A stretch of DNA of 64,000 bases from a virus: positions 32,001 through 96,000 of IMG/VR virus record IMGVR_UViG_3300009514_000888. One strand, 5' to 3'. The position numbers and the translations under genes are program-made. Below the pieces are notes generated by a model. That model was given only the letters and a program-made list of their open reading frames with translations. It made no database searches and had not been told where the DNA came from. How positions within the stretch are numbered: the stretch's first letter is position 1; each line of letters begins with the position of its first letter. Shown one piece after another: positions 1 through 64,000 of the stretch.

Positions 1-6803: not shown

Positions 6804-6843
6804 TAGCTGGCGGAGGCCAGCGTCTCCGCCAGCTATTGTTTTT
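6804..6843. terminator. Bidirectional terminator hairpin
   Basis: Perfect 12-bp stem TAGCTGGCGGAG/CTCCGCCAGCTA with a T-rich tail, lying between convergent genes. Confidence 0.85.
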
Positions 6844-7102
6844 GAGCGGTAAATCGCTTAGCAGGACAGGCAAATTCTGGATCGCGAGTGATCGTGTGAA
6901 TCAGTTTATCTACTTTGACGCATCGGCTTGCGGTGGTTAGCCCGCCGGTTGCCTTATATCGCGGGCTGGGGTTCTTGGTTGCGTATTTACATTTACGGCA
7001 TTTGTCGCGTCGGTAGTGTATGACGGTGAGAGATACAGATGTCTTGGAGTCCGTCTTACCAACATGCTTTCCTGGTTGTCTTTTTCCGCATTTACAGGGC
7101 AT
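6833..7102 (-). CDS. Small basic Cys-rich protein
   Basis: MPCKCGK...CRKCK...C; converges on the terminator. Confidence 0.5.
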   Translation of the reverse strand: MPCKCGKRQPGKHVGKTDSKTSVSLTVIHYRRDKCRKCKYATKNPSPRYKATGGLTTASRCVKVDKLIHTITRDPEFACPAKRFTAQKQ

Positions 7103-7154
7103 ACTCTGGGTGTCGATATAAAGTTTTTAAGTTCGTTAAGACGAACCATAATTT

Positions 7155-7466
7155 GTGATAGACAAGCAATTGCAAAGCCTCGCCGTAGATTGGGCAGACA
7201 AGGTGTTCCAGGATATCTATACAGCTTGCCATAGCCCTGAGCATGTTCTTTACGGCGAATCTCTTAAGATGTACAAGATACTAAGCGACTGGGGTTGGTT
7301 TGAGTTATGTCCGATAGAGGAGGATCAGGGCGAGGCGGTTACTCGTCAATGGTTGGCTATGAACAAATATGCGAAACTTGAATGGGCAAAGCGACACCCA
7401 GGAGCCGACAAGAAAATAAAGCCCAGCAAATGGGACATTGTAACTGGCCGGGCGAAGAGGAAATGA
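7155..7466 (+). CDS. Hypothetical protein
   Basis: 103-aa ORF closely followed by the next gene. Confidence 0.65.
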   Translation: MIDKQLQSLAVDWADKVFQDIYTACHSPEHVLYGESLKMYKILSDWGWFELCPIEEDQGEAVTRQWLAMNKYAKLEWAKRHPGADKKIKPSKWDIVTGRAKRK

Positions 7467-7467
7467 T

Positions 7468-7815
7468 ATGCTGATTTACCTGATTATAGCCGTATTGTCC
7501 GCCTGTGGCTTATCGATTTTGGTGGTAGAGAAGGGCAACGACTATCCTATCCGCTTCGTTGTTCAACCTTTGCGGATGTTGCTGGAAGCAGTTCACGAGA
7601 AGACGGGGGGAGTCTTTGATTGCGGAGTATGTTTTTCGTTTTGGGCGGCATTGTTGTGTGATTGGTTGTTGTATTATGTTTTTACAGATCAGGTCTATTT
7701 TTTGTGGCCCATATCGGGCTTAGTAGCGGTATTTGTGATGTGGCTGGTTTATGAAATTCTGAATGCGTTTGACCCTCTAATGGGGGAGGATTCGGACGAG
7801 GAAGTTGGTATATAG
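7468..7815 (+). CDS. Membrane protein with CxxC (DUF1360-like)
   Basis: Hydrophobic helices and the motif FDCGVCFSFW. Confidence 0.6.
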   Translation: MLIYLIIAVLSACGLSILVVEKGNDYPIRFVVQPLRMLLEAVHEKTGGVFDCGVCFSFWAALLCDWLLYYVFTDQVYFLWPISGLVAVFVMWLVYEILNAFDPLMGEDSDEEVGI

Positions 7816-7846
7816 ATGATAGGAGAAGGTAGAGAGATTACCGTGC

Positions 7847-8551
7847 ATGAGCTTGTCATCTTTATTTTCGCGCGAGCATTACGAATCCTGGACACTAAGA
7901 GTTGCATCTAGCCTTGACGAAGTTTACAGTGCTTGGAGGTTGGTATACCGCGAATATCGCTCATTTGGGTTTCTGCATGAGAACAAATATAAGATTGTTG
8001 TTCCTCGGCATTTCAATCATGATTCGTTGGTCATACTGACCAGTATCTACCACGTAGCCATCTCAACATTAACTTGTTCTCTGGATAGCGAACATGGCTT
8101 GACTTTGGACACAGTCTTCCGGGATCAGATAGATCAACTACGAGATGACGGGAGGCATGTCGCAGAAATAGGGATGTTTGCTAGTGTTCGGGGGCATGAG
8201 GCTTATCGGTCCTTGGCCAGAGACTTGCTGGAAATGATGCGCTACTCGTACTATTACTTACGATACCAAAAAATAGATGATATTGTGGTTGGAGTTCACC
8301 CAGACCATGTATCATTTTATAAGGATGTATTTGGTCTGGACATATTTAGCGATGAGAGATCGTATGCCAGATATAGCAACAATCCTGTGGTTTTGATGAG
8401 AGCTGGGCTTCAAAACTGGTCTAAAAAAGATCATCCTGTAGTTAGATACTACGGCGACAATCGCATTCCTGAGTTACAATTCAAACATCGATATGACTTC
8501 AATCCAGTAGAGGTTCGCGATTCCGCCATAGGAAAATTCCTGGACTCTTAG
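7847..8551 (+). CDS. FeeM-like N-acyl amino acid synthase / AHL-synthase-like GNAT
   Basis: Motifs RVASSLDEVYSAWRLVYREY, STLT..LDSEHGL, AEIGMFA and VGVHPDHVSFYKDVFG. Confidence 0.7.
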   Translation: MSLSSLFSREHYESWTLRVASSLDEVYSAWRLVYREYRSFGFLHENKYKIVVPRHFNHDSLVILTSIYHVAISTLTCSLDSEHGLTLDTVFRDQIDQLRDDGRHVAEIGMFASVRGHEAYRSLARDLLEMMRYSYYYLRYQKIDDIVVGVHPDHVSFYKDVFGLDIFSDERSYARYSNNPVVLMRAGLQNWSKKDHPVVRYYGDNRIPELQFKHRYDFNPVEVRDSAIGKFLDS

Positions 8552-8585
8552 TATTAAAAGCATATCTATCGCAGGAGATTGACTA

Positions 8586-9551
8586 ATGGCTCGAAACCAG
8601 AATATGATCCTTGTAGCGTGGGCGATGCTTACAACCTCCCTGGTTGTTGTCGCTTGCACAAAAGACATGACTATTGGCGGTCCATTCGTGGATCACAATG
8701 TCCATGATAGGATTGAGAAGGTGCATGATAATCTCACCAATGCCAATGACAAGGTGAGTGAGGCGTCCAGCCATATCAAGGATGACGCTGACGCCATCAA
8801 GGATGAGGCAAACCAGGCTAGAAACAAGTTGACTCCAGAGGCCAAGCCCTCTGTGCAGCCTCATCTCGAGAACATCGTGCATAGCGCAGACCGCATCAGG
8901 GACAAGACCAAGCTGCTGGAAGAAGCGATGATTTTGTTGACGCTGGCGGATGAGGAATTACTGGAAGCCGCCGACCGCATTAAAAAGATGGAGGCGGAAG
9001 CTAAGGATGCTTATGCTGCGCGCATAGCCGCAGAGAAGGACAGGGACGAGGCATTGCAGAGAGAGAAAGAGGCGACCGGCAAGATGATCCGTTGGCTTAT
9101 TGTCATATGTATTATTGGCGTTGGGCTGGCCTTGCCTGTCGGCATATTTGGCAGTCCCTATGTTGGACTGCTCCTGGGAGCCGCCTCTATTGGCACGCTG
9201 GTTATCGCCATTACAGTCAGTCAATACTTCGACTACATCGCGATAGGCGGGTTGGTCGTCATTGGTTTGGCAGCCGCTATGGTCGCCTATAAACTGTTTG
9301 TGAGGGATAAGGCCGTCAAGGAGATCGTTCAGACGACGGAGATCGCCAAGCAGGGTATGGGCGAACAGGAGCGTCGCCGCGTTTTTGGATACAAGGCATC
9401 GCCTGGGTTGGCGTATCAGATGCAAAGCGGCTCTACCGAAAGCCTCGTCAACAGGGTTCGTCACAGAATGAAGGGCATGTGGGAAGAAACTATTGCTGGG
9501 TCCAGGGGCAGCGAGTCTCATGGCGATACATCGAACGCTTTAGCAACTTAA
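8586..9551 (+). CDS. Lipoprotein with coiled coil and C-terminal transmembrane helices
   Basis: Lipobox-like VVVA-C, long helical segment, then 3 hydrophobic segments. Confidence 0.7.
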   Translation: MARNQNMILVAWAMLTTSLVVVACTKDMTIGGPFVDHNVHDRIEKVHDNLTNANDKVSEASSHIKDDADAIKDEANQARNKLTPEAKPSVQPHLENIVHSADRIRDKTKLLEEAMILLTLADEELLEAADRIKKMEAEAKDAYAARIAAEKDRDEALQREKEATGKMIRWLIVICIIGVGLALPVGIFGSPYVGLLLGAASIGTLVIAITVSQYFDYIAIGGLVVIGLAAAMVAYKLFVRDKAVKEIVQTTEIAKQGMGEQERRRVFGYKASPGLAYQMQSGSTESLVNRVRHRMKGMWEETIAGSRGSESHGDTSNALAT

Positions 9552-9928
9552 TTATTATTCGCGTTTTCGTTCTTGATATGCTGGGTTATTCTTTCGGCTA
9601 TGCTTTTCGCCATTGATAGGGGAATACTTCCACGGGCTAGGTCACTTAATGTTTCGTCGTGATCGTCGGATATTTTGTGAACGCAAAATGGGCAGCAGCA
9701 ATGGATTTTGCTGACTTCCGGGTATGTCTTGGCGATATGATCTAGTACGTCTGTCCCCAGCCATACTTTTTTCTTGCAGTAATGGCAATGTTTTTGAACG
9801 GCCTTGGGGTTATACGGAACTGGCAAATCCTGCACCCGCACCACCATAACATATGCTGTATCGTTATCCTTTTGCATACCAGAGAATATCGTTCCTGTAA
9901 AAACACTGGAGAAAGTGAAGGTCGTCAC
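9548..9928 (-). CDS. Putative Zn-binding protein
   Basis: CHYC and CPFC motifs. Its stop overlaps the stop of the convergent gene. Confidence 0.55.
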   Translation of the reverse strand: MTTFTFSSVFTGTIFSGMQKDNDTAYVMVVRVQDLPVPYNPKAVQKHCHYCKKKVWLGTDVLDHIAKTYPEVSKIHCCCPFCVHKISDDHDETLSDLARGSIPLSMAKSIAERITQHIKNENANNN

Positions 9929-9996
9929 TTTTTTAGACGATCAAGTGATAAAGAGGAGTATATCTCATTTTCGGGGAAAGAGTAGGGCCGCAAACT

Positions 9997-10842
9997 TTGT
10001 ATAAGGAGGAACTAATGGGTTGTAGACAGTTGGACGAGGAGGCGTTGAATTGCCTCTGGAAGAGCTACCGGAAGAAGAAGGACAAAAAGAAAAAACAAAC
10101 ACTTGTAGAGCATTACTTTCCTTTTGTTCAGAAAATCGCTTACCGATTGGCAAAGAAGATCAATTGGCAAGTAGAGCCAGATGCCTTATCCAGCTTCGGA
10201 GTTGATGGGTTGTATCGGGCCATTGATGGTTATCGCCCTTCCCGTGGCGTTCGTTTCGAATCCTACGCCAATAGACGTATCCGAGGCGCAATGATAGACG
10301 GACTCCGTCGAGAGGATATGGTGCCTCGTAGCGTTCGTATCTTAGGCGAGAGGTTTGAAAGACATAAGCAGAAAATACAGAACCATCTTGGACGAAAAGT
10401 ATCCGATGTGGAAGCGTCAGACTTGTTGGGTATGGACGAATCCTACTTTCAAAGGAACTACCGCAAGTTTCTTCCTTCGGCATTTTCCAGTTTGGAAACA
10501 GGACTTGAAACTGACCAGGAAGAGTTCAAAGAGGACTGCAATATCGTCCTCAAAGACGAGAGTGATCCTCCAGGCAATCCTGCGGTTCGTAAAGAGTTCT
10601 TCAATAAACTGATGGGAGATGGATTCTCGCCTATTGAACGACGCATCGTTTGGCTCTATTACTACGAAGGGCTGACAATGGATCGCGTGTCTAAGCGAAT
10701 CAAATTATCCGAGTCTCGCGTGAGCCAGATGCACAAAGCCATGCTCCCGCGTTTGGCCGATAAGATTAAGAGAAACCCTGAATATTTTGGGGACATACAC
10801 TCTTTTATCGGCTATAGTGGCAAGGCTGGCGCGATTCGGTGA
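9997..10842 (+). CDS. Sigma-70 family factor, FliA/WhiG-like
   Basis: Motifs LVEHYFPFVQKIA, GLYRAIDGY..SRGVRFESYANRRIRGAMIDGLR and region 4 LSESRVSQMH. Confidence 0.92.
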   Translation: MYKEELMGCRQLDEEALNCLWKSYRKKKDKKKKQTLVEHYFPFVQKIAYRLAKKINWQVEPDALSSFGVDGLYRAIDGYRPSRGVRFESYANRRIRGAMIDGLRREDMVPRSVRILGERFERHKQKIQNHLGRKVSDVEASDLLGMDESYFQRNYRKFLPSAFSSLETGLETDQEEFKEDCNIVLKDESDPPGNPAVRKEFFNKLMGDGFSPIERRIVWLYYYEGLTMDRVSKRIKLSESRVSQMHKAMLPRLADKIKRNPEYFGDIHSFIGYSGKAGAIR

Positions 10843-10875
10843 TTCTCCGGAAAACTCGCAATTTGCGTCATATAG

Positions 10876-11439
10876 GTGGAAGCGGGCGATTACCGCGCTA
10901 TAGATATGATTGAGGCGAGAGTTGGAGACATTGCGTATCCCAAGTCGGTGGCTGTAGTTACACCTGCCAATGGATGCGGGATTATGTCGCGGGGCGTCGC
11001 AGCAATTTTGAGCGATGTCCGGCATGGCGGCAAAACGCTGGAACAGCAGGGCAAGGCTCTGGTGGCGAAGCGGGAGAAGCCGTTCGCGGCAGGCGAGATG
11101 TTTTTTACGGGGCCTGGAAGGCTCAGGCGACGCGGTGTGCAGCGTGTGTATCATGCTGTGTTGCAGGAGTTCCCAGGAGGATACACGAGCTTGCATTGGG
11201 TAAATCAGGCTATGAGGGCCGTCATGAAGGCGGCGGTGGATGAGGGATACGACAGCATTACCTTGCCCGCGATTGGGGCAGGGCCAGAAAGGCTTGATCC
11301 GGTATCGGTTGCCGGACAGATGACAATTGTGGCAAAGGCGTATTCTCATCTGATAGGTATCAAGTTCATCGATGCTAACGAGGTCTTTATCAACGAGATC
11401 AAAAGTCTGATAGGCATGGAACAGGAAAGTCATGAGTAG
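10876..11439 (+). CDS. Macrodomain (ADP-ribose binding/hydrolase) protein
   Basis: Motifs GDIA..VVTPANGCGIMSRGVAA, VYHAV and SITLPAIGAG. Confidence 0.85.
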   Translation: MEAGDYRAIDMIEARVGDIAYPKSVAVVTPANGCGIMSRGVAAILSDVRHGGKTLEQQGKALVAKREKPFAAGEMFFTGPGRLRRRGVQRVYHAVLQEFPGGYTSLHWVNQAMRAVMKAAVDEGYDSITLPAIGAGPERLDPVSVAGQMTIVAKAYSHLIGIKFIDANEVFINEIKSLIGMEQESHE

Positions 11440-12040
11440 CGTCCTAGATCATCCAGTATTGGTACTGAACAAGGGATGGCTTGCTATCCACATTGACACT
11501 GTTCGCGAAGCGATTGTGAAGGCGTGCAGCGGCGCGGCTAACATCATTCACGCGGACGGCGGCTATGCTCTTTACTCAATGGGAGAGTGGATGGAGCTGC
11601 CGGTCAATGAAGGGAATCGTTTCATTCAGGCAGGACATCAGAAAGTCCTGGCTCCGGTCATTATCGTTTTGACTGATTACAACGAGATTCCTTCGTTTGA
11701 AGTGAAGTTGACTCGTCGGAACATCATGATCCGCGATGGCTTTACCTGCCAGTATTCGGGTCGCAGACTGCGTCCTCGCGAAGCAACGCTCGATCACATT
11801 ATGCCGCGCTCTCGCGGCGGGCGTTCCACTTGGGAAAACCTGGTTTGCTCGCATCCGGACATCAACTTTCGTAAGGGTGACAAAACGCCGCAGGAAGCCG
11901 GGCTGACTTTGCGCAGAGTGCCATATAAGCCTGAATGGGGTCCGGCTTTCACGGCGACTGTTTCCAATGCGCCCAAAGAGTGGGAACCGTTTTTGACGAA
12001 ACGAGAGAAGGAACTGTTCTTTCCTCAAGCCGTCGCATGA
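11432..12040 (+). CDS. HNH endonuclease (McrA-like)
   Basis: Motifs VLVLN, TRRNIMIRDGFTCQYSG, TLDHIMPRSRGGRSTWENLV and KGDKTPQEAG. Confidence 0.88.
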   Translation: MSSVLDHPVLVLNKGWLAIHIDTVREAIVKACSGAANIIHADGGYALYSMGEWMELPVNEGNRFIQAGHQKVLAPVIIVLTDYNEIPSFEVKLTRRNIMIRDGFTCQYSGRRLRPREATLDHIMPRSRGGRSTWENLVCSHPDINFRKGDKTPQEAGLTLRRVPYKPEWGPAFTATVSNAPKEWEPFLTKREKELFFPQAVA

Positions 12041-12732
12041 TCAGAAAACGGATCAAAAGTCAGAAAATCGGGTATCGCGGTTCAATCAAAGGCTGGAACA
12101 ACGCTTTAGCGGATGTTCCAGCCTTTATCCTTGGCAACTGTCCCTTTCTGCTTGAGCATGATCTGGGCTTGCTTCGTCATGAATTCTCGATAGGCATCAA
12201 TCGCGTATTCTACCACTTTGATCCGACCATTCTAATGTGGCAGGACCCGGAGCTGTGGTATACAGAGAAATCGAGAATTCCCAAGTTGGAAGCCATTAAG
12301 TTTTGCCGCGATAGTGCAGATGTACAGGGGAGGTTCCTGCATTTTAAGTTGACAGGCAATGGTTTTCAAATGCCAGAGAATCCATCAGTTCTTCATGGGC
12401 GTGGATCGACAGGCCCGCTGGCATTTGAACTGGCATATCTTTTAGGATGTAATCCTATTATTTTGCTTGGCATGTCTTGCCGATATTATGATGGTAAGAC
12501 GGATTTTTATGGAAAAAACCCGTCTCATAAGCCCCATACGTTGCGCAATTGTAGACGCGGACTATATTGGGTAAAGAAATGCGAAAGGCTTGGACGACGA
12601 ATCATCAATTGCTCTCCCAACAATGTGTTCGAAGAAACATTATCATTGGAACAGGCGATTGCAGAGATGGGAAAGAGGCCACCTCAGAACCGCCAAAGCC
12701 TCATCAAGCGTCTTTTGAAATCAAAAAAGTAA
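12037..12732 (+). CDS. DUF115/MAF-like (glycosylation-associated) protein
   Basis: Motifs FILGNCP, IGINR and STGPLAFELAYLLGCNPIILLGM. ATGA-coupled start at 12037. Confidence 0.6.
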   Translation: MIRKRIKSQKIGYRGSIKGWNNALADVPAFILGNCPFLLEHDLGLLRHEFSIGINRVFYHFDPTILMWQDPELWYTEKSRIPKLEAIKFCRDSADVQGRFLHFKLTGNGFQMPENPSVLHGRGSTGPLAFELAYLLGCNPIILLGMSCRYYDGKTDFYGKNPSHKPHTLRNCRRGLYWVKKCERLGRRIINCSPNNVFEETLSLEQAIAEMGKRPPQNRQSLIKRLLKSKK

Positions 12733-12906
12733 TCAGCCGCTATCAGATGGCCTAGTGTTGGGGAAAAAAAATCACTTGCTAACGTGGCATTCCTTATCGA
12801 GTTACAAATGTGCTCACAGAAAGTTCGGTTAACTCAAAAGGAATCAAACAGCGGGAAGTGAACTAGGTCAGATATATATTCGGACCATTAGGATTAGGAG
12901 AAATCT

Positions 12907-15900
12907 GTGCCTGACATATCAGTAAAGAAACGAAATGGTCGTCTCGAAAAACTCAATTTAGACAAAATCAATCGTTGTGTTCAGCGCGCTTGCGATGACG
13001 TAGAGGCGGTTTCGGCGAGCGAGGTTATACTGGATGCCCAGGTGCAGCTTTATAACAAGATTACCACAACCGAAATTGATAAAGCGCTTATTTTATCCGC
13101 CAGAAGTAAAATCGAGAAAGACCCCAACTATTCCACGGTTGCCGCTCGACTACTCCTCAATACCATATACAAAGAAGTCTTTGGAGAAGGCGTCGATAGC
13201 GATGTCTTCGACATGCAATATCACAAGTCGTTCGTGACAAATCTCAAGAATTTGGTTAAAGTTGGGCGTATTGATGCAGAGCTGTTGAAATTCGACCTGA
13301 ATCGCCTTGCGAAGGCGCTGGATACGCGCAGGGATCATTTGTGGAACTATTTGGGTATCCAGACGGTCTACGACAGATACCTGTTACACATCAACGGACG
13401 GCGTATGGAGACTCCGCAGGGATTTTGGATGCGAGTTGCGATGGGACTGGCGATTAACGAAGAAGATCGGGAAACCAAGGCTATCGAATTCTATGATGCT
13501 CTATCTCGCAATTTATGCCTTTCTGGCACGCCGACATTGTTTAATAGCGGCACCGTTCATCCTCAGCTGAGTAGTTGTTATCTTTCAAGCGTTGACGACT
13601 CGATTAACGGTATTTTCGGAACGATACATAACCAAGCATGTTTGTCCAAATTTGCTGGCGGACTGGGAGTAGACTGGACTCCTATCCGCGGGACCGGCTC
13701 TTATATTCGAGGAACCAATGGCAAAAGCCAGGGCTTAGTGCCGTGGCTTAAAATCTTTAACGATACGTTGGTCGCAGTCAATCAATGCTTTGATCCTGAG
13801 ACACATGTATTTACGGGCAAGGGTATAAAGCAAATGAAAGATGTTGAGAAAGGCGATTTTATACTTTCCGGAAATGGCGAACAATGCGAAGTTGAACAGG
13901 TGATGTTTTATGAGCAGAATGATAGCATGGTCGAAATCGATGTTGAGCATTCTGTTGACAAGATGAGGGTCACTTCTGGTCATCCGCTTTTGGCTTTACG
14001 CAATGTTCCAGTAGAAGTTGAGAACGATAGGACTTATAGGAGGTTGGATAAGGGAATGATCGCGACGGAATGGGTCGAGGCAGGCGACTTGAAACAGGGC
14101 GATTATGTCGCATTCCCCATACCGCAAGAGACATTGAAGGTGGATGGATTTGCGGATGAAGATGCTTATCTGTATGGATTGATGCTAGGAGACGACCATG
14201 CCTCCATAGATCAAGACGAACGTGGAGTATCCTTTCGCCAAGATACCGCAAATGGCAGTTTGCCGTTTGATTATGATGATTTATATGACAAAGATCATAA
14301 CAAAAGAATATCTGCGAAATTCATGCACCTTCCTAGACCTCAGTCTTTGCAGATGATCAAGGGATTGCTGGATTCGGATGAAAATCTGTCTATAGGAGAC
14401 GAGATAATCTTTGGCAATGCTTCTAGATTACTAGTGGAAGGCATGAGGTATCAGCTTCTTCGTATGGGGATACCGTCTGCTGGTAATAAAAGAGAAAGAA
14501 ATTATGATCCTGAATTTCCTTGCAGCGATGGCCCAGCGGTCGCCGCGAAAGGAACGACGGTTGTTTATGATTTAAGAATTCCAGCTGTTCAGGAGATTGC
14601 AGATTTGGTAGGGTCTAAAGTGTTGACTAAGCCAAACTGGTTACGTGTTCATAACTTGATATTAAGTAGAGTGAAGTCTGTAAATCCAATGGACAAATTG
14701 CCAGTGGTAGTTGATCTGAAGATAAAACGAGATGAGACGTACGTGACCAGCTCTGGATTAGCTCATAATGGCGGTAGGCGGAAGGGGGCAGGATGCGCTT
14801 ATTTAGAGACATGGCATTGCGATCTTGAGGACTTTTTGGAGTTACGTAAAAATACCGGCGATGATCGTCGGCGTTGTCATGATATGCATATGGCCAACTG
14901 GATTCCTGATGAATTTATGCGCCGCGTTCAGGGAGATGAGCAGTGGTATCTTTTCAGCCCAAGCGACACTCCCGATCTACATGATCTATTTGGGAAAGAG
15001 TTCGATAAGGCATACAAGCTATACTGCAAGCAGGCGGATGCTGGGGAAATCCCCAGTAGGATAGTTCCCGCCAAACATCTTTGGAAGAAGATGCTACGGT
15101 CTTTATATGAAACTGGACACCCGTGGATGACCTGGAAAGACCCGTCTAACATTCGCTATCCCAATCAGCATGTGGGGACGGTTCATTCGTCTAACTTGTG
15201 TACCGAAATCCTCTTGCACACTAAGGCGACTAAGTATGGAGACACAGGCGAGGTTGAGGAAATCGGAGAGACAGCTGTGTGTAACTTAAGTAGTCTCAAC
15301 TTGGCAGCTCATATCGAAAATGGTAATATGAACTGGGATTTGCTTCAAAAAACCATTGGCACAGCAATGCGAATGCTCGATAATGTCATTGATATTAACT
15401 ACTATCCGACCAAAGAATCTCGCAAGTCCAATACGACTCATCGCCCTGTCGGACTGGGAATTATGGGCTTTCATGACATGCTTCATCTGTTGGGTATCAC
15501 TTATGATTCAAATGAGGCCGTTGAACTTTCTGGGCAGGTGCAAGAGTTTGTTTCGTACCACGCCATTTTGAACTCTAGCAAGTTGGCCAAGGAGCGCGGG
15601 ACGTACCGCACTTACGAAGGCTCGACCTGGGATCAGGGGTTGCTGCCTATCGACACTTATCGAGAGTTGATCAAATATCGTGGCAATGAAGATGCTACAA
15701 TAGTTCAACGGCTGGATTGGAGTGAAGTTAAAGATCACGTAGCGCAGCATGGTATGCGTAACTCGAATACGATGGCAATTGCTCCAACCGCTACAATTAG
15801 TTATATCGCCGGATGCTCGCAAAGTATCGAGCCAGACTTTGGCGTTCTTTACGTTTATACGACGCTATCCGGCGAATTTACAATGGCGAACCGCTTCTTC

Positions 15901-16371
15901 GCAGACGATATGAAAAGGCTAGGATTGTGGGGCAAGGACTTGATCGATGCTCTTAAGGTTGTGGATGGAGATATCGATCAACTGAACCTCCCTGAGGATA
16001 TTAAGCACAAGTATAAGTCAGCTTTTCATATGCCACCTGAGCGGCTCATCGACTGCGCTGCCGCCAGGCAACAGTGGATTGATCAGGGGCAGAGTCTTAA
16101 CCTATATGCTGATACGACCAGCATGAAGTACCTGCATGATATGTATATGTATGCCTGGCAAAAATGCCTGAAAACAACCTATTATTTGCGGGCGAAGGCA
16201 GCCAGCCGCATTGAGAAATCTACTGGCTCTAAAAATGGCAATGGGTATCTCAAGGTAAATGGCAATGGCAATGGCAATGGCCAAGAGCCGCAGGAGAACG
16301 TATTGACTGATGGCGATGTTTGTTCGACGGAATCTCGCATGCGCGGCGAGATTTGTGAAGCATGTCAATAA
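12907..16371 (+). CDS. nrdA: Ribonucleotide reductase class Ia alpha subunit with ATP cone and one intein
   Basis: ATP cone VKKRNG, TPTLFN, SSCY, SNLCTEI, VCNL, PTATIS and TTYY. About 826 aa after intein removal. Confidence 0.97.
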   Translation: MPDISVKKRNGRLEKLNLDKINRCVQRACDDVEAVSASEVILDAQVQLYNKITTTEIDKALILSARSKIEKDPNYSTVAARLLLNTIYKEVFGEGVDSDVFDMQYHKSFVTNLKNLVKVGRIDAELLKFDLNRLAKALDTRRDHLWNYLGIQTVYDRYLLHINGRRMETPQGFWMRVAMGLAINEEDRETKAIEFYDALSRNLCLSGTPTLFNSGTVHPQLSSCYLSSVDDSINGIFGTIHNQACLSKFAGGLGVDWTPIRGTGSYIRGTNGKSQGLVPWLKIFNDTLVAVNQCFDPETHVFTGKGIKQMKDVEKGDFILSGNGEQCEVEQVMFYEQNDSMVEIDVEHSVDKMRVTSGHPLLALRNVPVEVENDRTYRRLDKGMIATEWVEAGDLKQGDYVAFPIPQETLKVDGFADEDAYLYGLMLGDDHASIDQDERGVSFRQDTANGSLPFDYDDLYDKDHNKRISAKFMHLPRPQSLQMIKGLLDSDENLSIGDEIIFGNASRLLVEGMRYQLLRMGIPSAGNKRERNYDPEFPCSDGPAVAAKGTTVVYDLRIPAVQEIADLVGSKVLTKPNWLRVHNLILSRVKSVNPMDKLPVVVDLKIKRDETYVTSSGLAHNGGRRKGAGCAYLETWHCDLEDFLELRKNTGDDRRRCHDMHMANWIPDEFMRRVQGDEQWYLFSPSDTPDLHDLFGKEFDKAYKLYCKQADAGEIPSRIVPAKHLWKKMLRSLYETGHPWMTWKDPSNIRYPNQHVGTVHSSNLCTEILLHTKATKYGDTGEVEEIGETAVCNLSSLNLAAHIENGNMNWDLLQKTIGTAMRMLDNVIDINYYPTKESRKSNTTHRPVGLGIMGFHDMLHLLGITYDSNEAVELSGQVQEFVSYHAILNSSKLAKERGTYRTYEGSTWDQGLLPIDTYRELIKYRGNEDATIVQRLDWSEVKDHVAQHGMRNSNTMAIAPTATISYIAGCSQSIEPDFGVLYVYTTLSGEFTMANRFFADDMKRLGLWGKDLIDALKVVDGDIDQLNLPEDIKHKYKSAFHMPPERLIDCAAARQQWIDQGQSLNLYADTTSMKYLHDMYMYAWQKCLKTTYYLRAKAASRIEKSTGSKNGNGYLKVNGNGNGNGQEPQENVLTDGDVCSTESRMRGEICEACQ
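13786..14769 (+). mobile_element. Intein in NrdA (328 aa, degenerate LAGLIDADG), C-extein begins with Gly
   Basis: VAVNQ|CFDPETHV...SSGLAHN|GGRRKGA; removal restores the NQGGRRKGA loop. Confidence 0.9.
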
Positions 16372-16383
16372 AAAGGGCTGGCC

Positions 16384-17403
16384 ATGAAGAAGATTCAAAA
16401 AAGGGCAGGGCTGTTGGTTGGAGAAATTGCTGGTGTCAACCAAATATGCCCCGTGATCTATGACTGGGCTTGGGACAGCTATATCAAGGGCGTAGCCAAT
16501 AACTGGGTTCCTACCGAAGTTCCCATGAACAGGGATATCGAACAATGGAAATCCCAAACTGAACTGACTGAAGACGAAAGACTCGTTATTAAACGCTGCC
16601 TGGGATTTTTTGCTGGCAGCGAAAGCCTGGTTGCTAACAACCTGTTGCTGGCAATCTTTAGATGGATTACCAATCCCGAATGTAGGCAATACATCGGTCG
16701 GCAGAACTATGAAGAACTGTTGCACAACCATACGATTGTTTACATCTGTGATAGTCTAAATCTGGATATTGCAGAAATCTACGAGGCATATAAAAACGTC
16801 GCGTCGATCAAGGCCAAAGACGACTTCCTCATGGGGATTACATCTGACATCTCTCGTCCGGGCTTTGATATAAGCAATAACGAAGGCAGGAAAGAATTAG
16901 TGAGAAATCTTTTGTCCTACTATATCATTTGCGAGGGCATCATGTTTTATAGCGGCTTTGCCATGATGCTGTCGTTCGGACGCCAGAACAAAATGCCAGG
17001 TATTTCAGAACAGATTCAGTACACACTACGAGATGAATCGTTGCATATACAGTTTGGCGTCAATCTTATCAATACCCTGCGCAAGGAGCATCCCGGCATC
17101 TGGACCAAAGCTTTTGAAGAAGAGACTATTGATCATATCAAAAAAGCTGTTGAACTGGAGATCGCATATGCCCATGATGTAATGCCAAACGGAATCTTGG
17201 GGTTGAACGCGCCCATGTTTGTGGACTATGTGCAATACATAGGGAATCGCAGGCTTGAAGCGTTGGAATTGGATTTCCGATATAACTCTGATGTTAACCC
17301 GTTCCCGTGGATGAGCGAAGTCATCGACTTGCAGAAAAACAAGAATTTCTTCGAGTCAAGAGTGACGGATTATCAAACGGGAACCATAGAGGATGATTTT
17401 TAA
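16384..17403 (+). CDS. nrdB: Ribonucleotide reductase class I beta subunit
   Basis: Di-metal motifs EELLH, EG..FYSGF and DESLH, and an acidic C-terminus NFFE.RV.DY. Confidence 0.95.
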   Translation: MKKIQKRAGLLVGEIAGVNQICPVIYDWAWDSYIKGVANNWVPTEVPMNRDIEQWKSQTELTEDERLVIKRCLGFFAGSESLVANNLLLAIFRWITNPECRQYIGRQNYEELLHNHTIVYICDSLNLDIAEIYEAYKNVASIKAKDDFLMGITSDISRPGFDISNNEGRKELVRNLLSYYIICEGIMFYSGFAMMLSFGRQNKMPGISEQIQYTLRDESLHIQFGVNLINTLRKEHPGIWTKAFEEETIDHIKKAVELEIAYAHDVMPNGILGLNAPMFVDYVQYIGNRRLEALELDFRYNSDVNPFPWMSEVIDLQKNKNFFESRVTDYQTGTIEDDF

Positions 17404-17413
17404 GGAGATAGCG

Positions 17414-17791
17414 ATGCGGCCAGAGCAGTATGTAGAAGGCGTATTAGGCACTAAAAGTCAGTTTTATCACTGGGACAGAGTTGATCCTGATTTGCTTCAT
17501 GCGATTATGGGGTGCGAAACGGAAGTGGGAGAGATGATGGATGCTATCAAGCGCACTATTTTTTATGGGAAAGAACTGGACATAGTAAACGTAAAAGAAG
17601 AGTTGGGCGATCTTCTGTATTATGTCGCTCTTGCCATGCACGCTTGCGGCACTTCGTTCGAAGAGGTTATGAAAGCGAACCATGCAAAACTGAAAGCTAG
17701 ATATCCAGATGGATTCAGTAAAGTTAGAGCTTCGGAGCGCAATTTGGCAGAGGAAAGAAAAGTATTAGAAGACAATATGGTTGATCGATGA
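17414..17791 (+). CDS. MazG-like NTP pyrophosphohydrolase
   Basis: Motifs EVGEMMD..K, EELGDLLYY and N..KLKARYP. RBS AAGGAG before ATG 17414. Confidence 0.88.
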   Translation: MRPEQYVEGVLGTKSQFYHWDRVDPDLLHAIMGCETEVGEMMDAIKRTIFYGKELDIVNVKEELGDLLYYVALAMHACGTSFEEVMKANHAKLKARYPDGFSKVRASERNLAEERKVLEDNMVDR

Positions 17792-18534
17792 TCCGTGAAG
17801 ATCAAATTATTCATGGAGATTGCCGGCAAATATTCCCAGATGTACCGGATTCTTTGGCTAAGATAGTAATCACGTCTCCTCCATACCGAGCTGGCAAGGC
17901 ATATGAAGAGTCCATGTCTGTCGAGGAATATAGACAGTTTGCGGAGTCATGGGTTTCTCGAATTCCTCGCATTGTAGATGATAACGGATCATTTTGGCTT
18001 AATGTAGGGTATACCAAGATTGGAAAAAATGAAACACTACCATTGACGTACCTATACTATCCCTTGGTCAAGATGCGTCTTGTACAAGAGATCGTTTGGC
18101 ATTATGAAGGAGGAATGTCATACAAAAAAAGATTTACACATCGCACAGAAAGATGGATGTGGTTTGCTAAAAATCCTGATAATGTAATATTCAATCTCGA
18201 TGATATTAGAGATATCTCTCTAAACAAAACAGATGATAAAAGAAATCATCCTCTCGGGAAAAACCCGTCTGATTACTGGTCGTTTAATAGAGTTGTCTCT
18301 GGCACTGGAAAAACAAAAGAAAAAACCTCTCACCCATGTCAATTCCCTATCTCAATGATAAAAAGAATCATTCGATCTTGCTCCAATACAGGCGACCTGA
18401 TTATAGACCCGTTCTCCGGGTCTGGCACTGTTTGCGCAGCTGCCAAAGAACTTGGACGTAAATATATAGGAATAGAACAATGCCAGCAATATGTCGATGA
18501 ATCCAGGGAACGGTTAAGGAACATCAGCGGCTAA
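17788..18534 (+). CDS. N4-C/N6-A DNA methyltransferase (beta class)
   Basis: Motifs TSPPY, HPCQFP and IIDPFSGSGT. Confidence 0.92.
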   Translation: MIREDQIIHGDCRQIFPDVPDSLAKIVITSPPYRAGKAYEESMSVEEYRQFAESWVSRIPRIVDDNGSFWLNVGYTKIGKNETLPLTYLYYPLVKMRLVQEIVWHYEGGMSYKKRFTHRTERWMWFAKNPDNVIFNLDDIRDISLNKTDDKRNHPLGKNPSDYWSFNRVVSGTGKTKEKTSHPCQFPISMIKRIIRSCSNTGDLIIDPFSGSGTVCAAAKELGRKYIGIEQCQQYVDESRERLRNISG

Positions 18535-18590
18535 AGGGAAACATCATACAGATCAGAAAATAATAATGGATTTGGCTCCGACTATAGATC

Positions 18591-20348
18591 ATGCCTGTAT
18601 CAGCATCAAACACTGTCGTCGCATATCGATCCGGTGATACCCAAAGCGAAGAGGTCACCGATCTCTATGTCGCCAGACATAACCTGCCTGCTGCGCATAA
18701 AGTTGCGCTGCCATGTAGCTCAAATGAAATATTGAACAATGAAGCAGCATTTGATGCGCAGGTTCGTTTGCCGCTTAAGGCGGCTGTCGATGCCCTGGAG
18801 GTCGGCGGCGCAAATATTATGGTCATTGTTCTGAGCTTCCGCGTTCCAGGCGGATTTCGCTCTGGCAACGATGTCATATCGTCAACATCACGAATCTCTC
18901 GTATCCATAAACCATTTGTGAAGCAGATTCGGAATGACTTGTTTGATCGGAGGGTCTTCTCTCGATTTGAAACAGCAGATAAAGGCGTTGCCCTGATTGC
19001 ATCTCGTATCGATGCTCCAACGATACAACTGGCTAAGGACATGGTAGAGAATGCCGATAGGCTCAGGAAGAGAGCCTTTGTGAATGGCAAATTTTATCTC
19101 GATCCATATTCTGATCGTCATGCTCCAGGATCAGATGATTATACCAATGAACTACTGGACTTCCAGACCAGAACATTGCCCGTCCTGAATCTGGAAGAAT
19201 TCTCAACCGTATTCCTCGACCCCTATGTAGATGTGGTGATCCCATTCGCGGAAAATGATTCTTTTATTTGGTCATGGTTTACAGATAGAACATCCCTCTC
19301 GTTCTTCAAAGATACAGGCTCATTCCGCGTCTTCCTGTACAATGCCGACTTTGATGGCGCAGCGACTGTTCGTGGTTTGACGGATGGCAGATGGACTAGC
19401 ACAGGGATACAGGCTGGATACCTGTCAACCGCTGGGGCAATGTCTGCCCCTACGATTGACGGATTCTTGCGACCTCAGCCGTTTTTCGAAACGTTGATTC
19501 GAGGAGGTACGCTGGGAGAAGCATACCTGTTCAGCCAGCCATTCTTCGATTGGACAATCTCTTTTTTAGGCGATCCGCTCGTTTCAATGTCCTTTCCGGC
19601 TGAACTGACGATTGACGCCGAGGGGACGAATGAGATCGAAAGCATACGGCTGATGAGCCAGAGCCTTTCTCGCGCGCTGGCGTATGGACTAAGGAAAGAA
19701 ACGGAATTGGAACAGGTCAGAGATAGGATCGTTCTTAGTTTGGATATCGCTACAGAAGTGGACCTGCTGCTGCCTGCGAGCAATTTGTACCAAGAAAATA
19801 CGAATGAAGCTATCAATGGGCAATACTCTGATTTGGTGGTTACGTTTGCAGACTATATTGAGAACAGAAATAGATTTGCTAATTTGACAGAGATTCAGCC
19901 CAATGTCAGTACCATTCTCAGTAACAATGAACTCCAATTTAGCGAACTGATACAAGACGCGGAGCCAGATGTCAATCGCTATTCCTCTAATGTGATATTG
20001 AATCAAGGAAGCTGGCAACTGGAATTCGTGGTACAGGATGATGCCGGATCATTCGCTTTCTATCATTTTGGTATAGAAGTTTCTGAGAGCGTGGATTTCG
20101 ATACTATCGATCTTGCTGTTAACAGCCAGGATAATCAGAACGGTTGGTTCTTTGAAGCGAACGAAAACGAATTCTCTCCGATCACTGTTGGCGGGGTAAG
20201 GTCCAGCTTTGTTGGCAAGAGAGTCAGATATGAGTCTCAGTCGGGGCAGAATCTAAGTCGTAGCGGTATTTACAACTTTAGGGTTAGACAGATCGACCAG
20301 TTGACAACATACGATTTTCGAGAATTTGCCGATATCATATTCACATGA
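18591..20348 (+). CDS. TIGR03790-like domain protein with C-terminal extension
   Basis: Motifs S.EV..LY...HNLP, SRIDAP..A..MV, GA.S.P....F.RP..FF..L..G.TLGEA and W.I.FLGDPL. Confidence 0.65.
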   Translation: MPVSASNTVVAYRSGDTQSEEVTDLYVARHNLPAAHKVALPCSSNEILNNEAAFDAQVRLPLKAAVDALEVGGANIMVIVLSFRVPGGFRSGNDVISSTSRISRIHKPFVKQIRNDLFDRRVFSRFETADKGVALIASRIDAPTIQLAKDMVENADRLRKRAFVNGKFYLDPYSDRHAPGSDDYTNELLDFQTRTLPVLNLEEFSTVFLDPYVDVVIPFAENDSFIWSWFTDRTSLSFFKDTGSFRVFLYNADFDGAATVRGLTDGRWTSTGIQAGYLSTAGAMSAPTIDGFLRPQPFFETLIRGGTLGEAYLFSQPFFDWTISFLGDPLVSMSFPAELTIDAEGTNEIESIRLMSQSLSRALAYGLRKETELEQVRDRIVLSLDIATEVDLLLPASNLYQENTNEAINGQYSDLVVTFADYIENRNRFANLTEIQPNVSTILSNNELQFSELIQDAEPDVNRYSSNVILNQGSWQLEFVVQDDAGSFAFYHFGIEVSESVDFDTIDLAVNSQDNQNGWFFEANENEFSPITVGGVRSSFVGKRVRYESQSGQNLSRSGIYNFRVRQIDQLTTYDFREFADIIFT

Positions 20349-20713
20349 TTAGCAGCGCAGATTACCAGTTTATTGCAGATCGTATTGGGCATGCCAAGGC
20401 TAACGGGCCTGGTATGGCGTTCAACCTCTTGTCTATGAGATCGCATCTAAGGGACAACGAGGTTGCTGCAAGTAATGAATTCAAGCTGTGGTTGACCAAA
20501 ATCATCACGGATACGTATGACGTTATTGTGGAGTCTCATCTTAGAACGCCGCCCATCTTACTGAACTTTGTGGATATATTGCAAACTCATGTCGAAAAAC
20601 ACTATGGATCAGTCGATGCCTTCCTGTCCAGCAATGGCGTCAAGGTTAACCAGGATTTTGCTGACCTATCGGATGAAGCAGGGTTTGAAATTGACCTGGC
20701 AAATATAGAGTAA
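20345..20713 (+). CDS. Hypothetical protein upstream of terminase
   Basis: ATGA-coupled 122-aa ORF. Confidence 0.65.
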   Translation: MISSADYQFIADRIGHAKANGPGMAFNLLSMRSHLRDNEVAASNEFKLWLTKIITDTYDVIVESHLRTPPILLNFVDILQTHVEKHYGSVDAFLSSNGVKVNQDFADLSDEAGFEIDLANIE

Positions 20714-20769
20714 TTTCGCTATTTTCTTGGTAATAGTAGATTTGGGAAGTTGATACTTGGAGAAACGAA

Positions 20770-23700
20770 ATGGCGAAGAGGAAGTCCAGTAGAGCCGGAG
20801 AATTCCTGTCTTCTCTTAGAGAGAGCCTGAAAGGGGATGGAGAGTCTAATATACCAGATATTATCTCCTTCGTAGAGGATGAGAGATACCTGGGATTGCC
20901 GCATGGACATAATCCTATTAATCTGTTTCCTGCCCAAAAATTGACGCTCAAGGCGTTTTATAGAGGCTCTGTCGGAAACGAAAATCTAGAAATTACCGAT
21001 GAAGATTATGCGTTGTGTCGCAAGATGGGGCTGACGGATCATGATGATCGTGGTAATCTGCTCGAAAAGATTCAAAGCAATAGCATCTTTAGAGAGCTGG
21101 TGCTGGTTTGGGGGCGTCGGTGCGTCTCAGAAGATATGGAAATAATCGATCCGGATACAGGCACCGTTTGGACATTTGGAGAATTGTGGGATCATGGCAG
21201 GAGACGTATAGACTCCTGGACTTATGATGAAAATAGCAGAAAAATGAGGATCATCAAAGACGCAGATATCCTGTTTCAGGGTAAAAGAGAAGTTTTCGAA
21301 TTAGAAACTAAAAGCGGGCATAAAATAGAAGCTACCTTAAATCACCCGTTCTTGACTAAACATGGATGGAAAAAACTAGAAGATTTAGAAATCAACAAAG
21401 ATGCTGTCGCATTGTGCACTGAACAGCCATTCTTCGGCAAGTCAGATGCTATCAGCGAAGATGAAGCTGCACTGCAAAGCATTGGATTTGCAGGAGATAA
21501 GCAGAGAGAGTTTCCGGACAGACCATATGCCCCTACCAAGCGGAGAGCAATTAATCAGTCATGCCTAAAGTTTTCCAAGATTAATTCTATCAAGCCCATT
21601 GGGCGTAAACGAACATTTGACCTTTCTGTTAGCGATAAAAAATCGTTGCAAAACTTTACTACACAAGGGTTTGTAATCTCGAACTCAGGTAAGGATTTTA
21701 GTGGTAGTATTATTGCTGCCTATGAGGCCATGAAGTTATTGGAGGTTCCCGGCGGCGATCCGTATGCTTATTATAACATCGGTTCTGCTGTTCCCATCTC
21801 AATTCTTACCGTTGCTACGTCTAAGCCCCAGGCCAGGATTGCGTTCCAGGAGATTAGGGAAAAAGTTATTTACAGCCAATACTTTCAGGACAAATACCTG
21901 CCAGAGGGCATTGAAACTGAGGCTATTCACCTTTTGACCCCCAAGGACAAGAAAGATAACCAGGAATTTGCCGCCAAGGGATTACCCTTAAAGAAAGGAT
22001 CAGTTTGTATTGAAGTTGGTCACTCTAACTCCGACTCCTTGCTTGGTAAAGGCTGCATTGTTTTGATTCTTGATGAGGTTGCTTCTTATAAGAACACTGG
22101 CGGGTCATCATCCGGAGACCGTATCTATACTGCTTTGCAACCAACCTTGAATACCTATTATCGCCGCATCCCTATTGAGGACGAATTTGGCAACATCAAA
22201 ATGGATGAGGATGGCAAGGCATGCTATAATATTGAGTATCATGGTAAGATCATCTCGATTTCATCTCCCAGAGGCAAGGAAGGTAAGTTCTATGATTTGT
22301 GGCAGGGAGCGGCTGGCGCTCCTGAAAGACTTGCCTGCCGTCTCCCGACTTGGGAAGTAAATAACCAGCATAGCTATGACTCCTTGCGAGCCGCTAATAG
22401 CGAAATGAGCGAGGAAGTCTTTATGATGGAATTTGGTGCCGAGTTTTCAGGCACAGCAGGTGAGGCGTTCTTCGAAAGAGACCAGGTTGAGCGATGCTTT
22501 AGGGGGCATGTGTTCATTGAGAATCGTTTAATTGGAGAGCCAGGAAAGGTTTATTTTGCCCATCTCGACCCTGCCACGAATAGCCACAATTATGCTTTGG
22601 TGGTTTTGCATAAAGAGATGTTTATCAATCGCGTAGACAAGAAATCGGATTTCTATGTGGTGGTGGATCACATCAAAACATGGCATCCTGGGCAGGACAA
22701 GCCTATCGATATTGATGCAGTTGATGAATACATGATTCAATTGAAGCGCCGATTTCATTTGGGAGTTGTAACGTATGACCATTGGAACTGTACTAGTCCT
22801 GAATCCTGGATTTTTTCCTCTAAAGGGCTGGTCCAGGTCAAGGATTTGAAATTAGGAGATCATGTGCAGGGGCAGGGCGGACAACTTAATAAAGTGATGT
22901 CATTAGGATATAAAAGGGATGTTAAGGGATATAGAGTCCGAACAAAATTTGGTTATGAATTACAGGCTAATGATGTTCATCCTGTTTTGGATAAAGAAAA
23001 TGGCTTTGTTCAATTGAAAGACCTGTCAGTTGGATCGACTGTTTGTCTTAAGGATTTCGAAGGCATTTTTGGAGAAGAAGACGCCGTAAATGAAGCGGCT
23101 ATGTCTGGGTATTTGATTTCAGAAGGTCATTTTGCTAGTAAAAGAAATAGCGTAGAATTCACGACTACATCAGATGACAATTTACATGATTATTGTAAAC
23201 TTGCAATATCAGTGGTTGGGGATGAGCCAAGAATTTATGTCAAAAAGTTCAAAAATCATTGGAAAGATTCGTACAATGCTAGATACATGCAGTCTGATCA
23301 TGTAGAAAAGATTATGGGATTATGTGATTGCGGATTATCTCACGATAAGAAAATCCCACAGTTTGTAATGAAAGGCAACAAACGAACTGTTGCTGCATTT
23401 TTGTCCGCTTTGTACGAAGGGGACGGGACTGTAATAAAAGATATCAACTGTCTTTCTGTACAATATGACACTGTTAGCGAGGAATTGTCTAAGCAAGTCC
23501 AGATGCTTTTGTTAGCATTTGGAATTAAATCTAGTAGGAAATATTTCGAAAACAAGTATTTCAAAGATAAGAAATGTCCATATTATAGAGTTAGTTTGTA
23601 TGGATACAATATATTTGCTTTTCATAACAATATTGGTTTTAGGTCAAAAGAAAAGAGAGATAGGTTGGATAATGTTGTTGATTTGCAAGGTTCTGACAAA

Positions 23701-24330
23701 AGATATAAGTACAAAAGGCAGGCTAAGGGATTAAGAAAATCATCTAAAAAGAAGTCTCGTAGTCAATACATGTGGGATAAGGTTGTATCCATAGAGGCGG
23801 TTAGTACAGACATTGTTCATCTAGAAGTTGATGGAGACCATACATATGTCTCTAATGGGATAGTGTCCCATAATAGTCAACAGAGCATTCTGAGGCTGAG
23901 AAAGCACGGCATTCCAGCGAGAATGACCCGGTATAATCGACAATACAAGATGGAAATCTATTCTGAGCTAGAATCCTTGGTGAATTCAGGCCGTATCAAG
24001 ATACCTTATTATAGTCTTTTGCATGATGAAATGGTTGGTTTGCAAAGAAAGTATACCGATAATGGGTTTAAGGTGTATGCCCAGCAAGAGGGAGATGGCT
24101 GTCATACGGATGATGTAGTTGATGCCCTTGCTGGTGCCGCATTTATGGCAATGTCAGTCGATAACAAGAGGCTACCCAAGGGCAAGCTGGCGCATTCCGG
24201 AAATCCGTCAAGCGCAGCGAACAATATCGTTTGGCGCAACATGCAGGGCGGAGTTTACGGCGTAGGCAGCGGGCAATCCGTGGCCAACCAGTTGGAAAGA
24301 AGGAATTCCTGGCCACGATATAAAAGGTAA
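20770..24330 (+). CDS. terL: Terminase large subunit with two inteins
   Basis: Spliced Walker A WGRR|SGKD, Walker B ILDEVA, nuclease AHLDPA and DDVVDA. About 636 aa after splicing. Confidence 0.93.
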   Translation: MAKRKSSRAGEFLSSLRESLKGDGESNIPDIISFVEDERYLGLPHGHNPINLFPAQKLTLKAFYRGSVGNENLEITDEDYALCRKMGLTDHDDRGNLLEKIQSNSIFRELVLVWGRRCVSEDMEIIDPDTGTVWTFGELWDHGRRRIDSWTYDENSRKMRIIKDADILFQGKREVFELETKSGHKIEATLNHPFLTKHGWKKLEDLEINKDAVALCTEQPFFGKSDAISEDEAALQSIGFAGDKQREFPDRPYAPTKRRAINQSCLKFSKINSIKPIGRKRTFDLSVSDKKSLQNFTTQGFVISNSGKDFSGSIIAAYEAMKLLEVPGGDPYAYYNIGSAVPISILTVATSKPQARIAFQEIREKVIYSQYFQDKYLPEGIETEAIHLLTPKDKKDNQEFAAKGLPLKKGSVCIEVGHSNSDSLLGKGCIVLILDEVASYKNTGGSSSGDRIYTALQPTLNTYYRRIPIEDEFGNIKMDEDGKACYNIEYHGKIISISSPRGKEGKFYDLWQGAAGAPERLACRLPTWEVNNQHSYDSLRAANSEMSEEVFMMEFGAEFSGTAGEAFFERDQVERCFRGHVFIENRLIGEPGKVYFAHLDPATNSHNYALVVLHKEMFINRVDKKSDFYVVVDHIKTWHPGQDKPIDIDAVDEYMIQLKRRFHLGVVTYDHWNCTSPESWIFSSKGLVQVKDLKLGDHVQGQGGQLNKVMSLGYKRDVKGYRVRTKFGYELQANDVHPVLDKENGFVQLKDLSVGSTVCLKDFEGIFGEEDAVNEAAMSGYLISEGHFASKRNSVEFTTTSDDNLHDYCKLAISVVGDEPRIYVKKFKNHWKDSYNARYMQSDHVEKIMGLCDCGLSHDKKIPQFVMKGNKRTVAAFLSALYEGDGTVIKDINCLSVQYDTVSEELSKQVQMLLLAFGIKSSRKYFENKYFKDKKCPYYRVSLYGYNIFAFHNNIGFRSKEKRDRLDNVVDLQGSDKRYKYKRQAKGLRKSSKKKSRSQYMWDKVVSIEAVSTDIVHLEVDGDHTYVSNGIVSHNSQQSILRLRKHGIPARMTRYNRQYKMEIYSELESLVNSGRIKIPYYSLLHDEMVGLQRKYTDNGFKVYAQQEGDGCHTDDVVDALAGAAFMAMSVDNKRLPKGKLAHSGNPSSAANNIVWRNMQGGVYGVGSGQSVANQLERRNSWPRYKR
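21121..21684 (+). mobile_element. TerL intein 1 (188 aa, no intact endonuclease) in the Walker A motif
   Basis: GRR|CVSEDMEI...TLNHPF...TFDLSV...FVISN|SGK; the penultimate residue is Ser, not His. Confidence 0.9.
22789..23874 (+). mobile_element. TerL intein 2 (362 aa) with LAGLIDADG endonuclease
   Basis: DHWN|CTSPES...GYLISEG...FLSALYEGDG...GIVSHN|SQQS. Confidence 0.92.
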
Positions 24331-24357
24331 TGTATACTATAAATAAGAGGAATAGCA

Positions 24358-25383
24358 ATGTTTAATATCCGCAAGTTGGCGCAGAAAGTCAGTCCATTCA
24401 AGAAGTCTCCCAGGGCGAAGCCTTATGAGAAGCATTTGCATGACAACAACGAAGGTCATGGGCTGAAGTCCGACCCACACAATGGCGTGACCGATTGGCA
24501 GCTCCAGCAACAGGGTCATAAGAATAAGGACAACCTTGTTCCATTTGAAGAGCAGTTGGGAGCGGCTCGCGCCGATGTTAACGCTCATGTTTTGGAAAAA
24601 GCGCTGGACGAAAATCCTCAGCTTTATGCCACTCGGAGGTTGCCGAAGGTTTGGGATACAAAGATTAAGTCCATTGATATGCTGGCAGAAGCCTATGACC
24701 AGGCTCGCAATGCTGCGTATTCCAGGGTTAATAAGGGAGAATTTGATGCTCCTTTGCAGAATGAGAACCCAGGTTCTCAGATGCTCGGTCCCAAGACAAA
24801 GATCAAGGGGAATGTCCAGCCAAGTCAGCTGGAAAATCATCCTGACCGATTCCAGGGATTAGAAAACAAATACCCCATTCATACAGATGTGAGCAAGAAC
24901 AGAAAGACGCTCGATAAGTCTGATAATATCAAAGACCTCGCGGTTGCGGGCGCTCTGCATCACCTCAAGAGCGCAGATGCCATGTTGTTCCATATTTTCG
25001 CAACAGCTGCCGAAGAAGGCAGGGAGATAACCGCTCATGAGCATCAGATGGTGAAAGATATTAATAGCAGCAAAGCAAGGCTCCTGTCCTTCGCCCAATG
25101 GTTTGATGACTCTAGCCTGTCATTGAATGACTACCAAGTCAAGGCTTTTTTGGTGCAAAATGCCAGCAGCGATCCTTTGGTTGGTGCAATATATCAGAAG
25201 GTTGGACAGAACCCCAATGCCTTGAGCCTGATTACGGCTATGTTCCAGAGTTTCATGAATGATCCGGGTTTGATTAGCAGGTTTCGAAACTGGCTGACTC
25301 AACAGTCAAATGCGCAGGCTCAGCCTCAGCAGCAGACTGATCCCGCCGCAGCCCCGGCGGCTATGCATCAGCAAGTGGCGTGA
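24358..25383 (+). CDS. Putative head/internal virion protein
   Basis: Lies in the head module and begins MFNIRKLAQ (shared motif). Confidence 0.6.
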   Translation: MFNIRKLAQKVSPFKKSPRAKPYEKHLHDNNEGHGLKSDPHNGVTDWQLQQQGHKNKDNLVPFEEQLGAARADVNAHVLEKALDENPQLYATRRLPKVWDTKIKSIDMLAEAYDQARNAAYSRVNKGEFDAPLQNENPGSQMLGPKTKIKGNVQPSQLENHPDRFQGLENKYPIHTDVSKNRKTLDKSDNIKDLAVAGALHHLKSADAMLFHIFATAAEEGREITAHEHQMVKDINSSKARLLSFAQWFDDSSLSLNDYQVKAFLVQNASSDPLVGAIYQKVGQNPNALSLITAMFQSFMNDPGLISRFRNWLTQQSNAQAQPQQQTDPAAAPAAMHQQVA

Positions 25384-25386
25384 GCA

Positions 25387-26034
25387 ATGCACAATTTCAA
25401 TATGCGCAAACAGAAACAGATGCCTATCTTTGCCTGTAAGCGATGCGGCGCTCAGACAATCCATAAAGTGGCTACTAACGGATGCCCCTTATGCGGTTTC
25501 CACCTATTTAGGGTAGCCGACAAAGGGTATCCTCGCATGTTGAGATGGGACTTCCCCCATAACCCTGATGGCTCTTATAACCCATACAAGAGCAAGCACA
25601 GCCCTGGCGATGGGGAGGGAGAAGATAAGACCAGGGCTGGCAGCGAAGGCTTCGTTAACGAGCCTGGATCAGGGAACTTCTCAAGTATTTTCGGCAATCC
25701 TGACAGGGACGGAATTAAAAACGATTCTCTACATGGCGTCAATCCTGATCCGAGCGGCAGGGACAGGGTTCCTGGGTCGCATGATGACTATATATCCAAC
25801 CCTCTTATGCCAACGGATTTGAAGCCCTGGGACGTTAGTGAAATATTTATGCCGCCTGGAAGCCCTTTGGGGCTGGACTCTAGAGTGACTAGGGAGATGG
25901 ATGGGCGAGATAAGCTAGATAGCGGAGGGATGGATCAGCAGTTGGGATTGTCAAGAATGTTGCATCATAGAGACGATAAAAGACGTAGTGTGTTCAAACA
26001 GATCGCACCACGCTTACGAGGAGCCAACCGATGA
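25387..26034 (+). CDS. Zn-ribbon protein, putative virion component
   Basis: MHNFNMRKQ N-terminus and CKRC...CPLC. Confidence 0.6.
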   Translation: MHNFNMRKQKQMPIFACKRCGAQTIHKVATNGCPLCGFHLFRVADKGYPRMLRWDFPHNPDGSYNPYKSKHSPGDGEGEDKTRAGSEGFVNEPGSGNFSSIFGNPDRDGIKNDSLHGVNPDPSGRDRVPGSHDDYISNPLMPTDLKPWDVSEIFMPPGSPLGLDSRVTREMDGRDKLDSGGMDQQLGLSRMLHHRDDKRRSVFKQIAPRLRGANR

Positions 26035-27020
26035 TCGTAGTCAGGGTAAAGCAGAGTCTCAGGGGAGAGCTTGTCCTCCCGACAGTTGGTTATGCTGTCA
26101 AAGCTAATTGCAAGCTCAGCCTAAGCAGGAATCAATTCTATGCGAATGACATCCAAGCCGCCCTTAGAAGTGGCATGATTGAGATGGAGGATGATAGTGC
26201 CAAGGAGCAATGGTCTCCTATCCGCCATTTCAAGGTCAAGAATGTGAGCGGGAAAGCGCTAACTGTAGCCGAGAGTTTGGCTTTCCTTGTGGGAGAGGCT
26301 AAGTTCCTGAATGAGACATCCTATCTTGATGCAGGCGTGCAATCCGCCCTGCGAGCAGGTTGGCTTGAGTCGGAAGAGTTGGCAGATGTCGAAGTGCGCA
26401 AAGACACTTACCGCTCTAGAGAGCGGAAGAGAGAGAACCAGCGCAAGTATGAAGAAGAACAGACAAGCGCTACAGAGGCTTCTCCCGATCCTAAGCATAG
26501 ACCGAAAAAGAAAGCCAAGCCCAAGAAGGCAGCGCGCAAGCCAAGGTCGAAGCCCAAGCCTGGACCAAAAACCCAGCAAAACGAGGGCGGATATCGCCCC
26601 GAGGAGCCGCTGACCACCATGCAGTCATGGAATGCGTCAGAGCAGAAGGCAGTGCCCAGAGACGAGAGCAATCAGATGGTAGCGCCTCGCATTGAAGGTC
26701 ATGAGCCGGAGTACAGAGAAGAGGCGGAAGTTCAAGTTGGTGAAATCGACTTCTCTGACATCAAGCCCAAATCTGCCTCCAAGAAGGGCAAGGTTGCCAA
26801 GGGCAAGGCCGCCAAGAAGGGTAAGGGGCGCAAGGGTTTGCGGGCAGTGGGTCGCAGGAGAGCGGAGAGTAGGCCCGGGGGCGAACTATCGTTACTGGAC
26901 GTGCCTTTACCCAATGAGTCTAGCGCGGTAGATGGATTCGTTGATACTGAGCAATTATCTACGCAAATGTCTCGACATCCAGATAACAGAATCTCAGAAA
27001 ACAACAGTGAAGTTGAATGA
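26031..27020 (+). CDS. Hypothetical protein with Lys/Arg-rich low-complexity C-half
   Basis: Duplicated N-terminal small domains (LSLSRNQFYANDIQAALRSG / FLNETSYLDAGVQSALRAG) and basic tracts. Confidence 0.65.
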   Translation: MIVVRVKQSLRGELVLPTVGYAVKANCKLSLSRNQFYANDIQAALRSGMIEMEDDSAKEQWSPIRHFKVKNVSGKALTVAESLAFLVGEAKFLNETSYLDAGVQSALRAGWLESEELADVEVRKDTYRSRERKRENQRKYEEEQTSATEASPDPKHRPKKKAKPKKAARKPRSKPKPGPKTQQNEGGYRPEEPLTTMQSWNASEQKAVPRDESNQMVAPRIEGHEPEYREEAEVQVGEIDFSDIKPKSASKKGKVAKGKAAKKGKGRKGLRAVGRRRAESRPGGELSLLDVPLPNESSAVDGFVDTEQLSTQMSRHPDNRISENNSEVE

Positions 27021-27150
27021 AGATCATCAAAACACAAAAATTGATAGAGAAAGAGAAGAAGCGACTGAAACGATATTGGAAGAAAGTATATCCGAAAGAC
27101 TATGCGGATGAACTGGTAGAAAATCTTCCACATTCTTCTCTCAAACCAAC

Positions 27151-27927
27151 ATGAACGATACCTGGGACATTTTGCAGAAAGAGCTGGCATACTTTAATGT
27201 AACCATCCTTGATAACGGAGATTGTGAATGTGTCGAGGATGGAGAAAGGAAGTCCATGTCGATTGAGCAACGGATTGCTCAGTATCAAGAAGATATTAAT
27301 GAAAACGTATTGATTTTGAATAGTCTTTGGAGAGAAGCTACTCACCTACTTTTTTCTACAAGCGCATCTAATTTGGCTGCCGATGAGAAGGGTATTGATC
27401 TGTTTATCTTTTCTCTCAAGGACATGGCTAAGTTCCTGGAAATATTTGAGGAACTAGATCATTCATCGCTCAAGCAATGCATTGAAAAAGCCCTGTTACA
27501 AGACATCGTATCTTATAGTCATGAGCAAGTGCATGAATTGCCCAGTTATAAGATGGCAATTGATTGGGTGAATAGACTTATCTCTCATGCGAAATACATG
27601 ATTCATTTGTTGAAGTTTTCTCTTTGCGGAGAAAATCATGCCGTAAGCATTAAGATTGCTACTGGTATTTCCGGTCCCTGGGCAAACCTGGACCTGCCCA
27701 TGTTGGAGAGGGTTTTTCCTTGGGGAGATATTGATGAAGAGGCGAGGGGCAGGGATCGAGATATCCGTCGTCAGAGGAGATACAGAAAAGGTTTTGAAGC
27801 TTATAACAACGGAGGGGCTGTGGGGGAGGGGCACTATTGGCGGGAAATCAAGAATGAGCCATATAGCTGGTATGATCGCAGCACAGAAGAACCTTACTAC
27901 AAAAGATACCTACTTACAAGAGATTAA
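27151..27927 (+). CDS. Hypothetical protein
   Basis: 258-aa ORF in the head module. Confidence 0.65.
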   Translation: MNDTWDILQKELAYFNVTILDNGDCECVEDGERKSMSIEQRIAQYQEDINENVLILNSLWREATHLLFSTSASNLAADEKGIDLFIFSLKDMAKFLEIFEELDHSSLKQCIEKALLQDIVSYSHEQVHELPSYKMAIDWVNRLISHAKYMIHLLKFSLCGENHAVSIKIATGISGPWANLDLPMLERVFPWGDIDEEARGRDRDIRRQRRYRKGFEAYNNGGAVGEGHYWREIKNEPYSWYDRSTEEPYYKRYLLTRD

Positions 27928-27943
27928 CAGGACAGGGATCAAT

Positions 27944-28381
27944 ATGCGTAAGGTTAGCCAATCTTTCATAGATCGACTCATCGGCTTAATGCCCAGCTTG
28001 TTGCCTTTAGTGACTCATACGAAGCCAGGTATTGACGAAAAGGCGGCAATGAATCTATTTCATATTTGGAAGAATGATCAGAACAAGGTAGGGGAGAACG
28101 TTTATAAGCGTCCCACATCTTTTTCTGCGGAAGATGTTAATATCATGAAGCGAGAGGGGCTGGTTCGCACAGTGGGCGACAAGATTGAGATTACATCCAA
28201 AGGATCAGGCATTATTAACGTTATGATTCTGGGAGACGATTCCTCATCTTTCGACGATGATGGATCAATTGTCGGCTATATGGATGCCTTGGCCAAGAGC
28301 AATAGTCCCACGGTTCGCACGGCCAAGAGCATGTCCAAGTCTGCATCAGACAATTGGTGGGGCAGGTTCGAGAAGAAATAA
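27944..28381 (+). CDS. Hypothetical protein (winged-helix-like middle)
   Basis: Likely start ATG 27944 (MRKVSQ), after the stop of the preceding gene. Confidence 0.6.
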   Translation: MRKVSQSFIDRLIGLMPSLLPLVTHTKPGIDEKAAMNLFHIWKNDQNKVGENVYKRPTSFSAEDVNIMKREGLVRTVGDKIEITSKGSGIINVMILGDDSSSFDDDGSIVGYMDALAKSNSPTVRTAKSMSKSASDNWWGRFEKK

Positions 28382-28710
28382 TGCCTATCATTCGCGTTGA
28401 GACGCAGAAAACATCTATGGAGGATGTCAAACTTGAATATGATCTGTTTTGGTATGATCATGTTACCAAGCAGATGCTTAAATTTAATGGCGGCCGTCTC
28501 AATATGAGATACCGACTCGAAGAAGAAGGTGAAGTTGCGGATCAAGAGGCTGGACCGCAGACTCGATGGCTGCCGGTCGTAGAAGATATTTTTCATAGAC
28601 GGTCAGTGACGAAAGACACAGAACGTATCTTTGAGATACCTGATGACGAGGCTCAAGAATTCATCGATGAATTGAAAGAGAATGACTATGAGTATGAGAT
28701 TATTGGGTAA
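28381..28710 (+). CDS. Hypothetical protein
   Basis: TAATG coupling at both ends. Confidence 0.6.
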   Translation: MPIIRVETQKTSMEDVKLEYDLFWYDHVTKQMLKFNGGRLNMRYRLEEEGEVADQEAGPQTRWLPVVEDIFHRRSVTKDTERIFEIPDDEAQEFIDELKENDYEYEIIG

Positions 28711-29657
28711 TGCTTAGTGTAGAAATAGCTGATACTCCTTACAGTCAAGCCCAGGGCTTGATGTTCAGAAGCCATCTTCATCCCGATTCCGGGATGATTT
28801 TTGTATTCCGGAAACCTCAAAAACTGAGCTTCTGGGGCGTCAATACCCTTGTGCCTCTCGATATTGCCTTTGTTAAAGACGATGGCAAGATTTCCAAGAT
28901 TTCCACTATTCATCCACTGTCTGATCGTTCAGTGGTCAGCAATGAGGACTGTACTATAGCTATAGAAGCCAACCTGGGATACTTTGGAGAGCGTAGAATC
29001 AACATCGGGGATCACATTAATCTTGAGAGACTATCGAAGGAAACGGGAATAGTTCGATTCACGAAAAGGAAGGATTTGGCGGAAAATGTATCGAAGCAAA
29101 AAGTATCGCAAGTTGTTGAGAATGGAAATTTCGTGGGACTTCAAAGAGCGGTTCCGCACCCGAATGACGAATCCAGCCAACGTATTCATGAACTTGGCAG
29201 AGTTGTGGATGAACAGGGTAGTTTGCCAGTCTACGACCTCGAAGAGCTAATTGAGGCTCTCGAAGATAAGTTTGATGATACCACGCAAGAGGTAGAGACC
29301 AGAGAAGAAGATGCTTTGGTGGAAGCGCCAGAAGTTGCGCCAACCGAAGAAGAATATCCTGAATTTGCAAATCCAGAACAGGCGTTGAGTTGGGCGCAGC
29401 AGAACCAGGAGGTTGTCAGAATATTCTATCGCACGAAAGGCGGTAGAGACATTCAAAGGAGAGTTCACCCTCACTTACAGTTTACAGCCAAGACGACTGG
29501 CAACGACATTGTGGTTACTTATGACGAAACAGTAAAGGATATTAGAGCTTTTGTCGTAAGTAACATTATGTATTATGACTTTGCCGGTCAGCAATTTAGG
29601 CCAAGTTTCTTAGTAAGAGGACAAACAGATAATGGACAAGGCACTCTTAATCCTTGA
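28710..29657 (+). CDS. DUF192 - WYL-like fusion protein
   Basis: N-terminal VEIADTP...QGLMFR...GMIFVF...SFW..NT..PLDIAF (DUF192). C-terminal VRIFYRTKGG..I.RRVHP...VTYDETVKDIRAF.VSNI (WYL-like). Confidence 0.75.
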   Translation: MLSVEIADTPYSQAQGLMFRSHLHPDSGMIFVFRKPQKLSFWGVNTLVPLDIAFVKDDGKISKISTIHPLSDRSVVSNEDCTIAIEANLGYFGERRINIGDHINLERLSKETGIVRFTKRKDLAENVSKQKVSQVVENGNFVGLQRAVPHPNDESSQRIHELGRVVDEQGSLPVYDLEELIEALEDKFDDTTQEVETREEDALVEAPEVAPTEEEYPEFANPEQALSWAQQNQEVVRIFYRTKGGRDIQRRVHPHLQFTAKTTGNDIVVTYDETVKDIRAFVVSNIMYYDFAGQQFRPSFLVRGQTDNGQGTLNP

Positions 29658-31302
29658 GAAAGTAGGCGATGAACTAGATCATCGCAAGATGACTGACCTG
29701 GCGAATGAAGTGACTGCTGCTATGCGTCACGGACTCATGATTAAGCAGGCCCAGTATAACGGCATTCAGGGGTATTGGATTCGTAATCGTCGTTGCTGGG
29801 ACAACTGTTACCGACAAAAGCGGGCGTCCAATAAGTCTAAATCAGCCCAAGAAGTTTGGTTTGAATGCCATAGCGAATATCTGAAGTCTATTAATAATGA
29901 TCGCACGGAATGGGATAAGTACGCCGACAGTATCTCTAAGAAAATCAAGGTTGCTTCTGCCGAACAGGAACAGTCCTTCTTCTTGACGCGAGTTGCAGAT
30001 CGACTGCATAAAGGCGCATCCCCAGAATCATCTATCAGGAATACGCTTCGCGAGGGCGAAGATCGCTATGACCAAAATATCTATATGGTTGCATCCTCTT
30101 TGAGCAAAATAGCTGAACGGCTCAATGAAAGAGGCGAGGAAGAGTTGGCAAAATGTATTGTTGCTGCGACGGATGAGATCATCAAAGAGTCCTGGATAGG
30201 ACTCGATATGATTGAGCGTAGAAACAAAAATAAAAAGCCAGGAGATGAAGTTAAGCTGGGCGATGAAGCCAAGCCAGAAGATGAAGCCAAACCCATGTGG
30301 GGCGCTAAGAAGAACTGGTTTGGCGGCAAGAAGGCTCAGCCCGTTGATCCGGCCATGTCAGATCGTGGCCCTCTAGATGATAATATGATGGGTGCATCCG
30401 AGAATAAATTTAGGTATGTCTTGGGAGACCCCGAGTATAGAGAGCAAGCTATCAATCTTATTTTTTCAGAGCCTTGGCTCTTGAATCAGCTCGCAAAGGC
30501 GGTTAATGCTCGCGGCAAGGTTCGGATTGCTCCAGGCCGCAGCGCTAAGCAGCATAAGGGTATTAAGACAGCCCGGCTCATGCAACCAGTTACAGATTTG
30601 AACGAGGTTGCGGACCTGATTACTCAGAATCCAAGCCAGTTCATGAATTCTTTGCTGGATAGCGGCTTCGATCCAGCTGCCGAAGGTCATCGCTTTACCG
30701 CCGAAGGTTATAACGTTACAGATGTTGCGACAGGTAAGCCCTTGGGGATGCAGTCCGCCGACCCTGGCTCGGTTTCTGATCCGTGGGAGGCTGCGCGGGG
30801 CGAAGTTGGGCAGGGCGGATTCAATCAGCAAAACCTGGGATTCAACCCGCAGGTTGGCCAGCAAGATTTTCAAGGCGCAGATATGTCCTCTCTACATGAT
30901 ACTGGCGTCATCGGAGAGGGAACTGAGGCTGCGGAGCAGCAAGCCGCTGAGCAAGCGGAGCAGCAGACAGGGGTTTCTCTTGAACAGGTTAAGTCCTTTA
31001 TGGAGAATCTGAGAGATTCGGAGTTCACCAGGGGACGATGGAGCGATGCGACTAGAACAAAGTATTTGAACGGGACTATCGCATTGCTCGATGACTTGGC
31101 TCAACAACAGTCCGTCCCTAGCCAAATAGAGGCGCTGGGCAACCCAAGACCTGCTGGCGTTACGCCCAGAGGCGTAGGCGGCAAGGAGCAGGGGCGTGGG
31201 GGAGGAAGGGCGGCTTCTGTCGATACATCATTTGTGGGTGTAAAAATAGCTAATCTAATTAAAGATTGGGAAAAGAAGGGTTTTTCAAGCAGACCCTTCT
31301 AA
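29632..31302 (+). CDS. Putative head/internal virion protein
   Basis: Repeated K-x-A motifs (IKQAQ, IKVAS, IKTAR, VKIAN). Confidence 0.6.
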   Translation: MDKALLILEKVGDELDHRKMTDLANEVTAAMRHGLMIKQAQYNGIQGYWIRNRRCWDNCYRQKRASNKSKSAQEVWFECHSEYLKSINNDRTEWDKYADSISKKIKVASAEQEQSFFLTRVADRLHKGASPESSIRNTLREGEDRYDQNIYMVASSLSKIAERLNERGEEELAKCIVAATDEIIKESWIGLDMIERRNKNKKPGDEVKLGDEAKPEDEAKPMWGAKKNWFGGKKAQPVDPAMSDRGPLDDNMMGASENKFRYVLGDPEYREQAINLIFSEPWLLNQLAKAVNARGKVRIAPGRSAKQHKGIKTARLMQPVTDLNEVADLITQNPSQFMNSLLDSGFDPAAEGHRFTAEGYNVTDVATGKPLGMQSADPGSVSDPWEAARGEVGQGGFNQQNLGFNPQVGQQDFQGADMSSLHDTGVIGEGTEAAEQQAAEQAEQQTGVSLEQVKSFMENLRDSEFTRGRWSDATRTKYLNGTIALLDDLAQQQSVPSQIEALGNPRPAGVTPRGVGGKEQGRGGGRAASVDTSFVGVKIANLIKDWEKKGFSSRPF

Positions 31303-31345
31303 TTAACAAAGAATAACTGTCCAAACTGTTTGGGAGAAAGAACCT

Positions 31346-32158
31346 ATGCAGTTCATAACGAACAAGATCAGTACTGGAAAGGCGAAGACCTTTGAGGAAT
31401 TAGTCTCTGCGTACGTAGAGAAGAAGAACCAGGCGAAGACGGCTGATGCGTCTCAGGCAATCAAGACTGCTCAGGTCGAAGTTGTAGAAGCTTCCGGCCG
31501 CGGCGATGCTTCTGCTGGGGAGAAAGACGAAGCCGAATCTTCGGGTCAGCTGGATGTCGAACCTCTCCACCAGGAAGGCGAATCGACTCCAAGTCCCCAC
31601 AAGGATAAGACCGAATGTTCTGCTGACTCCGAAGTCAAGCAAGCAGATGTTAAGATGAGTGATCCTTGTGAAGACGAATGCGATTCCTCTGGCCATCCCG
31701 AATGGGAAGGCAAGGATGAGCATAACAACGATCCTGAGGCTGGACGACACCGCGAAGGCGATGGCGACCAGAAGGAAGCCGCTGGCGAAGCCGAGGTTAA
31801 GAAGGCTAATCTTGACAATCTTGGTGACAAGAAGGCTAAGCCGTTTGGCAAGGAAGAAAAGGAAGAGGAAGAAGAAGAAGTTAAGGCTTCTGCTGATTCC
31901 GAAACCAAGGAAGCTGCTTCCAAAAAGACGGCTGGCTGTGACTGCGGACCCGATTGCGACTGCCCAGGCAAGGCCGGCGGTGACTGCGAATGTAAGTCTT
32001 GCCATGCCGATACGAAGAAAGATGTCAAGGAAGCCGTTGCTGCTCCCAAGTTCGTCAAAGTATCTGATTTGAATGACAAGAGCAAGAGCTGGCTTAGGGA
32101 CTATTGGAGAAATATCTTCCCAGACGCTTATGTTGACGCGATGCTTGCTGACAAGTAA
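31346..32158 (+). CDS. Acidic scaffold/core-like protein with Cys cluster
   Basis: Highly charged; contains CDCGPDCDCPG...CECKSCH and an aromatic C-terminal helix. Confidence 0.6.
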   Translation: MQFITNKISTGKAKTFEELVSAYVEKKNQAKTADASQAIKTAQVEVVEASGRGDASAGEKDEAESSGQLDVEPLHQEGESTPSPHKDKTECSADSEVKQADVKMSDPCEDECDSSGHPEWEGKDEHNNDPEAGRHREGDGDQKEAAGEAEVKKANLDNLGDKKAKPFGKEEKEEEEEEVKASADSETKEAASKKTAGCDCGPDCDCPGKAGGDCECKSCHADTKKDVKEAVAAPKFVKVSDLNDKSKSWLRDYWRNIFPDAYVDAMLADK

Positions 32159-32184
32159 TTAGTATCCTCAACGGAGATGATGGG

Positions 32185-32871
32185 ATGTGGATTGTTCCTG
32201 TAGGTCGAAAGCGATTGATGATGGCGCAGATGATGAACCCCGATCCTGTGGCATCAGGACAGGGGGAAATTGATACTGGCCTCGATCCAGAGCAGGCTCA
32301 ACAGTTTGGACAAGAAACTGCATTGGATGATCGTCCAGTCAATGAGCTGGAAGACGATCTTCATGAAGCGGAAAATCCTGAAGCCAGCTTGACCAAGAAT
32401 ATCATTGAATTCCTGGTTCAGCTGGGATATCCGCTTCGTCGTCTGCGCGACTTCAAAAGTCAATTCTATAGCGAAAAAGGCGGTAATGATGGCGGCGCTC
32501 AGGTCACCATCACACTCCCTAACCAGTTGTATGATGATCCCGATTCTGTGCTGCCAGGCAGGGCGGTCAAGGCATTTGTTCAAAAGCTACAGGAGGATCA
32601 TGGTCTGCATTATGAGGGTTATGACAAAAGCGACGAAAAGCTCATCTTGAAGCTGTCTCGAATAGGAGTCAATGACCGTATGCAGCAAATGCAGGATGGA
32701 TTTGGGGATGTTCTTGACCGCGTGTATGGAAATCCGGACAAGGGAAGCAAAGACCCAAGCAAGATCAGGGCGGCAACCATCCGGGAAATGATTAAGTCAG
32801 GCAAAGAAAGGGTGACGGTTAAGTTATTGAAAGCCCTAGGAGACTCTAATGTCGCTTCAACCAACAGGTAA
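32185..32871 (+). CDS. Hypothetical protein
   Basis: 228-aa ORF; the true start may be one of the downstream Met codons. Confidence 0.6.
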   Translation: MWIVPVGRKRLMMAQMMNPDPVASGQGEIDTGLDPEQAQQFGQETALDDRPVNELEDDLHEAENPEASLTKNIIEFLVQLGYPLRRLRDFKSQFYSEKGGNDGGAQVTITLPNQLYDDPDSVLPGRAVKAFVQKLQEDHGLHYEGYDKSDEKLILKLSRIGVNDRMQQMQDGFGDVLDRVYGNPDKGSKDPSKIRAATIREMIKSGKERVTVKLLKALGDSNVASTNR

Positions 32872-33692
32872 ATCTAAAACCATTCCTTCACTGGAAATCG
32901 ACTACGAAGCCCTAGGGAAGGAGATTAATGCTGCCGATAAGGCTCGTAACACCAGGGAGCAGAAGCCAACTCGCGTTGCCAAGCAAACCTCGGGAACGCT
33001 TTATGCGAATGGATCGAATCCTTATAGCATCAATAAACAGCAAATGATTAACTTCCTCAACGGGCAGGAGACTCCTGCTCCAGAATCAACGCCAGTTGAG
33101 AATGTCGATCATCGACAGGCCGCAACTCCTGCCAGCTACGAAAGTAGGAAATTAGACAATAATCCTCATCTGACTGGGAAAAGTATCATGCGATCTGGAG
33201 GAGGGATTGATAATGATGGCGCTACTCCCTATCGCAGAAATAGCAATTCGGAAATGATAAATTCCATTTGGGATTCGGAAAAGATTCATAGGATGTCCAA
33301 TGAATTAGCCTCGACACCAGGAGAGCAGATATCCCAAAATAAAGAAGATAGACAGTCAGTCCTTAAGCAATTGGAGAGCGAACGTAGAGATCAGCTCGCA
33401 GATGCTCTGGAAGCAGGGGTGGAGCAGCGAAAGGACTCTCATGTGACTCATACTGGCGGATCGGGCGAACATGCCTCTCAATACAAGATGCCCAAGAGAA
33501 ATATGAGTATATTTGATACCGATAGTTTTGAGGCGTTTGCTTCTCAGCATCAGACCGATGGAGAAAAAATGTCCGAAGCCAAGAGACAAGCTCGTGCGGA
33601 CATGGATAAAACTGTTCCCAATACGGGAAGAATTGTATCTAGCAAGGGCGTTTTGAACCGACTGTGGGATGCTCTTAGCCAGGAAGGACAGG

Positions 33693-33700
<8 letters not shown>
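32849..33700 (+). CDS. Hypothetical protein, putative virion component
   Basis: 283-aa hydrophilic ORF overlapping its neighbours. Confidence 0.6.
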
Positions 33701-35486
<1,786 letters not shown>

Positions 35487-36045
35487 AGATTGCGAATCTT
35501 GTAGACGGTCTTGGGCCTGGCGCATTCAAGGGCGGTCGTCCGCAAAAAGACCCATTCGAATTTAAGCTTCCTGGAGATAAAAACCCAAAGGGCGAGCAGT
35601 TTTCCTGTCCCGCGTGCGGTCGCGATTGCGAAACAGGAGAAATATGCCAATTTTGTAATGTCGCCTGTGAGGGAAGCGGAGAATCTAAGCCATTAAAGCC
35701 AGATGATCCTGGTTCGCAGAAAAATCCTTGGGATCAATATATCCTGGCCCCGCAAGTGCAAAGAGGGGCAGAAGTTATTTTTGATAGCCGTTCTGGTAAG
35801 TTTACAACTTCTCAGATAGACCCTGACGCTGCCTTGATGCGGCGTATGAGAAAAAAGCGCAAGGGTTATCCTCTGGATTTGCCTGATTTGCCGCAAATTA
35901 GACCTCATAAATCAGATACGAAGTATATGCTTGATCCCTCATCAACTCATGGGAAAAAAGTCGATAGAAGACCTGCGACGGAAGAGGAAGCCGATCATGC
36001 CTGCAAATGCTTGGCTATCGATGGCTAAGGAGAAGAATATAACCG

Positions 36046-39000
36046 ATGAAATTGATTCTTCCAGATACCTCCCCGCAAGGGAGGAGACGAAAAGTAGCTG
36101 CGACAGGAGCTATTAGCGCTTCATCTCCAGCAACAGGACATTCGACGGGTTACGCCCGTAGCGTGTCTAGTCTTACTCCTATCACTAAGACATCTCAGTT
36201 TACCGGCTCTGGGGCAAATACCATTTTTACCCAGCCGATGTTTTTCTCCCCATTGCATACCCCGCAGAACTGGCAGATCGCGTCAAAAAGAAGAGAGATT
36301 TATCAATGGAGCTTTATTGATAATGATATAAATCCTTGTTACTTAACGCTTAAGAGCGGACAGCAAAAAAGAATATCTTCCTTTTATACAGATAGCACAT
36401 ATGCTACTTCTTCATATATAACCGATTTGAATCAAGATTATGTGGTTCTGGATGGGCATGGAAATCTCAATAGACCTGACAAAGTATCAAAAAGGTGGGT
36501 ATCTAAGAAGGCCAACAAAATAAAGGCAGTGGGACTACCTGAGTCGCTTGTGGTCACAAGTGATCACAAGTGTAGGGTGATCAAAAGGGCGGATTTACGC
36601 TGCAAGTACCATTCTAGAAAAAATTGTGTTCATGGACACTGTGCTCCAACATGCACAAGATTTAATTGTGATCTGTATAAGAATGTAAGTTATAAAATAT
36701 CAAATGTTTTGGCTTCTGAAATAGAGGTTGGGGACTACATATTGCAGCCTTTCCCAACAGATATTATTGACAGTTGCATTTCTTCGATAGATGAGGCTAG
36801 GTTTGCTGGGCACCTGGGTGCCGATGGCTGGTATTGCAATGGAGATAATGAGACTGGATATAAGGCAGTTGGTGTTTGTATGTCCGTTGATGAAAAAGAG
36901 TATGTAGGAGGTACGGTCGATGCTATTTTCGACCAATACGGAGGATCGGATTGTGAGTATTATAACAATAAAAGCAAAACATTGACAGCGAAGCGCACTT
37001 CTAATGTAAAGACAGTTAAATTTGCTGATAAAATTCTTAAGGGCAAGGGGTCAAAAAAGCGCTTTACAGAACAGGTCACTTTGCTTGATCCTATTTTGCA
37101 AAAGCATGTACTAGGAGCCTATATACAATCTGATGGTTCATACAACAAAGCAAATGATGTTTTTGAGATTACTTCTTATTCTCCGCATCTGGCTAATCAG
37201 TTGTTGATAATGTGCTACAGATGCGGAATTTTGGCTCGTGTGCATAAGCAGCCAATTAGTCGTTCGACAAAAACATTCAAAACCGACAATCAGTATCGTT
37301 ATATACTTTGTATTCCATCATCGGAATGCCGTAAGATATCTGAATACGTTCCTGGAAAATCTTCCAATTTGTCGATCAGAAAAAAGGGGTCTTCATGGAG
37401 ATTTTTTTGGGGTAATAATGTTGTTACCAGAGTTTCGTCAAACGAAGAATTTGATTACGAGGGATTTGTCTACGACATAAGGGTTCCTCCTTCTTTTACT
37501 GTATGCGCCAACGGCGTTTCCGTTCATCAGTGCCGCTTCTATTATGAAAACGAGCCAAAGGTTGCTGCGGGCGTTGACTTCTATTGCTTCGATCCAAAAA
37601 CTCCAGTTTTAATGGCAGATGGATCGCAGAAAGCTATTGAGTCAATTTCGGTAGGCGATGCAGTTCGATCACACGATGGGAGCGTGGGCGCTGTAGAAGA
37701 AGTACATCGCCGACAAGCGGAAGAGCCTATCTATTGTATCCATATTTCTGGGGTTAATAACGGAACTCTTAAAGCAACAGGCGGGCACCGTATCCTTGTA
37801 TCTAGAAAGGAAAAAATTCAATGGATGAATGTTTGCGACTTGAAGAAGGGAGACTTCCTGTTAGCCCCATGTAATTATGAGTCGGTTATTGATGAGTCTG
37901 GAATACGTGATACTCCATACTTTGTTAATGGTAAGTATATTTATCGTCAAGTGTTGTCTGTAAAAAAGAAGCCCTACAAAGGCGATGTATATGACTTAAC
38001 AGTTCACGGGGCGCATACTTACGTGGCAAATAGGGTCGCTGTTCACAATTCGACATTCGCAATGAATGGCTTTAAGTTAGAGTGCAAATCCCAGGATGTT
38101 CTTGAATACTTTGAGCAGCTTATAGAAGATATCGATTTGGCCGATTGGCTGCAACACATCAGCCATGAATATTATCTACTTGGCGATGTTTTTCCGTTCT
38201 TGGAAATTGAGTGCCCAACGTGCAAAGGAAAGGGCGTGGACCCGAAGACCAGGGATCGTTGCAGCCATCCTGGAGGAACATTCCGGTCCATCCGCTTGAT
38301 GAATCCCGATTATATAGAAGTCCAAGACAATGTTTTGGCTGATCATCCTGTGATCGCAATGATGCCGGATGAAGAATTGAGAATGATTATTGCTCGTCGT
38401 CAGCCAAAAGAGATATATGAGAAATTGCCTCAAGAACTGGTTGACCTGGTTGCCACAGGACGACCCATTCCGCTGTCTCCGAGAAGCGTTAGCCATCTCA
38501 AGTTCAATGGCTCTGCCTACGGAACATACGGCACCTCCATGCTGCGCCGTTTGTTTACGATTCTTGCCTATAAAACCAAGATTATGACGGCCAATTGGAT
38601 CGTCGCCGAAAGGATGATCCTGCCTGTTCGCGTTGTCAAGGTTGGAGACAAAGATCGTCCAGCCAGCGAAGACGATTTGCAGGATGTTGCAAATCAGTTG
38701 GCAGCAGTTGTCAATGATCCGAACTTGACAATTATTACTCACCACGCATTTGAATACATGTGGCATGGTGCGACTGGCAAAATTCATAATATTAGCGCTG
38801 AACTTGAAGAAGTTGGTAAAGAAATTCTTGATGGGCTTATGTTGAACCAGGCTATTCTAAACGGGGAGGCAGCAGGATATAATAGTGCGCAGGTTGGCGT
38901 TGAAGTTATGATACGCCGTCTCGAGAATTGGCGCAATAAACTAGCGAAGTGGGTTCAGAATCACATCTTCAAGCCCATCGCTATGATGCAGGGATTTTTA

Positions 39001-40038
39001 GATGATGAGCAAAGCCGTAGCCTTAAGCGGAATATCTATGTTTTCCCGACCGTCAAGTTTAACGAAATGCATTTGCGGGATAAATCGAACTTTATCCAAA
39101 TCCTCATGCAGGCGTATGACAAGGGCATGGTCTCCTTACAGACTGTTTTGGACGAAATGGGTCTGGACTACGATGTCGAAATCGAACGTCGTAGAGAGGA
39201 AAACCTCGTCACCACAGCAACGGGCATGATGATGCCTGGCGCAAATGCCGGACCAATGGGTATGGGCGGCGGCGCTCCGCCAATGGGCGGCGGCGGGCCA
39301 CCTCCACCTGGAGATATGGGAGGCATGGGAGGCGGTCCAGAGATGGGCATGCCTGGCGCTCCGCCTGGCGGAGGGATGGGTGCTGGCGCAGGCGCGCCGG
39401 GCGCAGGAGCGCCTGGTGCAGGCGGGATGGGCGCAGCGGCAGCAGGTCCAGGCATGAGTCCAGAAGAAGGTGTCGCCGCGCCTTCAAAGGTCATGAAAAG
39501 AGGCAAGGGCGATAAGAAAGGCAAGGAAGAAGAGATGGCAGTGGCCCCTAAGCTGTTTAAGTTGACCAAACTTGAGCAGAAGATGAAGAAGATGCTAGAG
39601 ACCCTGGATGTTCCTTATGGGCTTTACGGCCAATATCAGATTCAGCTAGCAGGGCAGCAGCAGCCGTTCTTGCTTGATTTTGCGTATCCGAAGATTGGCA
39701 TAGGAATCGAAACGGATGGAGCTATATGGCATGAGCGACAGGACTTGAAGGAACGAGACAAGATGAGGGACCAGATGTTAGCGAATGTTGGTTGGCGTAT
39801 CCTCAGATTCAATGAGCAAGCAGTTAATGAGAATATGGATATGGTTCGCAATGTTGTCTACAAGAATATCATGGAAGCAGCCAAGGGACGCAAGAAGGCA
39901 GCAGAGAATCAGGATAGTATGTCCAAGTTTGCTGCCATGACAGAAGGCATAAATGATATAAACACAAAGGATTTTAAGGTTAGGCTTGAGGAATTAGACA
40001 ATAATATGGGATATATGTTGCTTGTAGGAACTTCGTAA
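36046..40038 (+). CDS. Portal protein with two inteins, Gly/Pro/Met-rich linker and C-terminal DUF559/Vsr-like nuclease domain
   Basis: Portal-like core (HLK...YG.S.LRR, P.RVVKVG, W....IFKP) in the head module. C-terminal LDFAYP..IGIETDG..WH...D..RD..L...GWRILRF. About 768 aa after splicing. Confidence 0.8.
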   Translation: MKLILPDTSPQGRRRKVAATGAISASSPATGHSTGYARSVSSLTPITKTSQFTGSGANTIFTQPMFFSPLHTPQNWQIASKRREIYQWSFIDNDINPCYLTLKSGQQKRISSFYTDSTYATSSYITDLNQDYVVLDGHGNLNRPDKVSKRWVSKKANKIKAVGLPESLVVTSDHKCRVIKRADLRCKYHSRKNCVHGHCAPTCTRFNCDLYKNVSYKISNVLASEIEVGDYILQPFPTDIIDSCISSIDEARFAGHLGADGWYCNGDNETGYKAVGVCMSVDEKEYVGGTVDAIFDQYGGSDCEYYNNKSKTLTAKRTSNVKTVKFADKILKGKGSKKRFTEQVTLLDPILQKHVLGAYIQSDGSYNKANDVFEITSYSPHLANQLLIMCYRCGILARVHKQPISRSTKTFKTDNQYRYILCIPSSECRKISEYVPGKSSNLSIRKKGSSWRFFWGNNVVTRVSSNEEFDYEGFVYDIRVPPSFTVCANGVSVHQCRFYYENEPKVAAGVDFYCFDPKTPVLMADGSQKAIESISVGDAVRSHDGSVGAVEEVHRRQAEEPIYCIHISGVNNGTLKATGGHRILVSRKEKIQWMNVCDLKKGDFLLAPCNYESVIDESGIRDTPYFVNGKYIYRQVLSVKKKPYKGDVYDLTVHGAHTYVANRVAVHNSTFAMNGFKLECKSQDVLEYFEQLIEDIDLADWLQHISHEYYLLGDVFPFLEIECPTCKGKGVDPKTRDRCSHPGGTFRSIRLMNPDYIEVQDNVLADHPVIAMMPDEELRMIIARRQPKEIYEKLPQELVDLVATGRPIPLSPRSVSHLKFNGSAYGTYGTSMLRRLFTILAYKTKIMTANWIVAERMILPVRVVKVGDKDRPASEDDLQDVANQLAAVVNDPNLTIITHHAFEYMWHGATGKIHNISAELEEVGKEILDGLMLNQAILNGEAAGYNSAQVGVEVMIRRLENWRNKLAKWVQNHIFKPIAMMQGFLDDEQSRSLKRNIYVFPTVKFNEMHLRDKSNFIQILMQAYDKGMVSLQTVLDEMGLDYDVEIERRREENLVTTATGMMMPGANAGPMGMGGGAPPMGGGGPPPPGDMGGMGGGPEMGMPGAPPGGGMGAGAGAPGAGAPGAGGMGAAAAGPGMSPEEGVAAPSKVMKRGKGDKKGKEEEMAVAPKLFKLTKLEQKMKKMLETLDVPYGLYGQYQIQLAGQQQPFLLDFAYPKIGIGIETDGAIWHERQDLKERDKMRDQMLANVGWRILRFNEQAVNENMDMVRNVVYKNIMEAAKGRKKAAENQDSMSKFAAMTEGINDINTKDFKVRLEELDNNMGYMLLVGTS
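36310..37530 (+). mobile_element. Portal intein 1 (407 aa, Ser start, Gln end, LAGLIDADG)
   Basis: IYQW|SFIDND...VTSDH...GHLGADG...GAYIQSDG...VYDIRV...VSVHQ|CRFY. Confidence 0.88.
37585..38049 (+). mobile_element. Portal intein 2 (155-aa mini-intein)
   Basis: VDFY|CFDPKTPVLMADG...ATGGH...VYDLTV...VAVHN|STF. Confidence 0.92.
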
Positions 40039-40413
40039 ATGAAGCAGGTTGTCACTGAATCTTTTCTCAAATTAGCCGCATTCAACTCCGAGAAGTCAGA
40101 ATCTATTCGCAAGGGTATCATTGATTTGCGACCAGACCTGCAACAGGGCTGGTTGTATGTCAATTATTCTGGAGGAGATCTGACTTATTATCTGGACAAG
40201 CACAAGGATGTCAGGGCTACATTGCCTGCGGACCAGCTGCATGCGATGGAGGCCACTGAGATGGCGCAATGGTTTGCCAGGGAACTTGGCGGACAGGTAG
40301 ATGCATTGGGGATTAATCTTGATGAAACAGAACGGCAATGGAAAGGTGACATGGAAGAGTATCGGAGACAGGACCGAGATCCAGAGCATCCGGCTTTTAA
40401 GAGCAAGATTTGA
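40039..40413 (+). CDS. Hypothetical protein, putative head protein
   Basis: N-terminus MKQVVTESFLKLAA. Confidence 0.55.
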   Translation: MKQVVTESFLKLAAFNSEKSESIRKGIIDLRPDLQQGWLYVNYSGGDLTYYLDKHKDVRATLPADQLHAMEATEMAQWFARELGGQVDALGINLDETERQWKGDMEEYRRQDRDPEHPAFKSKI

Positions 40414-40901
40414 TAATGTCTTTCAACCTGAGAAAACAATCTGATGGAGAGGGTTCAGGCGGCCCGAGAAGGATCAAGGATCGAGGCATCCAGTGGCAAG
40501 AGCAGTACCGAGAAAAGTCAGATGACCTAAAACATCGTTACGAACAGATATTGGGGCCTGGGTCTTATTATCGCTGGGAGGGTCATGATTACACGACTAA
40601 CAGCGATTATTTTGTCGTGGCAGGTCCAGCGATGACCAAGGAGGGTCGAAAGATGTTTTTTGCTGGCATTAAGAAATTACCTCCTGGAGAAGACCCTTCT
40701 AAGCACTTTGCTCCTGCGGGGGAATACTTTGGATCGATGAATGGCGCTTTGAGTCATGCCTCAGAAAAGTGGGGAATTAGGTTTCCGCAGGGCAATCCTA
40801 ATTATCAGAAAGAGCAGCTCGCTCCGCTGGATATTCCGAGGCACGTGAAGGCCAGTTTGTCAGATCAAAAGAAATACTCTCAGGCCAACCCGCAAGCATG
40901 A
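40410..40901 (+). CDS. Hypothetical protein, putative head protein
   Basis: N-terminus MSFNLRKQS. Confidence 0.6.
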   Translation: MIMSFNLRKQSDGEGSGGPRRIKDRGIQWQEQYREKSDDLKHRYEQILGPGSYYRWEGHDYTTNSDYFVVAGPAMTKEGRKMFFAGIKKLPPGEDPSKHFAPAGEYFGSMNGALSHASEKWGIRFPQGNPNYQKEQLAPLDIPRHVKASLSDQKKYSQANPQA

Positions 40902-40967
40902 TATATTTCTATTGAGGACAGTACCATAAAGACTATTAAAACATCAGCATACAAGAAGTCTCTATAC

Positions 40968-41315
40968 ATGCGAAAGTATGCGCAGCCCAAAAATCCCTGG
41001 AACGACGTAGGCGAGATGAATCAGAGCGTTCCAGATGATAGCGTATCTGAATTTATGGGGGTAACTGACGAACAACTGTCAGAATGGATCGATCACAAAG
41101 AAGAAAGTCTAGCAGAAATAGACGCTGAAAATGCCAGCGAAACAGCGTTGTTTGGAGACTCTGGACCTGGCTCAGCTGTTGGACTTGGGGAGCAGAGAGC
41201 GTGGCTCAGACGAGCCAAGAAAGAGCTTGCCAGAAGGCGGCCAAGCCCTCCTGCTAAACCAGATTTTGATTTTGGAGAATTTCCTCCTGGCGCAACAGAT
41301 GATGTGCCCTTCTAA
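40968..41315 (+). CDS. Hypothetical acidic protein
   Basis: N-terminus MRKYAQ. Confidence 0.55.
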   Translation: MRKYAQPKNPWNDVGEMNQSVPDDSVSEFMGVTDEQLSEWIDHKEESLAEIDAENASETALFGDSGPGSAVGLGEQRAWLRRAKKELARRRPSPPAKPDFDFGEFPPGATDDVPF

Positions 41316-41390
41316 GCAGAATAGAGGAATTTCTCATAAATTTCGATACAACATAAGGATAGCTAGCTGGCCAGTTAGCGAGATTGATTC

Positions 41391-44300
41391 ATGAGTTTAA
41401 CAAAGACGGCTACGTCTAACAATTGTTCTATCCATCCCCTCAATAACCCAGGTTGGGATATATACAAGTTGCCAGAGATGGTCAAGATGGCTTCGCTTGA
41501 AAAATCGAAGGGCGAAGACCTCGGTGGTTTCGATCTCGGCGCAGCTGTAAAAGATCACCCAGATAACCTTTTCGTCAAGATTTTCGCCATCAAAGAAGAT
41601 GAAGTCAACGACAATGGCGACTACTTTTCAGCAGAAGAATTAGAGAAATCAGCTGGTACATTTGTTGGCGTTCCAGTATTCACCAATCACCAAAATGACG
41701 ACATCGAACGCGCCAGGGGCGAATGCGTCCACGCATGGTATGACAAGGATGCGCAGGGCATTTTCATTATTGCCAGAGTTGATAAGATCGCTTATCCGAA
41801 ATTAGCCCGAGGCATAGAAGAACAAATCATTAAATCAACCTCAATGGGCGCGTCACGCGGCCATGATCTCGTTACCATGTCCGACTATTCGTATAAGCGG
41901 GTAGACGAATTAAAAATAGGAGATCAGGTTATTACTCATACGGGAAGGACAGAGAGTGTCCATGCCCTTTGCAGAACCCAAGAACATGACGAATTATATC
42001 ACATTAAATGGAATGGCAAGAAATCTGGTCTTGCCCTAAGCCATGAACATCCCGTTCTGATACTTAGGCATGATGATCTTCATTTGGCGCAGCCAACTGG
42101 GGAAAGATGCAGAAAGACTCCGCTAGAGATCAATGAAAACATAAAGCCTGCATTCGTTGAAGCAAGCCAGGTTAGAGAAGGGGATTATGTTCTCGAGATT
42201 ATTGATGGGCCTAGGTCTGATATAGACACCGAGATAGGTAGAGTCGCCTTGAATACAGGGGCTCCAGTCACGCTTTCTGGGCATGATGTCGTTGCCTTGA
42301 CATCTACCGTCATGGACCCTGACGCCGAGTATACGGGACATCATTTTGCTATTTCTGATCCATTGTCAGCATTTTCATACAAAGTAAAGCTAAATAAGCG
42401 ATCCAAAAGACTTAAATTTGACTCATTCTTTTATGACAAATATATTGCTCACAGGGTAGAATCTGTAGATAAGATTAGGAATACAGAACCTACTTATTAT
42501 GTGCAGATAGGGGAGATAGATGATACCGAAAGTGATCATAGCTATATTCTAAACGATATTGCTACTCACAACTGCTCGGTGGAGGGCAGTGTGTGCTCTA
42601 TTTGCCATAATTACTCTACGACAGCTGATTCGTATTGCACGCATATTAGAAATCAAAAAACAAGAAAAACATCAACGACCTGCAAATGCAAATATCACGA
42701 AAGCGCAGATTTAGATGGCAGTAAAAAAGATGAGCCTTGCCCTGTTTGCGGCGCTACCAAGAGTGACTCGAAGCAACTCAAGCACTCTGATCAGGAAGTC
42801 TTTGAATACAACTACGGGCTGAAGTTCATCGAGAACTCGTTCGTGGTCAATCCTGCGTGCCATACCTGCGGCGTTGCATGTATTCTCAATGAACCAGAGA
42901 TAAACAAGAAAGTTGCTTTCCTTCAGGAGCGCATTCAGAAACTTTCTCATGATTTCAATAAGGGAATTAAACTCGGGAAAAATGCTGGGCGAGAAGAATT
43001 AGATGCCCTTCAGGAAGCAATGAACAATATCGAAAAAGTATCCAAGTCTATGTTGGCCCAAAAAGACCAAGTAGACCTGGAATTCGTCAGCGATCTCGTC
43101 AAACTCATGTCTGACTTACAGGATACAACTGACGAACTTATGGAGATGGGATATGCGCAACTCCCGTCTCCTCCAGACTTTGTGACTGGGTCGGGGGTAG
43201 AGGGCGATGTTACATTTCCTGATCCAACTGCGGGTATCCCGCAGCCTGCGCAGCAGATGGGGCCGCCACCGGCGACTCAAACGACTCAGACTCCGTCTGC
43301 GACCCAGACTGACATTATAGGCGGCCTAGGTTCGGTAACTAAGCCTGCAATGTCAACGTTAGTCAATCAAAAGAAGGAGTTTATAAGAACTTCTTCGAAT
43401 CTGGGTAAAAAGATTTCTGCGCTAGCAAGGCGCATAAACAATCTGGCAAGGAGCAGCACTGTGTCCGATGCCCATACGCATGTTTGGGATGATGGGAGTG
43501 ACCCATCTTCCCGCAATGTATTAATAGACGAAACCTATATCACAGAGTCCCAGGGGGATACGGTGCTGCGGGTTTCTGCCATTTCTGAATTACCCACTGA
43601 TCTTCAAAAGATGATTAGGTCGAATCCCCAAGAAGCGGGGAGACGTGTCCTTGCGAGCTATAAGGAGTCTGGATATACCATGAAAGATAACTCAACTGAG
43701 AAGACCGCTGCTGTCGGGCCGTTCGGCAAGGATAGCGCGTCCCAGCAAGAGGTCATTACTGAAAAGCAGTTGCGCAACGAACCTCCTGACCTGCACCCTC
43801 GCTGGGGCGATACCTATGAGCAGATTACTGAGTCCAATGAGCAACTTGGACGCAGCGATGATAAGATGCATGATACCACTTCTGATTCCCCGCAAAAAAG
43901 ACTGGGAACTTATGAAACAATCACTGAGGACCAGCTAAAGGTCGTTACTGATGGTCATATTGTGCGCGCCAATGACTGGCCCGAAGTTGTGACTGAAAAG
44001 CAATGGACTGATATGGCTCGCCTCGTCAGCGCTGAACTACCAGACGACTGGACAGAGCGTATCACCGAAGCACAAATCCGCGATCTTCTGGATCATCACA
44101 GGTTCGTCGGACCTTATGAAACTATTACCGAAGATCAGCTTAAGAATCAGGACTGGGGCATCAAGCGATGGGCCAGCGCGACTTATACACAACAGCTGGC
44201 GAAGGTTGCTGTGAATGCCATCTCTGATGCGATTGCTCGCTTTAATAAGACTCCAGAAGAGATCGACAGGGTAGCGTCATATGTGAATGATAACCCCGTT

Positions 44301-47300
44301 AATACATCAAAGATTGCGTTCCTGACGCTCATCAATGCCCTTCCTTTTAAGAAGAAAGCACGCGAGAAACTCGCCAGGAATGTTGCTTATTTCCAGAAAA
44401 GAGCGTCTAAGAGCGCAGAAATGCCGAATGCCCTCGATGCTCTGATCATTTCTATCGCCAATCATGCCCATCATGGCTTGAGGGCGGAGGATGTCTATGA
44501 AGCTATCGCTCGCTCCCTAAATAACAAGAAGGCGATGGCCAAGGTAGATAGCCTTGTGCAAACTAAATTGGCTTCCGTTCCTGGAATGGAAGATGAGATT
44601 CTTGATAAGTTTTCGGCTATTGATCGCGCCTTCGATATGGTTGATCGCCCCGAAGACGGTAAATGGCAGGTCAAGGCAACGGTTAAGGAGGTCTTGGCTT
44701 CCGCTAATAAGGAAGCTCGCACCAATAAGGCTAAGTTCATCCAGGCTGCCCATGAGTTCGCTTTGGACCAGATCGGACCTGAACTGGATAAGAAAGCTGG
44801 CGTTCTGCTAGAAATCGAAGTCCAGGATGGCACTGTGTCTGTTACTGAAGGCGATAGCGGAATGGGACTTGAGGGTCCAGATGAACTGCTAGAAGATTTC
44901 GACATGGAGCTACTGGGAGATGAGGGCGACCTCGGCGATGGCCTGGGCGGCGACCTCGGCGACGATGAAAAAGACATGGGCGGCATGGCTGGCACCGGCG
45001 GTATGGCCGGAACAGGCGGCGGCGCAGGTATGAGCTATATGGCGTCTCAGAATGCGCGATCTAAAATCACCAAGCAGGCTCAGCTCATGGGCGGGGAAAT
45101 GGGCGGCCAGGGCGGCGCAGCGCAGGCTCCTGGCGCGGGGGCAACTTTGCCCCAGCCCCCAATGGGAGAAGCGCCTCCAATGGAAAGCTTTACTGGTCAG
45201 GATGACGAGTTGGGCGGCGAATCGCATGACCTGTCTCCGAAGCCACCTGGCTCGATTTGCCCTGTTTGTGGCAGCGAAGATGTTGATGTTGCTGAAGGCG
45301 GAAGTCGTTGCGCCAACTGCGGGAGCGACTTCAGCGTCAAGGTTAATCTCGAAGTTAACGATTGGGCGAACCTCACCAGCACCGAAGATAATCTTGAAAG
45401 CGGCGAATTGGGCGGCGAGGATGAAGGGATGGGATTCGAGATGCCAGAAGGCGGCGGGGCAGGCGCTCCTGAAATGCCTATCGCGGCGATGACTCGCATA
45501 TCTCCCGAAGCTCTTCAAAAGGTTGCCAAGATGGCTGAGGCCATCAAGGGTACGAGCGAAGAGAGCTGGGGTAAGTTCTCAAAGCTTGTATCGGATGGAG
45601 GATACGGGTTAAGCCAGAAGATGGCAGAAAGCTATGCGACTAAGCAGGAAGTTAAGCTTGGATCGATTAGTCCATTGACCGGCAATGATAATACCGTCCA
45701 CATGGGCGGAAATGAATACGTTTGTCTTGCGACTGGCACGAAGTATACGGTTGACTTTGCAACCAATACCAAGAAGCCAGAGCATGTTTATGCCCAATGG
45801 GCTTATACGCCTAGGTATGCAAGCGCAATCTGCCCGTCTTGCAATAGGGCAAGAAAGCGTTTCGCTTCACAGCTTAAAGCATTCGGCGTCAAAGAAGACC
45901 AGTTCGATGCTATGAATCCTTATGAAAAGGCCAAGACCATCGTTGCTATGAAGAAGGCTGGCGTTCTCAAGGAAATCAAGACTGCTGATAAGATCGGAAC
46001 AGTGCTCCAGGATTACAAGAAGGCTTACGGCGTCTTTGGGAATGGCGACAAGTTCCCGATGGAATCTTGCCGACATAAGCTGGCTCGTAAGTGGGGAGAA
46101 AACTCCCTGGCTATTAGCGGACCTTGCGAAGGACAGCCTATCCATGAGTGCGTTTGTAATCAGCTAAAGAATGCAGGAATCTATTCAGATCAGGTTGCCA
46201 TCAAGCTCGCATCTGTTTGGAGCGGAGCTGATGGATTCGAAGATTGCGTTACCGACCAGGTCCGATCCAGACTCTCCCTGAGAGAGGCGGCGGTTGTTTG
46301 CTCGGCCCTGAAAACCGCGCTCGCCAATGATGAAGAATTCCTCGGCGACAGCCTTGGAGATGATATGGGCGGCGACCTCGGCGGCGATGATATGTCCGCC
46401 GTTGGCGATGAGCTCGGCGGCGATGAACTCGGCGACGACTTCGATCCGTTTGATGGCGGAATGGAAGGCGGCGACCTGGGCGGCGGGATGGTGACTTTGG
46501 AACTGTCCGAAGATGTTGCGAAGGAACTCGATGCCAACCTGGATGCCGCTCTTGGTAGCGATCCAACTGATGACCTCGGCGAAGGAGAAAGCCTGGGCGA
46601 GGCCGCTCCTGGGCTGGAAGGCGGCGAAGGGCTTGACGCTGGCGGAGACCTTGGCGTGGGCGGCAGCAATATTGATGAGCTAGATATGCTTGACGAGAAT
46701 GCCTGCAAGCCGTGTCATGATGCGAAGCCCATGATGGGCGGCAATAACATGGTGCCTACTGCTGGTAAGAAGGACAAGAATGAAGGAAAGAACGTCGATG
46801 AGTTTGTAAACAATGAACTTAAGGAGCCTGGCGATCTCAAGGGAGTTGAAACCAAGAAATCGTCTGACTCGGTCCAGCACAAGGAGGCCTCTCATATGAG
46901 AAGTAGCTTTAGCAGAACAGGACAGGTAGAAATGGACCTGCTCTCAGTAGCACGAAAACTCGGCCTCTCTAAAGAATCTGGCGAAAAAGAAATTCAACAA
47001 GAACTCGTTCAAGACTCCGGCGATATCGGTTCTTACTCTGCTGGCGACCCGCTCGGCAGCGATCTCCCGTCCGCAATGGGGCATGAAACCGAATCCGTCT
47101 CCACCGCAGAGCATCCCAGCGTTCCTCGCGGCGAAGCCCTGATGGGACACGAGTCTGATAATATTGATAAGTCCGAACCCCTGCCGCATATCCCGTCTGA
47201 TAAAGGCACGATGGGGCATGAGGACGAAGTCGGACTGTCCGGCGGCGATGTCCGCTTCACGGGCGGATATGGGGCTGGCGGAGCTGGCTCTCCTGGCGCT

Positions 47301-48125
47301 GGCCAGGCAGAAACTAATGCCGCCTCCGAAGAGCAACTTCGCAAAGAAGCAGAAGAAAAGGTATTGAATGAAGTTGCCCGCATGAGAGGACTCGGCGGAA
47401 ACACAAAGTCCAGTATCGATTCTCTGGTTGATCGTTTGCTGGCCAATGCCGAAAAACCGCTCAAGCAAGCAGACTTCGGAAAATTAAAGGCCCCTAAGCC
47501 TGTTGCAGATGATAAGGATATCCAGCCAGTCGATGGCGGCGGCAAGGGTATCGCGCATGAACCGAATTTCTCGGCGGATACGCCGACGAATACCGAGGGA
47601 GGCAAGACCACATCCCTGATGGGACATGAGCGAGAATCGCTCGGTGGCGCTCCCAAATCCCCCGCCGATCATCCTACGGTCCCTGCTGATAATCAGCTGA
47701 TGGGTCATGAGGAAGGCGGCGAGGTTGGACCTGAAAAAGGTAGAGAAAACAAGGGTACCGTCATCGCAGGAGACGATGGTGCGTCCGAGGCTCGTACGAA
47801 ACTCGCAACAACCGTTGCGGCTGAAATGATGCAGTCCGGCCTGATCAAGGTCAATGAACTGCATAGTAAAATTGTTGAACTCAGCAAGTATGAGCCTGCC
47901 CAGATTCAAGACATTCGTAAGGCAATGTTTTCAGGGCGTAAAGGACTCGACACGGTATCGGACGGGCTCGAGCGGCCTGTAATCATCAATGAAGCTAGTA
48001 ATCAGAGAGATGGTAATCATGAACTCTCTGAAAAGCTCCAATCGATGTTTACCCTTTCAAAGCGAACAGAAGAGGCTTTGAAAGACCCAGATTTCGCTCT
48101 CAAATATGCTCATAGAGTGTTTTGA
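41391..48125 (+). CDS. Giant prohead protease/scaffold polyprotein (2244 aa) with intein
   Basis: N-terminal protease-like domain (NDNGDYF, PVFTNHQND...GEC, STSMG|CSV, FIENSFVVNPA). Followed by Zn ribbons, ITExQL repeats, acidic Gly-rich tracts and MGHE repeats. Lies just upstream of the capsid genes. Confidence 0.75.
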   Translation: MSLTKTATSNNCSIHPLNNPGWDIYKLPEMVKMASLEKSKGEDLGGFDLGAAVKDHPDNLFVKIFAIKEDEVNDNGDYFSAEELEKSAGTFVGVPVFTNHQNDDIERARGECVHAWYDKDAQGIFIIARVDKIAYPKLARGIEEQIIKSTSMGASRGHDLVTMSDYSYKRVDELKIGDQVITHTGRTESVHALCRTQEHDELYHIKWNGKKSGLALSHEHPVLILRHDDLHLAQPTGERCRKTPLEINENIKPAFVEASQVREGDYVLEIIDGPRSDIDTEIGRVALNTGAPVTLSGHDVVALTSTVMDPDAEYTGHHFAISDPLSAFSYKVKLNKRSKRLKFDSFFYDKYIAHRVESVDKIRNTEPTYYVQIGEIDDTESDHSYILNDIATHNCSVEGSVCSICHNYSTTADSYCTHIRNQKTRKTSTTCKCKYHESADLDGSKKDEPCPVCGATKSDSKQLKHSDQEVFEYNYGLKFIENSFVVNPACHTCGVACILNEPEINKKVAFLQERIQKLSHDFNKGIKLGKNAGREELDALQEAMNNIEKVSKSMLAQKDQVDLEFVSDLVKLMSDLQDTTDELMEMGYAQLPSPPDFVTGSGVEGDVTFPDPTAGIPQPAQQMGPPPATQTTQTPSATQTDIIGGLGSVTKPAMSTLVNQKKEFIRTSSNLGKKISALARRINNLARSSTVSDAHTHVWDDGSDPSSRNVLIDETYITESQGDTVLRVSAISELPTDLQKMIRSNPQEAGRRVLASYKESGYTMKDNSTEKTAAVGPFGKDSASQQEVITEKQLRNEPPDLHPRWGDTYEQITESNEQLGRSDDKMHDTTSDSPQKRLGTYETITEDQLKVVTDGHIVRANDWPEVVTEKQWTDMARLVSAELPDDWTERITEAQIRDLLDHHRFVGPYETITEDQLKNQDWGIKRWASATYTQQLAKVAVNAISDAIARFNKTPEEIDRVASYVNDNPVNTSKIAFLTLINALPFKKKAREKLARNVAYFQKRASKSAEMPNALDALIISIANHAHHGLRAEDVYEAIARSLNNKKAMAKVDSLVQTKLASVPGMEDEILDKFSAIDRAFDMVDRPEDGKWQVKATVKEVLASANKEARTNKAKFIQAAHEFALDQIGPELDKKAGVLLEIEVQDGTVSVTEGDSGMGLEGPDELLEDFDMELLGDEGDLGDGLGGDLGDDEKDMGGMAGTGGMAGTGGGAGMSYMASQNARSKITKQAQLMGGEMGGQGGAAQAPGAGATLPQPPMGEAPPMESFTGQDDELGGESHDLSPKPPGSICPVCGSEDVDVAEGGSRCANCGSDFSVKVNLEVNDWANLTSTEDNLESGELGGEDEGMGFEMPEGGGAGAPEMPIAAMTRISPEALQKVAKMAEAIKGTSEESWGKFSKLVSDGGYGLSQKMAESYATKQEVKLGSISPLTGNDNTVHMGGNEYVCLATGTKYTVDFATNTKKPEHVYAQWAYTPRYASAICPSCNRARKRFASQLKAFGVKEDQFDAMNPYEKAKTIVAMKKAGVLKEIKTADKIGTVLQDYKKAYGVFGNGDKFPMESCRHKLARKWGENSLAISGPCEGQPIHECVCNQLKNAGIYSDQVAIKLASVWSGADGFEDCVTDQVRSRLSLREAAVVCSALKTALANDEEFLGDSLGDDMGGDLGGDDMSAVGDELGGDELGDDFDPFDGGMEGGDLGGGMVTLELSEDVAKELDANLDAALGSDPTDDLGEGESLGEAAPGLEGGEGLDAGGDLGVGGSNIDELDMLDENACKPCHDAKPMMGGNNMVPTAGKKDKNEGKNVDEFVNNELKEPGDLKGVETKKSSDSVQHKEASHMRSSFSRTGQVEMDLLSVARKLGLSKESGEKEIQQELVQDSGDIGSYSAGDPLGSDLPSAMGHETESVSTAEHPSVPRGEALMGHESDNIDKSEPLPHIPSDKGTMGHEDEVGLSGGDVRFTGGYGAGGAGSPGAGQAETNAASEEQLRKEAEEKVLNEVARMRGLGGNTKSSIDSLVDRLLANAEKPLKQADFGKLKAPKPVADDKDIQPVDGGGKGIAHEPNFSADTPTNTEGGKTTSLMGHERESLGGAPKSPADHPTVPADNQLMGHEEGGEVGPEKGRENKGTVIAGDDGASEARTKLATTVAAEMMQSGLIKVNELHSKIVELSKYEPAQIQDIRKAMFSGRKGLDTVSDGLERPVIINEASNQRDGNHELSEKLQSMFTLSKRTEEALKDPDFALKYAHRVF
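41850..42572 (+). mobile_element. Intein starting with Ala (241 aa) at the protease SMG|C motif
   Basis: STSMG|ASRGHDLVTMSD...LSHEHPVL...SYILNDIATHN|CSVEG; block A spacing aligns A1/V8/M10/D12. Confidence 0.85.
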
Positions 48126-48147
48126 GCAAAGCTAGGAGAAAGTACAA

Positions 48148-48738
48148 ATGGCTCTCATTGAGATTTACCATGTAGTTGCTGACTTCTTCGATGTTAACCC
48201 CCTCGCCGATTGGACGGCAACTGAAGGGCAATGGGGTTCCCTCGTCGAACAAGGCGGCAAAACCTATGTCGAACCAGCCGGTGCGACTTCAAACGTTATG
48301 GGTTGCTTAGGCGACTCGCGTTTGACCAATACCGCTGGCACGCCATATGCAGCCGATCTGATCATTGGCGCTCACCAGCCCAATCCCACGACTGGCAAGT
48401 CCCGTTCAACCCAGAACCGTGTAAGCGATAGCTTTGACGAAACTCTTGCCTCCGGCAAGATGACCGTCTATCACGGCGGCGGAAAGTTCGCGACTGACCA
48501 GTTCGAAACGTTGACTGGCGGCAACCCAATCGATTACAACCCAGGACAAGCCCTCTATGTTAGCGCTAATGCTAACCTGACTAACGTCGGAACGAGCGGC
48601 ACAAACCCGCGAGTTGGCTTCCTCGTTGAAGGTCCGAAAGACTTCCCAAGCGGAGTCCCAGGTACCGATACGCCGGATGGCTCGCTCTCTCTGGGCAGTT
48701 ATGTCACCTTTGTGATGGACATCCAGAATCCCGACTAA
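48148..48738 (+). CDS. Head decoration/minor capsid-like protein
   Basis: Position directly upstream of the capsid gene; beta-rich with SGKMTVYHGGGKFATDQFE. Confidence 0.6.
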   Translation: MALIEIYHVVADFFDVNPLADWTATEGQWGSLVEQGGKTYVEPAGATSNVMGCLGDSRLTNTAGTPYAADLIIGAHQPNPTTGKSRSTQNRVSDSFDETLASGKMTVYHGGGKFATDQFETLTGGNPIDYNPGQALYVSANANLTNVGTSGTNPRVGFLVEGPKDFPSGVPGTDTPDGSLSLGSYVTFVMDIQNPD

Positions 48739-48835
48739 TTTGTAATAATTAGATTCGGACTAAAAAAAGAATCATCAAATTGCTCCTTGAGGTTTGGAAA
48801 CGAATATTCAAGGGTAATTGATAGGAGAAAGACAA

Positions 48836-48965
48836 ATGAGTCTTGCTAAGAATGGTCTTTCAGACCAAGATAAGGAAATGGTTATTGCCCAAGCGCTGAA
48901 TACCGACGAAGGTCGCACAGCTCTTGCCCAGGCAATGGTAGAGCCTATCCGCCGCTCGCTTGAGT
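48836..48965 (+). CDS. Major capsid protein exon 1
   Basis: RBS AGGAGA. Reads MSLAKNGLSDQDKEMVIAQALNTDEGRTALAQAMVEPIRRSLE plus T. Missing from the ORF track (43 codons). Confidence 0.9.
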
Positions 48966-50060
48966 AGATTGATGCTCCTCGTATTGGCAACAATATGAGC
49001 AAACTCGGCTTATTTGCGTGAAACCTAAATCTGAAAAGATATGGTAATACGCAGGGAAGTCTAAAGGAAACTATGATAAACGCAATCTCAAAACCTAATT
49101 ACCAAGACGTTCGCAGTATGTATTGCGAGCAGGGGTATACGTTTGCAGAAATCGCAAATGAATACGAATGCAGCTCGTCTATGATTAGAAAGATTGCGAA
49201 AAGGCATAACATCCCCATTATGAGGGGAAGAAGTAAAACAAGAAAAGTTATTGTTCAAAAATCCAAAATATCACTAGCTCTAACAAGAAATGATATTGAA
49301 CGATTTGGAAACGCCTTCTCCAGACAAGCATATGAGATGTCTATGGGATCGCTCCTGGGAGATGCGTTTTTGAAGGTAAGGCAAAATAAGTATAATTCAA
49401 GGTATAATATTTATTTTGCCCATTCTGTTGATCAGAGGCATTACCTGGAATACAAGAGAGAATTTTTCTCTGATGAAGAAGCCAATGATATCAGAATCGA
49501 ATACAGGGACAATAATGATACTTATATCAAAGGGAAAAAAGTCAACCAGAAAGACTTGGTAGTTTTTTCAACCAAGTCATACAATTTAAGTAATCTTCAT
49601 AGAATGTTATATAAAAACAATGTTAAACGCATTACGATGGAATACTTGAAATTGCTTACTCCATTATCTTTGGCTACATGGTACATGGATGATGGCAGCT
49701 ATAATAAGCAAAATCGTTTGATTAGAATCGCTACAATGTGTTTCACTAATAAAGAAAATAACATACTCAAGGATTACTTCTATAACAGGTTGAAAATGCC
49801 ATGCTTTCTTGAAAAAGTTAATTGTGGACATGGTCGTTCAATTGTATTAACACAAAACTCTACAAGAAAGTTCTTGGCTCTTATATATCCTTATGCCTGC
49901 AAGATGATGCAATACAAGTTTCCTAATGACCCCTCAGAGACTCTGAAAGCTGTTACGACAGTGAGTAAGGAAGCGCTCGCAAGAGTCGCTTAATAGCGCT
50001 GGGCATCCGTATAACGGATGATGATATAGTCCAACCCTCAATGAAAATTGAGAATAGTTG
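48966..50060 (+). mobile_element. Group I intron 1 in the major capsid gene
   Basis: Exon ends in U and intron ends in G. P1 GAGU/GCUC (48974-48977). P10 UUGAU pairs with exon 2 AUCAA. Core motifs CCCTCAGAGACT and GATATAGTCC. Confidence 0.93.
49073..49993 (+). CDS. Intron-encoded LAGLIDADG homing endonuclease with N-terminal HTH
   Basis: Motifs MGSLLGDA and LATWYMDDG. Confidence 0.9.
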   Translation: MINAISKPNYQDVRSMYCEQGYTFAEIANEYECSSSMIRKIAKRHNIPIMRGRSKTRKVIVQKSKISLALTRNDIERFGNAFSRQAYEMSMGSLLGDAFLKVRQNKYNSRYNIYFAHSVDQRHYLEYKREFFSDEEANDIRIEYRDNNDTYIKGKKVNQKDLVVFSTKSYNLSNLHRMLYKNNVKRITMEYLKLLTPLSLATWYMDDGSYNKQNRLIRIATMCFTNKENNILKDYFYNRLKMPCFLEKVNCGHGRSIVLTQNSTRKFLALIYPYACKMMQYKFPNDPSETLKAVTTVSKEALARVA

Positions 50061-50095
50061 ATCAAGCGGTCGGACGTAAGCTGCTGATGGTGGAT
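50061..50095 (+). CDS. Major capsid protein exon 2 (35 nt)
   Basis: Reads (T)AT CAA GCG GTC GGA CGT AAG CTG CTG ATG GTG GAT = YQAVGRKLLMVD. Confidence 0.9.
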
Positions 50096-50510
50096 TAACC
50101 TAAAAAGCTTGTCCACCTAGAATCGCGAGATTCTATCAAAAAAACCAGACTCATATCGGGGAAACCTAAATCGAAAGATAAGGCAATCCCGAGGGAAGTT
50201 TAAGGAAAGTTCTTGAAGGTTCACAATGAGTAAGAAATACGAAATTAACACTGATAAAGTCATTTCTTCTTATATGGAGAAGAATATGACCATGAAAGAG
50301 ATAGCATCTCAATATGGATGTCATCGTAGTGTTATCGCTCGTATTCTTAGTATGGCTTACAAGAATAAGCTTTCTGATAACCCCGTAGAGACTTGCCCAG
50401 ATATGGGCAGAGTGTCAGTACTGAAATGTTCTGATGCTAATACGTCTGGCTCTTCCTCTTATTGGAAGATGATGGTATAGTCCACGGCTCCCGAAAGGGA
50501 TGACCGATTG
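50096..50510 (+). mobile_element. Group I intron 2 in the major capsid gene
   Basis: IGS GUCCACC (50111-50117) pairs with exon end GGUGGAU. P10 AAGCUU pairs with exon 3 GAGCUU. Core motifs CCCGTAGAGACT and GGTATAGTCC; terminal G. Confidence 0.92.
50226..50480 (+). pseudogene. HTH-only remnant of an intron homing endonuclease
   Basis: HTH MTMKEIASQYGCHRSVIARIL resembles the N-termini of the neighbouring intron ORFs; no nuclease domain. Confidence 0.6.
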
Positions 50511-50688
50511 GAGCTTCCACAAGGCGCTCTTGCTCGTTACGAGCGAGACGTTGCCTCCATCGCTCACGTCGTTTCTCGTCGCGGCGCAGTGCCCGACCAG
50601 ATCGTCGAAGGCGAAGAAATCCTCGTTCCTACTTTCGAAATCGCCGCGAACCCCACGGTTCGTCTTAGCGAAATCAAGGCACGCCGCT
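50511..50688 (+). CDS. Major capsid protein exon 3
   Basis: Reads ELPQGALARYERDV...FEIAANPTVRLSEIKARR plus T. Confidence 0.92.
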
Positions 50689-51722
50689 TAATGACGATTT
50701 AAGTAGAGGTGGCGTTAAATCCGACCAAATGCTGGAAACCCCTTAGAGCCTTGAATACCAAAGCGTAACAATTTCAAGGATTGGGCAATCAGCAGGAAAG
50801 AACCCGAAAGCATTATGAAACTTATAGAACAACAAGACAAGATAGTAAGAATGTATTTGGATGAAAAGAAATCCATTCGCGCTATTGCTAGACTTTTGGA
50901 TTGTTCTATGTCTGGGATCAAAAGTATTTTGCATAAAAATAATGTCAAGATGAGAAATAAGTGTGAATCTCTAAATTTGTGCCCAGATAGTTTCAGCGAG
51001 GAAGAATTTGATATTGTATTCGGAACTACGCTTGGAGATGGACATATCACCAAGAAGAGAGGACCGAAAGGCGAATGCCAACTATATGTTGGTCATGGCT
51101 TGAAGCAAAGCGATTACTTAAACTGGAAGTACCAGAAAATGTTGCGCTTTGTTTCCGGTATGCCATATGAGCTAAAGCATTACTTGAAATCGAATAAGAA
51201 GACCTATATAACATTGAACTTTATTACTAGAAAAAGTTCATTGTTTACAAAGATGAGAGAAGCCTTTTATCCAGAAGGAAAAAAGGTAATCCCCTGCGAT
51301 TTCGAAGATAAGATTAATGCAAAATCATTAGCTATTTGGTATATGGATGATGGATATAGGTATAAGAACAAAAACAATATCGAAATTCATACTCAATGCT
51401 TTACTCATGAAGATCAATTAAGAATATTGAAAATTCTTAAGAAGAAGTTTGGAATAGTATCTCACATAAGAACCCTTCCCACAAGAAAAGAGATTGTATT
51501 TATACCCTCTGCATCTTGCGGTAAGTTTCTACAAGTTGTGAATGATCATATTGTTCCAAGCATGAGATATAAAGGGTTATCCTCAGAGGCTATTACGTCG
51601 GACATGCTCCTAAAAAAGCATGAAGATAGAGTCCGTTCTGCCAGGAAACTGGTAGAGATAACCTAACGGTTATCTGCCCAAAGAATCCAGATATGGATCA
51701 TGGGTGCAAAAATAACATTAAG
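50689..51722 (+). mobile_element. Group I intron 3 in the major capsid gene
   Basis: IGS GGUGGCG (50708-50714) pairs with exon end CGCCGCU. P10 GUAGA pairs with UUUAC. Core motifs AATGCTGGAAA, AATCAGCAG, TCAGAGGCT and GATAGAGTCC; terminal G. Confidence 0.92.
50815..51666 (+). CDS. Intron-encoded LAGLIDADG homing endonuclease with N-terminal HTH
   Basis: Motifs FGTTLGDG and LAIWYMDDG. Confidence 0.9.
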   Translation: MKLIEQQDKIVRMYLDEKKSIRAIARLLDCSMSGIKSILHKNNVKMRNKCESLNLCPDSFSEEEFDIVFGTTLGDGHITKKRGPKGECQLYVGHGLKQSDYLNWKYQKMLRFVSGMPYELKHYLKSNKKTYITLNFITRKSSLFTKMREAFYPEGKKVIPCDFEDKINAKSLAIWYMDDGYRYKNKNNIEIHTQCFTHEDQLRILKILKKKFGIVSHIRTLPTRKEIVFIPSASCGKFLQVVNDHIVPSMRYKGLSSEAITSDMLLKKHEDRVRSARKLVEIT

Positions 51723-52252
51723 TTTACATCGTAGATAGAGCCCAGATTAAGGCCAAAGAAGCTATCCAGAAGGAAGAAGATACGAATATCTTTAATGCGC
51801 TGATCGCTGCCGCCGATACTCGCGGCGACCAGGTTGTGACGAACGTTGGTACCCTTACCATCGCTAGCCTCAATACTGCGTTCCGCTTGATTGAACAGCA
51901 CGACTTAGTGGCTGCGAAGATTGTCCTGCATGCCAACCAGTATGCTTCCGTAAGAACGTTCGGAAAAGATTTCTACGATGAGGCGACAACTCGAGAAATC
52001 ATCACGACAGGACTTTACGGACACCTGTGGACGGCTGACCTGCATGTTTCTTCCAGAATGGATTCAAATACTGTTCTGGTAGTAGCTTCCGCAGAGAATG
52101 TTGGCGCATTCCCAATCAGGCAGGATATTACTGTCCTTCCTGCTGACGATCCAAAGAAATTAAGATTGGGTTGGGTGATCTACGAGGAAGTAGGAATTGT
52201 TGTAGTCAACGACTACGCAATCTCCAAGATTGACGTTTCCGCTGCTACCTAA
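51723..52252 (+). CDS. Major capsid protein exon 4
   Basis: Reads (T)TT TAC ATC GTA = FYIVDRAQIKAKEAIQKEED...GWVIYEEVGIVVVNDYAISKIDVSAAT*. The four exons total 873 nt, giving 290 aa. Confidence 0.92.
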
Positions 52253-52278
52253 TAGACTTACGTAAAACTGAATACCTC

Positions 52279-52307
52279 AAAGCCCCCAAATTAGGGGGCT
52301 TTTTTTT
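52279..52307 (+). terminator. Rho-independent terminator after the capsid gene
   Basis: AAAGCCCCC-AAATTA-GGGGGCTTT followed by a T run. Confidence 0.9.
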
Positions 52308-52356
52308 AACTCTTTCGTATATAACTTTTTTCCAAATATCTCTTTATATATAACTT

Positions 52357-53583
52357 TTGCTAAAGAGTAGTTGTGATTTAGTCGATGGTAGTGTTATGTC
52401 TAAGGCAGGTAAGATTAAGGTTCTTTTTCCCCATCTTTATCAGGAGCTAGATCGTTTTTCTAATAAGGGTATAGATTTGGATGGATTAACATCTGGCTCC
52501 AATGCATACGTTTGGTGGAGATGTGTCTATGGTCACTCTTGGAAAGCCCAGGTCTATAATCGTGTTAAGGGGACAGGATGCCCTTACTGCTCTGGAAATG
52601 CCATATCAGACAATAGTCTACAAAAGAAGCAACCTGACTTGGCTTCTCAATTCTGTAAGATCAAGAACGATCTGTCTCCAGACGAGATTTCTTTCTGTAG
52701 TAATAAGAAGGTTTGGTGGAAGTGTTCTAAGGCGGATGATCACGTTTGGAAGGCAACGCCCAATGATCGAAACAAAGCATCTGGGTGTCCTTTTTGTTCT
52801 GGTCGCCGAGCATCGAAAGATAATAATTTGCTAGATAAATACCCTGAAATTGCTAATCAATGGCATCCTACAAAAAATGGCGCATTAACACCCTCAGATT
52901 TGACGCCAGCTAGCGGGAAGAAAGTGTGGTGGAAGTGTAAGGTAGCTAGCGACCATGAGTGGCTTGCCTCTCCTAACACAAGAATCAATATGACAAACAG
53001 TTTAAGCTGTCCATTTTGCACAGGTCGCAAGGTGTGTAATTCGAATTGCCTGTCTACCACTCACGAGTTTTTACTAGATAGTTGGGATTTTAAGAAGAAT
53101 GAGATATCTCCTACAGAAATAACTTATTCTTCTCATAAAAAGATTTGGTGGATATGCGACAAGAAGCATAGTTGGTGTGCAAATGTATATAGTAGATCAG
53201 CAGGGAAGGGGTGCCAGCAATGCAATTTATCCAAAGGCGAGGCAAAGGTTGCTAAAGTTTTGTCTGACATGGGGATGTACTTCCAAAAAGAGTATAGATT
53301 TAAGAAATCCAAGATTCCCAGGAGAAAGTTTGATTTTGCGGTGTTTAATCAATCTATCCATTTGATAGAGTATCATGGGATTCAGCATTATGAGCCTGTT
53401 TCTTTTGGCTCTAAGACAGTTAAGGGGCAACAAACTCTAAAAAGAATTCAGCATAGGGATCAACTGAAGAGGGAATGGGTATTGGATAATGGTTATCCTC
53501 TTTTAGAGATACCCTATTGGGATTTTGATCAAATAGAACACTTAATAAGAGATTTTCTTTATGAGCGAAAGAAAGATTCATAA
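52357..53583 (+). CDS. Zn-ribbon-repeat (DUF4379-like) protein with C-terminal PD-(D/E)xK/Vsr-like nuclease; putative homing endonuclease
   Basis: Four VWW.C...H.W.A....R....CP.C repeats, then SKGE...FDFA...IEYHG.QHY. AT-rich. Confidence 0.8.
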   Translation: MLKSSCDLVDGSVMSKAGKIKVLFPHLYQELDRFSNKGIDLDGLTSGSNAYVWWRCVYGHSWKAQVYNRVKGTGCPYCSGNAISDNSLQKKQPDLASQFCKIKNDLSPDEISFCSNKKVWWKCSKADDHVWKATPNDRNKASGCPFCSGRRASKDNNLLDKYPEIANQWHPTKNGALTPSDLTPASGKKVWWKCKVASDHEWLASPNTRINMTNSLSCPFCTGRKVCNSNCLSTTHEFLLDSWDFKKNEISPTEITYSSHKKIWWICDKKHSWCANVYSRSAGKGCQQCNLSKGEAKVAKVLSDMGMYFQKEYRFKKSKIPRRKFDFAVFNQSIHLIEYHGIQHYEPVSFGSKTVKGQQTLKRIQHRDQLKREWVLDNGYPLLEIPYWDFDQIEHLIRDFLYERKKDS

Positions 53584-55255
53584 CTACGAGTCTGTCATCT
53601 TGGTAGAAAAAACAATCCAAGATGAAGGATATAACCCGAACAAACTGGGAAGAACATCTAGGAAGTTCATATGGGCATCTTGCCGTGTATGCGGGGAATC
53701 TCATCGCATTCGTAAGGGATTCTATAATAAGGCAGGATCGGCATGTCATAAAGAGTGTAGGATGCAGGAACAGTCCCAATTCGGCTCTCCTTTTTCTGAT
53801 CCAAAGGTGAAAAAGAAAGCTCAGGAGAATAGGACCAGGAACATATCTCAAAAAGAATTGAACAGACGCATATCTATAGGCCGGAAAAAGGCTCAGTCTA
53901 AGATAGAAGAAACCAACATGCAGAAGTATGGTGTCAGAAATACATTCCAATCTGGAGAAATTAAGGAGAAGATAAAAAAGACTAATTTGGATAGGTATGG
54001 GGTGGCTCATCCTATGCAGTCAGAGGATATTGCGTCCAGGGCGAAGGGAACAGTTAGAGAAAAGTATGGGGTTGACAATGTAATGCAATCCGAGCCGATA
54101 CGGTCTAAGGCAATTGAAACCAATAAGCAGAGATATGGGGTTGCAAATCCTATGCAAGATAAGGATATCTCAGAGAAATCTAGAGCTGGATTTCAAACTG
54201 CTGTAGACGAAGACCTTAATGACAATTATCGACTTATCAATACTTTGAGAGGTGATGATTTTTGGAACAAAATGGCAGAAGAAGAGTTAACCCTTAAAGA
54301 GTTATGTGATTTTTTTGATATTAATTATCAAAGCGCAACTTATAGGCTTGTTCAAGATGAATTCAGAGACAAGTATCATAAAACATATCATTTTCCAAAG
54401 CACCAGGAGCAAATGAGCATATGTAGAATGATTGAGTCTTGCGGGGTAAAGGTGGATGCTAATACCAGGCAAGTTATACCTCCGCTGGAGATAGATATAT
54501 ATTGTCCTGAATCAAAGCTTGCTATTGAATTCAATGGAAGCTATTGGCATTCTGAGGCTTTTTTAGACAGTAGTCAATCAAGGCATAAGCATATAGAGAA
54601 AACCAGAATGTGCAGGGAGAAGGGGATAGAGCTGATTCATGTATTTGAGCATACTTATAGAGAGCGTAAAGATCAAATATTAGGATTCATTCAATCCGCC
54701 CTTGGATCAAATACGGTTAGAATTCATGCTAGAAAATGTAATATTACTCACAATGATTCTTCATGGTTTATGAACAAACATCATGTTCAGGGATCGACCA
54801 AGAGCATTAAGTATTTTAATCTTGAATATGATGGAGAGATAGTTGGGTCTATGACTGCGGGCAAGCATCATGAAAAGGGGGGAGACAGGATGGCATGCGT
54901 ATTAAATAGACTAGCTTTCAAGAGAGGTGTTACTATTCAGGGAGGATCAGGTAGGTTATTCAAATACTTTAGGCAATGGGCCAAAGGAGAGGGATATGAT
55001 CAGATCATTAGTTGGTCAGATTCATCCTTAACCAGTGGCAAGGTATACAATACATTGGGATTTAATATGGAGGTTGAGCATGCCCCTGGATATTTCTATT
55101 TTGACATGAAAAATGGCCGATATTTGAGTCGTCAGTCTCAAAGAAAAACCAATAAGTTGAGGCCAGATGGCGTGACTATTAGAGAATGGAATAGAGCGAG
55201 AGGATTATATCCAATATGGGATTGCGGAAAGAAAAAGTGGACATATCATCTTTAG
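53561..55255 (+). CDS. Hef-like homing endonuclease with KYGV repeats and C-terminal GNAT-like domain
   Basis: Repeats T..[KR]YGV..P.Q, nuclease LEIDIY...LAIEFNGSYWHS, and C-terminal IHARKC...GG..RLF...YNTLGF...IWDCG. Confidence 0.75.
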   Translation: MSERKIHNYESVILVEKTIQDEGYNPNKLGRTSRKFIWASCRVCGESHRIRKGFYNKAGSACHKECRMQEQSQFGSPFSDPKVKKKAQENRTRNISQKELNRRISIGRKKAQSKIEETNMQKYGVRNTFQSGEIKEKIKKTNLDRYGVAHPMQSEDIASRAKGTVREKYGVDNVMQSEPIRSKAIETNKQRYGVANPMQDKDISEKSRAGFQTAVDEDLNDNYRLINTLRGDDFWNKMAEEELTLKELCDFFDINYQSATYRLVQDEFRDKYHKTYHFPKHQEQMSICRMIESCGVKVDANTRQVIPPLEIDIYCPESKLAIEFNGSYWHSEAFLDSSQSRHKHIEKTRMCREKGIELIHVFEHTYRERKDQILGFIQSALGSNTVRIHARKCNITHNDSSWFMNKHHVQGSTKSIKYFNLEYDGEIVGSMTAGKHHEKGGDRMACVLNRLAFKRGVTIQGGSGRLFKYFRQWAKGEGYDQIISWSDSSLTSGKVYNTLGFNMEVEHAPGYFYFDMKNGRYLSRQSQRKTNKLRPDGVTIREWNRARGLYPIWDCGKKKWTYHL

Positions 55256-55647
55256 CAGATGATGATATTGTATCGTTGATTCAGGATAATTTAACTCCTG
55301 ATTTATTGAAGTCAAAGTTCCGAGGCAAGTCTGAAAACAGGCTTTGGGGTCATTGCTACGTGGCAAGTGAGACTTTCTATCATTTGCGCGGCGGGAAAGA
55401 GTTGTATCAGGTGAAGAGAATGAAGGTTGGGAAAGTTAATCATTGGTTTTTGCTCAGAAAAGAAGATGAAGAGATAGTGGATATTACGTCTGGTCAGTTT
55501 GATTTTGAATTAGATTATTCGACGGCGATTAATGCTGTATTTTTGACCAAGAACGCAAGCAAAAGGGCTAAGGTTTTGATTGAGAGAGTTGAGTCATGGA
55601 TACTGGCTGAAACAGGGAACAGATGGAGGAATGGGGCTTTCCAATGA
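55216..55647 (+). CDS. Hypothetical protein with possible papain/transglutaminase-like Cys-His-Asp
   Basis: Motifs GHCYVASE, NHWFL and IVDIT. The true start is uncertain. Confidence 0.55.
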   Translation: MGLRKEKVDISSLADDDIVSLIQDNLTPDLLKSKFRGKSENRLWGHCYVASETFYHLRGGKELYQVKRMKVGKVNHWFLLRKEDEEIVDITSGQFDFELDYSTAINAVFLTKNASKRAKVLIERVESWILAETGNRWRNGAFQ

Positions 55648-55681
55648 GGTGGGATACTGCCCCTTTGTGGAATTATGAATT

Positions 55682-55717
55682 GAGAACCCCTATTGCTTTA
55701 GCATAGGGAGTACGTCA
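55682..55717 (+). mobile_element. IS200/IS605-type right-end hairpin remnant
   Basis: GAGAACCCCTATTGC-TTTA-GCATAGGGAGTACGTCA resembles the GAATCCCC..CTTTAG..GGGAGTACGTCA end pattern. Confidence 0.55.
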
Positions 55718-55722
55718 GAAAG

Positions 55723-56733
55723 ATGAATACGAATAAAGTTTTAGAATGGTACGCCAAGTATATCTGGCCTGCTCATCGCAAGGTCGCCAGGGGACTATCT
55801 CGTCGCTGCAATAATTGTATTATCTCAGAGAAGCAGTCAAGGCTCCTAGGAGGGCTTTGCGGGCCATGCATATTGTACGTCCCAGAGGAAAAAGAAGAAT
55901 CTCAGGTAGACCTCCAGGCTTTTGATAGGGAGATGCGATCATATGTCGGAAGCGGCAAGAAATACGATATTGCTTTGATGCTTAGCGGCGGCAAGGACAG
56001 CGCATACATTCTGCATCGATTGAGGCAAGAATATTCTGGCCTGAGAATCGCTTGTATCTTGGTTAACAACGGATTCATGAGTCCAGTTGCCATTGACAAT
56101 GCCAAGCAGACAGCATTGAAGTGCGAAGCTGACTTGATGATTGTTAATTCGTTTATCCCAGAGTTCAAGGCTGCGTTCAGGCAGGCATTTCTGGGACTCA
56201 AAGGTCAGCCGTGTTACGGCGTTGTGGACTATGCGGATGGGAGTCTTGTTTTTCAGGCTGGAGAAAAGATTGCAAAGTCGATGGGTTTGCCCGCCATGAT
56301 TGGCGGCTTGTCTTGGGTACAGGTCGAGATCATTCTGGGGATTGACGGGTTTGAGCAGATTGCAGATGACAATTTCAGGACTCTATTTCCGTTATGGGCA
56401 TGGCGAACGCATGAGCAGGACATCAGGGAGTATGTCCTGGAGCATAGACTTATTCCCAAGGGAAATGATAGTCCGGTTGTCAGTAATAGCCAATTGATCT
56501 TGGCGATGAGCGCGATAGATGTTATGAATTTGGGATATTGCAGTTTTGAGCCAGAATTCGCGAAATTGGTTCGGGAGGGCAAGGCGGACAGGAAAGTGTG
56601 GCTGCATTTGTTTGAGTTATTGGAGTATGGAGTCAAGAAAGGGCATTTGGACAAGGATGTTAAGGCGACATTGGCGAAGTTAGATTTATCCTTGGAAGAG
56701 GTAGTCGGACATTGGAGCTCAAAGCCTATGTAA
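55723..56733 (+). CDS. PP-loop ATPase, N-acetyl-sugar amidotransferase-like
   Basis: N-terminal RRCNNC...CGPC and PP-loop MLSGGKDS. Confidence 0.75.
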   Translation: MNTNKVLEWYAKYIWPAHRKVARGLSRRCNNCIISEKQSRLLGGLCGPCILYVPEEKEESQVDLQAFDREMRSYVGSGKKYDIALMLSGGKDSAYILHRLRQEYSGLRIACILVNNGFMSPVAIDNAKQTALKCEADLMIVNSFIPEFKAAFRQAFLGLKGQPCYGVVDYADGSLVFQAGEKIAKSMGLPAMIGGLSWVQVEIILGIDGFEQIADDNFRTLFPLWAWRTHEQDIREYVLEHRLIPKGNDSPVVSNSQLILAMSAIDVMNLGYCSFEPEFAKLVREGKADRKVWLHLFELLEYGVKKGHLDKDVKATLAKLDLSLEEVVGHWSSKPM

Positions 56734-57704
56734 CGGGAGCGACCGGCTGCGTAGGTCGCAATCTGATTGATGCGTTGCTTTCGAGCGGATGGGACACTAC
56801 TGTCCTTCATCGCAAAACATCTGATCTTTCTCGATTAGATGAATGCAACGTCAAGTTCAGAGAAGTCAATCTTTACGATCTGGAATCGGTTCGCTCGGCT
56901 ATCCCAGAGGACGTGAATGCGCTGTTTCATGTGGCTGGTAGCACATCATATTGGTGGAAAGATCGCAAGCAGCAATGGAAGGATAACGTTCTTGCAACGC
57001 GCAACCTTGTTCATATTGCGATTGAGAAGAAGGTAGGTAGATTCATTTTTACGTCCACAGGAGCAACTTGGTCTTATCATGATACAGTCAAGACCCATCG
57101 GGAAGCGAAGAAGAAGATTGGCATTTCATATGTGCGCACGAAGCGGATGGCGGAGATAGAAATTGAGCAAGGTATAAAGAGCGGGTTGGACGCAGTGATA
57201 CTGAACCCTGTGATTGTTCTGGGCAAGTATGATTATAGCACGTATTCCAGCCTCTTCACGGGTATCAATCGTGGAAAAATTAAGAAGGCATTGCCGGGCC
57301 AGTTCGCTTTTTGTCATGCCGAGGATGTCGCCAGGGCGCACGTGCAGGCATATAAGCATGGCAAGCCTGGGCAACGGTATTGCCTGGACGGACCTTGGGC
57401 GACCTGGCTGGAGGTTTTCTGGAGGATTGCGAGGCTTGCGGGCAGCGATCCTATTATCGAGACGATTCCTGTTTGGCAGGTTAGGCTTACATCGTATGCT
57501 ATGGTTTTCTGGTCGTTTTTCTCAGGCAAGCGTCCGCTCTTGACGCCAGAGATATCATCTCTCTTGGTGAGCGATAATAAGCATACTCCGGAATTGTGGG
57601 AAATGACTGCTATTACAAGGGAGGATTTGGATTATCGATCCAGGCCCATCTCGAATATGATTGAAGATTGCTATTCATGGATGGCGGAAAACGACAGGTT
57701 ATGA
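56712..57704 (+). CDS. NAD-dependent epimerase/dehydratase (extended SDR)
   Basis: Motifs VTGATGCVG, FHVAG and YVRTK (YxxxK). Confidence 0.88.
   Translation: MELKAYVTGATGCVGRNLIDALLSSGWDTTVLHRKTSDLSRLDECNVKFREVNLYDLESVRSAIPEDVNALFHVAGSTSYWWKDRKQQWKDNVLATRNLVHIAIEKKVGRFIFTSTGATWSYHDTVKTHREAKKKIGISYVRTKRMAEIEIEQGIKSGLDAVILNPVIVLGKYDYSTYSSLFTGINRGKIKKALPGQFAFCHAEDVARAHVQAYKHGKPGQRYCLDGPWATWLEVFWRIARLAGSDPIIETIPVWQVRLTSYAMVFWSFFSGKRPLLTPEISSLLVSDNKHTPELWEMTAITREDLDYRSRPISNMIEDCYSWMAENDRL

Positions 57705-64000: not shown

Follow-up and report, generated by a model that had tools for sequence, protein, structure and literature searches.

Three putative group I introns interrupt the major capsid gene of an uncultured giant phage related to Bacillus phage G

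The capsid gene has been found to contain a group I intron in mycobacteriophage LittleE as well as in the lactococcal phage Tuc2009 (PMC3706429), and the tail tube gene of phage Twort (orf142) contains three of them, according to the work of Landthaler and Shub (1999) as it is cited in PMC11878797. In the Jug phages, group I introns number about 18.5 per genome, and the terL gene is split into two to three pieces (PMC12880540). The first-pass annotation of the locus analysed here considered a major capsid gene with three such introns to be unusual, which is an overstatement, since both capsid-gene introns and a structural gene with three introns had already been published.

The window is a stretch of 64,000 nucleotides that corresponds to positions 32,001 to 96,000 of the virus record IMGVR_UViG_3300009514_000888 (186 kb), a partial genome from an uncultured giant phage related to Bacillus phage G. 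No major capsid gene other than the one in the window was found in it. The gene is divided into four exons located on the + strand, as are its introns, their parts and the flanking signals. Exon 1 (48836..48965; 130 nt) encodes residues 1-43 and the first base of Tyr44; exon 2 (50061..50095) is a micro-exon of 35 nt encoding (Y)QAVGRKLLMVD; exon 3 (50511..50688; 178 nt) encodes residues 56-114 and the first base of Phe115; and exon 4 (51723..52252; 530 nt) encodes residues 115-290 and the stop codon. Joined at GAGT/ATCAA, GGAT/GAGCTT and CGCT/TTTAC, the exons amount to 873 nt and encode 290 amino acids plus the stop. A putative ribosome-binding site (AGGAG; 48823..48827) lies 8 nt 5' of the ATG, and the homologous capsid proteins begin with MSLAKNG at the same ATG. 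A hairpin resembling an intrinsic terminator, GCCCCC...GGGGGC followed by a U run (52279..52309), is found 3' of the gene and is matched by the terminator parts of Rfam leader models. The ORF at 48148-48738 was considered as the decoration protein gp26, whose gene occupies that place in phage G, and was discarded because the similarity is not significant (E = 0.64). There is a single copy of the capsid gene in the 186-kb record; since this record is estimated to be about 39% complete, a second, intact capsid gene might exist elsewhere in the genome. The first-pass annotation expected automated annotation to miss or fragment the gene. Gene callers give only capsid pieces of 49, 64 and 138 aa, and in their output the capsid gene of this phage would seem to be absent or broken.

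The predicted spliced product appears to be an HK97-type (HK97-fold) major capsid protein of the phage G gp27 family (PHROG 2522). Exons 1, 3 and 4 match in order the PHROG 2522 'major head protein' profile at positions 38-72, 87-145 and 149-315, respectively, with an E value of 2.3e-34 for exon 4. The joined protein shares 54% identity over 279 aa with gp27 of phage G (E = 6e-112) with no gap at any of the junctions, in agreement with the split gene of four exons and 290 aa proposed in the first-pass annotation, and exon 4 by itself shares 49% identity with gp27 in a tblastn search. The peptide encoded by exon 2 aligns with YQGVGRKLLVVD of gp27, and close homologues contain it unchanged. The homologue P0004, which is 95% identical over exon 4, matches the gp27 major capsid protein of PDB entry 6WKK with an E value of 1.3e-94. 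More than 1000 homologues match exon 4, and those of 290 aa found in metagenomes, which share 91-95% identity with it, align without gaps at all the junctions, the junction peptides RRSLE-YQAVGRKLLMVD-ELPQG and IKARR-FYIVDRAQ being identical in them; thus, the alignment with intron-free homologues that had been proposed as a check supports the deduced exon boundaries. No Pfam capsid family was detected at E <= 0.01 with the exons or with the full-length homologues. The precomputed PF25209 label is flagged as weak.

The three inserts have the features of group I introns, which argues for their assignment to this class. Each of them is preceded by a T (U in the RNA) and ends in G (50060, 50510 and 51722), and each has a P1 helix in which the splice-site U forms a U.G wobble with a G of the guide. 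P1 pairs GAGU with GCUC in intron 1 (4 bp), GGUGGAU with GUCCACC in intron 2 (7 bp) and ACGCCGCU with GGUGGCGU in intron 3 (8 bp), and the guide segment that immediately precedes the one for P1 forms a P10 of 5, 6 and 5 bp, respectively. The pairings read by the first-pass annotation were therefore recovered in all three cases. Random exon contexts reached the sums of P1 and P10 in 321, 4 and 7 of 20,000 trials for introns 1, 2 and 3. A P3-P9 core with a bulged A in P7 can be drawn for every intron. The Rfam model RF00028 gives matches in the three introns, with best scores of 38.5, 27.2 and 34.3 bits, and all its matches across the 186-kb record fall within the capsid gene. The Rfam comparison thus yielded the expected family in each intron, although none of the scores reaches the gathering cut-off of 50 bits, which we attribute to the ORFs of 0.25-0.9 kb inserted in P6. 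Taken together with the bulged A of P7, the covariation in the intron 2 family and a high-scoring homologue of intron 3 (both described below), these data support the group I nature proposed at first, and we infer from the sequence that the three introns are spliced.

Intron 2 (50096..50510; 415 nt) has an in-frame UAA right at the 5' splice site and a guide formed by 50105-50110 (P10, AAGCUU) and 50111-50117 (P1, GUCCACC), its P7 is made of 50388-50393 and 50479-50483, and it aligns over its full length with RF00028. It also contains P7.1 and P7.2. These hairpins, located between P7 and P3', mark subgroup IA. Four other phages (L029, L040, L069 and L108) have a homologue of intron 2 inserted at exactly this position, and within this family of five phages 28 of the 63 modelled pairs show a compensatory change, including all six in P2, 4/6 in P3, 2/6 in P4, all six in P7.1, 4/6 in P8 and 3/4 in P9. 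P10 covaries as well with synonymous changes in the exons, and the 13 bp of P1 plus P10 in the window have a chance probability of about 2e-4. The intron harbors an ORF of 84 aa (50226..50480) that yields only weak HTH matches, as had been noticed before, and that is the remnant of a LAGLIDADG gene. It consists of an N-terminal part of about 41 aa, 63% identical to the N-terminal end of the ORF in L108, fused to a C-terminal part of about 34 aa, 65% identical to residues 254-287 of the 290-aa endonuclease of L040, and both LAGLIDADG motifs are deleted. The ORF is an internal deletion derivative of a full-length LAGLIDADG endonuclease gene, and a comparable endonuclease-less derivative is the defunct I-TevIII (PMC2790892).

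Intron 3 (50689..51722; 1034 nt) lacks P7.1 and P7.2 and has P9.1 and P9.2 hairpins instead. Its guide comprises 50703-50707 (P10, GUAGA) and 50708-50715 (P1, GGUGGCGU), which add up to 13 bp (chance of about 3.5e-4), and its P7 pairs 51586-51591 (G[A]GGCU) with 51630-51634. RF00028 matches it with 34.3 and 12.8 bits, whereas its homologue in L087/L088, which is inserted at the same position and has no ORF, reaches 86.8 bits and exceeds the cut-off. The two introns show compensatory differences in P1, P3, P6, P8 and P9, P1 of the L087 homologue being changed by two compensatory substitutions. Positions 50727-50800 share 90.5% identity with an intron of an Acinetobacter phage, and related Acinetobacter phage introns score 78.8 and 96.6 bits with RF00028. 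The ORF of intron 3 (50815..51666; 283 aa), placed in the P6 loop with its 3' end overlapping P6' through P9, encodes a putative LAGLIDADG homing endonuclease with an HTH-like N-terminal region (PF03161 LAGLIDADG_2, E = 6e-35, 121.1 bits; PHROG 11023, E = 2.7e-23; weak match to HTH_38) that keeps the acidic residues in its motifs TLGDG and WYMDDG.

Intron 1 (48966..50060; 1095 nt) has an in-frame UAG right at its 5' splice site, a guide at 48969-48973 (P10, UUGAU) and 48974-48977 (P1, GCUC), and a P7 that pairs 49937-49942 (G[A]GACU) with 50028-50032 (AGUCC). By inspection and folding, its core layout agrees with that of the intron 2 family; in particular, the hairpins P2, P4-P5, P7.2, P8 and P9 were recovered by MFE folding. 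Its ORF (49073..49993; 306 aa) lies in the P6 loop, with a 3' end that overlaps P6'-P7-P7.1-P7.2, and encodes a second putative LAGLIDADG homing endonuclease with an HTH-like N-terminal region (PF03161, E = 6.8e-30, 104.7 bits; PHROG 11023, E = 6e-20; weak match to Sigma70_r4). The motifs LLGDA and WYMDDG keep their acidic residues, in line with the ORF content originally assigned to introns 1 and 3, and the two endonucleases share only 24% identity.

Intron 1 is also the likeliest culprit if efficient splicing has been lost in at least one insert, a reading in which the gene would be crippled, the genome defective or declining, or a helper protein needed. Its P1 has just 4 bp, and the 9 bp of P1 plus P10 have a chance probability of about 0.016. 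Its RF00028 matches (38.5, 27.3 and 22.2 bits) are sub-threshold, like those of the other two introns. The searches gave no homologue that could be used for covariation: neither viral nor metagenome contigs contained a relative of its endonuclease, a search with the junction pattern GARTAGATTGATGCTC ended in 16 chance matches, all outside capsid genes, and nothing was retrieved with a longer pattern of the junction or with one of the core. Nevertheless, the exons contain no frameshift or stop and, over exon 4, share 91-95% identity with intact homologues, all the core helices of intron 1 can form, and no other capsid gene lies within the 186 kb, so that we regard inefficient splicing as quite improbable. 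Ribozymes of this class whose guide pairs over just 3-4 bp, such as that of Azoarcus, are known to be functional.

About 70 of 80 relatives have intron-less capsid genes, and the introns of the others are located at aa 33/34, 55/56, 114/115 and 121/122. Five insertion sites are seen within the capsid family. The 206-aa homologue P0105 was rejected as a further intron site because it is cut by the contig end, and P0108 was left out of the count. The intron-bearing genes are scattered on the tree, which requires at least eight changes, and the nearest relatives of the window are intron-less. In 24-nt conservation windows, four of the five insertion sites are in the upper fifth and site 1 is average, which is only a weak trend. 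Since the source of the window is a metagenome-derived virus record, the inserts might in principle be assembly artefacts or chimeric joins in the contig; however, independent samples and contigs (L029, L040, L069, L108 and L087/L088) have homologous introns at matching codons, their guides covary with their own exons, and the insert boundaries restore the frame exactly, which leaves an artefact extremely improbable. Removal of the interruptions at the protein level, as inteins, or as group II introns deserves hardly any credence either, given that in-frame stops are found at or just after each 5' junction, that searches for a Hint domain, a reverse transcriptase and a domain V signal were negative, and that the Rfam matches of the inserts are to group I only.

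The locus is thus very probably the one major capsid gene in the sequenced part of this phage-G-like jumbo phage, and three mobile group I introns that range from unrelated to distantly related have inserted into it. Transcription would produce one precursor of about 3.4 kb, delimited by the ribosome-binding site (48823) and the terminator (near 52300), and each intron would fold as a group I ribozyme whose guide forms P1 with the terminal 4-8 nt of the preceding exon. An external guanosine would then cleave at the U.G wobble, P10 would arise between the guide and the initial 5-6 nt of the following exon, and the terminal G would dock in P7, leading to ligation of the exons. Three such reactions would yield the mRNA of the 290-aa HK97-type capsid protein, and the stops at or just after the 5' splice sites would end the translation of unspliced RNA early. 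The first-pass annotation also suggested that alternative pairing could allow exon skipping, a proposal that finds no support, since the intron 1 guide UUGAU pairs with the start of neither exon 3 nor exon 4. The frame would be lost if either exon 2 or exon 3 were skipped by itself, and only the join of exon 1 to exon 4 preserves it.

Endonuclease activity and homing can be presumed for introns 1 and 3, whose LAGLIDADG enzymes would cleave the intron-less capsid alleles of relatives present in the same infection, and repair would spread the introns. The sporadic occurrence of introns at fixed sites among relatives is indirect evidence for such cleavage. The loss of the catalytic core by deletion suggests that intron 2 is now a passenger, which may spread by co-conversion when intron 1, located 35 bp away, homes. 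By analogy with PhiPA3, in which interference competition by an intron endonuclease has been shown (PMC11620839), the introns might also constitute a linked unit of weapon and hitch-hiker, in which the enzymes cut the capsid alleles of rivals, block capsid production and convert the alleles, intron 2 being co-converted, but we regard this as rather unlikely. In a rarer variant of this idea, the in-frame join of exon 1 to exon 4 would produce a shortened isoform of the capsid protein.

The annotation problem posed by this gene affects about one eighth of the metagenomic relatives as well. The locus also adds a clean case, with covariation, to the mounting evidence that late structural genes, besides those of DNA metabolism, regularly house mobile group I introns, and it catches an endonuclease gene decaying beside intact ones. 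The mechanism is textbook and comparable cases have been published, so that no new question is opened.

Among the known systems, phage G itself encodes the homologous capsid protein gp27 (PDB 6WKK) in an uninterrupted gene (NC_023719 23289-24137). LittleE and Tuc2009 resemble the present case in the interruption of the major capsid gene by a group I intron that encodes a homing endonuclease, in the 5' exon ending in U and the intron in G, and in the definition of the junction by intron-less relatives. They differ in having one intron each, with splicing proved by RT-PCR and N-terminal sequencing, whereas here three introns and a 35-nt exon are deduced from the sequence. As far as the cited account of Twort orf142 goes, both genes encode highly expressed virion structural proteins of large myoviruses and contain three group I introns with phage-type ribozymes; the differences are that orf142 encodes the tail tube instead of the major capsid protein and that LAGLIDADG genes occupy two of the three introns here. 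Exon skipping was reportedly shown in Twort, whereas the pairings found here do not suggest it. The introns of T4 td, nrdB and nrdD (sunY) and other IA phage introns share P7.1/P7.2 with introns 1 and 2, as well as an ORF looped out of a peripheral helix. Unlike them, the present introns interrupt a structural gene rather than nucleotide-metabolism genes, carry LAGLIDADG instead of GIY-YIG or HNH enzymes, and have ORFs whose 3' ends overlap the catalytic core. Essential genes split by several group I introns with homing endonuclease genes are likewise a feature of the Jug phages (PMC12880540) and the Bastillevirinae (PMC11878797), although those reports stress terL, nrdD and DNA polymerase, while in the record analysed here the RF00028 signals are confined to the capsid gene. 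With this capsid gene, a further well-supported case joins the mobile elements of this kind that have been described before in structural genes of phages.

The capsid gene of the window (48836-52252, + strand) is divided into four exons (48836-48965, 50061-50095, 50511-50688 and 51723-52252), which total 873 nt and form, once joined, an open frame of 290 codons plus a stop. Searched singly, exons 1, 3 and 4 each matched the PHROG 'major head protein' (phrog_2522) collinearly (profile positions 38-72, 87-145 and 149-315, respectively), and about 14 profile positions remain between the exon 1 and exon 3 matches for the 35-nt exon 2. The nearest match of the capsid protein is gp27 of Bacillus phage G, a 498-kb phage whose capsid gene is uninterrupted: 279 residues of the joined protein align with 54% identity (E 6e-112), the sole gap being one residue distant from every junction, and YQGVGRKLLVVD is the gp27 counterpart of the micro-exon peptide (Y)QAVGRKLLMVD. 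There are more than 1000 capsid homologues in a large protein database; the top ones have 290 aa, are 91-95% identical across exon 4 and hold RRSLEYQAVGRKLLMVDELPQG and IKARRFYIVDRAQ exactly, and one of them matches the solved phage G capsid structure (PDB 6WKK, E 1.3e-94). This homology, i.e., the exact peptides in the homologues and the gp27 alignment, defines the junctions with nucleotide precision, and the only placements compatible both with it and with introns ending in G are those proposed by the first-pass annotation. Translation and alignment with gp27 likewise confirmed its four-exon, 290-aa gene, and the intron-free homologues with which it had suggested a comparison, phage G and the 290-aa proteins, are continuous over the junctions. 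No second capsid gene was found in the 186-kb source record, which is 39% complete by CheckV estimate.

The three intervening sequences (48966-50060, 1095 nt; 50096-50510, 415 nt; 50689-51722, 1034 nt) had been proposed to be group I introns, with Rfam models as a check. At the curated threshold Rfam returned only two tRNAs in the window and no group I match. Under relaxed thresholds RF00028 matched each of the three inserts, and the record contained no match outside them, but every score was below the cut-off of 50 bits (38.5, 27.3 and 22.2 in insert 1; 27.2 in insert 2; 34.3 and 12.8 in insert 3), which is attributed to the ORF inside a peripheral loop of each insert. By inspection, the three introns share a group I plan. 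P1 is formed by the last exon bases and the guide sequence, with a U.G wobble at its end (GAGU/GCUC, GGUGGAU/GUCCACC and ACGCCGCU/GGUGGCGU in introns 1 to 3), and directly 5' of the guide lies the P10 strand, which is complementary to the beginning of the downstream exon (AUCAA/UUGAU, GAGCUU/AAGCUU and UUUAC/GUAGA). P2, P3, P4-P5 and P6 follow, with the ORF in the P6 loop, then P7 (G[A]GNCU / AGUCC, the bracketed A being bulged), P8, P9 and a G as the last nucleotide. Hairpins P7.1/P7.2 between P7 and P3', the mark of subgroup IA, are present in introns 1 and 2; intron 3 lacks these and has extra hairpins P9.1/P9.2. MFE folding of ORF-free pieces recovered the local helices. When the 5' region of each intron was kept and the exon contexts were randomised (20,000 trials each), the observed P1+P10 sum was reached by 321, 4 and 7 contexts for introns 1, 2 and 3, respectively.

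When the joined protein was compared by tblastn with 80 relatives from IMG/VR, the gene proved to be uninterrupted in about 70 of them and to contain inserts in a minority. In this capsid family introns occur at five codon positions: 33/34 (relatives L012, L013, L050, L052 and probably L020), 43/44 (site 1; window only), 55/56 (site 2; window, L029, L040, L069, L108, the last found via a core motif, and L087, of which only the 3' half is present, with an approximate 3' junction), 114/115 (window and the Logan contigs L087/L088) and 121/122 (L052, L108). The inserts of L012/L013/L050/L052 at 33/34 and of L052/L108 at 121/122 measure 1.0-1.26 kb, and those at 33/34 differ in their LAGLIDADG-type ORF (LAGFFDAEGS) and contain the R/S-like motifs CAACGACT...GAGATAGTCT. 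The window gene has three introns and the relatives examined at most two. By DNA conservation, four of the five sites fall within the top fifth of the gene, site 1 lying outside. The inserts might be viewed as an assembly artefact; against this counts their scattered distribution on a rapidly built exon 4 tree, which needs at least eight changes, three of them forced by well-supported branches. The nearest relatives of the window (L007, 92% identical, L008 and L015) are intron-less. Such scattered presence and absence is the pattern that would be expected of mobile introns repeatedly gained and lost.

Comparative pairing changes, together with P1/P10, the terminal G and the partial RF00028 matches, support the group I identity. 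Across five ORF-trimmed site-2 introns (window, L029, L040, L069 and L108), compensatory changes affect 28 of the 63 modelled pairs (P2 6/6, P3 4/6, P4 2/6, P7.1 6/6, P8 4/6, P9 3/4), almost every cell of the alignment is still paired, and P10 covaries with synonymous exon 3 changes (AAACUU with GAGUUA; CAAUUU with GAAUUG). At the intron 3 site, the ORF-less intron of L087/L088 scores 86.8 bits with RF00028, well over the cut-off; its P1 differs from that of the window by two compensatory substitutions tracking synonymous exon changes (CGCCGCU/GGUGGCG in the window, CGUCGGU/GCUGACG in L087/L088), and P3, P6, P8 and P9 are also compensated. This homologue (L087:1040-1430 plus L088) seems to lack the terminal G: with the sole junction that restores ...ARRF/YIIDRAQ and forms a 6-bp P10 (UCUAUA/UAUAGG), the last intron bases are ...AAAUA, and an alternative 3' splice site after AAUG would give LTINI in place of Phe. 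Intron 1 has a P1 of only 4 bp, and no relatives were found via endonuclease, junction patterns or core patterns in viral and metagenome collections; its putative group I assignment rests on the reading frame being restored exactly, on P10 and the terminal G, on partial matches to Rfam and on an intron-2-like core.

Related elements were seen elsewhere. Acinetobacter phage YMC13/03/R2096 (NC_027332, ~20975-21582; L002:2435-3042) has a tandem pair of group I introns that are missing from its annotation (RF00028, 78.8 and 96.6 bits); they are flanked by an HNH endonuclease gene and by the CDS annotated as terminase large subunit, so that terL is probably split in this phage. Over 74 nt, the first intron is 90.5% identical to the P3-P5 region of intron 3 (window 50727-50800), a stretch also present in phages Herod and P577. 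Six further loci (L093, L097, L098, L100, L105 and L111) have the intron 2 family core motif AACCCCGTAGAGACT in short group I introns apparently hosted by phage tRNA genes, with a T-arm-like GGTTCGA downstream of the intron.

The ORFs of introns 1 (49073-49993, 306 aa) and 3 (50815-51666, 283 aa) encode LAGLIDADG_2 proteins (E 6.8e-30 and 6e-35) that retain both acidic motifs, in agreement with the HTH-LAGLIDADG reading of the first-pass annotation, the N-terminal helix-turn-helix signals being weak. They share only 24% identity, and either shares 24-30% with the site-2 enzymes; therefore, the three introns represent separate lineages. Full-length site-2 introns encode enzymes of 305 aa (L029) and 290 aa (L040). 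The 84-aa ORF of intron 2 (50226-50480), correctly described as having only the HTH, matches the first ~41 residues (63% identity to L108) and the last ~34 residues (65% to L040) of such enzymes, the middle with both LAGLIDADG motifs being missing; it is, as judged from this alignment, the product of an internal deletion in a decaying endonuclease gene. The site-2 ORFs of L069 and L108 are other stages of decay. In L108, a 187-kb relative, this ORF is truncated to 113 aa and the frame of the capsid gene (reverse complement 3401-3563) is broken by one base after codon 20, before codon 21; both defects reflect either errors in sequencing or decay. The 3' ends of the intron ORFs extend into the ribozyme core, J6/7-P7 encoding the conserved peptide NPVET/DPSET/SSEA, so that endonuclease translation and ribozyme folding compete on one RNA. 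Introns 1 (GAG|UAG) and 2 (GAU|UAA) have a stop codon right at their 5' splice site, and intron 3 has one five codons inside.

From this anatomy and established knowledge of group I introns, we infer splicing, endonuclease activity and homing. Intron 2 may now ride with intron 1, 35 bp away, by co-conversion, as modelled on the defunct I-TevIII intron, which shows trans-homing (PMC2790892); in L069 an endonuclease-less site-2 intron persists alone. Exon skipping through alternative pairing, also suggested initially, is unsupported: the intron 1 guide lacks P10 complementarity to both exon 3 and exon 4. Among the possible skips, only the exon 1-exon 4 join keeps the frame.

Other elements were noticed nearby. 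Directly 3' of the terminator of the capsid gene, a free-standing endonuclease-like gene (52357-53583, +; 408 aa) contains four zinc-finger repeats of the treble-clef type (DUF4379, E 2.8e-70) and matches PHROG 559 'HNH endonuclease' (E 1e-45); it is probably another mobile element. Upstream, a 2244-aa ORF (41391-48125, +) with a prohead-protease-like N-terminus has an apparent intein-like insert ending in ...THN/C. Beyond the window, the record contains a third LAGLIDADG_2 domain (G000:C1:146493-147041; 98 bits) within a 704-aa open frame, which may be an intein-borne or fused endonuclease.

Introns in structural genes have been published, including the occurrence of three in one gene, which was initially considered unusual. 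Capsid-gene group I introns are described in mycobacteriophage LittleE, by RT-PCR and N-terminal sequencing, and in lactococcal phage Tuc2009 (PMC3706429). Three introns and exon skipping in one structural gene are known from orf142 of Twort, which was subsequently recognised to encode the tail tube protein (PMC11878797, citing Landthaler & Shub 1999). Genes with two or three introns occur in Bastillevirinae, with 47% exon skipping in one polymerase gene (PMC11878797), and Jug huge phages have a mean of 18.5 group I introns per genome (PMC12880540). Thus, the window gene is a well-documented further case of a kind already known. Its distinguishing features are the three introns and the 35-nt exon in a capsid gene from a phage-G-like jumbo phage, the presence of two intact endonuclease genes next to a decayed one, and the five insertion sites within a single capsid family.
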